NCBI GenBank assembly: GCA_044375625.1
Contig: JBILMH010000004.1
Location: 1 to 61,844 of the forward strand
Reading direction: 5' to 3'
DNA from: Alphaproteobacteria bacterium
Lineage (GTDB): Bacteria > Pseudomonadota > Alphaproteobacteria > CAISOG01
Length of the DNA: 61,844 nucleotides
Positions 1 through 61,844 of this stretch are shown here, piece after piece. The position numbers and the translations under genes were made by a program. Every line of letters begins with the position of its first letter. The first letter of the stretch is position 1. The notes beneath the pieces were generated by a model that was given only the letters and a program-made list of their open reading frames with translations, was not told the DNA's origin and ran no database searches.

Positions 1-242
1 TCCGTAATGCCGCGGTGCCCGACCTCAATATCATACAAAAATTGCGGGATGATGCCGATAACTTCGGCGCCCGCCGCCATCGCCGCATCGGCGCTCATGC
101 CCATCAGACCCGTGTTGCCGCCGCCATAGATCATTTTCAGGCCAAGCTGGCCAATCGCCTTGCCCGTTTCCTCAGCCACCCGCCCATGGCTGGGCTTGTT
201 GGGGCCCTTAGAGCCACAGTAAACGCAAATGGATTTGATCAT
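1..242 (-). CDS. LOG family (TIGR00730-type) nucleotide-binding protein, N-terminal part; C-terminus lies beyond the window edge
   Basis: Hand translation of the minus strand from the ATG at 242-240 gives MIKSICVYCGSKGPNKPSHGRVAEETGKAIGQLGLKMIYGGGNTGLMGMSADAAMAAGAEVIGIIPQF... The VYCGS start and GGGxxGLMG motif are typical of LOG/lysine-decarboxylase-like proteins. The listed + ORF 15..263 is its antisense shadow. Confidence 0.7.
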   Translation of the reverse strand, partial: MIKSICVYCGSKGPNKPSHGRVAEETGKAIGQLGLKMIYGGGNTGLMGMSADAAMAAGAEVIGIIPQFLYDIEVGHRGIT

Positions 243-337
243 GGAGTTTTCCCAACGGCCTAAAGCTTAAAATCGCCAAGCTAGCCTGATTTGGGCAAAA
301 AGCACAAGCAAAAGCTGGGCGGCAGCAGACGAAAAGA

Positions 338-1216
338 TTAAGATTGGTTACGATTAAGCGGGGTTTTGGGGCGGCGCAACATCTTGCGCGTTATCGGGAA
401 CAACAGCGGATAGGGCAACAGGCGCAGCAGCTTCATGATCCAAGTCAGGCGGCGTGGCATGGTGATTTCAAAGCGGTTGCTGCCCATCGCGGCCACAATT
501 CGCCTTGCCGCCTCATCCGCGGGAATCCGAAACGGCATCGGGAAATCGTTGCGATCGGTCATCGGCGTGGCGATAAAGCCAGGGCATATCAGCTGCATCT
601 TAATCGCCATCAACTCCAACTCTGGCTTCAACGATTCGGCCAGGTTAATCAGCGCGGCCTTAGTCGCGCCATAGGCGGCGGCGTTGGGCATGCCGACATA
701 GCCCGCGACGGAGGAAACGATGGCAATATGGCCAGAGCCTTGCGCCTGCAACTGGGGCAACAGAGCGCTAAGGCCATGCACCACCCCCATCAGATTGACT
801 TCGACGGTGTAACGAAACTTGTGGGCATCCCAATCGGGCGCGCCAAAGGCGGCGTAGTCCCCCGCGTTCAGCATGGCATAGTCGATACGGCCAAAACGCT
901 TCACCACCTCCGCCACCACCGCCTGGTTGGCGGCATCGTCGGTGACATCCAGGGCAATAGGGTGCAACCGATTGGCCAGCTGGGCATTCGCCCCCGCCAC
1001 CGCCTGCAACTTCTCCAAGCTGCGGCCGCTGATGACCACCTGCCAGCCTTGGCGCGCCAACTCGGTGGCCACGGCGGCGCCAATACCACTGCCGCCCCCT
1101 GTTATCCAGGCAATTTTGTCGGCGTTACTGGGCACGGCTGGACTCCTTGGTTGGGCGGATAAAATACAACGCGCCGCCATAATAGACTTGGGCGCTGTTG
1201 GTGGGCGCGCCGACAA
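338..1216 (-). CDS. Short-chain dehydrogenase/reductase (SDR) family oxidoreductase
   Basis: TGGGSGIG Rossmann motif and YGATKAAL (YxxxK) active-site motif. The full ORF overlaps the upstream gene by 92 nt, so the true start is probably internal (ATG at 1180 or GTG at 1135). Confidence 0.85.
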   Translation of the reverse strand: MSARPPTAPKSIMAARCILSAQPRSPAVPSNADKIAWITGGGSGIGAAVATELARQGWQVVISGRSLEKLQAVAGANAQLANRLHPIALDVTDDAANQAVVAEVVKRFGRIDYAMLNAGDYAAFGAPDWDAHKFRYTVEVNLMGVVHGLSALLPQLQAQGSGHIAIVSSVAGYVGMPNAAAYGATKAALINLAESLKPELELMAIKMQLICPGFIATPMTDRNDFPMPFRIPADEAARRIVAAMGSNRFEITMPRRLTWIMKLLRLLPYPLLFPITRKMLRRPKTPLNRNQS

Positions 1217-2612
1217 TCACTTGGTCGCCCGCAAAGGCCAGAGCGCGGCCAAAGCGCAAATCCTTGGCCACGTCATTGGCAATAAAGCTGGCCTTTTGCT
1301 GCCATTTGCCTGTGCTTTCAACCCGATCAAACAGATAGACCGCGCCAATATCGCTTTGCGCCATGCCAATGCCCTTTTTGAAGGGGGCACTGACCAGGAT
1401 GCGGTTGTTATCCAGGCGAATTTTGCTGCCAAACCCCTCATCCGCCTCACCCTTTTCGGGGGTCAACCGCCCCGTTATCGACCATGAGCCGTCGGCGGCC
1501 TGGCTGTAGAGATAGACCGCACCGGTCGCCTGCCCCTGCACGCTGTCACGGGTCGCACCGATGGCCAACAAGGTTCCCTTGGCGTTGGACAACACATCAA
1601 TGCTGCGGGCAAAGCCACTTTGGCCGCGTCCTTCGGGGGGATCAATCCGACTTATCAGCGGGCGATTCGGCTTAGACAAATCGTAGATCAGTACCGCCCC
1701 CGCTGGCTCCTTGTCACTAAAGCCGCCGCCAACCGCGATGAACAGCTTGTTGCCCGCCAAGGCCAGCTGTTGGCCAAAGGCACTAGCATCAACCCCTGCT
1801 GGTGGGGCAATCACCCCATCCTCTGTCCACAGTTGTTTGCCGGCATCCAGTTTGAACAGGGTTACCCCACTGCTGCTGCTTTGTTTTTGATCGCGTGGGC
1901 TGGAACTGACCGCCAGCCATTGGTCGCTAAGGGCAAGAGCGGCGCCAAAGCCGATCTGATTCACGCGGCCAGGGGGGGTCAGCACCTGACTCTCCTCCCA
2001 CTTGGGGGATGACAGCAAATCTAGGCTGGCGCGTTGCCGCTTAAACACATACACCCGCCCCTGCATATCCTCAGGCTTGTTGTCAGCGGTCACCCCCTGA
2101 CTATGGGCGGCGCCCGATACGATAAACTGGTCGGTTACCGCCATCGCCCCGCCGAAAAAGTCCAAATGGGTGCGGTCTTTCGGCACCACCCGCGCTACCT
2201 GGCTCCAGCTGCCATCGCTGTTGGCGTGGTAAACCCCCAGGGAGGGATCGCTGTTGGCCTTAGGGTCGGCGTAGGTCATCACCACCATCAGATCCCGCAA
2301 CATCTGCACCTCCACCCCAAACTGGCCGCCACTGACGGGAACAGCGGGCAGCATGCGGCGCATCACAAAGGCACCATCATGGTTGCAGACATGATCGGGC
2401 TGATCCTTCAACAAAAAACTGGCGGGGCAGGGTTGACCATTGCTGTCCAGCTTGCTCACCAAATCGGGCAGGCGGGGCAAATCCTTACGCTCCTCAGCCT
2501 TATATTGGGCAAAGGCAGGGCTATGGACGCCGCCAAGCATCAGCAGGCTAAGGCCGAGTAACAGGAATTTGAATCGGGCAGACTGGCGGGGCAGGGCAAG
2601 ATTGGTCAGCAT
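1125..2612 (-). CDS. Secreted FG-GAP-like repeat (beta-propeller) protein
   Basis: Signal-like N-terminus (FLLLGLSLLMLGGVHSPAFAQ). It is followed by repeated FG..A(L/V)......(I/V)(G/S)A units: FGGAMAVTDQFIVSGA, FGAALALSDQWLAVSS, FGQQLALAGNKLFIAV, FGSKIRLDNNRILVSAP, FGRALAFAGDQVIVGAP. Confidence 0.65.
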   Translation of the reverse strand: MLTNLALPRQSARFKFLLLGLSLLMLGGVHSPAFAQYKAEERKDLPRLPDLVSKLDSNGQPCPASFLLKDQPDHVCNHDGAFVMRRMLPAVPVSGGQFGVEVQMLRDLMVVMTYADPKANSDPSLGVYHANSDGSWSQVARVVPKDRTHLDFFGGAMAVTDQFIVSGAAHSQGVTADNKPEDMQGRVYVFKRQRASLDLLSSPKWEESQVLTPPGRVNQIGFGAALALSDQWLAVSSSPRDQKQSSSSGVTLFKLDAGKQLWTEDGVIAPPAGVDASAFGQQLALAGNKLFIAVGGGFSDKEPAGAVLIYDLSKPNRPLISRIDPPEGRGQSGFARSIDVLSNAKGTLLAIGATRDSVQGQATGAVYLYSQAADGSWSITGRLTPEKGEADEGFGSKIRLDNNRILVSAPFKKGIGMAQSDIGAVYLFDRVESTGKWQQKASFIANDVAKDLRFGRALAFAGDQVIVGAPTNSAQVYYGGALYFIRPTKESSRAQ

Positions 2613-2873
2613 CGGGCAACCTTCTTAGGCAGGGAAAATTGGCATAACACCCTTCTTGGTTTAGGCTACCACGCGGCCAATCGCAAGCGGGGATAACAAC
2701 ATGGGCGCGGCACAACAACGCCAGCATGATAACGACGGCATGGTAACGACGGCATGCTCTAGCCCCACGGCAGCGCGACTGATAAAACAGCTGAGGCCTT
2801 GCCCGCGTACCCACCCCTATTGCCCTCGCTATTATGCCATACTGCACCATGACCCAACCAACTCTATCCGCCC

Positions 2874-3965
2874 ATGCCTAAGCTGTTCATCATCGGTTTT
2901 GGCTACAGCGCTGGCTTTTTGGCTAAGGAACTGGTGCCGCAGGGCTGGCAGGTGGTTGGCACCCGCCGCAGCCCGTCCACCCCAAGTCACCACCTGTTGG
3001 GGTCGGATGATTCGGATGATAGCGTGCCTATTCTGGCCTATCCGGCGGGCAATCAGGCCATACCACCAGCGCTGCTGGATGAATTGCCGACGGCCAGCCA
3101 CCTGTTGATTACGGTGCCGCCCACCGCCGATGGGTGCCCCGTCGCGCATGATTTTGCCAGCCTATCCCTATCCCTGCCCGCCTTGCGCTGGATCGGCTAT
3201 TGCTCCGCCACCAATGTTTATGGCGATCATGGCGGCGATTGGGTTGATGAAGACAGCCCTTGCAAGGCTAAGCCTGGCAGTCGGGGGGGCAATCGCCTGC
3301 TGGCGGAGCAACAGTGGCGGCAGTTGGCGGCCGATAAAGGCTGGCCAGCCCCTATTATCTTTCGCCTGGCGGGCATCTATGGCCCAGGTCGCAGCGCGCT
3401 GGATCGGGTGGCGCGGGCTATTGCCCTGCAGGATGATAGCCAGTTGGTGCAGGATGAGCCGCTGGATAGTCAGTTGGTTTCAGTGCCAGCAGGTGGCCTT
3501 CCCCCCGCATCCGACAATCTGCCGCCGATTGGCTCAGGCGCCATGGTATCGCGGATTCATGTGGTGGATATAGCGCGCCTGATAGCCGCCAGCATGATGC
3601 AGCAATCCTGCAACCCACCCCCGCACACCAGCCAAAAGGCGGCCTATAAAATCTATAATGTGGCCGACAGCCTGCCCGCCCCAACCGATACAGTGCTGGC
3701 CTATGCCGCCAGCCTGTTGGGGCATTCGGTGCCGGCCAGCCTGTTAGGGCATGGGTTGGATAATCGCCCGCCGACAGCCTCCGCCAGTATCGAATCCAAA
3801 AAAGTCGATGGTCAGCGTATCTTGCAAGAGCTGAACGCTACGCTATGCTATCCCAGTTATCGTGAAGGATTGCAGGCTATTTCCGCCCAAAACACTTGTG
3901 CCCAAGCTGTTGCCGACAAACCCACCTTAATCCCAACAATCCCTTTCCCACCCTCTTTCTCTTAA
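2874..3965 (+). CDS. NAD(P)-binding epimerase/dehydratase-like (extended SDR) protein with Pro/Ser-rich inserts
   Basis: Rossmann-like start MPKLFIIGFGYSAGFLAKEL, then NVYGDHGGDWVDEDSP and LAGIYGPGR as in NAD-dependent epimerase-like proteins. Confidence 0.6.
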   Translation: MPKLFIIGFGYSAGFLAKELVPQGWQVVGTRRSPSTPSHHLLGSDDSDDSVPILAYPAGNQAIPPALLDELPTASHLLITVPPTADGCPVAHDFASLSLSLPALRWIGYCSATNVYGDHGGDWVDEDSPCKAKPGSRGGNRLLAEQQWRQLAADKGWPAPIIFRLAGIYGPGRSALDRVARAIALQDDSQLVQDEPLDSQLVSVPAGGLPPASDNLPPIGSGAMVSRIHVVDIARLIAASMMQQSCNPPPHTSQKAAYKIYNVADSLPAPTDTVLAYAASLLGHSVPASLLGHGLDNRPPTASASIESKKVDGQRILQELNATLCYPSYREGLQAISAQNTCAQAVADKPTLIPTIPFPPSFS

Positions 3966-3975
3966 GGGCTAAACG

Positions 3976-5136
3976 ATGACCTATCGGATATTGCAAGTTC
4001 TGCCCCAACTGGATAGCCGTGGGGGTGGCGTTCAGCGCGGTACGCTGGATCTGGCGGGCGCCCTGGTTAAGGCAGGTTGGCAATCGATGGTAGCCTCAGC
4101 GGGGGGTGATCATGTGCCAGGCCTGGTACGGGCGGGCAGCTTGCACTTTACCCTGCCGCTGGCCAGCAAGAATCCCTGGCGGATGTGGCGCAACGCCGCC
4201 GCCCTGGCACGCCTAATCCGCCAACACGATATCGCCCTGGTGCATGCGCGCAGCCGTGCCCCCGCCTGGAGCGCCTATTGGGCTTGTCGCCGCACGGGCG
4301 TGCCACTGGTCACCACCTTTCATGGCTCCTATAGCCACCAAAATCGGCTAAAGCGTCGCTATAACGCGGTGATGACCTTTGGCCAACGGGTGATTGCGAT
4401 ATCCGGCTATATCCGCGACCATATTCAGCAGATTTACGGCACCCATCCCGCCAAAATTCGGGTGATTCAGCGTGGGGTCAATCTGGATCAATTCGATCCG
4501 GCTAAGGTGACGGCGAGACGGATGGTGCAGCTGACCAAGGATTGGCGATTGCCCGACGGGGCACCCGTCATCATGTTGCCAGGCCGATTGACGCGGTGGA
4601 AGGGGCAGCTGTTGTTGTTAGAGGCTTTGGCGCAACTGAACCGCCCCGACCTGTGTTGTGTGTTGGTGGGCGATGATGAGGGGCGATCGGCCTATCGCCA
4701 AGAAGTGATAAGTCGGATTCAGGAATTGGGTCTGTCGGAACAGGTGAAACTGGTTGGCCGCTGCCAGGATATGCCTGCCGCCTATCGCCTGGCCGATGTG
4801 GTGGTGGTGCCATCGCTGGATCCCGAAGCCTTTGGCCGCACGATGGCTGAGGGGATGGCGATGGGGTGCATGGTGGTTGCCGCAGATCACGGTGCCGCGC
4901 CAGAGGTTTTGGGGCATGGGCAATATGGATGGTTGTTTCCCCCAGGTGATGCCCCGGCGATGGCGGAGGCAATGGCCAAAGCGTTGAGTCTTAGCACCGC
5001 TGATCGTGTCAAAATGGCTGGGGCAAATCAGGCTTTTGTTGCCAAGCATTTTGGCCTGACCCAAATGGCGGCGCAAACCATGGCGGTGTATGAGGAGTTG
5101 ATCAACCCGTTGGCCAGCCTACAGAAGGCTGCATAA
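3976..5136 (+). CDS. Glycosyltransferase family 4 (GT-B fold)
   Basis: C-terminal EAFGRTMAEGMAMGCMVVAADHGAAPEV (E-x7-E type motif) and N-terminal GGGVQRGTLDLA, as in GT4 enzymes. Confidence 0.8.
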   Translation: MTYRILQVLPQLDSRGGGVQRGTLDLAGALVKAGWQSMVASAGGDHVPGLVRAGSLHFTLPLASKNPWRMWRNAAALARLIRQHDIALVHARSRAPAWSAYWACRRTGVPLVTTFHGSYSHQNRLKRRYNAVMTFGQRVIAISGYIRDHIQQIYGTHPAKIRVIQRGVNLDQFDPAKVTARRMVQLTKDWRLPDGAPVIMLPGRLTRWKGQLLLLEALAQLNRPDLCCVLVGDDEGRSAYRQEVISRIQELGLSEQVKLVGRCQDMPAAYRLADVVVVPSLDPEAFGRTMAEGMAMGCMVVAADHGAAPEVLGHGQYGWLFPPGDAPAMAEAMAKALSLSTADRVKMAGANQAFVAKHFGLTQMAAQTMAVYEELINPLASLQKAA

Positions 5137-5146
5137 CAGGGAGCTG

Positions 5147-5165
5147 GAGGCGCCTTAGCGTGATT
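5147..5165 (+). repeat. Left copy of an imperfect 19-bp direct repeat (gaggcgccttagcgtgatt) bounding the kinase-like island
   Basis: Matches 9050-9068 (gaagcgcctaagcgtgata) at 16 of 19 positions. It lies directly after the GT4 stop codon and overlaps the stop of ORF 5155..5766. Confidence 0.45.
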
Positions 5166-5766
5166 GGCGGGCAGATACCGCCCTTTTGCTGGCCAATTTT
5201 ACAATTTTGTTGGCCGCGTTATTGGCCGCATTCGCCTCTCCACCATTTTCGGATGCAACCACCGCCGACACAACTTCAGGAGCGGGCAATAAATCATTAG
5301 CAAAGTCACTGGGCAGTTCGGGTAAGGAGGGAAGATCCTGAGCCAAGACATCACTGTTATAAAATTCCTGGGCATTTGCCATATTTTGGTTGGCCGCGCC
5401 CTCATTCCCCTTGGTTCCCCGCTCACCAAACAGCCCCAAAGTCCATTCTGGCAATACGCTGAACAACAGGCGTTTAGCAACCTTGCGCAACCCCTGCATA
5501 TCTTTCAGATAACCGCGCAGTTCGGGGTGATCCGCCACCCCATGACCGCGCCGCATCACCTCACATTGCAACAACACCAGATAGGCGTTCAGCCGCATGG
5601 AATCGATTTGCGCATGATAATCGGAACGGCCATTGGAAAAGGGCAAGGCGGCCGATTGATTCGTTACATCCAGAATAAATTGCCACAAGGTCTCATTGGA
5701 ATGGGCACGCATGTCCACCTCAATCGCATGCATCCAAAGTCTAGAAGTGGTAAATGGAGTACCCAT
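5155..5766 (-). CDS. Hypothetical protein with acidic/Asn-Ala-rich C-terminal tail
   Basis: 203-aa ORF with no competing frame and no motif I recognise. It is divergent from the kinase-like gene across an AT-rich 315-bp spacer. Confidence 0.55.
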   Translation of the reverse strand: MGTPFTTSRLWMHAIEVDMRAHSNETLWQFILDVTNQSAALPFSNGRSDYHAQIDSMRLNAYLVLLQCEVMRRGHGVADHPELRGYLKDMQGLRKVAKRLLFSVLPEWTLGLFGERGTKGNEGAANQNMANAQEFYNSDVLAQDLPSLPELPSDFANDLLPAPEVVSAVVASENGGEANAANNAANKIVKLASKRAVSARQSR

Positions 5767-5945
5767 GAAGCGGACGAAGGCTCCCTATGTGGTTAAGCAA
5801 TAAACCTAAAGTATTCTATATTAGTTAGAGGGGGCATGGTTCTGTCAACAAGATTTTAACATTTCCTTAAGATTTTCTGATGGTTTGAGGGTATAAAGCC
5901 CAGTGCACCCCCATAAACCAGGGGTTTGCACAGATTCAATAGCCA

Positions 5946-5975
5946 ATGCCCCTGTAAGAAATGCCCCCATAAGAA
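5946..5975 (+). repeat. Two tandem 15-bp direct repeats (atgcccctgtaagaa / atgcccccataagaa) in the divergent intergenic region
   Basis: Read directly from the sequence; 13/15 identical. Candidate operator for the flanking divergent genes. Confidence 0.5.
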
Positions 5976-6081
5976 ATGGTGGTCTGCCTGGCCATCGAAG
6001 GCCTCTTTAAGGATCTTTTCATGTTAACGCGCTATTCTGACCAAAGTCGGGGTGTATGTAGCAGCCTGTGTTGAGGTTAGG

Positions 6082-8418
6082 ATGAACCAGCGTATCGATA
6101 ACAACCAAAGTCCAGGATCGGCGCCAGAGAGGTGGACTGCTGGTGGTATGTCCGCTGGTCAACTGCCGCCCACGGCCTTAGGTAGTCCCGCAACCATCGA
6201 CAATCAAGGCAACAGCTTATCCAACACTGGGGGTGAACAGACGGGTGGGGCAATGGCGACTGATTCGGAACGTTCCTACACCCTTTCTGCTGGCGATCAC
6301 GATGCGGATTGGTTGGCTGAGGAGGCTGCCCTATTAGCGCAAAATGATGCGCAAGCCATTGAAGCCATCGATGCTCCAGAGATCCGCAATCCGATTGATT
6401 TTGTCATGGCGTCTTCCCGGCCAGTTGTCATCAATCTCAAGAAAAATTTTCGGGTGCTGGCACACCGCCCCTTACCTTTGTTTGATTCACCCTCCGCAAA
6501 AGCTTTTGAAGCATTGCATGTGCGGGATCGGGAACGAAAATATTACGCGTTGGTCAGCGACACACAAATTCCGCCAAGGGTGAATATGGTGTTGGGATTA
6601 ATGAACAGTGGAGTTCATGGATTGGTTTGCCCGAAGGATTGGGGGGTGATTGAATGGATCGGAGGCAAGCTGTGCTATGCGATTATTATGGAACAGCCAG
6701 GCACCAAAAGACTTGTGCGGGATTTGGCCGACACCTTTGTGCCCATCAGTGATAAGATGGTCAGCCGGTCGTTGTTGGCACCAGCCTATACGATGTTGTC
6801 AGAACTGGCATCGCGTGGGTATACCCATCGCGCGCTGCGCCTGACCAACATGTTTCTGAACGATGGCGCGGAAGCCTCTGTTGTTTTTGGAGAATGTTAC
6901 AGCAAGGTGCCAGGCTTTGATCAGCCCGCCGTTTTCGAACCAATCGAAAGCGCCCTGTGTCATCCAATTGCACGGGGTGAGGGGGGGATAAGTGATGATA
7001 TTTATGCCTTAGGGGTGTGTTTAGGAATTCTACTATGCGGCTACAACCCCTTTAATGGGCTGAGCGCGCAACAAATCATCGATCGCAAAATGACCATGGG
7101 CAGCTTTAATGCCTTAATGGGGCACGCCCGCGTTTCCCCGATGATGATGGAACCTCTTAGGGGTATGCTGGCCGATTCCCATAAGAATCGTTGGGGCCTG
7201 CGAGAGCTGGATAACTGGTTGAATGGACGCCCATCCTCACCGCATACCGCTGTATCGCGTCCAAAAGCGGCGCGGGCATTTAAGTTTTTGGGTGAGCCGT
7301 ATTACAGTTTGCCACATTTGGCGATCGCCCTTGGAAGATATTGGACACAAGGAGTTGAAGAAGTTCTTAAAAAGCCCATGGGCATATGGTTAAAAAGAAG
7401 CGCTAATGACGAAGAAAAAGCAGAATCTTTTGAAAAACTTATCGCTCAAGCCCCCATGGAAGATTCTGTTTCGCACGATGTTGTATTAAGTCGTACCTGT
7501 AACATTATGTATCCAGACGGACCAATATTTTTCCGTGGCGTGAACTTTTTGCCAGACGGATTTAAAAACATTTTGTTTCTTTGCCTACAAGACAGCAACT
7601 TTTACCCAATTGTTCATGATGTTATCGAAAGGCGGTTGCTAAGTTATTGGCTTAATCGCCAATCTAGCTTGCCTCTACAATATATCAACACCATGGAAAG
7701 TGTGGCGACATGGAAGAAATTTCTGAACACCCATGGCTTGGGGTTTGGGCTTGAGCGGTGTTTGTATGAAGCCAATCCTGGCATGCTGTGTTTAAGCCCG
7801 CTTGTTTTTCAACACACCGTCACGGATCTTGTAAGCTTATTGCAAACAATGGATGAGCTTGCTGTATCACAGCCCGATTTCTCAAAAGTGATCTTGGATA
7901 CACATTTGGCGGGTTTTATTCTGGCTGGTCTTCGCAATACAGGGCTTGGCTTTGCCAAAATGATTAATTTTGAGGATGATGCCCAAAAGCGGTTGGGATG
8001 GCTGGGGCTGCTGTCGTTGATTCAGCAAAAAAGACGTATGGGCCCATTACCAAATCTGGCCGCCGCAATTTACCCATGGCTCGCTCCAATACTACAGCTT
8101 TTTCACAGTCATAGCCGGCAGAATAGAATTAAGGAAGAGTTAGAAAAAGCCGTAAAAAACGGCTCTTTGACTGGCATGATGGCAATTTTGCAGAACTATG
8201 TGGATATTTTGAATGACAAAAACGGATTTTACAGAGCTCGCTATGAGTACCATGCTCTAAAAATAAAGAATGAAGAAATTAATTTGAGCAATAAAAAAAA
8301 GTTAGAATCAAATATTCCTATTGGTCAGCAAATCGTAGCTTTTGTTGCAGGGGCTACCGCAGCAGTTTTTATGTTGGTAGTTATGTACAGGGAATATGGT
8401 TGGGAATTTTTTCTATAA
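6082..8418 (+). CDS. Protein-kinase-like protein (probably catalytically degenerate) with a long C-terminal extension and C-terminal TM anchor
   Basis: Kinase-like core: YTHRALRLTNMFL in place of HRDLKPxN, then VVFGECYS where DFG is expected, then DDIYALGVCLGILLCGYNPF (subdomain IX-like). C-terminal hydrophobic segment IVAFVAGATAAVFMLVVMY. The ATG at 6082 is preceded by GAGG; the ORF track start at 6052 is a GTG. Confidence 0.65.
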   Translation: MNQRIDNNQSPGSAPERWTAGGMSAGQLPPTALGSPATIDNQGNSLSNTGGEQTGGAMATDSERSYTLSAGDHDADWLAEEAALLAQNDAQAIEAIDAPEIRNPIDFVMASSRPVVINLKKNFRVLAHRPLPLFDSPSAKAFEALHVRDRERKYYALVSDTQIPPRVNMVLGLMNSGVHGLVCPKDWGVIEWIGGKLCYAIIMEQPGTKRLVRDLADTFVPISDKMVSRSLLAPAYTMLSELASRGYTHRALRLTNMFLNDGAEASVVFGECYSKVPGFDQPAVFEPIESALCHPIARGEGGISDDIYALGVCLGILLCGYNPFNGLSAQQIIDRKMTMGSFNALMGHARVSPMMMEPLRGMLADSHKNRWGLRELDNWLNGRPSSPHTAVSRPKAARAFKFLGEPYYSLPHLAIALGRYWTQGVEEVLKKPMGIWLKRSANDEEKAESFEKLIAQAPMEDSVSHDVVLSRTCNIMYPDGPIFFRGVNFLPDGFKNILFLCLQDSNFYPIVHDVIERRLLSYWLNRQSSLPLQYINTMESVATWKKFLNTHGLGFGLERCLYEANPGMLCLSPLVFQHTVTDLVSLLQTMDELAVSQPDFSKVILDTHLAGFILAGLRNTGLGFAKMINFEDDAQKRLGWLGLLSLIQQKRRMGPLPNLAAAIYPWLAPILQLFHSHSRQNRIKEELEKAVKNGSLTGMMAILQNYVDILNDKNGFYRARYEYHALKIKNEEINLSNKKKLESNIPIGQQIVAFVAGATAAVFMLVVMYREYGWEFFL

Positions 8419-8436
8419 ATAGATTAGGATAAAATT

Positions 8437-8949
8437 ATGTCAAAATCTGACAAAGCATCTAAAAATCAAAATTCTGTCAGGAAAAGAAATTCCTATTTAT
8501 GGCTAAGCTGGGCAATGATTTTGTCTTTAGTAATATTTTCGCCGGCTTCCTTACCGCTACTTGGTATCGGCATGTTGCCCAGCATCATCACGGCTATTTT
8601 TGATCGCAAACCACGCAAAACCGCGTTGCAAACCATTGCTTGCGCCAATTTTTGTGGCGTTATAATTTTCGCGGCAGATCTTTGGAAAAATGACAACAAT
8701 TTGGAATATTTGGAAACCATCTTGCAAAATCACCTGAATTGGCTGATTATGTACGGATCAGCGCTGATGGGGCTGATGGCCTATATTGTGATCCCCCTCA
8801 TTATTGCCCTGCTGTTGGATGCCAAAAGCAGCATCGAATCATCCGATCTTAAAAGACAGATGCAGGCGTTGCGCGATGAGTGGGGGCCCGAGGTGGCGGA
8901 GGAGAATCCAGAGGTCAAATTTATGCCCCTAATCGGCGTTGAAAAGTAA
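8437..8949 (+). CDS. Small integral membrane protein (about 4 TM segments), partner of the kinase-like gene
   Basis: Hydrophobic stretches LWLSWAMILSLVIFSPASLPLLGIGMLPSIITAIF, ALQTIACANFCGVIIFAADL and LNWLIMYGSALMGLMAYIVIPLIIALLL. It starts 18 nt after the kinase-like stop and has the same low G+C. Confidence 0.6.
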   Translation: MSKSDKASKNQNSVRKRNSYLWLSWAMILSLVIFSPASLPLLGIGMLPSIITAIFDRKPRKTALQTIACANFCGVIIFAADLWKNDNNLEYLETILQNHLNWLIMYGSALMGLMAYIVIPLIIALLLDAKSSIESSDLKRQMQALRDEWGPEVAEENPEVKFMPLIGVEK

Positions 8950-9049
8950 CAACGGCAGGACGGCTTGCGGCATTGATTTGCCTGTTCCAATTCTGTCTGC
9001 ACCACGACCAGTTTTTTTTGGATTGGCTGCCGCCAAGATAAACTTGCCT

Positions 9050-9068
9050 GAAGCGCCTAAGCGTGATA
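9050..9068 (+). repeat. Right copy of the imperfect 19-bp direct repeat bounding the kinase-like island
   Basis: gaagcgcctaagcgtgata, 16/19 identical to 5147-5165. Lies 35 nt upstream of the atpH start. Confidence 0.45.
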
Positions 9069-9103
9069 GCAAAGCGCAAAGATTTGGGAATGGTTAGGCC
9101 AAA

Positions 9104-9667
9104 ATGTTACAACGCTCTGAAAAACAGTTGGTTACACGCTATGCCGCGGCATGGGTGTCTGCCCTTGGCAACCGTCCAGCTGTTTGCCGCGACGATCTGC
9201 ATCGGTTGCAGGGGATTCAGCGTGACGTTCCCCCGTTTAAGCGCTTGATTGACGATCGCCTGATTGCCCCCGCTGATCGTATTCGTCTGTTGCAGCTGCT
9301 GTTCCCGAAATTGGGCTTGGACACTGTAACCCAGGCTTGGTTGCTGCAACTGGCCAGGCGGCGGCGGTTGTCGTTGCTGACTCCCTGTTTGGAGGAGGCG
9401 GGAGCCAGATTGTCGCTGGCCGATGGGCGGGAGCGCGCCCGCGTTATTTCCGCGCATCCTATTGAGGATGGCAATCGGACAAAAATTGCTGAGGCGTTGG
9501 CACGCTGGTTAAAATTGGCGCAGACGCCCGAGATTGCCTGGTCAGTCGATCCGCATCTGTTGACCGGATTCCGCTGTCTGATTGGTTCCTACCTACTTGA
9601 TTTCACGGGGGATACCAAGCTAAAGACCATTGCGCGAACGTTGGATGACGGGGTAAGCAGGTTATAG
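9104..9667 (+). CDS. atpH: F0F1 ATP synthase subunit delta (OSCP)
   Basis: 187 aa, immediately upstream of atpA. N-terminal LVTRYAAAWVSAL resembles the conserved RYA.AL segment. The call rests mainly on position and size. Confidence 0.75.
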   Translation: MLQRSEKQLVTRYAAAWVSALGNRPAVCRDDLHRLQGIQRDVPPFKRLIDDRLIAPADRIRLLQLLFPKLGLDTVTQAWLLQLARRRRLSLLTPCLEEAGARLSLADGRERARVISAHPIEDGNRTKIAEALARWLKLAQTPEIAWSVDPHLLTGFRCLIGSYLLDFTGDTKLKTIARTLDDGVSRL

Positions 9668-9709
9668 GTTTTGCAAACAATCGTATCTTAAGTTTTTAGG
9701 GGAAACGTT

Positions 9710-11251
9710 ATGGAAATTCGGGCATCAGAAATTACCCGCCTGTTGGAACAGGAAATTGCGCAGCTGGATCTGCCGCCACAATTGGCCGAGGTTGGTCAGG
9801 TTATCAGCGTTGGTGATGGTATCGCCCGCATCTACGGCCTAACCGGGGTGCAGGCTGGGGAAATGGTGGCCTTTGACAATGGGTTGCAGGGGATGGCGCT
9901 GAACCTGGAGCAGGACAATGTTGGGGTGGTCGTTTTTGGCGATGACAGCGGCATTAAAGAGGGCGATTTGGTGCGTCGGACTGGCAACATCGTTGATGTG
10001 CCAGTGGGCAAGGCCTTGTTGGGTCGGGTGGTTGATGGCCTGGGCAAGCCCATTGATGGCAAGGGCGCCATTAAGACCGATTTGCGCGCCCGGGTTGAGG
10101 TTAAGGCGCCTGGCATCATGCCGCGCCAATCGGTGCATGAGCCGGTTCAAACGGGGATTAAGGCGATTGACGCCCTGATTCCGATTGGTCGGGGGCAGCG
10201 GGAATTGATCATTGGTGACCGCCAGACCGGTAAGACTGCGGTGGCGATTGACACCATTTTGAACCAAAAAGCCGCCAATGATTTGTGCGATGCTGAGGGG
10301 CGGCCGCAGGACAAAATGTACTGCATTTACGTGGCCATCGGCCAAAAACGTTCCAGCGTTGCCCAGATCGTTAAGATCCTGGCGGAGCATGATGCGCTGG
10401 ACTACACCATTGTGGTGGCGGCGACCGCTTCTGACCCTGCACCGCTGCAATTTTTGGCACCCTATTCGGGTTGCAGCATGGGGGAATATTTCCGCGACAA
10501 CGGCATGCACGCCCTGATCGTCTATGATGACTTGTCGAAGCACGCGGTGGCCTATCGCCAAATGTCGCTGTTGCTGCGTCGTCCACCAGGGCGTGAGGCC
10601 TATCCGGGCGATGTGTTCTACCTGCACTCCCGCTTGCTTGAGCGTGCCGCTAAGCTGAACGCGGATCAGGGCAGCGGTTCGTTAACCGCCCTGCCGATCA
10701 TTGAAACCCAGGCGGGCGATGTGTCGGCCTATATCCCGACCAACGTCATTTCGATTACCGATGGCCAGATCTTTTTGGAGACGGAGCTGTTCTATAAGGG
10801 GATCCGCCCCGCGATTAACGTCGGTATCTCGGTCAGCCGGGTTGGATCCGCCGCGCAAATTAAGGCGATGAAGCAGGTGGCCGGCAAAATTAAGCTGGAA
10901 TTGGCGCAATACCGTGAAATGGCCGCCTTTGCCCAGTTTGCCAGCGATTTGGACGCTACCACCCAACGGCTGCTGCTGCGTGGGGAAAAGCTGACCGAAC
11001 TGCTAAAGCAACCGCAATATGCGCCGATGGTGGTGGAGATGCAGGTGGTGATGATCTACGCGGGTACCCGTGGCTATTTGGACACCATCAAAAGCAGTGA
11101 GGTGACGCGCTTTGAGACCGAGTTGGCGCATGAGTTGACCAGCAGGCATGCCGATTTGTTGGCCGCGATTCGCAACGAAAAGCAGCTTTCCAGCAGCTCT
11201 GAAGCCCAGCTGAAGACGGCCTTGGAAAAATTTGTCAGCGTGTTTGCGTAA
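9710..11251 (+). CDS. atpA: F0F1 ATP synthase subunit alpha
   Basis: Walker [16 protein letters not shown], plus [31 protein letters not shown] and other hallmark atpA segments. Confidence 0.97.
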
Positions 11252-11292
11252 TCGTGCACGCAGGTTAAGAACAAGGGGTTAGACAAAAGGCT

Positions 11293-12156
11293 ATGGCATC
11301 TCTTCAGGATCTCCGCACCCGTTTGCGCGGGGTGAAAGCGACCCAAAAGATTACGCAAGCCATGAAAATGGTGGCAGCGGCCAAGCTGAAGCGTGCGACC
11401 GATCGCGTGCATGGCAGCCAACCTTATGCCGCCGCCCTGGCCGGCTTGGTGCATCAATGCCTGGCCGAGGTTAATGCCGCCGATTGGCCAATCCTGCGCT
11501 CGGCTGGCGCGGATGAATACCCGCTGTATGTGATCGTTGGGGGTGAGCGCGGTTTGTGTGGCGCCTTTAACAACAACCTGCTGCGGGAGGTTCGGCGCAC
11601 CTTTCGCCGTCACCGCGCCCTGAACCAGCGCTGGCAAACCCTGTGCCTGGGCAAAAAACCGTTTGACGGCCTGGTGCGGGAATTTGCCAACAGCTTTTTG
11701 ATTCGTGAACCCCGTCCCAGCAGCCTTAGCCCCGTTGAGGCGGCCGAATTGGCGCAAAAGCTGGTCGATGGTTTTGTTAGCGGCCGCTACAGCTCGATCA
11801 ACCTGATATACAACCACATGGCCTCTGCCATTAAGCAGGATCCGACCCATAAGGCCTTATTGCCCCTGCATATGCCCGAACCCACCCCCACCAACGATCG
11901 CTTTGAATACAGCGATCCAAAGCCTGAATTGCTTGAAAAATTGCTGACCAGCCATTTGGCGGCGCAACTGTACAGCATCTCGTTGGAAAATGCCGCGGGG
12001 GAACAGGCGGCGCGGATGGTTGCCATGGATAACGCCACCCGTAATGCGGGCAAGATGATCAGCCGCCTTAGCCTGCAATACAACCGTCAGCGCCAGGCCA
12101 ATATTACCCGCGAAATCATCGAAATTGTGTCGGGGGCTGGTGCCCAGGCGGGCTAA
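11293..12156 (+). CDS. atpG: F0F1 ATP synthase subunit gamma
   Basis: MASLQDLRTRLRGVKATQKITQAMKMVAAAKLKRA N-terminus and C-terminal NRQRQANITREIIEIVSGA, both typical of gamma subunits. Confidence 0.95.
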   Translation: MASLQDLRTRLRGVKATQKITQAMKMVAAAKLKRATDRVHGSQPYAAALAGLVHQCLAEVNAADWPILRSAGADEYPLYVIVGGERGLCGAFNNNLLREVRRTFRRHRALNQRWQTLCLGKKPFDGLVREFANSFLIREPRPSSLSPVEAAELAQKLVDGFVSGRYSSINLIYNHMASAIKQDPTHKALLPLHMPEPTPTNDRFEYSDPKPELLEKLLTSHLAAQLYSISLENAAGEQAARMVAMDNATRNAGKMISRLSLQYNRQRQANITREIIEIVSGAGAQAG

Positions 12157-12216
12157 TCCAAGCCAGCCCATCCTGACACTCGCCGCCGCCACCCCATCCA
12201 GTTTAAGGAGCCTGCC

Positions 12217-12570
12217 ATGCCCCACGCCGTTATCGAATTTTCCGCCAACCTGACTGAGGTGATGCAGACCACCCACGCCACGGCGGCGGTGCATCAGGCC
12301 ATGATGGCCAGCGGTCTGTTTGCGGTGCCGGCCGACATCAAAACCCGCGCCTACGCCGCCCAGGACTTTTTGGTGGGAGAATTGGGGCAGCAGGGCAGCT
12401 TTGTTCACGTCACCGTCAGCCTGCTGGAGGGGCGCACCATCGCCCAGAAACAAGCCCTGACCGAACGGGTGCGCGACGCCCTGCAACAGCTGTTGCCCAC
12501 GGTGGAACAGCTTAGCGTTGATATCCGCGACATGACCAAAGATACCTATCGCAAGGCCGTGATCTCTTAA
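12217..12570 (+). CDS. 5-carboxymethyl-2-hydroxymuconate isomerase-like (tautomerase superfamily) protein
   Basis: MPHAVIEFSANL start (Pro2 after Met) and ~117-aa size are typical of CHMI family proteins. AAGGAG RBS upstream. Confidence 0.7.
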   Translation: MPHAVIEFSANLTEVMQTTHATAAVHQAMMASGLFAVPADIKTRAYAAQDFLVGELGQQGSFVHVTVSLLEGRTIAQKQALTERVRDALQQLLPTVEQLSVDIRDMTKDTYRKAVIS

Positions 12571-12621
12571 CAGCCGCTTGCCTGGGATTGCGCCCAGGCC
12601 TCAAACAGGCTATAGCCGCCC

Positions 12622-14484
12622 ATGGCCAAACGACAACTTCTTAGTCTCGAAGACATCCAGCTGAGCATTGGCAACACGCCGCTGTTTCAGGGGGTGAATT
12701 TGCATGTGCATGAGGGCGACAAAATCTGCCTGATTGGCCGTAACGGTGCGGGCAAAACCACCCTGATGCGGCTGATTATGGGGCAGATTAAGGCCGATGG
12801 CGGTGCCAGCTTTCGCTATCCCGGCTGCACCATCGGCTATTTGGCGCAACAGGTTGATTTTTCCAACAATGAAACGGTGCGCGACTTTGTCATGCACGGC
12901 CTGGCGCATAAGCCAGAGGATGACCAGCTGTCCTATCGCGCCGACATCGTGTTGGCGCCTTTAGGCCTGGATCCCGACGCGCTGATGGGGCATTTGTCGG
13001 GTGGGCAGTTGCGGCGGGCAGCCCTGGCACAGGCGTTGGTGGATGAACCCGACATCCTGCTGCTGGATGAGCCGACCAACCATTTGGATCTTGAGGCAAT
13101 TCAGTGGCTGGAACAGTTTTTGGCCGCCAGCCGCAGCGCGATCATCTGCGTCAGCCACGATCGCACCTTTCTGAGCAATTTTACCAGCACCGTTTTTTGG
13201 TTGGAACAGGGGGTGGTGCGCATTTGCCCCAGTGGCTATGCGGGGTTTGAGGAGTGGGCGGACGGCCTGTTGGAGCTGGAGGCGCGCACCCTGCACAACA
13301 TGAACAAAAAGCTGCAGGTGGAGTTGGATTGGACACAGGGCGGGGTGACGGCACGGCGCAAACGCAACCAACGCCGCCTGAATGAGCTGCATCGTCTGCG
13401 TGAAAAGATTCGGGCGGATAAAGCCGCCCTGGCCAGCAAAAAGGCGACGATTGAGCTGGATCCGCTGGCCGCCACCGCCAGCTCAAAAATCGCCGTGGAG
13501 TTTAAGAATGTCACCAAGTCCTTTGAGCGCGATGGCAAAAACATCCCGATTTTGCAGGATTTTTCCCTGCGAATTCTGCGCGGCGACCGCATCGGCATTC
13601 TGGGACCCAACGGATCGGGCAAATCCACCTTTCTAAAGCTGTTGATTGGTGAGTTGGAGCCCGACAGCGGCTTTATTTTCCGCAACAAAAAGATGGAGTT
13701 GGCCTATTTTGACCAGCACCGCACCGCCCTGGATCCCAACAAAAGCCTGTGGAACACCCTGGCACCCGATGGCGATTATGTGTTCATGGGCGGCGATCCG
13801 AAACGACCCCGCCATGTGGCGGCCTATCTGAAGAATTTTATGTTTGATCCCAAACGGGTGCGGGACGATGTTGGCACCCTGTCGGGCGGCATGCAAAACC
13901 GATTGATGCTGGCGCGCACCCTGATCAACCCAGGCAATCTGATGATCCTGGATGAGCCGACCAACGATTTGGACATGGACACCTTGGACATGTTGCAGGA
14001 TATTTTGGCCGACTACGCGGGGACGCTGATGATCGTCAGCCACGACCGCGACTTTTTGGATCGCACCGTGACGGAGGTGATGGCGTTTGAAGGCAATGCC
14101 CATATTACCAGCACCATGGGCGGCTACAGCGACTATTTGGCCAGCAAGGGGGGCGGGCGATCTTCGGCTGCGGGCAAGGCCAAGGCTGCGGGTGCGGGTG
14201 CCCCTGCTGCCAAAACCTTGTCCACCGCCACCACTGCCCCCCCTGCCCCGCGCCGCAAGCTGGATGGGAAGGAGCAGCGGGAGTTGCAACAGCTGCCCGA
14301 CCGCATCGCAAAATTAGAGGCTAAGCTGGCGGATCTGCATCAACAGCTGGCCGACCCCCAGCTGTATGTCCGCGATCCCGCCCGTTTTGACGCGGTGGCC
14401 GCCGAAATTACCGCTACCCAGGCCGCCACCGATACCGCGATGGCACGCTGGATGGAGCTGGAGGAGAAGGCGGCGGCTATATAG
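12622..14484 (+). CDS. uup: ABC-F family ATPase (Uup-like), two ABC domains plus C-terminal coiled coil
   Basis: Two Walker A sites (GRNGAGKTTL, GPNGSGKSTF), two signature motifs (LSGGQLRR, LSGGMQNR), and LLLDEPTNHLD / ILDEPTNDLD. The stop TAG (14482-14484) lies inside the terminus of the MITE-like element. Confidence 0.9.
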   Translation: MAKRQLLSLEDIQLSIGNTPLFQGVNLHVHEGDKICLIGRNGAGKTTLMRLIMGQIKADGGASFRYPGCTIGYLAQQVDFSNNETVRDFVMHGLAHKPEDDQLSYRADIVLAPLGLDPDALMGHLSGGQLRRAALAQALVDEPDILLLDEPTNHLDLEAIQWLEQFLAASRSAIICVSHDRTFLSNFTSTVFWLEQGVVRICPSGYAGFEEWADGLLELEARTLHNMNKKLQVELDWTQGGVTARRKRNQRRLNELHRLREKIRADKAALASKKATIELDPLAATASSKIAVEFKNVTKSFERDGKNIPILQDFSLRILRGDRIGILGPNGSGKSTFLKLLIGELEPDSGFIFRNKKMELAYFDQHRTALDPNKSLWNTLAPDGDYVFMGGDPKRPRHVAAYLKNFMFDPKRVRDDVGTLSGGMQNRLMLARTLINPGNLMILDEPTNDLDMDTLDMLQDILADYAGTLMIVSHDRDFLDRTVTEVMAFEGNAHITSTMGGYSDYLASKGGGRSSAAGKAKAAGAGAPAAKTLSTATTAPPAPRRKLDGKEQRELQQLPDRIAKLEAKLADLHQQLADPQLYVRDPARFDAVAAEITATQAATDTAMARWMELEEKAAAI

Positions 14485-14628
14485 TCATTCCACTTTAGAA
14501 ATCCACAGTGCTGCAAATGTCACGATCTCTGTGATACGGTGCTCATGTACGTCCATGTACACTCCGCTCCGTTTCTCGACCTCGTAACATTTTCGCAGGC
14601 TGTATATTTCTAAATTGGAACGACTATA
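14480..14628 (+). mobile_element. MITE-like element, copy A (~149 bp, ~23-bp terminal inverted repeats, TA-flanked)
   Basis: The left end tatagtcattccactttagaaat matches the reverse complement of the right end, tatagtcgttccaatttagaaat, at 21/23. The whole element matches the reverse complement of 52432-52581, with about 9 substitutions and 1 indel by manual alignment. Confidence 0.85.
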
Positions 14629-14656
14629 GTTCCAGCGACTAGAGCGAAAATGGGCA

Positions 14657-14962
14657 TCAGTTGCCGCCGCCCTTTTCCATCACCACCGATTCATCGGCAG
14701 CGGTAAAGCCCAGCATGGCGCGGGCGCGTTCATCCAACAGATCGGGATCAATCCGTTGTGGCCGCAACAGCTGCACCCGATTTTCCAGGGCGGCAATGGC
14801 AGCCTTTTTGCTGGTCACCTGTTCGGTCAGCTGTTCCAACCGATGATGCACCTGGTACCAGGCCAACAGGCCGCGGTTGCCATAAATGGCGTGAAAGCCA
14901 AAATAGCCCGTCGATAAGACGATCAGCAGCAACAGCAGGGTACGACGATTACGCATGGGCAC
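14657..14962 (-). CDS. ftsB: Septum formation initiator (FtsB/DivIC family)
   Basis: 101 aa. N-terminal TM segment (TLLLLLIVLSTGYFGFHAIYG), then a coiled coil with RIDPDLLDERARAMLGF, as in alphaproteobacterial FtsB-like proteins. Confidence 0.8.
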   Translation of the reverse strand: MPMRNRRTLLLLLIVLSTGYFGFHAIYGNRGLLAWYQVHHRLEQLTEQVTSKKAAIAALENRVQLLRPQRIDPDLLDERARAMLGFTAADESVVMEKGGGN

Positions 14963-15137
14963 TTCTGATGGCAGCCATCCCGCTTATAAACAGGGCGGGC
15001 AGGCCAACGGGGAGGGTGAGGGGTGGAGGAGGGGTTAATAGGGTGTATTTAGCCATACAACTTGTTGATTTGTCTATCGGTGCGTGACGCAGAAGAAAAC
15101 AGGTTGCATTTCATTTTAGAATCTAGCCCTGTGGCGT

Positions 15138-15178
15138 TACCAAAAGCGTTTTGATGCAAAGGCTTTGCCAGATCCTGT
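15138..15178 (+). repeat. 41-bp direct repeat, copy 1 (taccaaaagcgttttgatgcaaaggctttgccagatcctgt)
   Basis: 39/41 identical to 16229-16269. The two copies bracket the AT-rich zinc-ribbon/DUF4145-like gene. Confidence 0.9.
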
Positions 15179-15265
15179 GAAGATAGAAGATTACTTATTT
15201 TAGAGGTGGATATGTAGCACAGGATGATGATGTATGTCAGATATTCAACTTAAGATAATTAGCGC

Positions 15266-16168
15266 TTATTCCGCTTGTTTTTTCTTGGACTTAATCTTCA
15301 GCAAATTTGAAACAGCAGTGTTTAGTTGCGCATCATCTTTCATGGCTTGAGCCATTTTTTCCACTAATTCTGTTAGAACAACACGAATGTCTCTTGCTAA
15401 AAACAAGCATTCATCATCTGTTTTTGCATGTAATCCTTCGCTCAAGGCACTATGAAGAAGTACTAGTGGATTATGTCCGCTAATACGTAATGCTTGAGGA
15501 ATAGCGTGCTTAATTTTTTCTATTGCCTTACTAAATTGAGTTTCTTGTTTTGCAGATTTTAGATCTTCGATTAGTTTTTGATCAGCATTCAGCGTTTCTG
15601 AAACTCTAATTATTTGGTCAAAAATGTTATTTCGTCTTTCTTCGATTATTCGCCTGTAATAGCCAAAAGCACCTATACCAAGTCCTTGTGTTTCGCATCG
15701 CCTTCCTTTGAAGAAATAATCTTTTTCCGATCCAAGTAAACTAACTAATCTTGCGGGGGTTGGCGATCCAAAAGCAGGTCTTTCACCATATTTTACGATG
15801 GACGCTAACGCTGTCTGCTTATCAAGGGTGGCCTCAATAGAAAATGTTTTTCTAACACTTTCACAGTTCTTGCATATATATATTAAAAATTCATGCGAAT
15901 TACCTGATGATCCCAAGTAAATATGATCGTCTTTTGTAGCAAAGAACCGTGGGCCATTACATTGGCCGTCGCTACAATGCAAATTGATTTCAGGTAGGCT
16001 GATTCCTTGAGATGCATTTGATGCATTATAACGATAACAAGATTCAGTCTCTACATGAACGATTTTATCGGGGGGCGTTTCTTCTAGAAATGATTTCATA
16101 GTGATGGGAGTTGCCTCATGAGTAGGCTTTTCTACACTTTTTGCAGACAGCAAATTCTCGTTGTTCAT
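15266..16168 (-). CDS. Hypothetical protein: N-terminal Cys-rich (zinc-ribbon-like) region plus C-terminal DUF4145-like helical domain
   Basis: CSDGQCNGPRFF...CKNCESVRKTF gives two CxxC-type pairs. FFKGRRCETQGLGIGAFGYYRRIIEERR resembles the DUF4145 core. The ATG at 16168 is preceded by GAGGG, while the longer ORF to 16234 runs into the repeat. 20/60 G+C in 15541-15600. Confidence 0.6.
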   Translation of the reverse strand: MNNENLLSAKSVEKPTHEATPITMKSFLEETPPDKIVHVETESCYRYNASNASQGISLPEINLHCSDGQCNGPRFFATKDDHIYLGSSGNSHEFLIYICKNCESVRKTFSIEATLDKQTALASIVKYGERPAFGSPTPARLVSLLGSEKDYFFKGRRCETQGLGIGAFGYYRRIIEERRNNIFDQIIRVSETLNADQKLIEDLKSAKQETQFSKAIEKIKHAIPQALRISGHNPLVLLHSALSEGLHAKTDDECLFLARDIRVVLTELVEKMAQAMKDDAQLNTAVSNLLKIKSKKKQAE

Positions 16169-16228
16169 TTTACCCTCACAGGATTTGAACCTAAAAACAC
16201 TAGGTGAAACATACACGGCCTTTCGGGC

Positions 16229-16269
16229 TACCAAAAGCGTTTTGATGCAAAGGCTTTGCCGGAACCTGT
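16229..16269 (+). repeat. 41-bp direct repeat, copy 2
   Basis: taccaaaagcgttttgatgcaaaggctttgccggaacctgt. It abuts the stop codon of the GIY-YIG gene (16270). Confidence 0.9.
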
Positions 16270-16521
16270 TTAGGGCGCCCTAAAACGCAGTTTTTGAAAT
16301 CTTCGACCCGCTTGTGTTTTCAAATAAGCTTCAAAATCCTGCGCTGTCTTTTTATCACTAAACGCGAAATAGGCATGAAGTTTCCATGGTTGATACTTTG
16401 TGGTGTGCCCAGAATTCCCTTCGGCATTATGTTCTATCAGCCTACGTTTTAAATCCTCGGTAAAACCTGTGTAGAATTTTTCAGGGTGGCTGGCACTTTC
16501 AAGGATGTAGACGTACCACAT
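16270..16521 (-). CDS. GIY-YIG nuclease family protein (small stand-alone URI domain)
   Basis: WYVYILESASHPEKFYTGFTEDLKRRLIEHN is the GIY...YxG...R..EH pattern of GIY-YIG domains. 83 aa. Confidence 0.8.
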   Translation of the reverse strand: MWYVYILESASHPEKFYTGFTEDLKRRLIEHNAEGNSGHTTKYQPWKLHAYFAFSDKKTAQDFEAYLKTQAGRRFQKLRFRAP

Positions 16522-16587
16522 CTGTATTCCTTATCTATTCCGTCACAATCCAATCCTCGCTTTGCTCGGGTTTGTGACGAGAACCTC

Positions 16588-16622
16588 GTCAATCCCAAGA
16601 AAGCGTCGCTTTCTGGATTGAC
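16588..16622 (-). terminator. Long imperfect hairpin immediately 3' of tRNA-Pro (possible terminator/processing structure)
   Basis: On the minus strand, gtcaatccagaaagcg / cgctttcttgggattgac form a ~14-bp stem with a 2-nt bulge, 3 nt after the tRNA 3' end. There is no clear U-tract. Confidence 0.35.
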
Positions 16623-16625
16623 GGG

Positions 16626-16702
16626 TGGTCGGAGTGGCGGGATTCGAACCCACGACCCCTAGCACCCCATGCTAGTGCGCTACCAGACTGCGCTACACTC
16701 CG
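16626..16702 (-). tRNA. tRNA-Pro (anticodon GGG), CCA encoded
   Basis: The reverse complement folds by hand as CGGAGTG TA GCGC AGTCTGGTA GCGC A CTAGC ATGGGGT GCTAG GGGTC GTGGG TTCGAAT CCCGC CACTCCG A CCA. The anticodon loop AT-GGG-GT carries G37. Confidence 0.9.
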
Positions 16703-16922
16703 AACGCCCAAGCTAACCGTTCCTGCGTTGATGCACAAGAGCAGAACAAAAGGTCATCATTTCCGCGCCGGCAGCAAGGGTGGATACCAATCAGACAGAA
16801 CGACGAAACAACCCCCCACCCCACCCCCGCCAGAATGACGCAGATTTTTCAGCTGTGCGAGTCGTCATCTTGGCCTAAGATGGGGGCAGTTTTTTCCATT
16901 TTTTCGTTTTGCAAAGCTGCCC

Positions 16923-17720
16923 ATGCCCCGCCGTTCCTTTTCCTCCGCCTCCCGCAACCCTGCTGCCGCTGGCCGCAACACCCCCGCGGGCGGCGATTGG
17001 CTGTACGGACGGCACACAGTCTTGGCGGCGCTTAGCAACCCTGCACGGCGCCTGGCGCGGCTGTATCTGACCGACAGCAGTGCCAGCGACAGCGTGCTGT
17101 TGGCGGCCGCCGCCGCGCGGCAATTGCCCCCTGCCCAGGTGACAGCGGCGGAGTTGACCCGCTGGCTGCCCCCCGGCGCGGTGCATCAGGGGGTGGCGTT
17201 GCAGGCCGCCGCTCTCGCCCAACCGCATCTGGCCGATTTTCTGGATGAGTTGCCGACGGATCAGGGCGGCACCCTGTTGCTGTTGGATCAGGTGGTTGAC
17301 CCGCAAAATTTGGGCAGCCTGTTGCGTTCTGCCGCCGCCTTTGGCGCGTTGGCGGTGGTGATGCCGCATGACCGCAGCCCGCCGCTGACAGGTTCGGTGG
17401 CCAAGGCGGCCAGCGGCGCGTTGGAGCTGGTGCCCATCATCACCGTCGCCAATTTGGTGCAGGCGATGACGCGCGCGAAGGAGGCGGGCTTTTGGTGCGT
17501 CGGGTTGGATGAGGGCGGCGAGAAAACCCTGGATCAGGTTGATTTGGGCAACCGCATCGCCCTGGTACTGGGGGCTGAGGGGGCAGGGCTGCGGCGGCTG
17601 ACCCGCGATCATTGCGACCTGATTGCCCAGCTGCCCACCAACCCCGCCTTTCCCACCCTGAACGCGGCGGTGGCGGGGGCGATTGCCCTGTACCAACTGC
17701 ACCTCAACCAGCCGACTTAG
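16923..17720 (+). CDS. rlmB: 23S rRNA (guanosine-2'-O)-methyltransferase RlmB (SpoU/TrmH family)
   Basis: GRHTVLAALSNPARRLARLYL (SpoU substrate-binding-like N-domain), NLGSLLRSAAAFG, LVLGAEGAGLRRLTRDHCDLIAQLP and LNAAVAGAIALY. Confidence 0.85.
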   Translation: MPRRSFSSASRNPAAAGRNTPAGGDWLYGRHTVLAALSNPARRLARLYLTDSSASDSVLLAAAAARQLPPAQVTAAELTRWLPPGAVHQGVALQAAALAQPHLADFLDELPTDQGGTLLLLDQVVDPQNLGSLLRSAAAFGALAVVMPHDRSPPLTGSVAKAASGALELVPIITVANLVQAMTRAKEAGFWCVGLDEGGEKTLDQVDLGNRIALVLGAEGAGLRRLTRDHCDLIAQLPTNPAFPTLNAAVAGAIALYQLHLNQPT

Positions 17721-17774
17721 ATGACTTGGTTGACGACTTGGCAGACGACTTGGCCGCCAACTTGGCCGCGCTTG
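17716..17774 (+). repeat. Phased ~12-bp imperfect tandem repeat (cttggNNgacga-like units, about 5 copies)
   Basis: cttagatga cttggttgacga cttggcagacga cttggccgccaa cttggccgcg cttg. It starts at the rlmB stop codon and ends 49 nt upstream of tRNA-Thr. Confidence 0.6.
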
Positions 17775-17822
17775 TCATCACCCGCTAACATCGGCTAGGA
17801 TAGCCCTTCATCTGCCAGATTC

Positions 17823-17898
17823 GCCCGCATAGCTCAGCTGGTAGAGCAACCGCCTTGTAAGCGGTAGGTCGTCAGTTCGATTCTGGCTGCGGGCACCA
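17823..17898 (+). tRNA. tRNA-Thr (anticodon UGU), CCA encoded
   Basis: GCCCGCA TA GCTC AGCTGGTA GAGC A ACCGC CTTGTAA GCGGT AGGTC GTCAG TTCGATT CTGGC TGCGGGC A CCA. Confidence 0.92.
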
Positions 17899-18052
17899 GT
17901 CTTCCACCCTATCCCACCCGTTTGATGGTGGCGTGGCAGCTTTGCAGTTTTTCGAATTTGGATTGAACATTTTCTAAGCAGGGTCGGTGAGAACGCACCC
18001 ATAGCCAACAAATGAATTGAAAACCGTTACGTCATACTTTATACTTTATTTT

Positions 18053-19033
18053 ATGAATTACGACAAGCTTACACAAAAGAAACAGCAGCTGGATGGCTTC
18101 AGGCCATTGCCCCCCGAACTCGCCCGCAATCTGGACGATTGGTTCAAGGTTGAGCTTACCTACACCAGCAACGCTATTGAGGGGAACACCCTGACCCGCC
18201 GTGAAACAGCGGTGGTGATTGAAAAAGGGTTGACCGTTGGGGGCAAAAGTCTCAGGGAGCATTTGGAGGCCACCAACCACGCGCATGCGCTGGATTTTGT
18301 GCGATCCCTTATCGAAAAGAAACCGTCACAATTGACGGCCAAGGATGTGCTGGGAATTCACAACCTTATCTTAAAGGGGTTGGATAACGAAAACGCTGGT
18401 CATTATCGCAGCGTGCCGGTTCGCATTTCGGGGGCAGCGGTGGTTTTGCCCAACCCGCGCAAAGTGCCAGACCTGATGGACGATTTTTTGCGCTGGCTTA
18501 CAGCCGAACACGATTTGCATCCCGTCGCCTTTGCGGGGGAAGCGCATTACCGTCTGGTAAGCATTCACCCATTTGTGGACGGCAACGGACGCACGGCGCG
18601 ATTGCTGATGAACCTGCTGCTCATGATGGTTGGCTATCCGCCCGCCATTATCCGCAAGCGTGACCGACTGGCTTATATCGCTTCACTTGAAAAGGCGCAG
18701 CTTGGTGGATCGAAAGAACCTTATGAGAAAATCATCGCCAAGGCGACGGAACGATCGCTTGATATTTACCTTACAGCGGCGCGTGGAGAGTCTGCCGCAG
18801 GGGACGATGGGGATAGCGACGACTTGCTGAAAATCGGCGAACTGGCAAAAGCCGCAGGGGAAACCGTGCCGACCATCCGCTACTGGACAAAAGAAGGGTT
18901 GCTGGAGGTGGCGGAGGTCACCGGGTCAGGCTATCAGCTTTACGCCGCCGACATGGTGAACCGTTGCCAGCAAATTAAAAAGCTGAAGGGCGATCGATTC
19001 ACCCTTCAAGAAATTAAGCAGCGGCTTTCGTAA
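18053..19033 (+). CDS. Fic family protein with N-terminal inhibitory motif and C-terminal MerR-type HTH
   Basis: Fic motif HPFVDGNGRTARLLMN. Upstream SNAIEG matches (S/T)xxxE(G/N). The C-terminal LLKIGELAKAAGETVPTIRYWTKEGLL is MerR-like. ATG 18053 (MNYDKL) is preferred over the upstream alternative start at 18017. Confidence 0.85.
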   Translation: MNYDKLTQKKQQLDGFRPLPPELARNLDDWFKVELTYTSNAIEGNTLTRRETAVVIEKGLTVGGKSLREHLEATNHAHALDFVRSLIEKKPSQLTAKDVLGIHNLILKGLDNENAGHYRSVPVRISGAAVVLPNPRKVPDLMDDFLRWLTAEHDLHPVAFAGEAHYRLVSIHPFVDGNGRTARLLMNLLLMMVGYPPAIIRKRDRLAYIASLEKAQLGGSKEPYEKIIAKATERSLDIYLTAARGESAAGDDGDSDDLLKIGELAKAAGETVPTIRYWTKEGLLEVAEVTGSGYQLYAADMVNRCQQIKKLKGDRFTLQEIKQRLS

Positions 19034-19089
19034 GAAACTTGGTTTAAGTTGCCGCGAACTTGGATATTGCAACACTTTTATCGAGGCAA

Positions 19090-20334
19090 TCAGCCCCAGA
19101 GGGTTGAGATGGGAACAGCAAAAAGCCTGTCACCAAACGGTACGATGTCATGTCCACTGTAAAGCACCACACCGCCGACAAAATCATCTTTTGCTATTTC
19201 TTGCAGCACGCGCATCCCTTTGAAGTCACCACCATCCACTCGATCTGCGGTCTTGACCTCGATGCCCGCCATCGTGCCATCAGGACGCTCCAGCACAAAA
19301 TCCACCTCTTTGTTGTCACTCGTGCGGAAGTGCAGCAACTTTGCACGCACATTGCTGAATGACAGCAGCTTGGTGAGTTCGGTTGCCACAAAGTTTTCCA
19401 GCACATGGCCATAAAGTTCTGGCTTACGCTCACGCATGTCTTCAAGGCGTAAATCAAGCAGATGGCAGAGCAACAACGTATCCACCAAAAATCCTTTAGG
19501 AGATTTGACAAGGCGTTTGCCGATGTTGCGATACCACGGTTCCACATCAAACTGCAGGAACATGGCTTGCAATATGCCGCGATAGGCTTTGCTGGTGACA
19601 GGATTTAACCCTAAGTCCCGGGCAATCTCGGCATCATTCATCAGCTTGCCAGCACGCGATGCCAGCACGCGCAGCAGGTTGGGCAGCATGGCAATCTTTT
19701 CAATTTCGGAAAGCAAGCGCACATCGCGCTGTAAAATGGTGGTAAGATAACTGTCAAACCATTCGGTGCGCTCCACCACGCCTGCACCAGAAATTTCTGG
19801 AAAGGTTGCGCGTGCAATCACCGCATCCAACGACGCTTTCTTGGCAGAAGACTCAAAATCCATCGCAAACAACCGTTGCAGAAAATCGCCTTTCCCACCC
19901 AAGATTTCTGAAGCACTGAATGGGTAGAGCGTTTTGATACTCATACGCCCCACCAACGGGTCAGAGAGTTTAGGCAACGCCATGATGTTGGCAGATCCCG
20001 TAAGCAGGAATCGTCCGTTACTGTGTTTTTTGTCCTTTAACCTGATTTCATCTACCACCAGTTTCAAGGCACGAAATATCTCTGGCACGATTTGCACTTC
20101 GTCGATTATCATCGCGCCTTTACGGCTTTTAAGAAAACTCTCAGGCGAACTCGCCGCCGCCGCCATTTGCGTTGCATTATCAAAGCTGACATAGCCAGCC
20201 GGAAAGTCTTTTTTGTTTAAGTGCTGCACCAGCGTGCTTTTGCCAGCCTGGCGTGGGCCGTTTAAAAAGACCACAGGATGGTTCTTAAGCGCAAACAGCA
20301 GGTTATCTGTTAATTTACGAGGCGTGGTTTTCAT
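19090..20334 (-). CDS. AAA-type ATPase with DUF4143-like C-terminal domain
   Basis: Walker A GPRQAGKSTL and Walker B-like MIIDEVQ. The C-terminal half (VDFVLERPDGTMAGIEVK) resembles the restriction-endonuclease-like DUF4143 region common to this family. Confidence 0.8.
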   Translation of the reverse strand: MKTTPRKLTDNLLFALKNHPVVFLNGPRQAGKSTLVQHLNKKDFPAGYVSFDNATQMAAAASSPESFLKSRKGAMIIDEVQIVPEIFRALKLVVDEIRLKDKKHSNGRFLLTGSANIMALPKLSDPLVGRMSIKTLYPFSASEILGGKGDFLQRLFAMDFESSAKKASLDAVIARATFPEISGAGVVERTEWFDSYLTTILQRDVRLLSEIEKIAMLPNLLRVLASRAGKLMNDAEIARDLGLNPVTSKAYRGILQAMFLQFDVEPWYRNIGKRLVKSPKGFLVDTLLLCHLLDLRLEDMRERKPELYGHVLENFVATELTKLLSFSNVRAKLLHFRTSDNKEVDFVLERPDGTMAGIEVKTADRVDGGDFKGMRVLQEIAKDDFVGGVVLYSGHDIVPFGDRLFAVPISTLWG

Positions 20335-20479
20335 GGCAGCTCCCTATTTGCAATTATAAAGATAGCATTTATAAAAACAAAAGGCAAAGTTTGGTTTTGC
20401 AATATCAGCCTAAGCTGGAACGCGACAATATCGGGGGGCGTTGGGCTATCGGTCAAGGGCTGAATTCATTCGGACGCCT

Positions 20480-20498
20480 TAACATCAGGAGCTGGAGG
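20480..20498 (+). repeat. Exact 19-bp direct repeat, copy 1 (taacatcaggagctggagg)
   Basis: Identical to 21924-21942. Together they bracket the 2-gene AT-rich cassette. Confidence 0.9.
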
Positions 20499-20568
20499 TG
20501 TGCGTTACGCCAGCCTCTTGAAGTTTCTCTCGCAGAAGCCTTGAAGTAGCCAGAAGAAGTTTGATATT

Positions 20569-21246
20569 TCACATCACCACTTTAGCTATATCGCTCAGGC
20601 CACCTAAAATGAGTTTCTTTGGCACTCCTGGTGCGGCGTTAATCTCCAGCGTGTCAGTAAGTGTGTGATTGACATTATTTACGGCAAACGCATCAGCATC
20701 TTTAGCAAAAGCGATCCTATGTTCTTTCTCATCTGAGAAACGTTTGTTTTTGGACATTATAATTTTGTCAGGACAAACGTATCTTACCCCAGGCTCTTCA
20801 TCAAAGTCGTAGTATTCAACATTATCAGATAAAATTTTTCTATTTTTGATATTGTGCGCGGATTTTCTTAAATGTCGTGAAATACGGTTACTAAATTCTT
20901 GTACATCTGATATTTCAATGCAGCCGTCAGCACCAAACTTTTGGAACAAGGTTTTGCTGAGCTCAAGGCTTGTGCAAAAAACAAATACACGGTCTGGTCG
21001 CCTTACTCGTGATATTAGCCCGCGATGGCCTTTAAGTTTTTGGTTATTTGCTGAGATTGTAATTTCTAAACCATTCGACGGCATGTAAACATTAGCATCT
21101 TCAGTAATATCAATTCTTGCCAAATCTTCGCATGATAGAAAATAGGACAGCGTGTTGAAGAAAACTTCTCCATTATGCAAAAATTTTTCCAAATGTGACT
21201 TGTCACAAAAATACTTAAAAACAGAATATTTTCTATGATTCAGCAT
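20569..21246 (-). CDS. Hypothetical protein, DUF2971-like by motif order
   Basis: VFKYFCDKSHLEKFLHNGEVFFNTLSYF, VFVFCTSLELSKTLFQKFGADGCIEI and KNKRFSDEKEHRIAF follow the order of conserved blocks I associate with DUF2971. Its start overlaps the upstream stop (TAATG). Low G+C. Confidence 0.55.
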   Translation of the reverse strand: MLNHRKYSVFKYFCDKSHLEKFLHNGEVFFNTLSYFLSCEDLARIDITEDANVYMPSNGLEITISANNQKLKGHRGLISRVRRPDRVFVFCTSLELSKTLFQKFGADGCIEISDVQEFSNRISRHLRKSAHNIKNRKILSDNVEYYDFDEEPGVRYVCPDKIIMSKNKRFSDEKEHRIAFAKDADAFAVNNVNHTLTDTLEINAAPGVPKKLILGGLSDIAKVVM

Positions 21247-21728
21247 TATTCGCTGCGCTCCTTATCGGCAGCTTCCCAATATATATCTTCTATTGCCCTT
21301 GAGGAAATTAATCCGCAATTCATAAAATCTAGGAAATTGCCACAATCCCTCAAAGTTTGAATGCTGTACCGTGTTGATACGGCAAATGCTTTAGGATCAG
21401 ATGCGGCATGACTAGAGATGGCATTGTCATCGTCATAGAATGATTGAAACTCATTCCACTCATCGGCTGTTTTTAGCGGAAGCTTTCTCAATTTCTTTTT
21501 CTGCTCACCAACTAATTGTTTATGCATCATATATGAGCTTAATAAATGAGCAGGAATGTTTTTAATACGTTCAAGCCAAACTACTAGGGGGAGGCCTATA
21601 GCCAAGGCCAAAAATGCGACAAGAAAATTCGCGTCAGCGGTTTCTGAAATTATCCATGCTAGCAAAGCACTAGTAATTAGTGAGAATACCCACCTTAAAG
21701 TTTTGAATTTTAGCTGTACGAATTCCAT
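21246..21728 (-). CDS. Hypothetical membrane protein (2 N-terminal TM helices plus a soluble C-terminal domain)
   Basis: WVFSLITSALLAWIISE and FLVAFLALAIGLPLVVWL are hydrophobic helices. 21/60 G+C in 21301-21360. First gene of the 2-gene cassette. Confidence 0.6.
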   Translation of the reverse strand: MEFVQLKFKTLRWVFSLITSALLAWIISETADANFLVAFLALAIGLPLVVWLERIKNIPAHLLSSYMMHKQLVGEQKKKLRKLPLKTADEWNEFQSFYDDDNAISSHAASDPKAFAVSTRYSIQTLRDCGNFLDFMNCGLISSRAIEDIYWEAADKERSE

Positions 21729-21923
21729 AATGTTTACCCAATATGTTTTCCTAAAATTTTCTCTGGAGATAGCTGTGCACTTGTTTTCTCACGAGTGCAC
21801 GGCCTCGGTAGAGAGAACGCCATGCAAAAGAATTAAGATACGCACAAAAAGACCAGAATTTCTATGCAGGCTACTCATATTTCAGCAGGATTACAAGAAA
21901 TGATTAACCTGCTGATTACTTTC

Positions 21924-21942
21924 TAACATCAGGAGCTGGAGG
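21924..21942 (+). repeat. Exact 19-bp direct repeat, copy 2, overlapping the last ~6 nt of tRNA-Ser
   Basis: taacatcaggagctggagg. Positions 21937-21942 belong to the tRNA-Ser 3' end. Confidence 0.9.
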
Positions 21943-22028
21943 AGACGGAGGGATTCGAACCCTCGATACGGTATAACCCGTATAACGGTTTAGCAAACCG
22001 TCGCCTTCAGCCGCTCGGCCACGTCTCC
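21937..22028 (-). tRNA. tRNA-Ser (anticodon GCU), long variable arm
   Basis: The reverse complement is GGAGACG TG GCCGAGCGGCTGAAGGCG ACGGT TTGCTAA ACCGT TATACGGGTTATACCGTATC GAGGG TTCGAAT CCCTC CGTCTCC T CCA. Confidence 0.9.
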
Positions 22029-22378
22029 TTACCCCAGCTGTGATGGTGGGGGTGGCGGCATGATGCCCGTACCCCCCGACGGTTGCCCCCTATAGGGGGA
22101 TCGTCTCTGTCACAAGGGGGGTAGTAAACCATGCTTACGCCGTTTTTGAAAGACCCTTTTCACAAGGATATCGGCAAAGGATGATTTTGGGCGGCGATTG
22201 CCCAGGGGAAGGGGTAAATTTTTGCCAAGGCTTAGCGGCGTTGAACCGTCATCCTGGCACGGTTATTGCGAACAAAGCTTAGGGGGCAAGGCCAGCTTAG
22301 CACCCATCCCAACAACCCTTATCCACCCCGCCAAAAACCACCACCGCCCCATCACCCTCTTTTGCACACGGTAAAGTC

Positions 22379-23221
22379 ATGAACATCCCCGGCGCCATCC
22401 CCGACCCCCTGTATCACAATGATTGCCTATTTGGTGGGCAAGAATTGACCCTTAGCGGTCGGGTAATCTTTTGGCCCAGCCAGCGCGCCATCATCCTGGC
22501 CAACCTGTTAAACCCGCCCATGACCCTGCAACCGCATCACCATCTGCACGGGCAACAGGCCATGGATCAACGCCGCCTGGATAGCCATTGGGCGTTGACG
22601 TTGGATCTGTTGCAGGATCGCTTGCTGCGTTTTGCGCCGACCACGGTCTATTGCCTTGAGGATGATATGACGGCAATCGGCGGTATTTTGGCGCAACGCC
22701 TGCAACGGGCGCAACCAACCTTGCGCCGCCTGGTTCAGCCGTATCATTGGGTGTGGCTGAGCAATGACAGCACTGGCCAGCTTAGCCAGCTGTTGGGCGG
22801 GCAACAAGCCACCGAGGCGTGCGTGGGCGGCCTAACCCTGCGCCCGCAAGCCAAACCGGATGAAACCAAGCCAGAAATCAGCGGTCATTATCAACCGACC
22901 GCCTGGATGGGGGCGGGTCATCTGCGCCTGCGTCATCGTTGCTATGTCGAAACCGATTCCCGCCTGATTATGCCCGCCTTTGGTGCCAACAGCCGCGGCG
23001 CCGATGTGTTTGGCCAGGGGTTATCGCCGCTGATTGGGGATCGCTTTGTTGCCCATATGCTGGCAGAGCCGGATATTTACAGCGCGCCCAGCCATATGCT
23101 GCTGCTGCCCCAAAATCTGACCGACGATAACCCCAGCACGCCCAGCAGCTTTGGCCGCCTATCCCCCAACACCATGGCGACACAGGATAACCATGCGCTT
23201 CATGGCGTCGGGTTGGCTTAG
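22379..23221 (+). CDS. PdeM-like (ligase-associated DNA damage response metallophosphoesterase fold) protein with degenerate metal-binding motifs
   Basis: Block order follows PdeM as I recall it. LTLSGRVIFWPSQRAIILANLLN stands in for ..LLVADLHLGK, YCLEDDM for LGDL.H, WLSNDS for GNHD, and ISGHYQPT for GHLHP. IMPAFGANSRGADVF matches LPAFG.FTGG. Confidence 0.45.
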   Translation: MNIPGAIPDPLYHNDCLFGGQELTLSGRVIFWPSQRAIILANLLNPPMTLQPHHHLHGQQAMDQRRLDSHWALTLDLLQDRLLRFAPTTVYCLEDDMTAIGGILAQRLQRAQPTLRRLVQPYHWVWLSNDSTGQLSQLLGGQQATEACVGGLTLRPQAKPDETKPEISGHYQPTAWMGAGHLRLRHRCYVETDSRLIMPAFGANSRGADVFGQGLSPLIGDRFVAHMLAEPDIYSAPSHMLLLPQNLTDDNPSTPSSFGRLSPNTMATQDNHALHGVGLA

Positions 23222-23268
23222 ATTTGGCCTTAAGAATTTGGGGAATTTGGCTTAAGGGGGGGCGCCCG

Positions 23269-23913
23269 CTAATCCGATTCCCTGCGCAGCCGCCTTAGCA
23301 ATGGCGCGCTCCAGCGGGGGGTCATCCGCAACAACACCTCATCACGGCGCCAAAAATGATGCATCAGCGCCGCCCCAACATGCAACGCCAGCAACAGCCA
23401 AAGGGCATTGGCCAATAGCTCATGCAGCTCATAAAACTGCTTGGCCAGCGCCTTCTGCTCCTCCACCCCTCCGCCATCCAATCCAGGCAGGCTTGGCCAG
23501 GGTATAAGCCCGTACAGCAACATCGGCTTGCCGCCCGAAAAGGCTGAGGACATCGCCCAGCCCGATAAAGGCATGGCAATCATCAACAGGTAAAACCCCG
23601 CATGGGTCAGGCGCGCCGCCATTTTTTCCCACAGCTGGCTACCCTGCGGCAAAGGGGGTGGCCGATGCGCCAGCCGCCATCCCAGCCGCAACAAACTAAG
23701 CAGCAAAATGGTAATGCCAATCGATTTGTGCAGCGGGTACAAAATCGCCTTCCAGGCGGGATCCTGCAAATCATCCATAACAATTCCCATCAGCAACATG
23801 CCAACAATCGCCGCCGCCATAACCCAGTGCAGCAGGATGGCAACGCTGTTGTAGCGTGCTGAGGGTTCATCATGGGCAGCGGCATCCAGTTGGATCTTAA
23901 TCAGGTCGGTCAT
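23269..23913 (-). CDS. Cytochrome b561 family protein
   Basis: YNSVAILLHWVMAAAIVGML and four predicted TM helices with conserved His (LHKSIG, THAGFY, HVGAALMHHF), typical of CybB-like proteins. Confidence 0.8.
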   Translation of the reverse strand: MTDLIKIQLDAAAHDEPSARYNSVAILLHWVMAAAIVGMLLMGIVMDDLQDPAWKAILYPLHKSIGITILLLSLLRLGWRLAHRPPPLPQGSQLWEKMAARLTHAGFYLLMIAMPLSGWAMSSAFSGGKPMLLYGLIPWPSLPGLDGGGVEEQKALAKQFYELHELLANALWLLLALHVGAALMHHFWRRDEVLLRMTPRWSAPLLRRLRRESD

Positions 23914-24095
23914 GGCAGGCCTTTTAGGGTACGAACAGGGGGCTCTATCCCCTTTTTAAAAAGGAGAGGAAGATAAAGTGGAAGCGGCATCATTCCAAAC
24001 CCTTTGTAGCCGATGCTAGGACAAAAAGCCACCACCACCTGTGTTGACAAAAATGATGACAATACCCGATGATAATTTTTTTTAAGGAGAGTCTT

Positions 24096-24962
24096 ATGCA
24101 ACCAATCCAGGATCGACCTGCACCATTTTTTAATGGATTTCTAGCTATTGGATTCGTGGTATTCTTGCTTTTAATCTTTTATGTCAGCTTTCCAGTTTAC
24201 AATCAAATTAAACAGAATGCACCTGTTACAATTTTGTTGCTACCAATTATCGTTGCGGTAATAGCAATAATTTCAACAGGTTTTACCATTATTCAACCCA
24301 ACGAATCCAAAGTGTTAACATTTTTTGGAAAATATGTTGGTACGCTTAAGCAAAGTGGATTTCTGTTTACTTTTCCGCTTTCGGATAAGAAAAGCGTGCC
24401 ACTTAAACTTGTTAACTTTGTTACCGATCATCTTAAGGTCAATGATCGAAACGGCAATCCCATTGAAATCGGCGCCGTTGTTGTTTGGCGCGTCATGGAT
24501 GCCGCTCAATCCTCCCTAAATATTGATGATTACAAGACTTTTGTTGCCAATCAAAGCGACATTGCTGTTCGCGCTTTGGCCGCACATTATCCCTATGATT
24601 CCGAGAAAGAAGTTTCCCTAAGGGGTAATCTTGATGAAATAGCCTCAAAACTTAAAGATGTTTTACAAGAAAAATTGGCGATAGCGGGCATTGTTGTTGA
24701 AGAAACCAAGCTTAGCCATCTTGCCTATGCTTCAGAAGTCGCTGCTGCTATGCTCAAACGACAACAGGCTGTGGCAATTTTCGATGCACGTCAATATATG
24801 GTCGAAAATGCTTTGGCGATTATTGATGATGTAATGAAGCATTTTGAAAAAAATAATAATGTTAAATTCTCAGATGATAAAAAAGCAGAACTTATCAACA
24901 GCTTATTGATCGTCATGACATCTGACAAAGAAGCTAATCCAGTTTTGTCAATAGGAAAATAG
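24096..24962 (+). CDS. SPFH/band-7 domain protein
   Basis: N-terminal TM region, then IIQPNESKVLTFFGKYVGTLKQSGFLFTFPL and a C-terminal helical region (AAMLKRQQAVAI). AAGGAGA RBS 5 nt before the ATG at 24096. 20/60 G+C in 24181-24240. Confidence 0.8.
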   Translation: MQPIQDRPAPFFNGFLAIGFVVFLLLIFYVSFPVYNQIKQNAPVTILLLPIIVAVIAIISTGFTIIQPNESKVLTFFGKYVGTLKQSGFLFTFPLSDKKSVPLKLVNFVTDHLKVNDRNGNPIEIGAVVVWRVMDAAQSSLNIDDYKTFVANQSDIAVRALAAHYPYDSEKEVSLRGNLDEIASKLKDVLQEKLAIAGIVVEETKLSHLAYASEVAAAMLKRQQAVAIFDARQYMVENALAIIDDVMKHFEKNNNVKFSDDKKAELINSLLIVMTSDKEANPVLSIGK

Positions 24963-24966
24963 AGAA

Positions 24967-25386
24967 ATGAATGAAATATTAAATGACAGCGCAAAAATTA
25001 CTTTCTTCGTAATGCTATTCATCATATATTCTGAAATAGCCACGGCGATAATATTTTTGATTAAGGCAAAAAACTTTGTTTATAATGCCAAAACTGTAAA
25101 AGCAGAGGTTATTAAAATCACTAAATTTAGAAAAGAATCGCAGGTTCTTATTCAATTTAAAGATCCGCTGGGAAAGCTACATGAGAAAACAATAGGGGTT
25201 CCTATTTGTACGCTTGAAGAAAAAGACATTATAGAAATTCTTCATGACAACAAATCGGATAAGGTTAAATACAAATCATTTCTTTCTTTATGGACAATTC
25301 CTTGCTTGTTTATCTTTTCCGCATTTACAACATCACTGATTTTAATATTTTTAACTTATGCGGGCATTGCAAATTCACCTTTTTAG
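24967..25386 (+). CDS. Small membrane protein, TM / beta-rich domain / TM topology (DUF3592-like)
   Basis: ITFFVMLFIIYSEIATAIIFLI, a ~70-aa soluble segment, then LWTIPCLFIFSAFTTSLILIFLTYAG. It starts 5 nt after the SPFH stop. Confidence 0.55.
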   Translation: MNEILNDSAKITFFVMLFIIYSEIATAIIFLIKAKNFVYNAKTVKAEVIKITKFRKESQVLIQFKDPLGKLHEKTIGVPICTLEEKDIIEILHDNKSDKVKYKSFLSLWTIPCLFIFSAFTTSLILIFLTYAGIANSPF

Positions 25387-25478
25387 CTGCCCTTATCGCA
25401 TCCTTTTACCACAACTGGCCGCCAAATACCACCCGCAGCCTGCAGCCTGAAGACATGTAAGGCTAAAGGGGAAATGCT

Positions 25479-27797
25479 CTAACCCTGCATATAGGTGGGC
25501 AGCCAGGCTTCATGAGCGGTTTGCAGGGCGGCGCGGGTAATAGATTGGCCATCGGGCAGCGTCAATTTGCCCGCCGTCTTGCCAGATGTATCCCCAGCCG
25601 CAGCACCAGCCGCCACCGCCGTAGTCTGACCCAGCAGCAGGGCTGGCACACCCGCCTCTGCCGCCGCCGCCAAGACCTGATCGGGATGCAGGGTGGCAAT
25701 CAGATAGCGTGCCTGATCCTCCCCAAACCAGAAACCCGCATCGCTGGCAGGCAAATCGGGGTTCAGCTGGATACCGAGAGGCTGATCCGTGCCCACATCC
25801 CTGCCCGCCCCTGTCAGCCACATTTCGGCCAGCGCCACCAACAGCCCCCCATCGCTGATGTCATGACAGGCGGCCAGCAATTGTTGCTGATTCAAGGCCA
25901 ACACCAATTCCCCGACCCGCCGTTCGGTGGCGAAATCGACGGGGGGCGGCGCCCCAGCCTCCTGCCCCTCAACAGTCATCAGATATTGACTACGCCCCAA
26001 CCAGCCCTCGCCGCCGCCGCTGCCCAATTGTACCAGGCTTAGCCCCGATTGGGTCAGCGCCATGCTTAACCGTTGGCTGTAGTCGGCCAGCAACCCAACC
26101 CCGCCAATCACGGGGGTTGGGTAAATCCCCACCCCATCGGTGTCGTTGTAGAGCGAAACATTGCCTGACACGACGGGAAAGTCCAGGGCGCGGGCGGCAT
26201 CGCCAATCCCCGTCACCGCCGCCTTTAGCTGCGCCATGATTTCGGGCTTCTCCGGATTGCCGAAGTTCAGGTTGTTGGTCAGGGCTAACGGCTTAGCACC
26301 ACTGGCCACCAGGTTGCGCCAGCTTTCCACCACCGCCTGCGCGCCGCCGATATAGGGGTCGGCCGCACCGTAAAAGGGGTTGCAGTCGGTGGCCATTGCC
26401 AAAGCCTTATGCGTGCCCGCCACCCGCACCACCGCCGCATCGCTGGCCGTTGCCGCCCCCGAATCGGACAGGCTGTTGACCCCGACATGGCGATCATATT
26501 GCTGCCAAATCCATCGCTTGCTGGCCAAATTGGGGCTGGCCAGCAGTTGTTGCAGCGCGGGCAGGATCGCCACAGGCTTGGTCAGCGTCACGGGCTGCTG
26601 GCTGGGCGATGCCAGCGCCGCCACAGGGCGATCATATTGCGGCGCCTCATCGACCAGGGCGGCAATCGGAATCACCCCCGCCGATTCGCCATGCCATTGC
26701 ATTTCCAACACGGGTTCGGCGATCAGGCTGCCTACCACCACCGCGTCCAGATCCCATTTGGCAAAAATCGCCTGCGCCTTAGCCGTCGCCTCAGGTTTCA
26801 GCACCATCAGCATCCGTTCCTGGCTTTCCGACAGCATAATCTCATAGGGCTGCAAATCGGCCTCCCGCAGCGGCACCGCGCTGAGATCCAGGCGGATACC
26901 GATGCCACCCTTGCTGGCCATTTCGCAGGCGCTGCTGGTCAACCCCGCCGCCCCCATATCCTGAATCGCGATAATCGCATCCTCATTCATCAGCTCCAAA
27001 CAGGCCTCGATTAACAGCTTTTCCTTAAAGGGATCGCCGACCTGCACGGTTGGCCGACTGGCCTGCTCACTGGCGCTAAAAGCCGCGCTGGCCATGGTGG
27101 CGCCATGCACGCCATCCCGCCCCGTCTTAGCACCCACATAGACCACGGGGTTGCCGATGCCTGCCGCCTTAGCATAGAAAATCTTATCCGCCTGGGCTAT
27201 GCCCACCGCCATCGCGTTGACCAGGTTGTTGCCGTTGTAGCAGGCGTGAAACTGGCACTCCCCCCCCACCGTCGGCACGCCAACGCAATTGCCATAGCCG
27301 CCAATGCCCGCCACCACGCCCGCCACCAGCGAACGGGTTTTGGCATGGCTGGGATCGCCAAAGCGCAGGGCGTTTAGCAGCGCGATTGGCCGCGCCCCCA
27401 TGGTGAAGACATCGCGCAAAATGCCGCCCACGCCTGTCGCCGATCCCTGATACGGCTCAATAAAGCTGGGGTGGTTGTGACTTTCGATCTTAAACACCGC
27501 CGCCAGGCCATCGCCAATATCGATGACGCCCGCGTTTTCGCCAGGCCCCTGAATCACCCAGGGCGCGCTGGTGGGCAGGGTTTTCAGATACTTCTTGCTG
27601 GATTTATAACTGCAATGCTCACTCCACAGCGCGCCAAACACCGCCAATTCGGTAAAATTGGGCGCCCGACCCAACAATTCCAAAATTCGTTCATACTCAT
27701 CAACCTTCAGCCCCAGTCCGCGCAACACTTGCGGGCTATAGGTTGGCGCCTCATCGGTTGTTGCAATCGCGGCTTGGGTGGCAACTGGCTTGCTCAT
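25479..27797 (-). CDS. purL: Phosphoribosylformylglycinamidine synthase subunit PurL
   Basis: [44 protein letters not shown] and [12 protein letters not shown] are hallmark segments. Confidence 0.97.
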
Positions 27798-27800
27798 CGC

Positions 27801-28466
27801 TTAGGCTCCTATCGTTGTCTGTAAACTTAAAAACATCTCGCGCCCATCGGTATTGCCGACCGCCTGGTCAACCGCCCGCTCAGGATGCGGCATTAAGCCC
27901 AACACCCGCTTATTGGCACTCAAAACCCCCGCGATATTGGCCACCGACCCGTTGACGGGGGTGGCATAGGTCAGGGCGATTTGATCGTTATCCTGCAGGC
28001 GTTTTAGGCCGTCATCGTCGATTTGATAATTGCCATCGTGATGGGCAATGGGCAGGGTGAGGTCAGCGTTGGGCAGGGCGCAGGTAAAGGGGCTGTTGCG
28101 ATTGACCACCTGCAACGCCACCTCCCGACAGATAAATTGCAACCCCGCATTGCCGCGCAGCCCGCCAGGCAGCAAGCCTGCCTCCGTCAAAATCTGAAAA
28201 CCGTTGCAAATGCCTAGCAGATAGCCGCCGCGCTCCGCATGCCGCTTCACCTCTGTCATAATCGGGCTGTGCGCGGCAATCGCTCCACAACGCAGATAGT
28301 CGCCATAGGAAAAGCCGCCGGGCAGCACTATCAGGTCATAGTTGGCCTCAACATCGGTCTGTTTGTGCCACAGGCGATCCACGGGGATGCCCAACACGGT
28401 TTGCAACCCTGTCACCACATCGGTATCGCAATTTGACCCTGGAAAAACCACCACCGCTGCCCGCAT
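27801..28466 (-). CDS. purQ: Phosphoribosylformylglycinamidine synthase subunit PurQ (glutaminase)
   Basis: MRAAVVVFPGSNCDTD, GICNGFQIL (catalytic Cys) and GLMPHPER. Confidence 0.95.
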   Translation of the reverse strand: MRAAVVVFPGSNCDTDVVTGLQTVLGIPVDRLWHKQTDVEANYDLIVLPGGFSYGDYLRCGAIAAHSPIMTEVKRHAERGGYLLGICNGFQILTEAGLLPGGLRGNAGLQFICREVALQVVNRNSPFTCALPNADLTLPIAHHDGNYQIDDDGLKRLQDNDQIALTYATPVNGSVANIAGVLSANKRVLGLMPHPERAVDQAVGNTDGREMFLSLQTTIGA

Positions 28467-28673
28467 ATTGCACCCCCCGCTTAAGAAATGTTGGCCTGTA
28501 TCGGCCTGATTGTTGTTTCCCCTTTGATAAAGTCTTTTGTCGGGTTAGAAAACAACTATTCTGTTTTTTCTCGGCAACAATTGTTTTTCCTCAAAAACCG
28601 CCGGCAACCATGCTGGCCAGCGTTCATTCAACCTTCTGCCCTATCCCCCACCCCTTACCTTGGCTAACTGACC

Positions 28674-29294
28674 ATGGAAAACCATACGGAAAACCTCATG
28701 GAAAACCTTAGCGCCAGCACACCTAAGGGCTATGTACTGCCCGCTGCCCAACTGGTGTGGCTGTTGTTGGATGGCTGGCCAGCACGCGATAACCAGCTGT
28801 GGGCGGTGGCCGAATCGCTGGCACAGCGGCAAGCCATCAGCGTGATACCCAAAAAACTGCGGTTCAATTGGTTGGGGGAACTGCCGACGGGCGGCCTGTT
28901 TCGCCCGCTGCTGAACGGGGTAACCGACCGCCTATTTGGCGCCAGCCTGGCCAATTTAACCAGTGACGGCGCCATGGCGATTACCCGCCCCTGGCCCGAT
29001 TTGGTGTTATCGTCGGGATCCGCCTCAATCCCCATTGCCCGCTGGATAAAGCGGCGGATGCGAACCGACCGCCTGCGCCCCCAACTGGTGCATTTGGGAT
29101 CGGTTCAAGCTGGCCGTCGTGACTTTGACCTGATTGTTCCCATGGCCAACAACCCTGGTCAGCCAGCATCGGGGGTGGATCAGCCAGGCGACCTTGCCCC
29201 CATTGCGGATCAGATTGCCGCGCTGCTAAACCGTAACACCGCCCCAGGAAGTGACAACCCAGGGGATAGTAAACAAAGAGATGGCAAGGCATAA
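28674..29294 (+). CDS. ELM1/GtrOC1-like (DUF1022) protein, apparently only the N-terminal half
   Basis: VWLLLDGWPARDNQLWAVAESLA, PWPDLVLSSGSASIPIARWIKRR and FDLIVPMANNP follow the N-terminal block order of ELM1-family proteins. At 206 aa it is shorter than I expect for the family, and the HD of P.HD is NN here. Confidence 0.45.
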   Translation: MENHTENLMENLSASTPKGYVLPAAQLVWLLLDGWPARDNQLWAVAESLAQRQAISVIPKKLRFNWLGELPTGGLFRPLLNGVTDRLFGASLANLTSDGAMAITRPWPDLVLSSGSASIPIARWIKRRMRTDRLRPQLVHLGSVQAGRRDFDLIVPMANNPGQPASGVDQPGDLAPIADQIAALLNRNTAPGSDNPGDSKQRDGKA

Positions 29295-29296
29295 CC

Positions 29297-29971
29297 ATGA
29301 CCACGGCCAGCCGCCAATCTGCCCACCCAGATTCAGCCCGCCTGTATCTGGCCACCAAAAATCCCGGCAAGGTTGCCGCCTTTCAGGCTGCCTTGCGACA
29401 CAGCCCGTGGCAATTGTTGCCCTGCCCGCCCGACATAACCCTGCCGCCAGAAATTCACCCCGACTATGTCGGCAATGCCGTGGATAAGGCCACAACCGTG
29501 GCGCGCCTGACGGGGGTGCCCGCGATTGGCGACGATTCAGGGCTTGAGCTGTTGGCCTGCAACCGCTGGCCGGGGGTGCATACCGCGCCGCAGGTGGCCG
29601 CGGTGGGGGGCTGGCCAAGCTTTATGGCCGATTTGGCCAAGGATCCCGCCTTTCAGGCCGATAGGCGGGCTGAGGCGGTGTGCGTGTTGGCGCTGGCGCT
29701 GCCTGACCAGCGGGATGCCCCCGCCCCCCCATCTGCCCCAATCCCAGCGCCCGCGTTCGTGCTGGAGGAGCGGGTAGCAGGGCGGCTGATTAACCAACCG
29801 CGCGGCCAGCATGGCTTTGGCTTTGACCCCTATTTCCTGGCCGATGGCCAACAGCTGACCAATGCCGAAATAGCCCCCGACTTAGCGGTACCGCTGACCG
29901 CCCGTGGCCGTGCCTTTACCGCGCTGGCGCAGGCGATCATGGCTGGCCAGTTGCCCATAACCCTGCCCTAA
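29297..29971 (+). CDS. rdgB: Non-canonical purine NTP pyrophosphatase (RdgB/HAM1 family), with an Ala/Pro-rich insert
   Basis: LYLATKNPGKVAAFQAAL, GDDSGLEL, FGFDPYF, and its position directly upstream of hemW. Confidence 0.8.
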   Translation: MTTASRQSAHPDSARLYLATKNPGKVAAFQAALRHSPWQLLPCPPDITLPPEIHPDYVGNAVDKATTVARLTGVPAIGDDSGLELLACNRWPGVHTAPQVAAVGGWPSFMADLAKDPAFQADRRAEAVCVLALALPDQRDAPAPPSAPIPAPAFVLEERVAGRLINQPRGQHGFGFDPYFLADGQQLTNAEIAPDLAVPLTARGRAFTALAQAIMAGQLPITLP

Positions 29972-31384
29972 ATGCCCCCATCCCCTTTCAGCCCGCCGCC
30001 CCATACGCCCCCGCCGCCAGGCTATACGCCCAAACTTGGGCTGTATCTGCATTGGCCGTATTGCCAGCAAATCTGCCCCTTTTGCGACTTTAACGTCTAT
30101 CGGGCTGGCCATGGCAGCCAGAGCCTTAGGGAGGGGGAGTGGCTAGCCGCCCTGACCATGGAGCTGGACTATTACCATCAGCTGACCCCCAACCGCCCCC
30201 TGCACAGCATTTATTTTGGCGGTGGCACCCCATCGCTGATGTCGCCCGCCTTGGTTGGCCAGCTATTGGAAGCCATTGCCCAGCGTTGGGGGCTGGTGCA
30301 GGACGCCGAAATCACCCTGGAGGCCAATCCGACCACGGTTGAGGTCAATCGCTTTGCCGATTTTCGGCTGGCAGGCATCAACCGCCTGTCGTTGGGGCTA
30401 CAATCCTTAACCAACAGCGGCCTTATCGCGCTGGGGCGGCAGCATGATCGCGCCCAAACCCTGCAAGCCCTGACGGTGGCGCAACGGCTTTTTGCCAAGC
30501 TATCGACCGATTTGATTTATGGCCGCCCCGATCAAAGCCTGGCCAGCTGGCGGCAAGAGCTAGAAGAATGGTTGTCTTTTGGGGTTGGCCATGCCTCGCT
30601 GTATCAACTGACCATCGAATCGGCCACCCCCTTTGGTCAACAGGCGCGGCGCGGCGCCCTTATCATGCCTGATGAGCAGGCGTTGGGCGATTTTTACGAC
30701 GCCACCAACCAACTGATGGGGGATGCGGGCTATCAGCACTACGAAGTCTCCTCCTACGCCCGCGATAGCAGCCAGCGTAGCCGTCACAACATGCTGACCT
30801 GGCAGGGGCACGACTATTTGGGCATTGGCGCGGGTGCCCATGGGCGTTTAAGCCTAAGCGGCGGACGACGGCTGGCCACCATTAACCGCAAACAACCCAA
30901 GGCCTGGCAGCAAGCCGTTCAACAACAGGGGCATGGCCAAAGTGATGCAGAGGGGGAGGTGGAGTGGTTAAGCCGACAGCAGCAGGCCGAGGAGTTTGTG
31001 ATGCTGGGACTGCGGCAGATTGGCCAGATGGACTCGGCAACCCAATCCCCCGCAGCAACCACCACATCCCCCGCCGCCGCTGTTGCCAACACAGACTGGC
31101 TTAGCGCGCTGGGCGGGGTTGACCGCGCCGCCTTTCACTCCCGCTTTGGCCTTGACCTGCTGGACTGGTTGAATGGGGGGGAGGTGGAATTTTTGCGCCA
31201 GCATGGCTTAATTCAGCTCAGCCCGCATCATTTGGCGGTTCCCCCCGATGCCATTGGTCGCCTGGACGCCATTATCCGCCAATTGTTGCTTAAAACTGCG
31301 ACTCTTGAAAACTGGTCGGGGATGGTTGAAGCGTGCGGGGGGATGGCGATGCCACCTGCACAATCGCATAGCCCCGCTGGCTAA
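29972..31384 (+). CDS. hemW: Radical SAM heme chaperone HemW (coproporphyrinogen-III-oxidase-like)
   Basis: LYLHWPYCQQICPFCDFN (CxxxCxxC) and SIYFGGGTPSL. The ATG follows the rdgB stop directly. The 3' end overlaps the convergent gene by 95 nt. Confidence 0.85.
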   Translation: MPPSPFSPPPHTPPPPGYTPKLGLYLHWPYCQQICPFCDFNVYRAGHGSQSLREGEWLAALTMELDYYHQLTPNRPLHSIYFGGGTPSLMSPALVGQLLEAIAQRWGLVQDAEITLEANPTTVEVNRFADFRLAGINRLSLGLQSLTNSGLIALGRQHDRAQTLQALTVAQRLFAKLSTDLIYGRPDQSLASWRQELEEWLSFGVGHASLYQLTIESATPFGQQARRGALIMPDEQALGDFYDATNQLMGDAGYQHYEVSSYARDSSQRSRHNMLTWQGHDYLGIGAGAHGRLSLSGGRRLATINRKQPKAWQQAVQQQGHGQSDAEGEVEWLSRQQQAEEFVMLGLRQIGQMDSATQSPAATTTSPAAAVANTDWLSALGGVDRAAFHSRFGLDLLDWLNGGEVEFLRQHGLIQLSPHHLAVPPDAIGRLDAIIRQLLLKTATLENWSGMVEACGGMAMPPAQSHSPAG

Positions 31385-32570
31385 GGCCATTGTTTTCCAG
31401 GCGGAACAGACCGCTTAGACCCAAATAGCCCGCTGGTTCAGTCAAAATTGTCCCAATCGCTTTGCCATTTTTGGGGCGCGCCTCAGCCAATTTGCTGGCC
31501 AGGGCTACCGCGTCATAGGCCAGGCTGGCCAAGGTTGGCGGCGGGGCGCCATAAACCCCCTGATAGCGCTGCTCAAAGGCCTGCCGCTGGGCAATGTTGG
31601 GGGCAGGGTACCAGGCACCACGCAACACCGGGTTGGCGGTTAAATCGTCCAACGCCCAATCCTGCGTGCCCAACAGCTGAAAGGATGGGGCTGGCCAATC
31701 GGATCGCAACTGAATCTGACGGCTTAGGGCTTGCAAATCGGCGCCGCTGTCAAACAACAACACCCCGCTGCGTCCCCCTGATGCGGATGGCTTAAGCTTT
31801 GACACCGCCTCAGCCAAACTGACCCCATTGCCGCCATACAGCTCAATTTGACTGACCGATCCGCCAACCTTAGCGGCCTCTGCGCGCAACAGTTCCGACA
31901 ATTTGGCGCCATAGGCTCCACCCCGCCCTAACCCCTTGAAATCACGAATACCCTGCGCCGCGGCGTAGCGCACAATGCTGGCCATCATGGCATCGGGGCC
32001 AAAGCCCAGCACAAAAGTGTTGCTGTCGGCCACCGCCGGGTTGTTGGAAAAGCTGACCATCGGCACATCGGCCGCGCGCGCCATTTCCTTAACCGCGCTG
32101 ACGCTGCCCCCATAGAGTGGGCCAAACACCACCATCGGCTGGGGCGATTCCCTCAACGCCCGCGCCATGGCCTGACTGGCAGAAGTGGTGGTTTCGCCCG
32201 CATCGTAAAACGCCACCTGCAGATTGCGGGATCGCCCATCAAACAGGGCAAATTCGGCCGCCTGCTGCATGGCCAGCCCTAAGGCCGCATCCTTGCCAGA
32301 AAGGGGCAACAGCATGGCCACCGCCGCCGATCCATCGGCTGATAGCGCCCCAGTAGCATCCTTAGTGGTATCCCTGGCCGTATCCCTGGCAGAATCTTTA
32401 GCCGCAGCAGCAGGGGGCAAAGGCTTGCTAGATGGCTTGCTAGACGGCTTGCTTTTCGATGCGCTGCTGGTGCTTGGCTTATTGCCCTCAAACCAGGAGG
32501 ATCCCTTTGTGCTGTTGGTGCTGCATGCCGCCAACAGGGGCAGCCATAGCGCCAGAATGATCAACCGCAT
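31290..32570 (-). CDS. LpoA/LppC-like periplasmic-binding-fold lipoprotein (penicillin-binding protein activator family)
   Basis: Lipobox LLAACS just after the internal start MRLIILALWLP (ATG 32570; the ORF extends to 32780). The type-I periplasmic binding fold body has LPLSGKDAALG. Position next to yraN and a BON protein is as in the lpoA-yraN-dolP neighbourhood. Confidence 0.65.
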   Translation of the reverse strand: MRLIILALWLPLLAACSTNSTKGSSWFEGNKPSTSSASKSKPSSKPSSKPLPPAAAAKDSARDTARDTTKDATGALSADGSAAVAMLLPLSGKDAALGLAMQQAAEFALFDGRSRNLQVAFYDAGETTTSASQAMARALRESPQPMVVFGPLYGGSVSAVKEMARAADVPMVSFSNNPAVADSNTFVLGFGPDAMMASIVRYAAAQGIRDFKGLGRGGAYGAKLSELLRAEAAKVGGSVSQIELYGGNGVSLAEAVSKLKPSASGGRSGVLLFDSGADLQALSRQIQLRSDWPAPSFQLLGTQDWALDDLTANPVLRGAWYPAPNIAQRQAFEQRYQGVYGAPPPTLASLAYDAVALASKLAEARPKNGKAIGTILTEPAGYLGLSGLFRLENNGLSQRGYAIVQVASPSPRTLQPSPTSFQESQF

Positions 32571-32856
32571 CCACCGCGCAACAACCTGTTGGCGCTGACT
32601 TTGCCACCCCGCTGGCCTTTGGGGCAGCCCCAGCCGCCGCCCCGCCCGCACAGAACCCACAGAACCCATTGCAGGCTTATTGCCCATGATTTCCCCCGCC
32701 GCCATGGCTGTTACCGATTCTGATACCATTGCTTTTGCCCAACATTTCTTGCCCAATATTTTGTCTTGCGTCACAATCATCGTTGCAACTGCAACCTATC
32801 GCCCGCAAACCCTATCATTTCTATTGGCTGCATAAGCCAGCCTATATCGACCGCCG

Positions 32857-33252
32857 ATGCCAACCAACAACCCGCCTAACCATACCGACCTACGCGGCAA
32901 TCAGCAAGCGCGCCAACGCGCCTGGCGACGGGGCTGGTGGGCGGAGCAGGTGGCATTGCTATGGCTGTACAGCCGTGGCTATCGGCTGGTTGCCCGCCGT
33001 TACCGAACCCCCGTGGGTGAGATTGATTTAATCCTACGCAAACGGGGATGCTGGCATTTTGTCGAAGTCAAATATCGGCAACAGATGAATGCCGCCCTGG
33101 CCGCCCTGTCACCCCGCCAAGGACAGCGGGTCAGGCGCGCCGCCAGCTGGTATCTAACCCATAAACGCCTCAGCCCCTCCACCCCCTGCTGTTTCAGCCT
33201 GCTGGCGCTGTCGCCTTGGCATTGGCCGCGGTTGGTGTATAGTGCCTGGTAG
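32857..33252 (+). CDS. yraN: YraN family (UPF0102) endonuclease-like protein
   Basis: GWWAEQVALLWLYSRGYRLVARRYRTPVGEIDLILRK....FVEVKYR. Confidence 0.85.
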   Translation: MPTNNPPNHTDLRGNQQARQRAWRRGWWAEQVALLWLYSRGYRLVARRYRTPVGEIDLILRKRGCWHFVEVKYRQQMNAALAALSPRQGQRVRRAASWYLTHKRLSPSTPCCFSLLALSPWHWPRLVYSAW

Positions 33253-33289
33253 AGGTTGACCCTGTTGGTCATCGGTTAGGAGTGGGGCA

Positions 33290-33898
33290 ATGATAAGCGT
33301 TAAACATATGTCTCAATGGCTGTTGCGGGCGGGCTTAGTGATGGGCTTGGTCGCAGGGCTTGGCCTGATGACGGGCTGCATCCCGGTGGTTGCTGCGGGC
33401 GGCACGTCAGCGGGCATGGGCTTAGCCTCCAACCGCGGCCTGGGCGCCAAGATTGATGATAACGCGTTGCAGGCGGAGATCAGCAGCAAGCTGTATCAGC
33501 ACAATGTTAACCTGTTCAATGATGTCGACCTGACGGTTTACAAGGGGCAGGTGCTGATGGTTGGTACCGTCCCAACGGAGGAGGCGCGGGCGAAGGCTGA
33601 GGAGTTGTCCTGGGCTGCGGTCGGCACCCAAAATGTTTTTAATGTGTTGGAGGTTGGGTCAGGGCAAAAAATCGGCGCCTATGCCAACGACCGCTGGATA
33701 TCCACCAAAATTGACACCGAAATGACCATCAGCAAGGGCATCAACAACCTGAACTACTTCGTCAAAAGCTATCAGGGGGTGGTCTATCTGTTGGGCACCG
33801 CCGAATCGCAACAGGAGCTGGATAAGGTGCTGACCATCGCCCGTGGCACCAAGGGCGTGTCAAAGGTGGTGCAATATATTCAGGTTCGGCCAGATTGA
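33290..33898 (+). CDS. BON domain lipoprotein (DolP/YraP-like)
   Basis: Lipobox LMTGC and two BON-like units (VYKGQVLMVGTV, YQGVVYLLGTA). Confidence 0.8.
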   Translation: MISVKHMSQWLLRAGLVMGLVAGLGLMTGCIPVVAAGGTSAGMGLASNRGLGAKIDDNALQAEISSKLYQHNVNLFNDVDLTVYKGQVLMVGTVPTEEARAKAEELSWAAVGTQNVFNVLEVGSGQKIGAYANDRWISTKIDTEMTISKGINNLNYFVKSYQGVVYLLGTAESQQELDKVLTIARGTKGVSKVVQYIQVRPD

Positions 33899-33908
33899 TG
33901 GCGGCCTA

Positions 33909-35462
33909 ATGGTTGTTTGCGTTGCCACCGTCGCCCTGAAAGGGATTGAGGTCATTGAGGTTGAGGTGCAGGTGCAGTTGCAAGAAGGCCTGCCCGCCTT
34001 TACCATTGTTGGTTTGCCCGATAAGGCGGTGGCCGAATCGCGCGAACGGGTGCGCGGCGCCCTGTTATCCCTGGGCATGGCGTTGCCGCCCAAACGCATC
34101 TCCGTCAATTTGGCGCCCGCCGATGTCGCGAAGGAGGGGAGCCATTTTGATCTGCCGATCGCCCTTGGCGTGCTGGGCGCCATCGGGGCGATTCCGAAAG
34201 AGGAGTTGAGCAAATGGCTAGCCCTGGGCGAATTGGGGTTGGATAGCGCGCTGTTGGCGGTGGGCGGCGTGTTGCCCGCAGCCCTAAATGCGGCGGGACG
34301 CGGACTGGGGCTGATTTGCCCACAGGAAAATGGCCGTGAGGGGATGTGGGCGCGGGATCTGCCCGTGGCGGCGGCGGCAAACCTGCTAAGCCTGCTGGGT
34401 CATTTGCAGGGCAAACAGCTGTTGCCCCAACCCCCTGAACCTGTGGCCGACATGGCGCAGGAAGCCGGCAACAGCAGCCGTCGTTACCCCGATTTGCGCG
34501 ATGTTAAGGGGCAGGTGATGGCCAAGCGGGTGTTGGAGATTGCGGCGGCGGGCGGCCATCATCTGCTGATGGTGGGGCCACCGGGGGCTGGCAAATCGAT
34601 GTTGGCCAGCCGTCTGCCCGGACTGCTGCCCCCCCTCAGCGCGGCCGAAGCGCTAGAGCTCAGCATGATTTACAGCGTTAGCGGCATGCTTAAGGGGGGA
34701 CGGCTGTTGACCAACCGCCCCTATCGCGATCCGCACCATTCCGCCTCTCTCCCCGCGCTGGTCGGCGGCGGCCTAAAGGCTAAGCCAGGCGAACTGTCGT
34801 TGGCGCATAGTGGCGTGCTGTTTATGGATGAGCTGCCCGAATTTGGCCGCAACTCGCTAGAGGCTTTGCGGCAACCGCTGGAAACGGGGCAGGTCAGCGT
34901 GGCGCGGGTGAACGCCCATGTCACCTATCCCGCCCGCGTCCAGCTGGTGGCGGCGATGAACCCGTGCCGCTGTGGCCATTTGGGCGATGCCGCCCAGGCG
35001 TGCAGCCGTGCGCCGAAATGTGGAGAGGATTATACCGGCCGCTTATCGGGCCCGCTGTTGGATCGCTTTGACCTGTTTATCCAGGTGCCCGCCGTGCCCG
35101 CGATCGAGCTAAGCAAGCCGAGTGACAGCGAATCCACCGCAACGGTGGCGGCCAGGGTGGCGGCGGCACGGGGGCGGGCTGCCCAACGATTTGCCGCGCT
35201 GGGTGCCACCAAAATTGCCTGCAACGCCCATGCCGATGGCGAATTGTTGGGGCAGGCGATGGCGTTGGAACCGACAGCCCAAGACCTGCTGAGCCAGGCG
35301 GTCAGCAAATTTCACCTGTCGGGGCGCGGCTATCACCGCCTGGTGCGGGTGGCGGCCACCATTGCCGATCTGGCGAGCTGCGACAGCATCACCCATGCCC
35401 ATGTTGCCGAAGCCCTACAATACCGCCGCCCCCTGATGACCAAGGCAACAGCGGCGGCTTAA
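33909..35462 (+). CDS. YifB/ComM family Mg-chelatase-like AAA+ ATPase
   Basis: Lon-like N-domain (FTIVGLPDKAVAESRERV), Walker A GPPGAGKSM, GVLFMDELPEF, and C-terminal RGYHRLVRVAATIADL. ATG 33909 avoids overlap with the BON gene. Confidence 0.9.
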   Translation: MVVCVATVALKGIEVIEVEVQVQLQEGLPAFTIVGLPDKAVAESRERVRGALLSLGMALPPKRISVNLAPADVAKEGSHFDLPIALGVLGAIGAIPKEELSKWLALGELGLDSALLAVGGVLPAALNAAGRGLGLICPQENGREGMWARDLPVAAAANLLSLLGHLQGKQLLPQPPEPVADMAQEAGNSSRRYPDLRDVKGQVMAKRVLEIAAAGGHHLLMVGPPGAGKSMLASRLPGLLPPLSAAEALELSMIYSVSGMLKGGRLLTNRPYRDPHHSASLPALVGGGLKAKPGELSLAHSGVLFMDELPEFGRNSLEALRQPLETGQVSVARVNAHVTYPARVQLVAAMNPCRCGHLGDAAQACSRAPKCGEDYTGRLSGPLLDRFDLFIQVPAVPAIELSKPSDSESTATVAARVAAARGRAAQRFAALGATKIACNAHADGELLGQAMALEPTAQDLLSQAVSKFHLSGRGYHRLVRVAATIADLASCDSITHAHVAEALQYRRPLMTKATAAA

Positions 35463-35466
35463 AAAC

Positions 35467-36201
35467 CTAAACGCCGTTTTCCAACACTTGCCGCGCTAGG
35501 GGCAGGGTGATGGGTCGCTGATGCAACAGCGAATAGGCGTCTAAGGCCGCCACCAATTGCCCCAGGCTGGCAAAGCTGCGTTCGGTGCGCGCCAACAAAT
35601 AGTCCTGCAGGGCGGGATCGGGCAACAGCTGGCGGTCGTTAAACAGCTTGCTTAACACCTGCCGCAAATCCTGATCGCTGGGTTGACCAACCGCCACCAC
35701 CGCCATCGCCCGCACCCGCGATGCCCAATCGGCCAAGCCTAAGCCCCATCGCGCCGCCCCCTTATCCACCACCTGCGCGGGCGCGCTGCGGGCAGTCAGC
35801 AGCAGATAGCCGCCGCGCCGCTGCACCGCGTGATACAGATGCAACGCCCCCTCCTGCGCGCTAAGGCTGGCCAGCTGATCGGCATCATCCACCACCACCA
35901 GCGGACATACCGCCGCCAGTTGGTCTAAGGTGGCCGCCAGCCGTTCGGGTGCCAAGTCCGCCGCCCGCAACAGCTGGCCTTGTGGCTGTTGTTGCGCCAA
36001 TTCCAACCAAGCCTGCGCCAGATGGGTTTTGCCGCTAGCCTGCTCCCCCATCAGCACCAGCCCATGGTTCGGCCAATCCCGCCAGTTGTTTAGCCAGGTG
36101 CGGGCGTACGCCTGACAGCCGAGCGGGTAAAGGCTGGTCAGGCTGTAATCCACCGTGGTGGGCAGGGCAAAGGTCAGTTGGCGGCTCATGGCATACAGCA
36201 A
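35467..36201 (-). CDS. hdaA: DnaA regulatory inactivator Hda-like protein (HdaA)
   Basis: QLTFALP N-terminus, degenerate Walker A GEQASGKTHLAQAW, VVVDDAD, and ~240-aa size. Confidence 0.75.
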   Translation of the reverse strand: MLYAMSRQLTFALPTTVDYSLTSLYPLGCQAYARTWLNNWRDWPNHGLVLMGEQASGKTHLAQAWLELAQQQPQGQLLRAADLAPERLAATLDQLAAVCPLVVVDDADQLASLSAQEGALHLYHAVQRRGGYLLLTARSAPAQVVDKGAARWGLGLADWASRVRAMAVVAVGQPSDQDLRQVLSKLFNDRQLLPDPALQDYLLARTERSFASLGQLVAALDAYSLLHQRPITLPLARQVLENGV

Positions 36202-36216
36202 AAAGAAAGGGGGGGA

Positions 36217-37314
36217 TTAAGCCTGCGGGGAAACCTCTATCGTCCCGTCGGGCTTATAAGCCAACAGACGCCGCGCCAACAGATAGCGGATGGTAACGCC
36301 AATCACCGCCGCCACCGGCACCGCCATCAACACCCCGACAAAACCTGCCAGCGCACCACCCGCCATCAACGCAAAGATAATCCACACCGGATGCAACCCA
36401 ACCCGACCGCCAACCAGCTTGGGGGTCAGCACATAACCCTCCACCATCTGGCCAACCCCAAAAATGGCCAGCATCAGGGCGGGCAAATGCCAATCGCCAC
36501 TTTGCATCCAGGCCAGCGATACCGCGAAAAACCCACCGGTAAGCGCCCCGACATAGGGCATAAAGGCCAACACCCCCGTCAACAGCCCCACCACCAAACT
36601 GCTCTGCAGCCCGCCCAGGCTAAGCGCAATCATGTAGTACAGCGATAGCGCCAGGCAGACGCTGCTTTGCCCACGCAAAAAGCCTGCCAGGGTGTTATCC
36701 ACCTCATGCAACAGCGTGCGAATCGCCGGCGCCTGCACCGACGGCAACAGGCGGTTGACATGGGTCAACAGCAACGGCCAATCCCGCAACAGGTAAAAGG
36801 CCACCACCGGGGTAATGACCAGCAGGCTTAGCAGATTCAGCACCGCCAAACCGCCGCTTAGCAACCTGCCCGCCAGCCCGCCCGCCATTTGGCCAATATA
36901 GCCAAACGCCTCAGCCGCCTGCGCCTGCGCCCCCGCCTGCAACTTGGCGAACAGCGCGGGGGGAAGCTCCCGCCCCAATTGCTTGCTTAGTGGCGACAGC
37001 ACACCCTGCACCCGCGACCAATAGTCGGGCAGCTGGCTTAGCAGCGCGCTGATTTGCAGTTGCAACAGCGGCAGCAGCAGCAGCAGCAATCCCGCCACCA
37101 TGCCCACCACCAACACCAGCCCCAACACGCATCCCAGGGATCGGGCAATGCCCAGCTTTTCCATCCGCCCAACCAAAGGGTTCAGCAGATAGGCCAAAAT
37201 AAAGCTGAGCACAAAGGGCGCCAACATCGCGCTTAACCGATACAACAACACGGCCAACAAGGCGGCGATTAACCATCCGCCCCATTCACGCCACAGCTGA
37301 CTTGGTGTTACCAT
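36217..37314 (-). CDS. AI-2E family transporter (UPF0118/PerM-like)
   Basis: Multi-TM protein with the C-terminal PKLVGGRVGLHPVWIIFALMAGGALAGFVGVLMAVPVAA signature region. Confidence 0.85.
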   Translation of the reverse strand: MVTPSQLWREWGGWLIAALLAVLLYRLSAMLAPFVLSFILAYLLNPLVGRMEKLGIARSLGCVLGLVLVVGMVAGLLLLLLPLLQLQISALLSQLPDYWSRVQGVLSPLSKQLGRELPPALFAKLQAGAQAQAAEAFGYIGQMAGGLAGRLLSGGLAVLNLLSLLVITPVVAFYLLRDWPLLLTHVNRLLPSVQAPAIRTLLHEVDNTLAGFLRGQSSVCLALSLYYMIALSLGGLQSSLVVGLLTGVLAFMPYVGALTGGFFAVSLAWMQSGDWHLPALMLAIFGVGQMVEGYVLTPKLVGGRVGLHPVWIIFALMAGGALAGFVGVLMAVPVAAVIGVTIRYLLARRLLAYKPDGTIEVSPQA

Positions 37315-37329
37315 TTTACAGTCCCTTGC

Positions 37330-38268
37330 TTAAGGTCGATAGCGCAGGTTCAGGCCACCCGCGGCAGGGGTTACATCAAATCGAAAATTGCTTAGCTGAT
37401 CGGCGGGGTTGGTGCCGCCATTCCAATAAGCGGTCAATTCCGCCTGCGTCTGACTTAATTTGGCCACCCGCAAGCCATAAAGCCCTGGCACCCGCTGCAA
37501 CTGCTGCTTAGCCCGCAACCAATCGACAAAATTGGCAATTTGCAGGGTCATGGCCAGCGGTTTTCCGCCCGCCGCCCCCGCCGCGCCAGCTGCTGCACCC
37601 CCAGCTGTACCCCCAAAGCCCAGATCACCTGTGGGCGCCGATGCCCGCGCCCTGGTCTGGTCATCACCCAAAGATCCGCCCGCCGCCATTGATGAAGAAG
37701 GCGATGCAGCATGCATGGCATGACCGCCCCCGTCATCCTTGCCCGCCGCCGCCGATGGTTTGCCGTCATCCCCACCGCCGCCCGCAACACCGCCTGCGCC
37801 ATCGTCCCCACCGCCATCCTGATGGGCAACCGAATCGCTTATCGACAAATTGGCCTGACGCATAAATCCGCGCACCCGCCCCTCACGAAAACTAACGGTC
37901 AGCTTGGCGCGATAGCGATTGGCCGAAATTTTTTCGTTGGCAATCTCCAACCCCTGCACCATCCGCATCAGATCGTTATCGCTAACCTTAACCCCATCGA
38001 CCGATCCATCCGCAACCCCCAGATTGCGCAAAAGCTGTTGAAACGCCTGATGCTGCCCCTCATTCAACGCTTTTTCTTTGGCAACCTCGGCGCTGTCGCT
38101 GGTCACATCGACCGGCACATCCGACACCGTGAAACGGGCATCAGCGGCATAGGCAACGCCAGTGCCCATGCCCATGCCCATGCCACCGCCACCAACCCCC
38201 ATCAGCCCAACAGCCATCAAGGAAATCAACAAAAGTGTTCTTACGGCGTGTAATCGTCGTTGCATCAT
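37330..38268 (-). CDS. DUF2066 domain protein with Gly/Ala/Asp-rich insert
   Basis: FTVSDVPVDVTSDSAEVAKEKALNEGQHQAFQQLLRNL after a signal-like segment. Divergent from purM, as commonly seen. The upstream extension of the ORF to 38430 would overlap purM, so the internal MMQRR start is preferred. Confidence 0.65.
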   Translation of the reverse strand: MMQRRLHAVRTLLLISLMAVGLMGVGGGGMGMGMGTGVAYAADARFTVSDVPVDVTSDSAEVAKEKALNEGQHQAFQQLLRNLGVADGSVDGVKVSDNDLMRMVQGLEIANEKISANRYRAKLTVSFREGRVRGFMRQANLSISDSVAHQDGGGDDGAGGVAGGGGDDGKPSAAAGKDDGGGHAMHAASPSSSMAAGGSLGDDQTRARASAPTGDLGFGGTAGGAAAGAAGAAGGKPLAMTLQIANFVDWLRAKQQLQRVPGLYGLRVAKLSQTQAELTAYWNGGTNPADQLSNFRFDVTPAAGGLNLRYRP

Positions 38269-38325
38269 CGGCCTAACTTGCGTACCAAGGAACTGTCGCA
38301 TTCTTTTATCACATTGGAGGCCAGG

Positions 38326-39417
38326 ATGACCAGTCAGAGCAACGCCGTAACCTACCGTGAAGCCGGCGTCAATGTTGATGCCGCGGAACATTTGGTAGAA
38401 TTGATTAAACCCATCGTTCAACGCACCCATCGCCCCGGGGTTATGGGCGGCATTGGTGGCTTTGCCGGCCTATTTGATCTCAAGGCCTTGTCCTATCAAG
38501 ATCCCCTGTTGGCCAGCACCTGTGACGGCGTCGGCACCAAGGTCAAAATTGCCGCCGCGGTCAATCAAATGCACGAAATCGGGCTGGATCTGGTAGCCCT
38601 GAACGTTAACGACCTGCTGTGCGTTGGGGCAGAGCCCTTGTTTATGCTGGATTACTACGCCACCGGTCATTTGCGGCCACAACTGGGCGCTGCCCTGATT
38701 GCGGGCATTGCGGAGGGGTGTCGCCAGGTCAATTGTGCCCTGCTGGGCGGCGAAAGCAGTGAGATGCCCGGCATTTATGATGAGGATGATTTTGATGTGG
38801 CGGCTTTTGTGGTGGGCGCGGTTGAGCGTGACCATTGCCTGCCCAAACCCACGGTAAGCGCGGGCGATGTGCTGTTGGGCGTGCCCGCCAGCGGTCTGCA
38901 CAGCAACGGCTTTTCCCTGGTGCGGCGGGTAATGGCCGATCATCACCTTAGCTATGATCAGCCCGCGCATTTTATGGACAGCGTTGGCGGTTCCAAACCA
39001 ACCCTGGGTCAGGTGTTGTTAACCCCCACCCAAAACTATGCCCCCACCCTGTTGCCCTGGATTCAGGCAGGACGGATTAAGGCGTTGGCCAACATTACCG
39101 GCGGCGGGATTGAGGGCAATTTGCCACGCGTGCTGCCCGCTGGGGTTGAGGCGGTGGTGCAGGTGGGCAGCTGGCCACAACTGCCCATTCTGCGCTGGTT
39201 GCTACAAACCAGTGGAATTGAGGATGCCGAAGCCGCCCGCACCTTTAACCTGGGGCTGGGCATGATCATGGTGGTATCGCCCGACCAGGCCGAAAGCTTG
39301 CTGGCGGAACAACCCGCCGATGGGTCAGCCCCACTGTATCGGGTTGGCCATCTGCAGGCGGCGTCTGGCGGAAAAACCGTTCAACTGCAAGGCCTTGACC
39401 AGCTATCCATGCTTTAG
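38326..39417 (+). CDS. purM: Phosphoribosylformylglycinamidine cyclo-ligase (AIR synthetase)
   Basis: YREAGVNVDAAE, GGFAGLF, DGVGTKVKIA, and GGAG RBS before ATG 38326. Confidence 0.95.
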   Translation: MTSQSNAVTYREAGVNVDAAEHLVELIKPIVQRTHRPGVMGGIGGFAGLFDLKALSYQDPLLASTCDGVGTKVKIAAAVNQMHEIGLDLVALNVNDLLCVGAEPLFMLDYYATGHLRPQLGAALIAGIAEGCRQVNCALLGGESSEMPGIYDEDDFDVAAFVVGAVERDHCLPKPTVSAGDVLLGVPASGLHSNGFSLVRRVMADHHLSYDQPAHFMDSVGGSKPTLGQVLLTPTQNYAPTLLPWIQAGRIKALANITGGGIEGNLPRVLPAGVEAVVQVGSWPQLPILRWLLQTSGIEDAEAARTFNLGLGMIMVVSPDQAESLLAEQPADGSAPLYRVGHLQAASGGKTVQLQGLDQLSML

Positions 39418-39581
39418 CTGTGCATACAAGCTTGCATGCAATGGTGGTCAGGATGCCTGCCTGGCTGGTTGGCGGCCTTGCGGAAAGCCATGGGATGCTG
39501 TAGGATGCAACTCTATTTTTTGGCGTGGGCGGCCAAATACTGCCCCGCCCTTTTGGTGGAAAACTTGCTGTTGATTTTTTC

Positions 39582-40583
39582 ATGACCGCTTCCCATACCA
39601 ACCGCAAAGCACCCCCCACCGCGGCCACGGCCGATGCGGTGGCTTTTCGTCGACGGGCGGCAGCCCAGCTGGTAGCGCTGCATCGCGGGGGGCGCTCTGC
39701 CCAGGATGCAGTGGGTGATGCGGCGGGTCAGGGTGCCGTATCCCCGTCTGCCACCACGCCAAAGCTTCATCCCGCAGGCCAACCTGCAACCCAGCCCGTC
39801 CCCCAGCCCGCACCCATCCCCGTTCCTTTGGCGGCCATCCCACAGGGTGCCTCGGCCAACAGCAATGATATTCCCCATTTGTTGCCGCACCGTTCCTATG
39901 GTTGGGGCGGGTCATTGTCTGGCAAGGTTGATGACAGCAAAGGCTTAGGCAGTTGGTGGCATCGCACCCGCCCCTATCGCCTAGTGCTGCTGCTGGTTTT
40001 GTTGATCAGCGCGGCCTGGACCAGCTATGGTTTTCAATGGATTGGCGGTGCCTGCAACACGTTGGGCGACAGCGCCACTCTGGGGCGGCTGTGTCATGGC
40101 GGGTTTGGCCAACAGGCGGCCTTTCGCAAAACCTTGGACTACCTGATTGGTCAGCATCAACAGCTGGTCAGCGGTGGGCAACGTTCCACCCGCCTAACCC
40201 TGATTACCGATCCGCAAAACCCTGGTTATAGCCAGCCGACCAACATGGCCGTGCCCCTTAATGGTCAGAATGCCCCCGATCTAACCGATTGGGGCTATAA
40301 GGTTGATGTGCTGCTGCCCAGTGGTCAGGGGCGCTTGCCCAGCCTGGTGCTGTACCGTTCCATCGATGACCCGCTGCTGTGTCAACGTTTGAACAGCGCG
40401 GCTGGCCTACCCGCCGCCCCCACCAAATTGCCGACCGCCATCACCGCCTGGCAGGATGGCAGCCAGCAACCGATTGATTGGTCAAAAGTCACCCATCCCA
40501 ATGGTAAGCCGTTGGCGAATCAAGGCTGTGTGGAATTGGCCGACAGCAAGCTGCTGTTTTTCCACGCTCTGCCGATACGTTAG
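39582..40583 (+). CDS. Hypothetical single-pass membrane protein, Pro/Ala-rich N-terminal region
   Basis: Long ORF with a TM segment (YRLVLLLVLLISAAWTSYGF). No recognised motif; the start is uncertain (39525 or 39582). Confidence 0.45.
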   Translation: MTASHTNRKAPPTAATADAVAFRRRAAAQLVALHRGGRSAQDAVGDAAGQGAVSPSATTPKLHPAGQPATQPVPQPAPIPVPLAAIPQGASANSNDIPHLLPHRSYGWGGSLSGKVDDSKGLGSWWHRTRPYRLVLLLVLLISAAWTSYGFQWIGGACNTLGDSATLGRLCHGGFGQQAAFRKTLDYLIGQHQQLVSGGQRSTRLTLITDPQNPGYSQPTNMAVPLNGQNAPDLTDWGYKVDVLLPSGQGRLPSLVLYRSIDDPLLCQRLNSAAGLPAAPTKLPTAITAWQDGSQQPIDWSKVTHPNGKPLANQGCVELADSKLLFFHALPIR

Positions 40584-40641
40584 AGCATTTCCTAGAGAGT
40601 ATTGGCCTGAAGTTTGACCATCATCTCTTGGCCAAGAACTG

Positions 40642-42042
40642 CTAAATATGAATCGCCCGCCCCTCGGCTGACAGCACCGATTCGTGCATCATTTCGGACA
40701 AGGTGGGGTGGGGGAAGATGGTGTGGATCAAATCAGCCTCAGTGGTTTCCAACTGTTTGGCAATCACATAGCCCTGAATCATTTCGGTCACCTCAGCCCC
40801 AATCATATGGGCGCCCAGCAATTCGCCGGTTTTGGCATCAAAAATGGTCTTCACCAACCCTTCGGGTTCGCCCAGGGCGATTGCCTTGCCATTGCCCATA
40901 TAGGGGAAACGGCCAACCTTAATCGCGTGCCCCAATTCCTTGGCCTTCGCCTCAGTCAGGCCGACGCTGGCCACCTGTGGATAGGCATAGGTGCAGCCAG
41001 GGATATTTTCGGCACGCAGTGGGTGAACATCCTTCACCCCCGCAATTTTTTCCACGCACACCACCCCCTCATGGCTGGCCTTATGCGCCAACCAGGGGGC
41101 GCCCGTCACATCGCCAATCGCGTAAACCCCTGGCTCCGCCGTGCGGCCATAGCCATCGGTGACGATATGGCCACGCTCCACCACCACCTTGGTGCCTTCC
41201 AGGCCAATTTTTTCGGTGTTGCCGATGATACCAACCGCGCTGATAACCCGATCCACCTCCAACGTGCTGGTTTTGCCATCTTGGGTAATGGTGGCCACCA
41301 CGCTGTCGGTTTTTTTATCCAGCTTGGTAACGCTGGCATTGGTCAGGATTTTCATCCCCTGTTTTTCAAAGGCCTTGCGCGCCAATTCAGAAATTTCGGC
41401 ATCCTCAACGGGCAGAATGCGGGGTTGCAGCTCCACCACCGTCACCTCAGCCCCCATCAGGCGGTAAAAGCTGGCAAATTCGATGCCGATAGCGCCACTA
41501 CCAACCACCAGCAAGCTTTTCGGCATGGCGGGCGGCACCATCGCCTCCTTATACGTCCAGACCAGACGACCATCAGGATCTAAGCCAGGCAGCACCCGCG
41601 CCCGTGCGCCCGTGGCCAGGATGATGTGGGGCGCCGTCAACAGCTCCTCCCCCCCCTTGCTCAGGGCAACTTTAAGCCGTGACTTGCCGGCCAGGCTACC
41701 GATGCCATCAAACACCGTGACCTTGTTTTTCTTCAGCAAATGCTTGATACCGCCCGACAGTTGGCCGGCCACCCCGCGGGATCGTGCCACCACCTTTTCC
41801 AGATCAAAGCTGATCGCACCCGCGCTGAAGCCATATTGATCCAGATGGTGCAGCAGGTGGTGAATTTCAGAGCTGCGCAACAAGGCCTTGGTAGGAATAC
41901 AACCCCAGTTCAGGCAAATGCCGCCCAGATGTTCCCGCTCCACCAGGGCGGTTTTCATCCCCAATTGGCTGGCGCGAATCGCCGCGACATAGCCGCCAGG
42001 GCCACCACCAACCACCACCAAATCAAACGCTTGCTCAGCCAT
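40642..42042 (-). CDS. lpdA: Dihydrolipoyl dehydrogenase (E3)
   Basis: FDLVVVGGGPGGYVAA, redox-active GGICLNWGCIPTK, and C-terminal HPHPTLSE. Confidence 0.97.
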   Translation of the reverse strand: MAEQAFDLVVVGGGPGGYVAAIRASQLGMKTALVEREHLGGICLNWGCIPTKALLRSSEIHHLLHHLDQYGFSAGAISFDLEKVVARSRGVAGQLSGGIKHLLKKNKVTVFDGIGSLAGKSRLKVALSKGGEELLTAPHIILATGARARVLPGLDPDGRLVWTYKEAMVPPAMPKSLLVVGSGAIGIEFASFYRLMGAEVTVVELQPRILPVEDAEISELARKAFEKQGMKILTNASVTKLDKKTDSVVATITQDGKTSTLEVDRVISAVGIIGNTEKIGLEGTKVVVERGHIVTDGYGRTAEPGVYAIGDVTGAPWLAHKASHEGVVCVEKIAGVKDVHPLRAENIPGCTYAYPQVASVGLTEAKAKELGHAIKVGRFPYMGNGKAIALGEPEGLVKTIFDAKTGELLGAHMIGAEVTEMIQGYVIAKQLETTEADLIHTIFPHPTLSEMMHESVLSAEGRAIHI

Positions 42043-42055
42043 CGACCCGTACCCC

Positions 42056-43384
42056 TTATACCAACATTGCGATGGGGTCTTCGATCAACCCCTTAAAGAC
42101 TTTCAGAAACTCGGCGCCGACCGCCCCATCAACCACGCGGTGATCCACCGACAGAGTACAGCTCATCACCGTTGCAATCGCCAGCGCGTCATTCTTCACC
42201 ACGGGCCGCTTTTCGCCCGCCCCAACCGCCAGGATGCAACCCTGCGGCGGGTTAACAATCGCCGCAAAGTCCTTAATCCCGAACATGCCCAGGTTGGATA
42301 GGCTAAAGGTGCCGCCGGTAAATTCCTCAGGCTTCAGCTTGTTATCGCGGGCACGCGCCGCCAAATCCTTCATCTCACGGGAAATGGCCGCCAAGCCCTT
42401 ATCCTGCGCGGCGCGGACAATCGGGGTAATCAGACCGCCGTCAATGGCGACCGCCACCGACACATCGGCCTGGTTGTAATAGCGCACCCCCTCCTCCGTC
42501 CAACTGGCGTTGGCGGCGGGCACCTTGGTCAGGGCTATCGCACAAGCCTTGAGAATAAAGTCGTTGACCGAGATTTTGGCGTCCAGGCTGGCGTTAATCT
42601 CATGACGCAGCGCCATCAGGCGATCCAGCTGGCAATCGACGGTCAAATAGAAATGCGGCACGGTTTGTTTGGATTCGCTTAAGCGACGGGCAATCACCTT
42701 ACGCATGGTGGTGTGCGGTTCCAGGCGGAACTCTGGCAGGCCGAACAGATCGGCCGCGCTGCTGCCGCTGGCTGAAGAAGCGGGAGATGGCGCCGCCTTA
42801 GCCGCAGCGGGCTTGGTCTGCAACGCCTGCACGACATCCTCACGGACAATGCGGCCATGGGGGCCACTGCCCAGCAGGCCAACCAGGCTTAATCCACCCT
42901 CAGCGGCCAGGCGACGCGCCAGCGGGCTAGCGAACACGCGCCCGGCATCGTTGCTGACCGTCACCCCCTGATGCATCGGAATGGCGGCCGCCCCTGCAGC
43001 GGACGCACCCGTACCAGCAGCAGCCTGCGCCACGGCTGGCGCCGCTACGGCGGCTTCATGGGTTACCGATTCTGCCGCGGGGTTAGCGGTGGCGGCATTG
43101 CCACCAATCACCGCCACCTTATCCAGGCTGGCGGCATCCTCACCGTCTTCCAACAGCAGGGCGATAATCTCGTTGACCTTCACCCCCTCGGTTCCTTCGG
43201 CGACCAGGATTTTGCCCAACACGCCTTCATCAACCGCTTCAACCTCCATCACCGCCTTATCGGTTTCGATTTCGGCCAGCACGTCGCCAGATTTGACCTT
43301 ATCACCAGCTTTTTTGTGCCATTTGGCCAAATTGCCTTCGGTCATGGTGGGTGACAGCGCGGGCATCAGAATTTTAATCGGCAT
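42056..43384 (-). CDS. pdhC: Pyruvate dehydrogenase complex E2, dihydrolipoyllysine-residue acetyltransferase
   Basis: Lipoyl domain ([16 protein letters not shown]...[11 protein letters not shown]), E3-binding segment (ASPLARRLA), and catalytic DHRVVDG. Start taken at MPIKILMP. Confidence 0.95.
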
Positions 43385-43439
43385 GGTTTTGAACTTCTTA
43401 ACGTGAACTTGAAACAAACATCAACAAAAGGGGATGACC

Positions 43440-44825
43440 TTAAGATTTTTTGGCCAGGGACGACCGAATCGCCGCCACGATCCCCTCAACCTGGGGCAGT
43501 GCCAATTTTTCCAAATTGGCTGCATAGGGCAGGGGCACATCCTCAGCCGCCACCCGAATCACGGGGGCATCCAACCAGTCAAAGGCATGTTCCATGGCAA
43601 TCGCCGCCAGTTCTGAACCAATGCCGCACACCGGCCAACTTTCCTCAACACTGACCAGACGGTTGGTTTTTTTGATCGAGGCAACGATGGTGTCAACGTC
43701 CAGCGGCCGTATGGTGCGCAGGTCAATTACCTCAACGCTAATCCCCTCCGCCGCCAATTGCTCGGCCGCCTCCAACGCCTTGCCCACCATGATGGAATAG
43801 GCGGTCACGGTCACATCGGTACCAGCCCGCGCCACCCTGGCCTTACCAATCGGCACAATATGGTCGGGATCGGTCGGCACATCGTCAAAGCTTTGGCCGT
43901 AGAGAATCTCATTTTCCAAAAAGATAATCGGATTGGGGTCACGAATGGCCGCCTTCAACAAGCCCTTGGCATCGGCCGCGCTGTAGGGCGCCACCACCTT
44001 TAGGCCTGGGCAGTGGGCGTACCAGCTGGCGTAGCATTGACTGTGTTGCGCCGCCACGCGAGAGGCCGCGCCGTTGGGCCCCCGAAACACGATGGGGCAA
44101 CCCATCTGCCCACCCGACATGTACAGGGTCTTGGCGGCCGAATTGATAATCTGGTCAATTGCCTGCATCGCAAAGTTAAAGGTCATGAATTCGATAATCG
44201 GCTTCAGGCCGCCAAAGGCCGCGCCCACCCCCAAGCCGGCAAAGCCATGCTCGGTAATCGGGCTGTCAATCACCCGCTGCGCCCCAAATTCCTGCAACAA
44301 GCCCTGGCTGATTTTGTAGGCGCCCTGATATTCCGCCACCTCCTCCCCCATCAAAAAGACGGTGGAATCGGCGCGCATTTCCTCAGCCATCGCATCGCGC
44401 AGGGCATCGCGCACGGTTTGCTTGGTGGTGACCCCCGTAAAGGGAGTTTCCTCAACCGCGACAGCGGTTAGATTGTTGCGCAAAGCGGCACTGTTGCTGG
44501 CCATCGGGGACTCCTCAGTTTGATTAGATGCGGTTGATGCTGGTGACGATGCCGCACCAGTAGAGGGGAGCACAACCGCCACCTCCCCTTCTGCCAAAAT
44601 CATGGCAATCGGGGTGTTGACTGCCACCCCCTCAACACCTTCTTGGATTAAAATCTGGGTCAGGCGACCTTCGTCGACCGCCTCAATCTCCATCACCGCC
44701 TTGTCGGTTTCGACTTCGGCCAGCAAATCGCCGGCACGCACCGCATCTCCCTCAGTTTTCAACCAGCGCACCAATTTTCCTTCGGTCATGGTGGGCGACA
44801 GGGCGGGCATCAATAGGGCGGGCAT
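43440..44825 (-). CDS. pdhB: Pyruvate dehydrogenase E1 beta subunit with N-terminal lipoyl domain
   Basis: N-terminal [17 protein letters not shown]...[11 protein letters not shown], then a transketolase-like body ([25 protein letters not shown]). Confidence 0.95.
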
Positions 44826-44828
44826 CGG

Positions 44829-45875
44829 CTAGGCTACCTTTAGAACATCGGTGTACAGCTCGCTGGCGTCCGGTTCGGGACTTTCCTGAGCAAAAGTGGC
44901 GGAATCGGTCACCACCACTTTAACCTCGTCATCAATTTGTTTTAAGGCCGCCTCAGTCACGCCAGCCTTTATCAAATGCGGCTTAAGGTTTTCGATAGGA
45001 TCCCGATTCTCCCGCATTTCCTGCACCTCTTCCTTGCTGCGGTATTTGGCAGGGTCGGACATGGAGTGGCCACGATAGCGGTAGGTATCCATTTCCAGCA
45101 GATAGGGGCCCTTGCCTGCGCGAATATGGGCAACAGCGCGCGCGCCAGCCTCCCGCACCGCCAACACGTCCATGCCATCAACCCGCTCCCCCGGAATGCC
45201 CCAGGGCTCGCCGCGACGGAACAGCTCTGGGCTAGCACAGCCACGGTTGACGGAGGTGCCCATGCTGTAGTGGTTGTTCTCAATCACATACAGGACAGGC
45301 AATTTCCACAGGGCGGCCATGTTAAAGCTTTCATAGACCTGCCCCTGATTGACCGCGCCATCCCCCAGATAGGTAAAGCTGACCGCACCAGTCTCCTGAT
45401 ATTTGGCGGCAAAGGCCAAACCCGTCCCAATCGGCACCTGCGCACCGACGATTCCATGACCGCCATAAAAATGTTTTTCGCGGCTGAACATATGCATGGA
45501 GCCACCCTTACCTTTGGAATAGCCACCAATCCGCCCCGTCAGCTCCGCCATCACCCCCCGCGCCTGCATCCCGCAGGCCAGCATATGGCCATGGTCGCGA
45601 TAGCTGGTAATCACCGCATCGCCCTCCTCCGCCACGTCTTGCAGGCCGACCACCACCGCCTCTTGCCCGATATACAAATGACAGAATCCGCCGATAAGCC
45701 CCATGCCATACAGCTGCCCCGCCCGCTCCTCAAAGCGCCGAATCAACAGCATGTCTTTGTACAGTTTTAGCAGGTGATCCAGTTGCAACTTGGTACCCTG
45801 ACCATCGGCCGTGCCCGCCCCCGCTTTTTTGCCTGCTGTTTTGCCCGCTACATTATTGGATTGCTCATTGGCCAT
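44829..45875 (-). CDS. pdhA: Pyruvate dehydrogenase E1 alpha subunit
   Basis: GFCHLYIGQEAVVVG, GGSMHMF, GDGAVNQGQVYES and YRYRGHSMSDP. Confidence 0.97.
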   Translation of the reverse strand: MANEQSNNVAGKTAGKKAGAGTADGQGTKLQLDHLLKLYKDMLLIRRFEERAGQLYGMGLIGGFCHLYIGQEAVVVGLQDVAEEGDAVITSYRDHGHMLACGMQARGVMAELTGRIGGYSKGKGGSMHMFSREKHFYGGHGIVGAQVPIGTGLAFAAKYQETGAVSFTYLGDGAVNQGQVYESFNMAALWKLPVLYVIENNHYSMGTSVNRGCASPELFRRGEPWGIPGERVDGMDVLAVREAGARAVAHIRAGKGPYLLEMDTYRYRGHSMSDPAKYRSKEEVQEMRENRDPIENLKPHLIKAGVTEAALKQIDDEVKVVVTDSATFAQESPEPDASELYTDVLKVA

Positions 45876-46200
45876 CAGGGATCTCCGTACTTGTCCTGAA
45901 ATTGTGTTTGAATTCTGCTTAACCGCACCCCCAAATCAACAGATTGGTTCGGGCAATTGGTAAGTTAATTCAGCCCTAAAATAATAGATTTCATGCCGTT
46001 GGCCAGCTTAAAATGATGTTCCCGCCTTGTTTTCTTTCGCACATGCGAAGGCTAAGGGGCGCCACGGGGCAAGATGGGGCTTTAAGGGCGGTTGCATCAT
46101 GGGTTGGTTTGCACAAAGCCGCTAGCCAAAGGCGCTTACAGCCTTTAATCTTAGGGACGTAAGTTTTATGATTCATGTTGCTGTAGGGTGGAATGGTGGG

Positions 46201-47262
46201 ATGAGACACTGGATTATCGGTTGCCTGCTGCTGACCTTAACCGCCTGTGCTGAGGGGCAGTTGGGGGCGCAGCTTTCCAAACGCCTGTATGGCAGTACGG
46301 AGGGTAGTAAGCCAACCTATAAGGTGGGCGAACCCTATACCATCAACGGCGTGACCTATTATCCTGAAGAAAATTTTGACTACAGCGCCAACGGCACGGC
46401 CTCATGGTATGGTAAGGCCTTTCATGGGCGCACAACGGCCAATGGCGAAGTGTTTGACCGCGAACAGCTAACGGCGGCGCACCCAACCCTGCAATTGCCC
46501 AGCATTGCCCGCATTACCAATTTGGAAAACAATCGATCGGTGGTGGTGCGGATTAACGATCGCGGCCCTTTCCGCAAAAATCGCCTGATTGATTTGTCGG
46601 AGCGTACCGCCGATGTGTTGGGCTTTCGGGAAAAGGGTGAGGCCTATGTCAACGTCACCGTCCTTAGTGAACCGAGCATGGAGCTGAAAAACGCACTGTT
46701 AAACAACGGCAAGCAAGATCTCAACGCTATTGATGCCCCGTCGCAGCGGGTGGACAATGTTCGCACCAGCAATATTAAGGCGGCCACGCTGGATAAAAAT
46801 TTGGACAAGGGTATTGCCACCGACAGCCCGCCCCCCCTTAACATTGCCAGCAGCAATAGTCGCCCCCCCCTGCTGGCGCCGCTGCCCCCCCCATCCAGCC
46901 TAATCCCGCTGAATACGGCCAGCCCCAAAAACGCCAGCCACCAAGCCAAGACAGCCGCCAAGACACCGGCCAAAACAAGCGCCAGCCCAACTCTTGCCAC
47001 TAAGGGCGCGGCCGCCACAGCGGCGATTGGCCAAAAAACAGGCTTTGTGCAGGTCGGCAGCTTTAAGAGCGCCAGCGTCGCCGCCCGCGTTTCCGACAGC
47101 GTTAAACCTGCCGCGCCCGCCAACGCAAAAGTTCGGGTGCGCACCGTCGCGGGATCCTCTAAGGTGCAGGTTGGCCCCCTTAAGCCAACCCAATTGGCAG
47201 AGCTGTTGACGAAGGTTAAGGCTTTGGGGTTTAAACAAGCAACCGTGGTTTATGTAGAATGA
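46201..47262 (+). CDS. rlpA: Septal ring lytic transglycosylase RlpA family lipoprotein (DPBB plus SPOR domains)
   Basis: Lipobox LTLTAC, GTASWYGKAFHGRTTANGEVFD...AAHPTLQLPSIARITNLENNRSVVVRINDRGPF, and a C-terminal SPOR-like GFVQVGSFKS. Confidence 0.9.
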   Translation: MRHWIIGCLLLTLTACAEGQLGAQLSKRLYGSTEGSKPTYKVGEPYTINGVTYYPEENFDYSANGTASWYGKAFHGRTTANGEVFDREQLTAAHPTLQLPSIARITNLENNRSVVVRINDRGPFRKNRLIDLSERTADVLGFREKGEAYVNVTVLSEPSMELKNALLNNGKQDLNAIDAPSQRVDNVRTSNIKAATLDKNLDKGIATDSPPPLNIASSNSRPPLLAPLPPPSSLIPLNTASPKNASHQAKTAAKTPAKTSASPTLATKGAAATAAIGQKTGFVQVGSFKSASVAARVSDSVKPAAPANAKVRVRTVAGSSKVQVGPLKPTQLAELLTKVKALGFKQATVVYVE

Positions 47263-48548
47263 CACCGACAAAAAAACTTTTCCTTTCTGGCCTTCTGACC
47301 TTCAGCCTGACCCTTTTCCTGGCCTGGCCAACCAACCCTGCCCAGGCGGCCACGATGGAAACGCGCGCGCAGCAGGCGGTGTTAATCGATCTGTCCACCA
47401 ACACCGTGCTGTTGGAAAAAAACGCCGACCAAGCCATGTACCCATCATCGATGAGCAAGCTGATGACCGCCTATGTCGCCTTTAAGCAGCTGCACGATGG
47501 GGGGCTGCAGTGGGAGAATAAACTGACCGTTAGTGAGCGAGCCTGGCGCACCGGCGGATCCAAAATGTTTGTTGGCCTGAATGAACAAATAAGCGTGCGC
47601 GACCTGTTGCAGGGTATCATCACCCAGTCTGGCAATGATGCCTGTATCACCCTGGCTGAGGGGATTGCCGGCAGTGAGGAGGGGTATGTCGCCATGATGA
47701 ATGAGGCCGCCAACGATATCGGCCTGCGCCACAGCCATTTCAACAACACCACCGGCTTGCCCGATCCGCGCCATTACACCACCGCCCGCGACCTTTCGAT
47801 CATCGCCAGCCGCATTCTTAAGGATTTTCCCGATTTCTATCCGATGTACAGCGTGCGCAGCTTTACCTACAACAACATCACCCAACCGAACCGCAACCCA
47901 CTGTTGGGCAATTTTACGGGTGCGGACGGCTTGAAAACTGGCCATACCGATGCGGCGGGCTATGGGCTGGTAGGATCGGCGATCCGCGATGGCCGCCGCC
48001 TGTTGCTGGTGGTTAATGGCCTGCCCAGCCTGACGGCGCGGGCGGAGGATTCTGCCCGCCTGCTGGATTGGGGATTCCGTGAGTTTGTCAGCACCGCCGT
48101 GGTGAAAAAAGATGCGGTGGTGGTGGAGGCGGATGTCTGGTTAGGCAATCCCGCGCGGGTTAAGTTGGTGGCGGGCGCCGACTTGCAACTGACCATTCCG
48201 CGTGCGCAGGCGCGATCGATTAAGGCCAAAGCGGTGTTTAATTCCCCTATCCCCTCGGATCTTAAGGCCGGCACCCAGGTTGGCACGATTGTGGTCACCA
48301 GTGGCGTTGGTGGGGGCGTTGGTGGTGGCGGCGACGGTACCAGCAAGCCATTAGAAGTGCCGCTGGTGGTGGCCAATGATACCGCCAGCCTAAGTGGCCC
48401 CGCCCGTGTGGTTGAGGCCTTTCGCTATTTGATGTGGGGATCTAAGCCCGCAACCGCGCCTGGATCACCGTCCGCATCACCGTCCGCACCATCCTCCGCA
48501 TCCCCAGCCTCTGCCCCTGCTGCGGCAACCAGCCCCAGCCCCCGTTAG
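47259..48548 (+). CDS. D-alanyl-D-alanine carboxypeptidase (peptidase S11, PBP5-like) with Gly-rich insert and Ser/Pro/Ala-rich tail
   Basis: SMSKLMT (SxxK), SGNDA (SxN) and KTGHT (KTG). Confidence 0.92.
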   Translation: MTPTKKLFLSGLLTFSLTLFLAWPTNPAQAATMETRAQQAVLIDLSTNTVLLEKNADQAMYPSSMSKLMTAYVAFKQLHDGGLQWENKLTVSERAWRTGGSKMFVGLNEQISVRDLLQGIITQSGNDACITLAEGIAGSEEGYVAMMNEAANDIGLRHSHFNNTTGLPDPRHYTTARDLSIIASRILKDFPDFYPMYSVRSFTYNNITQPNRNPLLGNFTGADGLKTGHTDAAGYGLVGSAIRDGRRLLLVVNGLPSLTARAEDSARLLDWGFREFVSTAVVKKDAVVVEADVWLGNPARVKLVAGADLQLTIPRAQARSIKAKAVFNSPIPSDLKAGTQVGTIVVTSGVGGGVGGGGDGTSKPLEVPLVVANDTASLSGPARVVEAFRYLMWGSKPATAPGSPSASPSAPSSASPASAPAAATSPSPR

Positions 48549-48551
48549 GTT

Positions 48552-49226
48552 GTGACGCACCCATCCGCCACGGTTGGCCGATTCATCACCTTGGAGGGGG
48601 GGGAGGCCTGCGGCAAATCGACCCAGGCTGGCTTGCTGGCTGAACAGTTGCAACAGCGCGGCATTGCCGTTTACCTGACCCGTGAACCGGGCGGCACGGC
48701 GGAGGGGGAAGCCCTGCGACAGCTGTTTTTCGACCCACAGGCGGATTGGCAACCGTTGAGCGAGCTGTTCCTGATTCTGGCGGCGCGTCACCAACATGTG
48801 ACCAAGGTGCTTAAGCCGAAATTGGCGGCGGGTGTTTGGGTGATTTGCGATCGCTTTACCGATTCGACCCTGGTCTATCAGGGGTTGTTGGGCGGCCTGC
48901 CCTTGGAGCTGCTGACCCAACAAAACCAGCTGGCCTGTGATGGGTTAAGCCCCGACATCACCTTTCTGCTCGATTTACCCCTGGCCGAGGTGCAACGGCG
49001 GTTGCAGGCCGATAGCAGTAAGGGGACGCGCCAGGATACGGGGCTGGATCACGCCGCCTGTATCGCAGGCTTTCACCAGCTGGCCGCCAGCGAACCGGAT
49101 CGGATCGTGACGGTGGATGCCAACCAGCCGCCCGCAGCGGTGACCAGCCAGCTGCTGACCCTGCTGACCCAACGCTGGCCGTTGCCGCAGCAGGTGCAGG
49201 TGCAGACACAGACGCAGGCGGGGTAG
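48552..49226 (+). CDS. tmk: Thymidylate kinase (GTG start)
   Basis: FITLEGGEACGKSTQ P-loop, and DRFTDSTLVYQG. Confidence 0.92.
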   Translation: MTHPSATVGRFITLEGGEACGKSTQAGLLAEQLQQRGIAVYLTREPGGTAEGEALRQLFFDPQADWQPLSELFLILAARHQHVTKVLKPKLAAGVWVICDRFTDSTLVYQGLLGGLPLELLTQQNQLACDGLSPDITFLLDLPLAEVQRRLQADSSKGTRQDTGLDHAACIAGFHQLAASEPDRIVTVDANQPPAAVTSQLLTLLTQRWPLPQQVQVQTQTQAG

Positions 49227-49236
49227 CGGCATTATC

Positions 49237-50556
49237 ATGAACCCTGCTGCCAGCTCTATCCCCGCCTCCGCCAACCCTGGTGCATCGCCCGCGCTGTCGC
49301 CGCTGACCAATCCCCATTTGATTGGGTTGGAGGCGCCTGTTCACCAGCTGCAACAGGCCTTGACGGCGGGGCGGTTGGCGGGATCCTGGTTGCTGACGGG
49401 GGAAGCGGGGGTGGGTAAGGCGACGTTGGCATTGCGGCTGGCTCGCTATCTGTTGGCGGGATCACTGGGTGCACCCCAACCTGGTCAGGATGTTTTTGCC
49501 AACCACAGCCCCGCCGCCGATTCGGTACAGGACTTGGGCTTGTTTGGGGATCTGTTGGCCAGCCCCGCGCCCGAACTTTTCCCTGCTTCAACCCCTGATC
49601 CAGCCCCTCAGGCCGTCTCTCAGCAAGCCGCCGTTCCCGACCTAAAGACAGAAACCGCCTTTGCCCTGGCCGCTGACCACCCGGTTTTTCAGCAGGTCGC
49701 CAATTTGTCGCATCCCGATTGCTGCGTGGTGATGCCCGAAGCCACTGGCCAAAGCGGCAGGTTGACCATCACCATTGAGCAAATTCGCCGCTTGACCGAT
49801 TTTCTGCGGCTGGCGGCGGGGCATGACGGCTGGCGCGTCGCCCTGGTCGATCAGGCGCACAGCATGACCCGTCAGGCGCAAAACGCCCTGCTGAAATCTC
49901 TTGAGGAGCCGCCCGCCCAAACCCTAATCCTGCTGACCACCCCGCTGCCCAGCGCGCTGTTGCCGACCATTCGTTCGCGCTGCCGCCGCCTGAGTATTCC
50001 TGCCCTTAGCGGGGATCAGGTGCGGCAGGGGTTGGCGTTGCTGTACCCCGATTATCCGCCCTTGCCCACGGATCTGCAGGCCAGCTTTCGCCTGACCACC
50101 ATTGGCCAGGCCGCCCGCTTTTTGGTGACGTTATGGCCTGGCTATCAATCGCTGTTAGAGCTATTGGGGCGCAGCGGCGAACCCAATTTTCATTTGTTGC
50201 AGCAATGGCGCAAAAGCCTTAGCCCGCTGACCAGTGGCAGCACCCTGCCGCTGGAGTCAGAACTGATGAACCTGTTGATGCAGCGGTGGTTGCGCAGCTT
50301 TGCCCTAAGCGCCGACCAAAGCGCTGCCGCAACGCCCACCGCTCCCCTGTTGGCGCAGGAGGCGGCGTTGTTCTCACGGCTTAGCCTAGGCAATGGTGGA
50401 CAAGCCTCCATCAGCGGCCACGCCCTTGGCCAGCGCCAGGCCGCCGTGACCCGCTGGTTGCAGGAGGGGGCGGCCAGCAACCTTGATCCCGCTGCCATCA
50501 GCTGGCAAGCCCTAACCCTGATTTACGGCCTCAACCCCGCCAACCAAGCCGCCTAG
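49237..50556 (+). CDS. holB: DNA polymerase III subunit delta' (with long insert)
   Basis: GRLAGSWLLTGEAGVGKATLALRLARYLL, NALLKSLEEPP and TIRSRC. Confidence 0.88.
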   Translation: MNPAASSIPASANPGASPALSPLTNPHLIGLEAPVHQLQQALTAGRLAGSWLLTGEAGVGKATLALRLARYLLAGSLGAPQPGQDVFANHSPAADSVQDLGLFGDLLASPAPELFPASTPDPAPQAVSQQAAVPDLKTETAFALAADHPVFQQVANLSHPDCCVVMPEATGQSGRLTITIEQIRRLTDFLRLAAGHDGWRVALVDQAHSMTRQAQNALLKSLEEPPAQTLILLTTPLPSALLPTIRSRCRRLSIPALSGDQVRQGLALLYPDYPPLPTDLQASFRLTTIGQAARFLVTLWPGYQSLLELLGRSGEPNFHLLQQWRKSLSPLTSGSTLPLESELMNLLMQRWLRSFALSADQSAAATPTAPLLAQEAALFSRLSLGNGGQASISGHALGQRQAAVTRWLQEGAASNLDPAAISWQALTLIYGLNPANQAA

Positions 50557-50561
50557 GCCGC
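50538..50561 (+). repeat. 24-bp direct repeat, left copy (last holB codons plus stop: cgccaaccaagccgcctaggccgc)
   Basis: 21/24 identical to 52337-52360. It ends one nucleotide before the stop codon of the first cassette gene (50562). Confidence 0.8.
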
Positions 50562-50960
50562 CTATTTTTTTACAAAATGCGCTTTTTCTGCAAGTTCTGT
50601 CGCTACCACCCTCATTAGTGATTTTTCAGATGGCACAGCTTTGATATTCGCATGTTTTGGATGCCCAACACCGTCTACCAGCACTTGCAAGAAACCTCCC
50701 ATGCCGTTAGCAATTTTTTGAACCTCAGCTACCTTCAGATCCGCACGAGCCAACACCTCTTTATCCGTTCTAATTCTAGAACCAATATCCCAGATACTTT
50801 CCTCAGAACACTCTGTTACTAAAAATACAGAAATCTCATTAGGATATTTAGAGTTAGGCATAAAGACATTGTGCTTAATGGGATTGCTCCTAAGCCAATC
50901 CCGTTCAAAAATGTAGCGGGCAATTTTGTCAGCATCAGAAGCGGGGTAATCTAGAGTCAA
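50562..50960 (-). CDS. Hypothetical protein, third gene of the AT-rich three-gene operon
   Basis: 132-aa ORF. Its TTG start overlaps the upstream TGA (TTGA). No motif recognised. Very low G+C. Confidence 0.6.
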   Translation of the reverse strand: MTLDYPASDADKIARYIFERDWLRSNPIKHNVFMPNSKYPNEISVFLVTECSEESIWDIGSRIRTDKEVLARADLKVAEVQKIANGMGGFLQVLVDGVGHPKHANIKAVPSEKSLMRVVATELAEKAHFVKK

Positions 50961-51520
50961 CTGGCAAAACCCTCTATTAAATTCAGCAAATTCAATACTT
51001 CTTCAGGCAATTTGTTGCCGAACTGAACATCGCCAAATAAGCGACCATGTGGGCTAACACCCCCCCATTCTATCCGATCATTTTCATTAACACCAATCAC
51101 GACATGATAGCCACGTTTTTTCCAGACCATTGACAGAGCGCCATCTGGTTCAGCACAAATTTCTGGGCAAGAAATATGTTCTGGCAAAAAACTCAAAAAC
51201 AAAAGAGTTTTTTCAAAAAAAATCTCTTTAACTGGTTCGGCATCATAGCCATCCCAATCTCGAGCAGAATAATTTTCTCTTATAAAATTCAATTCACCAA
51301 ATATATCTCTTTTCCTAAATGAAATTGATTGATCTTTTTCTTTATCAATTTTCTCTAAAGATTTTGATATGAACTTAGATGATGGGTTGTATACATCACG
51401 CACATCATGGCCTGTACGTGACAATCTATAACGACCTCTATTAATAGAAAAATTTGTCTGAGCAGAAAAATTTCTGCTAAATTCCATTGGTATTTCATAT
51501 GTTGCACAATTTACTCTCAT
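50957..51520 (-). CDS. Hypothetical protein with DWDGYDAEP motif, second gene of the operon
   Basis: 187-aa ORF. Its ATG overlaps the upstream TGA (ATGA). The C-terminal half has ARDWDGYDAEPV...AEPDGALSMVW, a pattern I have seen in uncharacterised small bacterial and phage proteins. Confidence 0.65.
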   Translation of the reverse strand: MRVNCATYEIPMEFSRNFSAQTNFSINRGRYRLSRTGHDVRDVYNPSSKFISKSLEKIDKEKDQSISFRKRDIFGELNFIRENYSARDWDGYDAEPVKEIFFEKTLLFLSFLPEHISCPEICAEPDGALSMVWKKRGYHVVIGVNENDRIEWGGVSPHGRLFGDVQFGNKLPEEVLNLLNLIEGFAS

Positions 51521-52284
51521 GAAAATAAATCCTGCGCATTTGGTAAATTAGAGAAAAATATATGGTTTTTAAAAAGACGCAATCTTTCTAAGGTGTCATA
51601 TATATTGCTATAATTTTCATATTCGAAATAATCTTGGTCGTTTTTTACGTCAATATCCATAATAATTTTTAATTTTTCTTCTTCTGGCTTTATTGTCAAT
51701 AAAACAACCGCTTGCGCTGTGTATTTTAATGAATTTAAAACGTACCTTGAAAAAATTTCTGAAACACCTATTTCAGAACTATCATAATCTGATCTGCCAC
51801 GAAAAAACGATCCCATTAGAAGATTTTTATGCCAATCTTCCTTATTCAAATAAAAACTGTTTATATATCTTAATGATAAATCGTTTATTTTTGATACAAT
51901 AATATTATTAGAAAAAATTTCCCAATATTTCTTATACTCATCAGAAAAATTTTCCCAGGAAATATAAGGTTTCAACTTGTTAAAAATGAGTTTATTTTTG
52001 CTGCAATGCAAATAATTCTGAATATCATCAGAAAACAAAAAACCTATCTTTTCGTTTGTGCTATTATGTGAAAAATTTGTTCCATCTTCACCAAAGTTAA
52101 TGGCGGAATGAAATTGTCGCCATTCTTTTTTGTTTGGATAAAAACCTTCGAAAGCCTTAAAAATTTTTTCAAGGCTTTCTGTTGATACATCTTTATTATG
52201 CTCAACGCCTACACTGATAACCGCCTCCTCAATCGGAGGAGATTTAAGCTTCGGATACTTTCTTCTTAACGCAAGTTCGGACAT
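51517..52284 (-). CDS. Hypothetical protein, TIGR04255-like N-terminus, first gene of the operon
   Basis: 255-aa ORF. YPKLKSPPIEEAVISVGV resembles the start of the uncharacterised TIGR04255 family (recognised from memory, not searched). 16/60 G+C in 51541-51600. Confidence 0.65.
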   Translation of the reverse strand: MSELALRRKYPKLKSPPIEEAVISVGVEHNKDVSTESLEKIFKAFEGFYPNKKEWRQFHSAINFGEDGTNFSHNSTNEKIGFLFSDDIQNYLHCSKNKLIFNKLKPYISWENFSDEYKKYWEIFSNNIIVSKINDLSLRYINSFYLNKEDWHKNLLMGSFFRGRSDYDSSEIGVSEIFSRYVLNSLKYTAQAVVLLTIKPEEEKLKIIMDIDVKNDQDYFEYENYSNIYDTLERLRLFKNHIFFSNLPNAQDLFS

Positions 52285-52336
52285 GATAACTCCCTATGCC
52301 TACAATAGCACAAAGAAAATGAAATTCCATGGGAAT

Positions 52337-52360
52337 CGCCAGCCAGGCGGCCTAGGCCGC
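52337..52360 (+). repeat. 24-bp direct repeat, right copy (cgccagccaggcggcctaggccgc)
   Basis: A relic-like copy of the holB 3' end including TAG. It lies 52 nt beyond the start codon of the cassette's first gene. Confidence 0.8.
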
Positions 52361-52431
52361 TGCACACACCCCCTAAGCCAACCGCAAAACTGCTTGCAAA
52401 ATGACTGGGCAAAGGCAATCGCTTTGGCCTA

Positions 52432-52581
52432 TATAGTTGTTCCAATTTAGAAATATACGGCCTGCGAAAATATTACGAGGTCGAGAAACGGAGCGGGAGT
52501 GTACACGGACGTACATGAGCACCGTATCGCAGAGATCGTAATATTTGCAGCACTGTAGATTTCTAAAGGGGAATGACTATA
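52432..52581 (-). mobile_element. MITE-like element, copy B (inverted relative to copy A)
   Basis: The reverse complement aligns end to end with 14480-14628, with the same terminal inverted repeats and TA flanks. It lies 48 nt upstream of the preferred metG start. Confidence 0.85.
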
Positions 52582-52629
52582 GTTATCGACAACCTTAATG
52601 ATTTTATAGCCCAACAAAAGTTCACAACC

Positions 52630-54231
52630 ATGACCACGCCCCCCGCCAAATCCGCCGCCACTGTGCAAAAAGGCTGTTTGATTACCACCCCGATCTACTA
52701 CCCCAACGCCGCCCCCCACCTGGGGCATGCCTATTGCGACGTCGCCGCCGATGTGCTGGCGCGCTATTACCGCTCAACGGGGCAGACGGTGTTGTTGCTA
52801 ACCGGCACCGATGAGCATGGCCAAAAGATTGCCCGCGCCGCCGCCGATAAGGGCATCAGCCCGCAGGCGCATGTGGATGAGCAATCGGCGCATTTTCGTG
52901 ACCTGGCCGCCACCCTGACCATGTCCAACGACGATTTTATTCGCACGACAGAGCCGCGTCATCATCACGCTGCCCAAGCTTTCTGGCGGGAATTGGCGGC
53001 CAGCCATGCCCCCGATGGCCAGCTCAATGTCTATTTGGGTCACTACGCCGGCTGGTATTCCGCCCGCGATGAGACCTTTTTCCAAGAGGCCGAACTGGTC
53101 GATGGCAAGGCGCCCACCGGCGCGCCCGTGGAGTGGACGGAGGAGGCAACCTATTATTTCCGCCTATCCGCCTGGCAAGACCGCCTGCTGGCCTATTTTC
53201 GCCAATATCCCGACGCCATTCAGCCCGCCAGCCGCCGCAACGAAGTCTTGGCCTTTATTGAGCGCGGCCTTACCGATTTGTCCATCTCCCGCACGGGGGT
53301 CAGCTGGGGGATTCCCGTGCCCGACGCCCCCGGCCATGTCATGTATGTGTGGACAGACGCGCTGGTCAACTATTTGACCGCCATTGATTTTCCAAACAGG
53401 GATAGCCAACTGTTTCAGCAGTTTTGGCCAGCCAAGCTGCATCTGGTCGGCAAGGATATCATCCGTTTTCACTGCATCATTTGGCCTGCCATGTTGATGG
53501 CGGTTGGCCTGGAACCGCCCCAACAAGTGTTCGCCCACGGCTTTTTCATCAGCGGCGGCCAAAAAATGTCGAAATCGATCGGCAATGTGGTGGATCCGTT
53601 TGAGCTGGTGCGCCACTATGGCGCCGACAGCTTTCGTTTTTATGTGATGAGCGAGTTTGCCTTTGGCCAGGATGGCGATTTTCAGGAGGCGAATTTGGCG
53701 CAGCGCCACAACAGCATGTTGGCCAATGATTTGGGCAATCTAAGCCAACGCAGCCTGTCGATGCTGCAGCGCTATCTGGGCGGTGTCGTGCCAGCCTGGC
53801 CTGATGCGGCGCGGTTGGAGGCGGCCGATAACGCCCTGCTGACCCTGGCCAGCCAAAATCTGGCGCTGTATCATCAGGCCATGACGGAGCTGGCCTATCA
53901 TCGCGCGCTTGAGCTGATTTGGCAGGTTATCACCGCCGCCAACCAATATGTCGATACCCAGGCACCGTGGAGCCTGCATAAACAGGGCTCTGCCCGCCTG
54001 CCCATCGTGCTGCGCGTGCTGACGGAGGTGTTGGCGTGGCTATCGGTGCTGCTGACCCCCTTTATGCCGGGGTCGATGGCCGCCTTGCAAGCCAACCTGC
54101 AATTGCCAAGCGATCGCGCCAACCTGGTCGCGTTGACCAGCCATCGGCCGCTGTTGCCGGATGGCGCAACGCTGACGCCGCCTACCCCGCTGTTCCCACG
54201 GTTGGATCTTGCCGCGCTGACGGAGGCTTAG
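52630..54231 (+). CDS. metG: Methionine--tRNA ligase
   Basis: ITTPIYYPNAAPHLGHAY (HIGH-type motif), GQKMSKSIGN (KMSKS) and WPAKLHLVGKDIIRFH. The ORF-track start at 52573 lies inside the MITE, so ATG 52630 is preferred. Confidence 0.95.
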   Translation: MTTPPAKSAATVQKGCLITTPIYYPNAAPHLGHAYCDVAADVLARYYRSTGQTVLLLTGTDEHGQKIARAAADKGISPQAHVDEQSAHFRDLAATLTMSNDDFIRTTEPRHHHAAQAFWRELAASHAPDGQLNVYLGHYAGWYSARDETFFQEAELVDGKAPTGAPVEWTEEATYYFRLSAWQDRLLAYFRQYPDAIQPASRRNEVLAFIERGLTDLSISRTGVSWGIPVPDAPGHVMYVWTDALVNYLTAIDFPNRDSQLFQQFWPAKLHLVGKDIIRFHCIIWPAMLMAVGLEPPQQVFAHGFFISGGQKMSKSIGNVVDPFELVRHYGADSFRFYVMSEFAFGQDGDFQEANLAQRHNSMLANDLGNLSQRSLSMLQRYLGGVVPAWPDAARLEAADNALLTLASQNLALYHQAMTELAYHRALELIWQVITAANQYVDTQAPWSLHKQGSARLPIVLRVLTEVLAWLSVLLTPFMPGSMAALQANLQLPSDRANLVALTSHRPLLPDGATLTPPTPLFPRLDLAALTEA

Positions 54232-54235
54232 GGGC

Positions 54236-54940
54236 ATGCGTGAATTGGTGTTGGATACCGAAACAACAGGGCTGGATCCCCATAGTGGCCACCGCCTGGT
54301 GGAAATTGGGGTGGTTGAGATGATGCACGGGGTTTGCACCGGCGGGCATTTTCACAAATATCTGAATCCTGAGCGTTCGGTACCGGCTGAGGTGGTGGCG
54401 GTGCACGGATTGGACGATGCCTTTTTGGCCGACAAACCTTTGTTTGCAACGGTGGTTGAGGAGTTTTTGCAGTTTTTGGGCAGCGATCGCCTGGTCATCC
54501 ACAACGCCGAATTTGACCTGAAATTCCTGAACGCCGAACTGGCGCTGTTGGGTCATCCGCCGCTGAACAATCCGGTGGTGGACACCGTGCGGCTGGCGCG
54601 GGCGCAATTTGGCAGTGCCCCCGCCAATCTGGATGCGCTGTGCCGTCGGTTCGGCGTCGACAACCGCAACCGTGATAAACATGGCGCGCTGTTGGATGCC
54701 CAATTGCTGACCGAGGTTTATGGCCACCTGCTGGGCGGGCCGCAAGTCACCCTGGACTTTGTTGGCGGCACCACAACGGGTGCGGGCGGCGGCCAGGGCT
54801 ATATTTCCTTAGCCGAGCAAGCCAATAAGCCGTTGCGGCAAACCCTGAACCGTCCCGCTAATGATCAGGAGCTGGCAGCGCACCAACAGCTGCTGACCAG
54901 GCTAAAAAACCCGCTATGGAATTCCGCCGCACAGAGTTAG
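54236..54940 (+). CDS. dnaQ: DNA polymerase III subunit epsilon (3'-5' exonuclease)
   Basis: LVLDTETTGLDP (ExoI), IHNAEFDLKFL (ExoII) and HGALLDAQLLTEVY (ExoIII). Confidence 0.93.
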   Translation: MRELVLDTETTGLDPHSGHRLVEIGVVEMMHGVCTGGHFHKYLNPERSVPAEVVAVHGLDDAFLADKPLFATVVEEFLQFLGSDRLVIHNAEFDLKFLNAELALLGHPPLNNPVVDTVRLARAQFGSAPANLDALCRRFGVDNRNRDKHGALLDAQLLTEVYGHLLGGPQVTLDFVGGTTTGAGGGQGYISLAEQANKPLRQTLNRPANDQELAAHQQLLTRLKNPLWNSAAQS

Positions 54941-54954
54941 GCCAGATCCCCGCG

Positions 54955-55962
54955 TTAAAATTTCACAGGTGCAGCCCGATTCTTGTGCGTTCTCAAAAGA
55001 GAGAAGACAATACCTGAAGCCAATATCCCAACCGTAATCGAAAGGGAAATTACCGAATCCACTTTACCGATAAGATGGCTCCAGAAGATTTTCCCACCAA
55101 TGAAGATCAGAACAGCAGAAAGGGCATATTTGAGGTAAACAAAACGGTGCATCATAGCCGCAAGCGCAAAATACAGCGCCCGCAGTCCCAGAATAGCAAA
55201 AATATTGCTGGTATAAACTATATAAGGATCGGTAGTAATGGCAAAAATAGCCGGTATGGAATCCACCGCAAAAACAAGATCAACCAATTCAACCATAACG
55301 AGGGCGAGGAACAGGGGCGTTGCAAACCTTACCAATTTCCCCGTTTTGGGATCAATTTGTTTAACAAAAAAACGTTTCCCATGAAATTCTTCTGTAACAC
55401 GGAGTTTTGAGCGCAAAAACTTAATGACCTTATTCTCACCCATATCCTTTTCATGACCACTGACAATCAGCATCTTAATGCCCGTAACGACAAGAAAAGC
55501 GCCGAATATATAAAGAATCCAACTGAATTGGCTGACAAGAGATGCCCCAACGCCAATCAATATCCCGCGCAAGACGATAACACCCAAAATGCCCCAGAAC
55601 AAAACGCGATGCTGATACAGCTTTGGAACCGCAAAATATGAGAATATCAATGAGATAACAAAAATGTTATCAAGAGCCAGTGTCTTTTCAACAAAGAATC
55701 CCGTCATGTAATTGATGCCAGACTCTGCCCCCATTTGCCACCATACCCAACCTCCAAATAACAGGGCGATGACGATATACCCCGCACTCATCCACAGGCT
55801 TTCTTTAACGCCAATCTCATGATCATCTTTATGAAGAACGCCCAGATCAAGGGCAAGAAGCGTAATGACGACCCCCGCGAATATCAACCAAACCCACGCA
55901 TCTTTTCCAAGAAAATCAGCCTGCAAAATATTCATTAAAAAGTCAAACATGACTAAGTCCAA
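54955..55962 (-). CDS. TerC family integral membrane protein
   Basis: Multi-TM protein with EKTLALDNIFVISLIF and VELVDLVFAVDSIPAIFAIT, the two TerC repeat motifs. Low G+C. Confidence 0.85.
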   Translation of the reverse strand: MDLVMFDFLMNILQADFLGKDAWVWLIFAGVVITLLALDLGVLHKDDHEIGVKESLWMSAGYIVIALLFGGWVWWQMGAESGINYMTGFFVEKTLALDNIFVISLIFSYFAVPKLYQHRVLFWGILGVIVLRGILIGVGASLVSQFSWILYIFGAFLVVTGIKMLIVSGHEKDMGENKVIKFLRSKLRVTEEFHGKRFFVKQIDPKTGKLVRFATPLFLALVMVELVDLVFAVDSIPAIFAITTDPYIVYTSNIFAILGLRALYFALAAMMHRFVYLKYALSAVLIFIGGKIFWSHLIGKVDSVISLSITVGILASGIVFSLLRTHKNRAAPVKF

Positions 55963-56029
55963 AATTCTTTTAAGTTGTTGATTTTTTCAATATTGCTTTA
56001 CTTGGGCGGCACGCCAAAATAAATCAGGA

Positions 56030-56419
56030 TTAGAAGTCAAAAATATCCATTATTCTGGACATTTTGCCATGTTTCTTGCGATCATGGTCATGGCTGCTAC
56101 GACCATAACGATCATCATCGTCATCATACCCTCTATCGCGGGATCGAGTATGGCGATCATCCTCTCTATGGCCAGCAGAATAGGCTTGGTCATGCGCTGG
56201 CTCTTCCTTCAAAATGGCCATAAGCTTCTCAAGCTCACCTTTATCAAGCCATATACCCCCCGAAGTTGGGCACACGTCGATTTCAATCCCAAAACGATGA
56301 ATCTGCTTCATCGGCGATCCATCAATGGGGGATATTAATAAGGGCATTTCTGTAAACCCTGCGGGCAAGTTTTTGTGATTTACCAGGTTATCCAGCTGTT
56401 TTGAAATGACTTTCTCCAC
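56030..56419 (-). CDS. zf-TFIIB-type zinc-ribbon domain protein with Asp/His/Arg-rich tail
   Basis: IDVCPTSGGIWLDKGELEKL is the characteristic core of this small zinc-ribbon family. The tail HDHDRKKHGKMSRIMDIFDF is typical of its C-terminus. Confidence 0.7.
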   Translation of the reverse strand: MEKVISKQLDNLVNHKNLPAGFTEMPLLISPIDGSPMKQIHRFGIEIDVCPTSGGIWLDKGELEKLMAILKEEPAHDQAYSAGHREDDRHTRSRDRGYDDDDDRYGRSSHDHDRKKHGKMSRIMDIFDF

Positions 56420-56440
56420 AGCTGGAATCCTGATGGTGTT

Positions 56441-56935
56441 TTAGGCGGTGCCAGGCTCATGCCCGCTTTCCATCCCCTCAATCTTGGCTTGGTCGCCTTT
56501 TTGGGCATACAGGCCATCAAAATCGATGGGGTGAATCAACAGCGGGGGATAGCCAGCATCGCGGGTCGCGTTGGCGATAATCGAACGGGCAAAGGGGAAC
56601 AGCAGGCGGGGACAATCCACGAACAGGGTCGGGTGAATTTCTGCCGCAGGCAGACCATCCAGCTGAAAGGTGCCGCCATAGGAAAGTTCGCAGTTAAAGG
56701 CATCTTCATCACCCAATTTGGCCTTAGCCTTCAGGAACAACACCACCTCATACTGGCCAGGGCCCAACAGGCGGGCGGCCACATCAACGCTGACATCCAA
56801 CTGGGGATTTTCGCGCAGGCTGTTCAGCAGGATAAGAGGCGCATTGGGGTTGTCCAGAGCAACACCACGAATATATTGCGCTACAACCGCGACGGAACCG
56901 CCGCCAGCAGGACTGTTGCCTGAAACTGAAGTCAT
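56441..56935 (-). CDS. secB: Protein-export chaperone SecB
   Basis: 164 aa; YIRGVALDNPNAP, VDVSVDVAAR, YEVVLFLKA and LLFPFARSIIANATRDAGYPPLLI. Confidence 0.92.
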   Translation of the reverse strand: MTSVSGNSPAGGGSVAVVAQYIRGVALDNPNAPLILLNSLRENPQLDVSVDVAARLLGPGQYEVVLFLKAKAKLGDEDAFNCELSYGGTFQLDGLPAAEIHPTLFVDCPRLLFPFARSIIANATRDAGYPPLLIHPIDFDGLYAQKGDQAKIEGMESGHEPGTA

Positions 56936-57056
56936 GATAAAGCCTCTTTAGCTAAAAAATACGTTAGAATATGCCCCGTTTGTTAGAGCATTAACCACAA
57001 TCTAAGGATTGAAGGGACTGGTCGCAACCCTTTTGTGCAAAAAAAGCCGCGCCAAT

Positions 57057-57095
57057 AGCCAACACCCACAGCCAACACCCACAGCCAACACCCAC
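57057..57095 (+). repeat. 13-bp tandem repeat (agccaacacccac x3, followed by degenerate copies to ~57121)
   Basis: Read directly. Lies in the divergent secB / tim44-like intergenic region. Confidence 0.8.
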
Positions 57096-57328
57096 CGCCA
57101 ACATCAATAGCCAACAGGTGATTGCCCCGATTATTGGCCGATTATGCCGCACAAAGGTTAACGCTTTCCTGTTGTGGTGCAAGGCAACCCTTGCGTTTTG
57201 ACCCGCTTTGGGTGCAAGCTGTTGGACAGGGGAAAGCAGACAGGAATAGGGATAAGCCCTTAGCATTCCTAACCTCTTGCCCGAACCCGACAGCCCCCAC
57301 CCCAAACAAAAGGCGAACAACCCTTATC

Positions 57329-58060
57329 ATGCTGCTGCTGGAACTGATTATCTATGCCGCGATTGCCGTGTTTATGCTGTGGCGCCTGTACACCCTGTTG
57401 GGCAGCCGCGATGGATTTGATCGGCCGTCGGGCGGCTGGTTTGGCCAGAAATCGCCGGATGGCCAATCGCAAAAAGCTGAGGGCAATGGCAAGGAGGATT
57501 CCACAGGCGATGTCGGTGATGTCATTGATACCACCGCCGAAATTTTACCCAGTGGCACCACCCCCGATGGCAAGTCGCAGGTGTTTCGATCCAGCAGCCT
57601 TAGCGGCACCAAACTGCTGAAAAAATTGGATCCCACCTTTGACCAGGAACGGTTTTTGGCGGGGGCACAGGGGGCTTTTCGCCTGATTGTTGAGGCGTTT
57701 GCTAAGTCGGATTGGCCGGCGTTGCAACCCTATGTCACCCCCACCATGGCGCAGGATTTTCAGGAGGCGCAGCAGGCCTTAATCACCGCCGGCCACCATC
57801 AGGAACAAAAATTGCTGGATATTCGCCAGGCCACCTTAGATCAGGTGTGGATTCAGGGCACCGATGCCTTTATCCGCGTGCGGTTTGTTTCCGAACAAAC
57901 CCTGGTGGTTTACGATGCGCACCAACAGGTTGTTGAGGGGCATCCGACCAACCCGATCGTGCTTGAGGATTTGTGGACCTTCACCCGCCCGCTGGCCAGC
58001 CGTGATTCGCAATGGTGGCTGTCAGCGGTTGATGAACCCGAGGAGGCCGGCGGGGAGTAG
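57329..58060 (+). CDS. Tim44-like domain protein
   Basis: N-terminal TM segment (LLLELIIYAAIAVFMLWRLY), then FDQERFLAGAQGAFRLIVEAFAKSDWPALQPYVTPTMAQDF and WTFTRPLASRDSQWWL. Its position divergent from secB is common in Alphaproteobacteria. The ORF-track start at 57122 is rejected. Confidence 0.8.
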   Translation: MLLLELIIYAAIAVFMLWRLYTLLGSRDGFDRPSGGWFGQKSPDGQSQKAEGNGKEDSTGDVGDVIDTTAEILPSGTTPDGKSQVFRSSSLSGTKLLKKLDPTFDQERFLAGAQGAFRLIVEAFAKSDWPALQPYVTPTMAQDFQEAQQALITAGHHQEQKLLDIRQATLDQVWIQGTDAFIRVRFVSEQTLVVYDAHQQVVEGHPTNPIVLEDLWTFTRPLASRDSQWWLSAVDEPEEAGGE

Positions 58061-58102
58061 GCGGGGGGGCTTTTTTTCTTTATACATGCTACGGTTATAG
58101 AA

Positions 58103-59155
58103 ATGCAGAAACTTATTAAACCACACAAACTAAGTCAGGGAGATAAAGTTGCCGCGATCACTTTATCTTGGGGAGGGCCTGGAGTCTTCCCAGATCGTTT
58201 TGAGGTCGGAAAGCAGCGTCTAGAAGAAATTTTTGGTTTACAGGTTATTCCGACAAAACATGCTCTTAAAGACGCCGAATGGGTTTATCAAAATCCCAAA
58301 GCACGAGCAGACGACTTGACAGAAGCGTTTCTTGACCCCAGCATCAAAGCAATTATTTCAACAATTGGGGGCGATGAATCGATTCGTCTTATCCCTTTCG
58401 TTGATCTTAACATTATCAGGAATAATCCCAAAATATTTATGGGCTATTCTGACACGACCGTGACGCACTTCATGTGCCTTAAAGCTGGCCTAAGTTCTTT
58501 TTATGGTCCAGCCATCATGACTGGTTTTGCCGAAAACACCGCCATGCACAACTATGCAATAAATGGAATCCGTCAAAATTTATTTTCGAATAACTTGATT
58601 GATGAAATTCCTAGAAACACGGATGGCTGGACAACCGAGAATTTGGATTGGTCTGATAAAAAAAATCAAAATACCAAGCGTATTTTAAATGTACCAAATG
58701 AATGGAATTTTATTGGTGACAGAAAAAATATTTCTAAAGGCAGACTTATCGGTGGCTGCGTTGAAGTTATACAGTTTTTAAATAATACTGAGCTTTGGCC
58801 TGATTTGTCTACATGGGATGAAACCATCCTATTCCTTGAAACGTCAGAGGAAGGCATTGAACCTTCTGCTGTTACAAGATTTATGCGTAATTTAGCTGCC
58901 CAAGGTATACTAGAACGCTTAAGCGGTATTTTGTTTAGTAAGCCTGGCGGGCGGAACATGACAGCAGCATGCTTCCCTGAATACGATCAAGCATTATTGA
59001 GTGTGTTTGAGGAATATAAAATGCCTCTAATCCCGATAGTTACAGGCATGGATTTTGGCCACTCCGATCCAATGTGGGTCTTACCCTATGGAGCCATGAC
59101 AGAGATTAATCCAGACAAGAAGACAGTACGAATTTTAGAAAATGCTGTGGAGTAA
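58103..59155 (+). CDS. Peptidase S66 family (LD-carboxypeptidase / MccF-like)
   Basis: LSQGDKVAAITLSWGGP, IFMGYSDTT (nucleophile Ser), ILFLETSEE and MDFGHSDP (catalytic His). Low G+C relative to its flanks. Confidence 0.85.
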   Translation: MQKLIKPHKLSQGDKVAAITLSWGGPGVFPDRFEVGKQRLEEIFGLQVIPTKHALKDAEWVYQNPKARADDLTEAFLDPSIKAIISTIGGDESIRLIPFVDLNIIRNNPKIFMGYSDTTVTHFMCLKAGLSSFYGPAIMTGFAENTAMHNYAINGIRQNLFSNNLIDEIPRNTDGWTTENLDWSDKKNQNTKRILNVPNEWNFIGDRKNISKGRLIGGCVEVIQFLNNTELWPDLSTWDETILFLETSEEGIEPSAVTRFMRNLAAQGILERLSGILFSKPGGRNMTAACFPEYDQALLSVFEEYKMPLIPIVTGMDFGHSDPMWVLPYGAMTEINPDKKTVRILENAVE

Positions 59156-59329
59156 AGTTCCTGGCTCGGATTCAAACCAACACACGCAATTGCATCACTT
59201 CTTGTTGACGGGTGGCGGGTTGGCTGGCTATGGTAGGGGGCATCTGGCGAGGGGGCGGGACGTTCTCTACCCCCCTGCCTGCCTCCATCGCTTTTCACCC
59301 TTTCTATTTTGCTACAAAGGATTTTGACC

Positions 59330-60058
59330 ATGACCCCCAATTCCACCGCTGTCAGCGCTATTGCCAACGCCCTGGACGCCGCCATTCGGCCGCTGAACAT
59401 CCTGGATCACCACCTATACCAATTGTGGAACCATGGTGAACTGCCACGTGAGGTGATCAGCCTGTACGCCCGTCAATACCACCACCATGTTGACGCCTTT
59501 CCCCGTTACATCAGCGCGATTCACAGCAATTGCGCCGACACGGCCGCCCGCCAAATGCTGTTGGAGCATTTGATTGAGGAAGAATCCGAAACCGCCACCA
59601 AATCGAGCCACCCAACCCTGTGGCGTCAATTTGCGACCGGACTGGGCGACAGCCTGGAAGCGGTTGAGGCCGAACGCCCCCTGGCCAACACCAGCGCGCT
59701 GGTACAGCTGTTTTTTGACAAATGCCGCCAATCCTATGCGGCCGGCCTGGGCATTCTGTACGCCTATGAATCCCAAGTGCCCGAAGTCGCCGACTTTAAA
59801 ATTAAGGCGCTGCAAAACTTCTACAACGTGCAAGATGCCCGCACCCTGAGCTTTTTTGAGGTGCACCGTGAGGCCGATGTGCATCACCGCCACGAAATTG
59901 CCAGCCTGATTGCCGCCCTGTCGCCCGCTGAACAGGCGGAGGCTGAGGCCGCCGCGGTGGAGGGCGCCCGCGCCCTGTGGCAATTCCTGGATGGTGTGGC
60001 CGAAGCCGCCAACCTGGATCTGGCCAACATGGATATGAACTGCGCGGTTATGCAATAA
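59330..60058 (+). CDS. CADD / PqqC-like heme-oxygenase-like di-iron oxidase family protein
   Basis: LYARQYHHHVDAFPRYISAI, LLEHLIEEE...HPTLWRQFATGLG, YAYESQVPE and FFEVHREADVHHRHE follow the carboxylate/His ligand pattern of CADD-like proteins. RBS AAAGGA before ATG 59330. Confidence 0.7.
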   Translation: MTPNSTAVSAIANALDAAIRPLNILDHHLYQLWNHGELPREVISLYARQYHHHVDAFPRYISAIHSNCADTAARQMLLEHLIEEESETATKSSHPTLWRQFATGLGDSLEAVEAERPLANTSALVQLFFDKCRQSYAAGLGILYAYESQVPEVADFKIKALQNFYNVQDARTLSFFEVHREADVHHRHEIASLIAALSPAEQAEAEAAAVEGARALWQFLDGVAEAANLDLANMDMNCAVMQ

Positions 60059-60081
60059 CCACCTGACCTAGGCACAAAAAA

Positions 60082-60112
60082 AGGGGCATGAGTCTGAACG
60101 ATTCATGCCCCT
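60082..60112. terminator. Bidirectional rho-independent terminator between convergent genes
   Basis: aggggcatga (60082-60091) pairs with tcatgcccct (60103-60112) around an 11-nt loop. An A-run lies upstream and a T-run downstream. Confidence 0.8.
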
Positions 60113-60153
60113 TTTTGTTAAGAACCCCGTAGCAGATACCGCAGGGAACCTAC

Positions 60154-61844
60154 CTAAACCGCGTATTCCAGCAGGGCGGCGCCGTCGGCTTGTTCCCCTT
60201 CCGCCACCGCGGCATCAAAGCTGGCAATCGCCGCCAGGTTCATGATACCCCGCACCGTCACCGACGCGCTGGCCAGATGGATTGGCTTGGCCGCGCCCAG
60301 CAGGATGGGGCCAATCGGCAACCCCTCCCCCACCACCTTGGTCATGTTATAGGCGATGTTGGCGGCATCCAAATTGGGGAAGATAAACAAATTGGCGCTG
60401 CCCTGCAGGGTGTTTTCGGGATACAGCTGTTGCCGAATCCCCTCCTGCACCGCGGCATCGGCATGCATTTCCCCCTCAATTTCCAGGGTGGGATCCAACA
60501 CCCGCACCCGTTGCAACACCTCACGCATTTTCATCGCGCTGGGGCTATCATCCGTCCCAAAGTTGGAGTGCGACAACAGGGCAACCTTTGGCACAATGCC
60601 AAAATCGCGCACCCGTTGCGCCGCCATCAGGGTAATTTCGGCCAGCTCAGCCGCGCTGGGATCCTGATTGACATAGGTATCGCACCAGAACCAAAAACCT
60701 TTCGGCAACACCAACACATTCAACGCCGCAAACACATTGGCCTTTGGCATCAGGCCAATCACGTTGCGCACCGCCAACAAATGATCGGGATAGCGTCCAT
60801 TAACGCCACAAACCGCGGCGTCCGATTGCCCCGTTTTGACCAGCAGGCAGGCCAACAGGGTCGGATCGCTGCGTACCGCCTGTTTGGCAATCGCGGGCGA
60901 AATGCCGCGCCGTGCCATCAGGTGGTGATACAGCTGTACCAAATGATCCAACCCCTCATTGTCTTCGGGATTGACCAGTTGGCAATCTTGGCCGGGAACA
61001 AAACGCAGCCCCAGGCTGGCCACCATCCGCGCCAAAACAGCGGGACGGCCAATCAGGATTGGCACCGCCAACCCCTCATCCAAAATGCCCTGCACCGCGC
61101 GCAGCACCCGTTCATTCTCCCCCTCGGCAAACACCACCCGTTTTGGCTTTTGACGTGCCTTATCCATCACGGGGCGCATCACCAGGCCGGATCGGAACAC
61201 AAAAGTGCTAAGGCGCTGTTTATAGGCGTCAAAATTCTCAATCGGGCGGGTGGCAACCCCGCTTTCCATCGCTGCCTTGGCAACGGCGGGCGCCAATTCG
61301 GTAATCAACCGCGGATCAAACGGCTTGGGAATGATGTAGTCGGTGCCAAAGGTCAGGGTTTGACCGCTATAGGCATTGGCCACCAGCTCCGACGGCTCCG
61401 CCAGCGCCAAATCGGCCAAGGCCTTTACGCAGGCAATTTTCATGGCATCGTTAATCTGGGTTGCCCCCACATCCAACGCCCCACGGAAAATATAGGGGAA
61501 ACACAGCACGTTGTTAACCTGGTTGGGATAATCGCTGCGCCCCGTCGCAATAATCGCATCGTCCCGCACCGATCGCACGGCATCGGGACGAATCTCCGGA
61601 TCTGGATTGGCCAGCGCCATCACCACCGGCCTGGCGGCCATGGAGGCGACCATATCAGGCTTTACCACCCCCGCCGCCGATAGTCCCAAAAAGACGTCGG
61701 CGCCGATCATCGCCTCACCCAGCGTCCGCATGTCGGTTGGGCGGGCGTAGCGCCCCTTAAACTCATCCATATGCTCCTCACGCCCTTCATGCACCACGCC
61801 GTTCAAATCGGTCAGGACAATGTTGTCGGGGCGCAACCCCATGG
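60154..61844 (-). CDS. maeB: NADP-dependent malic enzyme (MaeB type, with C-terminal phosphate-acetyltransferase-like domain); N-terminus beyond the window
   Basis: ALANPDPEI and NNVLCFPYIFRGALD (malic enzyme NAD-binding domain), followed by a PTA-like domain (VVFAEGENERVL, ALLSHSNFG). The open frame continues to the window edge. Confidence 0.9.
   Translation of the reverse strand, partial: MGLRPDNIVLTDLNGVVHEGREEHMDEFKGRYARPTDMRTLGEAMIGADVFLGLSAAGVVKPDMVASMAARPVVMALANPDPEIRPDAVRSVRDDAIIATGRSDYPNQVNNVLCFPYIFRGALDVGATQINDAMKIACVKALADLALAEPSELVANAYSGQTLTFGTDYIIPKPFDPRLITELAPAVAKAAMESGVATRPIENFDAYKQRLSTFVFRSGLVMRPVMDKARQKPKRVVFAEGENERVLRAVQGILDEGLAVPILIGRPAVLARMVASLGLRFVPGQDCQLVNPEDNEGLDHLVQLYHHLMARRGISPAIAKQAVRSDPTLLACLLVKTGQSDAAVCGVNGRYPDHLLAVRNVIGLMPKANVFAALNVLVLPKGFWFWCDTYVNQDPSAAELAEITLMAAQRVRDFGIVPKVALLSHSNFGTDDSPSAMKMREVLQRVRVLDPTLEIEGEMHADAAVQEGIRQQLYPENTLQGSANLFIFPNLDAANIAYNMTKVVGEGLPIGPILLGAAKPIHLASASVTVRGIMNLAAIASFDAAVAEGEQADGAALLEYAV

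What the first reader, a model, noticed from the sequence alone, without database searches (positions are those of the whole stretch)
50538..52360. AT-rich, translationally coupled three-gene operon inserted into the conserved tmk-holB-metG cluster and bracketed by a duplicated holB 3' end
Seen in sequence:
- Three minus-strand ORFs (51517..52284, 255 aa; 50957..51520, 187 aa; 50562..50960, 132 aa) overlap by 4 nt at each junction (ATGA, TTGA).
- There is essentially no non-coding DNA inside the block.
- Composition is sharply foreign: 16/60 G+C in 51541-51600 against 42/60 in holB at 49261-49320.
- The 24 nt holding the last holB codons plus stop (50538-50561) recur at 52337-52360 at 21/24. 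The cassette starts one nucleotide after the left copy.

Established knowledge: tmk-holB-metG adjacency is a widely conserved housekeeping arrangement in Proteobacteria.

Inference:
- This is a site-specifically inserted cargo module with no recombinase of its own.
- The first protein starts like the uncharacterised TIGR04255 family.
- The second carries a DWDGYDAEP motif seen in uncharacterised small proteins.
- The third has no motif I recognise.
- I can see no nuclease, ATPase, toxin or HTH signature.

Tight coupling, cargo-like position and absence of recognisable enzymology make this the best candidate in the window for an undescribed accessory system. It could be a defence, abortive-infection or toxin-antitoxin-like module.
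Basis: partly seen in the sequence, partly recalled or inferred. Interest (0 to 1): 0.82.

Follow-up and report, generated by a model that had tools for sequence, protein, structure and literature searches.

The report
Three-gene TIGR04255-led candidate defence cassette
An AT-rich three-gene operon wedged between two housekeeping genes belongs to a widespread but uncharacterised family of mobile gene cassettes, probably a phage-defence or toxin-antitoxin-like system, and its parts are only weakly related to an untested defence candidate called PDC-M32.

Summary
Three coupled minus-strand genes (34% G+C against 56% for the rest of the window) sit between holB and metG. They are bracketed by a 24-nt direct repeat (21/24) that occurs nowhere else in the window.

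The block is not an orphan.
- P1 is a full-length TIGR04255-family protein. Its predicted fold is a TBP-like double repeat.
- P2 (WDGYxA...EPDG...W domain) and P3 (invariant Ser; near-invariant Arg, Arg, His) form a pair found next to each other in about 50 unrelated MAG loci. They follow a TIGR04255 gene in 29 of these, usually with the same 4-nt overlap.
- P3 has 2,564 relatives (50%-identity clusters).
- P2 and P3 relatives weakly hit PADLOC's untested candidate PDC-M32 A and B.
- TIGR04255 also leads a non-homologous pair (helical protein plus Cys/His DUF7689).

The genes are under purifying selection (dN/dS 0.08-0.31), yet the block is 5-15 times more diverged at synonymous sites than its flanks. 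One strain carries an IS in P1. One viral contig and one plasmid carry related cassettes.

Function is untested. A TA-like or abortive-infection defence module is the most likely reading. No recombinase was found, and the flanking repeat is specific to this lineage.

The parts
50538..50561 (+). Left copy of the 24-nt direct repeat. It holds the last holB codons and the TAG stop (50554-50556).
   Evidence: The sister strain L001 has the equivalent copy with a TAA stop.
50562..50960 (-). P3, 132 aa. Small protein of a large uncharacterised family. Ser44 is invariant; Arg15, Phe33, Pro35, Arg72 and His103 are near-invariant. Putative effector.
   Evidence: (2,564 related clusters). Relatives weakly hit PDC-M32B. 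dN/dS 0.24.
50957..51520 (-). P2, 187 aa. Variable N-terminal region followed by a conserved C-terminal domain of about 100 aa (W89-D-G-Y-x-A94 ... E-P-D-G127 ... W133). Obligate partner of P3.
   Evidence: Eight of 11 relatives hit the C-terminal part of PDC-M32A. dN/dS 0.31. The ATGA start overlap is conserved in L001.
51517..52284 (-). P1, 255 aa. TIGR04255-family protein, predicted as two TBP-like beta-alpha-beta4-alpha repeats.
   Evidence: NCBIfam 81.7 bits against a cutoff of 30, profile positions 1-241 of 252. AlphaFold2 pLDDT 73, pTM 0.71. Top Foldseek hit is TBP at probability 0.93 but TM only 0.25-0.34. dN/dS 0.08.
52285..52336 (-). Leader of the operon, with a Shine-Dalgarno AGGGAG at 52290-52295. 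No convincing sigma-70 promoter was found.
   Evidence: Sequence. Promoter scan not above the shuffled expectation.
52337..52360 (+). Right copy of the direct repeat (21/24), with a palindromic core GCGGCCTAGGCCGC.
   Evidence: The L001 and L030 right copies read ...CCTAAGCCGC.
50560..52700 (.). Stretch that is 83-93% identical to the sister strain in nearly all 100-nt bins (one bin, 51700-51799, is 98%), while both flanks are mostly 96-100% identical. It covers the cassette plus the intergenic DNA up to the start of metG.
   Evidence: Sliding identity between the window and L001. dS 0.30-0.48 in the cassette against 0.03-0.06 in holB and dacC.

Best explanation
Shown:
- The block is a horizontally acquired, self-contained three-gene operon of a widespread family.
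- The constant core of that family is the adjacent P2-P3 pair.
- In about 60% of sampled loci, and here, the pair is led by a translationally coupled TIGR04255-family protein with a TBP-like double-repeat fold.
- TIGR04255 genes elsewhere lead other, non-homologous two-gene pairs.
- In this lineage the operon sits at the 3' end of holB, between two copies of a 24-nt sequence that includes the holB stop codon.

Inferred:
- It is a conflict system, meaning a toxin-antitoxin-like or abortive-infection phage-defence module.
- P3 (small, with an invariant Ser and near-invariant Arg, Arg, His) would be the effector.
- P2 would bind and restrain or deliver P3, and is made in fixed proportion through the overlapping start.
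- P1 would be the sensor or regulator. Its saddle-shaped beta-sheet would bind a nucleic acid, a small ligand or a phage protein.
- The insertion arose from a recombination event that duplicated the holB end. The recombinase acted in trans or has since been lost.
For: Gene order and coupling:
- P1-P2-P3 co-occur in the same order in Endozoicomonadaceae (P1 40% identical) and in Nitrospirota, Chlamydiae, Planctomycetota, Deltaproteobacteria and Thiotrichales.
- In a motif scan of genomes, about 50 true P3 genes nearly all had P2 directly upstream. Twenty-nine also had TIGR04255, mostly with a 4-nt overlap.
- About 18 loci had a different first gene of 220-250 aa.

Link to a defence candidate:
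- P2 relatives hit PDC-M32A (8 of 11, best 4.4e-5). P3 relatives hit PDC-M32B (4 of 12, best 3e-3).
- PDC systems are untested candidates found embedded in BREX, DISARM or type I RM loci.

Modularity:
- TIGR04255 also precedes a helical protein plus the Cys/His protein DUF7689 in 9 loci, including an archaeon and candidate-phyla bacteria.
- These pairs are not homologous to P2 or P3.

Mobility and conflict-type signals:
- The cassette is lower in G+C than its flanks by more than 5 points in 34 of 56 loci and never higher by more than 5.
- A complete cassette lies on an IMG/VR viral contig.
- A TIGR04255 cassette sits beside a type I RM system on a Crinalium plasmid.
- An XRE-ImmA/IrrE pair lies directly upstream in L089.
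- One strain has an IS30-like insertion in P1.

Selection: dN/dS is 0.08-0.31, with dS 5-15 times that of the flanks.

Repeat: real and unique in the window.
Against: - There is no functional evidence.
- No catalytic fold could be assigned to P3. Its model has pLDDT 56 and Foldseek found nothing.
- The window's own P3 does not hit PDC-M32B. Its P2 hits only the C-terminal 66 residues of PDC-M32A, at E 5e-3.
- Neighbours of 50 or more cassettes are heterogeneous: 118 Pfam families among 127 proteins, and only a few defence hits, with no background rate to compare against.
- P3 gave no tblastn hit in 72,556 plasmids or 50,697 phage genomes.
- There is no DNA-binding antitoxin-type domain.
- The P1 fold match is at topology level only (TM 0.25-0.34).
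- No empty site was found in a close relative, and no integrase was found.
Confidence: 0.5

Rival explanations
1. It is a purely selfish addiction (toxin-antitoxin) module. It persists by post-segregational killing and has no role against phages. P3 is the toxin, P2 the antitoxin, and P1 an accessory stabiliser or regulator.
For: Small, overlapping, co-transferred genes with patchy distribution across phyla. Lower G+C than the host. Housekeeping rather than defence-island contexts.
Against: It sits on the chromosome in a core locus, where addiction gives no obvious benefit. One strain tolerates an IS in P1 and a break in P3. There is no antitoxin-type DNA-binding domain. The PDC-M32 link comes from embedding within defence loci.
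Confidence: 0.2
2. It is an accessory module unrelated to conflict. For example, a ligand-binding protein with a helix-grip or TBP-like fold (P1) and two partner proteins could act in stress response, small-molecule handling or regulation.
For: P1's fold class includes START/Bet v1-type ligand binders. Neighbourhoods are mostly housekeeping. No toxin or nuclease signature was found.
Against: The distribution is sporadic and horizontal, with no conserved metabolic neighbours. The pair downstream of TIGR04255 is swappable. Related cassettes occur on a viral contig and a plasmid. The block diverges between strains faster than its flanks.
Confidence: 0.2
3. It is a decaying remnant of a larger integrative element or prophage, with cargo left behind after the integrase was lost and no current function.
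For: Direct repeats that duplicate a gene's 3' end with no recombinase present. An IS disrupts the cassette in one strain. A related cassette lies on a viral contig.
Against: All three ORFs are intact in many metagenomes: 8, 5 and 8 allelic variants in the 90% clusters. dN/dS is 0.08-0.31. The same compact three-gene unit occurs in dozens of unrelated genomes without phage genes around it.
Confidence: 0.1

Closest known systems
PADLOC phage defence candidate PDC-M32 (genes A and B), from Payne et al., bioRxiv 10.1101/2024.01.29.577857
   Same: An adjacent pair in which the larger first protein ends in a P2-like domain (profile positions about 270-368 of 375) and the second is a small P3-like protein (123 positions). 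The matches recur across family members. Both are untested.
   Different: The matches are weak (E 1e-3 to 4e-5). The window's own P3 has no hit. P2 lacks the N-terminal 270 positions of PDC-M32A. A separate TIGR04255 gene leads the operon. The cassette is not embedded in BREX, DISARM or RM here.
NCBIfam TIGR04255 family (uncharacterised, sporadically distributed; 'sporadTIGR04255')
   Same: P1 matches the whole model well above its cutoff.
   Different: The family has no assigned function. No paper in the library mentions it. Its role as the first gene of three-gene cassettes with interchangeable downstream pairs was found here, not taken from any annotation.
TIGR04255 + helical protein + DUF7689 (PF24738) cassettes
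   Same: The same first-gene family, the same three-gene coupled layout and the same sporadic distribution.
   Different: Genes 2 and 3 are not homologous to P2 and P3 (hhalign probability 1.6% or less). DUF7689 carries invariant Cys and His residues that suggest a thiol enzyme.
Type II and tripartite toxin-antitoxin systems (for example toxin-antitoxin-chaperone systems)
   Same: Small overlapping genes, co-inherited and horizontally mobile, with the putative neutraliser encoded upstream of the putative toxin (own knowledge of TA architecture).
   Different: No known toxin or antitoxin family matches. There is no DNA-binding domain. Toxicity is untested.
Integrative islands that target the 3' end of a gene and restore it with a duplicated att core
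   Same: A 24-nt direct repeat that includes the holB stop codon brackets foreign-composition DNA.
   Different: There is no integrase. The block is only 1.8 kb. The repeat is imperfect. Other family members lack flanking repeats.

Membership tests
TIGR04255 (NCBIfam) | Whole-protein HMM score at or above the curated cutoff, with near full-length coverage | tested here: met
   81.7 bits against a cutoff of 30; E 7.1e-23; residues 12-245 on profile positions 1-241 of 252.
PADLOC PDC-M32 | Gene A matches a PDC-M32A model over most of its length | tested here: not met
   Window P2: E 5e-3, only residues 90-155 on profile positions 277-342 of 375. The best relative scores 4.4e-5, also in the C-terminal part only. 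P1 and the alternative first genes do not hit the N-terminal part.
PADLOC PDC-M32 | Gene B matches a PDC-M32B model | tested here: inconclusive
   Window P3 has no hit at E up to 1. Four of 12 relatives hit at 3e-3 or weaker, and L122's P3 at 3.9e-4, covering positions 18-114 of 123.
PADLOC PDC-M32 | Found embedded in or beside BREX, DISARM or type I RM loci (the basis on which the candidates were defined) | tested here: not met
   In the window the cassette lies between holB and metG. Type I specificity subunits were seen in only 2 of about 50 related loci. A Crinalium TIGR04255 cassette does lie beside a type I RM system.
Type II toxin-antitoxin system | Adjacent, co-transcribed small genes with overlapping or abutting reading frames | tested here: met
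   4-nt overlaps here and in most relatives.
Type II toxin-antitoxin system | Membership of a recognised toxin or antitoxin family, or an antitoxin DNA-binding domain | tested here: not met
   No Pfam, NCBIfam, PHROG or PDB-sequence match for P2 or P3 or their families.
Type II toxin-antitoxin system | The toxin arrests growth and the cognate antitoxin neutralises it | not testable with these tools
   Requires expression experiments.
Integrase-mediated genomic island | Flanking direct repeats (attL/attR) that duplicate the target | tested here: met
   21/24 repeat, unique in the window, 0 of 100 shuffles. Also present in sister strain L001.
Integrase-mediated genomic island | A site-specific recombinase gene within or beside the element | tested here: not met
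   The three genes fill the block. Its neighbours are rlpA, dacC, tmk and holB on one side and metG, dnaQ and terC on the other.
Integrase-mediated genomic island | An unoccupied site in close relatives | tested here: inconclusive
   All three sampled strains are occupied (window, L001, ZLKRG11). Both metagenome scans returned nothing, including a control pattern for the holB end itself, so that collection does not hold this lineage. Only family-level relatives show an uninterrupted holB-metG.
TBP-like fold | Two tandem beta-alpha-beta4-alpha repeats forming a saddle, with significant structural similarity to TBP-domain proteins | tested here: inconclusive
   The predicted secondary-structure order fits. 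Foldseek's top hit is TBP 3oci, at probability 0.93 but E 5e-3 and TM 0.25-0.34.

The most novel reading that the evidence does not exclude
TIGR04255 proteins would be the shared sensor or hub of an unrecognised superfamily of three-gene immune systems. Their effector pairs would be interchangeable: P2/P3 of the PDC-M32 type, or a helical protein plus the Cys/His enzyme DUF7689. The systems would span bacteria, candidate-phyla bacteria and archaea, and P3 would define a new toxin or effector fold.
Probability: 0.3. Interest if true: 0.75.

Novelty: new variant of a known kind. Interest (0 to 1): 0.55.

Why it matters
If the cassette is a working immune or toxin-antitoxin system, three things follow.
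- It would give a function to TIGR04255, a catalogued family with none.
- It would give a function to P3, a very large family (2,564 clusters at 50% identity) that is absent from Pfam.
- It would show a hub protein that recruits alternative effector pairs.

Every sampled locus comes from an uncultured organism except the related cassette on the plasmid of the cultured cyanobacterium Crinalium. That would explain why screens based on cultured isolates have missed it. The compact 1.8-kb operon is easy to clone and test.

Tried and rejected
- **Word-indexed protein searches** made P2 and P3 look like orphans, with 2-4 hits. The exhaustive profile search showed this was a sensitivity artefact.
- **PDB sequence and profile searches** for P1, P2, P3 and DUF7689 found nothing significant. 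A weak eIF4E match to the P3 stretch 'AFxP..SVxR..EExIWxIG' recurred (E 0.1-0.2). It is noted only as a lead.
- **The P3 AlphaFold2 model** was too poor to use (pLDDT 56), and Foldseek on it was uninformative.
- **Foldseek of P1 against viral models** returned only unnamed proteins.
- **The alternative first genes** (alignments A11, A12) could not be linked to TIGR04255 by hhalign.
- **The search for related loci** with the P2 and P3 alignments failed or found nothing. A hand-made degenerate DNA pattern replaced it.
- **The empty-site search** in metagenome contigs returned nothing, even for the control pattern.
- **Integron cassette** was considered and rejected: no attC-like long imperfect inverted repeat and no integron integrase.
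- **A general att site for the family** was rejected: flanking repeats exceed the controls only in this lineage.
- **Promoter and terminator scans** were not above the shuffled expectation.
- **Rfam** found no RNA family in or beside the block.
Full report
**1.
- The three minus-strand ORFs are P1 51517..52284 (255 aa), P2 50957..51520 (187 aa) and P3 50562..50960 (132 aa). They overlap by 4 nt at both junctions and leave no internal non-coding DNA.
- The ATGA overlap between P1 and P2 is conserved in the sister strain.
- The cassette is 34% G+C (P1 29%, P2 35%, P3 41%). The rest of the window is 56%, and holB and metG are about 62%.
- The 24 nt at 50538-50561 contain the holB stop codon. They recur at 52337-52360 with 21/24 identity. 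No other copy exists in the window at up to 3 mismatches, and no shuffle gave two matches.
- P3's stop codon begins one base after the left copy. An AGGGAG Shine-Dalgarno sequence lies 5 nt upstream of the P1 ATG.

**2. Host and site.**
- Flanking proteins are 96-97% identical to freshwater alphaproteobacterial MAGs. One is labelled Holosporaceae bin-11545 and the other Alphaproteobacteria ZLKRG11.
- The same cassette at the same site occurs on many metagenome contigs. The 90% clusters hold 8, 5 and 8 allelic variants for P1, P2 and P3.
- A sister strain (L001) carries it with P1 93%, P2 82% and P3 84% identical. Its flanking proteins are 96-98% identical.
- Two Acetobacteraceae MAGs have rlpA-dacC-tmk-holB-metG uninterrupted. 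No empty site was found in a close relative, and the metagenome collection that could be scanned does not contain this lineage.
- In the ZLKRG11 MAG, an IS30-like element interrupts P1 after codon 41. The 3' end of P3 gives way to foreign DNA after about 100 nt. The cassette is therefore dispensable in at least one strain.

**3. Selection and history.**
- Between the window and L001, dN/dS is 0.08 (P1), 0.31 (P2) and 0.24 (P3). All three are therefore real genes under constraint.
- dS is 0.30-0.48 in the cassette against 0.064 in holB and 0.031 in dacC.
- Sliding identity falls from 96-100% to 83-93% exactly at the holB stop. It recovers only at about 52,700, some 340 bp beyond the right repeat.
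- The block, including the metG leader, therefore has a different history from its flanks. Allelic exchange with a more distant carrier or faster evolution would both explain this.
- Both repeat copies read TAG in the window and TAA in L001. That suggests gene conversion or separate events.
- Across about 30 related cassettes, flanking direct repeats exceed cross-locus controls only in this lineage. The repeat records this insertion and is not an att site of the family. No recombinase is present.

**4. What the proteins are.**
- *P1* is a full-length TIGR04255-family protein (81.7 bits against a cutoff of 30). No paper in the library mentions that family.
  - Its AlphaFold2 model (pLDDT 73, pTM 0.71) is two tandem beta-alpha-beta4-alpha units.
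  - Foldseek's best PDB hit is the TATA-box binding protein, followed by START/Bet v1-type proteins. TM scores are low (0.25-0.34), so only a TBP-like or helix-grip topology can be claimed.
- *P2 and P3* have no Pfam, NCBIfam or PDB-sequence relatives, either singly or as families.
  - P2 has a variable N-terminal region. Its conserved C-terminal domain reads W-D-G-Y-x-A ... L-P ... E-P-D-G ... W.
  - P3 has an invariant Ser44 and near-invariant Arg15, Phe33, Pro35, Arg72 and His103. Its model was too poor to use.
  - An exhaustive profile search found 2,564 P3-related clusters at E up to 1e-3, of which 1,436 reach 1e-10. All of the 150 listed hits are 98-194 aa, mostly 120-160 aa.

**5. The genes travel together.**
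- All three genes occur in the same order in an Endozoicomonadaceae MAG and in Nitrospirota, Chlamydiae, Planctomycetota, Deltaproteobacteria and Thiotrichales MAGs.
- A degenerate DNA pattern for the P3 motif HPxHANIxxWP found 58 genomic loci, of which about 50 hold true P3 genes.
  - Nearly all had P2 directly upstream.
  - Twenty-nine had TIGR04255 before P2, almost always with a 4-nt overlap.
  - About 18 had a longer P2 preceded by one of two other families of 220-250 aa. Homology of those families to TIGR04255 could not be shown.
- P2-P3 is thus the constant core, and the first gene varies.
- Conversely, TIGR04255 also leads a helical protein of about 150 aa plus DUF7689, which has invariant Cys and His. 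This layout occurs in 9 loci, including Methanoregula and candidate-phyla bacteria. It leads yet another pair on a Crinalium plasmid beside a type I RM system.
- The alternative pairs are not homologous to P2 or P3.

**6. Link to known candidates.**
- Eight of 11 P2 relatives hit PADLOC's PDC-M32A, in its C-terminal 100 positions only (best 4.4e-5).
- Four of 12 P3 relatives hit PDC-M32B.
- PDC systems are 145 untested candidates defined by being embedded in BREX, DISARM or type I RM loci.
- The only paper that names PDC-M32 merely reports PADLOC hits in Sinorhizobium prophages.
- The window's cassette is therefore a distant, three-gene relative of that candidate. It does not meet membership by score.

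**7. Context elsewhere.**
- The neighbours of about 50 cassettes are heterogeneous: 118 Pfam families among 127 proteins.
- Defence-type hits are scattered: type I specificity subunits, capP-like peptidases, PsyrA, PDC-S01 and mad5.
- One locus has an XRE plus ImmA/IrrE pair directly upstream on the same strand.
- One IMG/VR viral contig carries a complete P1-P2-P3 next to a tail-fibre-like gene.
- P3 has no tblastn hit in the plasmid or phage genome collections.
- Every genomic hit is a MAG.
- The cassette's G+C is more than 5 points below its flanks in 34 of 56 loci and never more than 5 above.

**8. Interpretation.**
- The evidence shows a mobile, modular, selectively maintained three-gene unit.
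- Its features are typical of conflict systems: sporadic phyletic spread, low G+C, combinatorial swapping of partners, occasional phage or plasmid carriage, IS disruption in one strain, and fast divergence between strains.
- I therefore favour a toxin-antitoxin-like or abortive-infection defence module, with P3 as effector, P2 as its partner and P1 as sensor or regulator (confidence about 0.5).
- The roles of the individual proteins are inference only. The rivals are a purely selfish addiction module, a non-conflict ligand-binding module, and inert cargo of a decayed element. None is excluded, but each fits less of the evidence.

Noticed in passing
window 52432-52581: A unit of about 150 bp bounded by 27-nt inverted repeats (81% complementary) lies upstream of metG. 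It is present in the window and L001 but missing from the ZLKRG11 contig L030, so it looks like a miniature inverted-repeat element. The longest metG ORF start (52573) falls inside it. The real metG start is probably further downstream, because matches to other metG proteins begin at residues 6-37.
   Followed up: partly
L030:1-1207 and L142:2433-2540: In the ZLKRG11 MAG, an IS30-like transposase element cuts P1 after codon 41. The 3' end of P3 runs into unrelated DNA after about 100 nt. The cassette is disrupted in that strain.
   Followed up: partly
window 50554-50556 and 52353-52355; L001 about 2612-2614 and about 821-823: The stop-codon position in both repeat copies co-varies by strain: TAG/TAG in the window and TAA/TAA in L001. 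Other repeat positions disagree within a strain. Gene conversion between copies or separate insertion events could explain this.
   Followed up: partly
window 15266-16702: An AT-rich islet (38-42% G+C) lies beside tRNA-Pro (16626-16702). It holds a 322-aa protein with no Pfam match and an 83-aa stand-alone GIY-YIG protein.
   Followed up: partly
window 17823-22028: Between tRNA-Thr and tRNA-Ser lie a Fic-MerR fusion protein (18017-19033), an AAA_14/DUF4143 ATPase (19090-20334) and two abutting AT-rich ORFs with no Pfam match (20569-21246 and 21246-21728; 37-39% G+C). This is a second accessory island in the window.
   Followed up: partly
window 24069-25386: An AT-rich pair (30-37% G+C): an SPFH/Band 7 protein of 297 aa followed 4 nt later by a 139-aa hydrophobic protein with no Pfam match.
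   Followed up: no
L012:827-2530, L015:107-1739, L022:5983-7635, L028:5983-7602 and others: A second three-gene layout: TIGR04255, then a helical protein of about 150 aa (HPAYQxIIGMG...HWFWAL..ITGxDP), then DUF7689 with invariant Cys30 and His101 (YNCIAWA...THAARQ). It occurs in bacteria, candidate-phyla bacteria and a Methanoregula MAG.
   Followed up: partly
L089:1092-4323: An XRE-type HTH gene and an ImmA/IrrE metallopeptidase gene lie directly upstream of a first-gene/P2/P3 cassette on the same strand. This resembles the CapH/CapP-type regulator pairs seen with defence systems (comparison from own knowledge).
   Followed up: partly
L141:4983-6602: An IMG/VR viral contig carries a complete TIGR04255-P2-P3 cassette next to an 847-aa tail-fibre-like gene.
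   Followed up: partly
window 50562-50960 (P3 residues 47 and 109): The window's P3, together with L001 and the Endozoicomonadaceae copy, lacks two residues that are conserved in 56 and 55 of 59 relatives (Arg47 is Leu, Trp109 is Val). The window's P1 also departs from the family at eight well-conserved positions. This clade is a divergent branch of the family.
   Followed up: no
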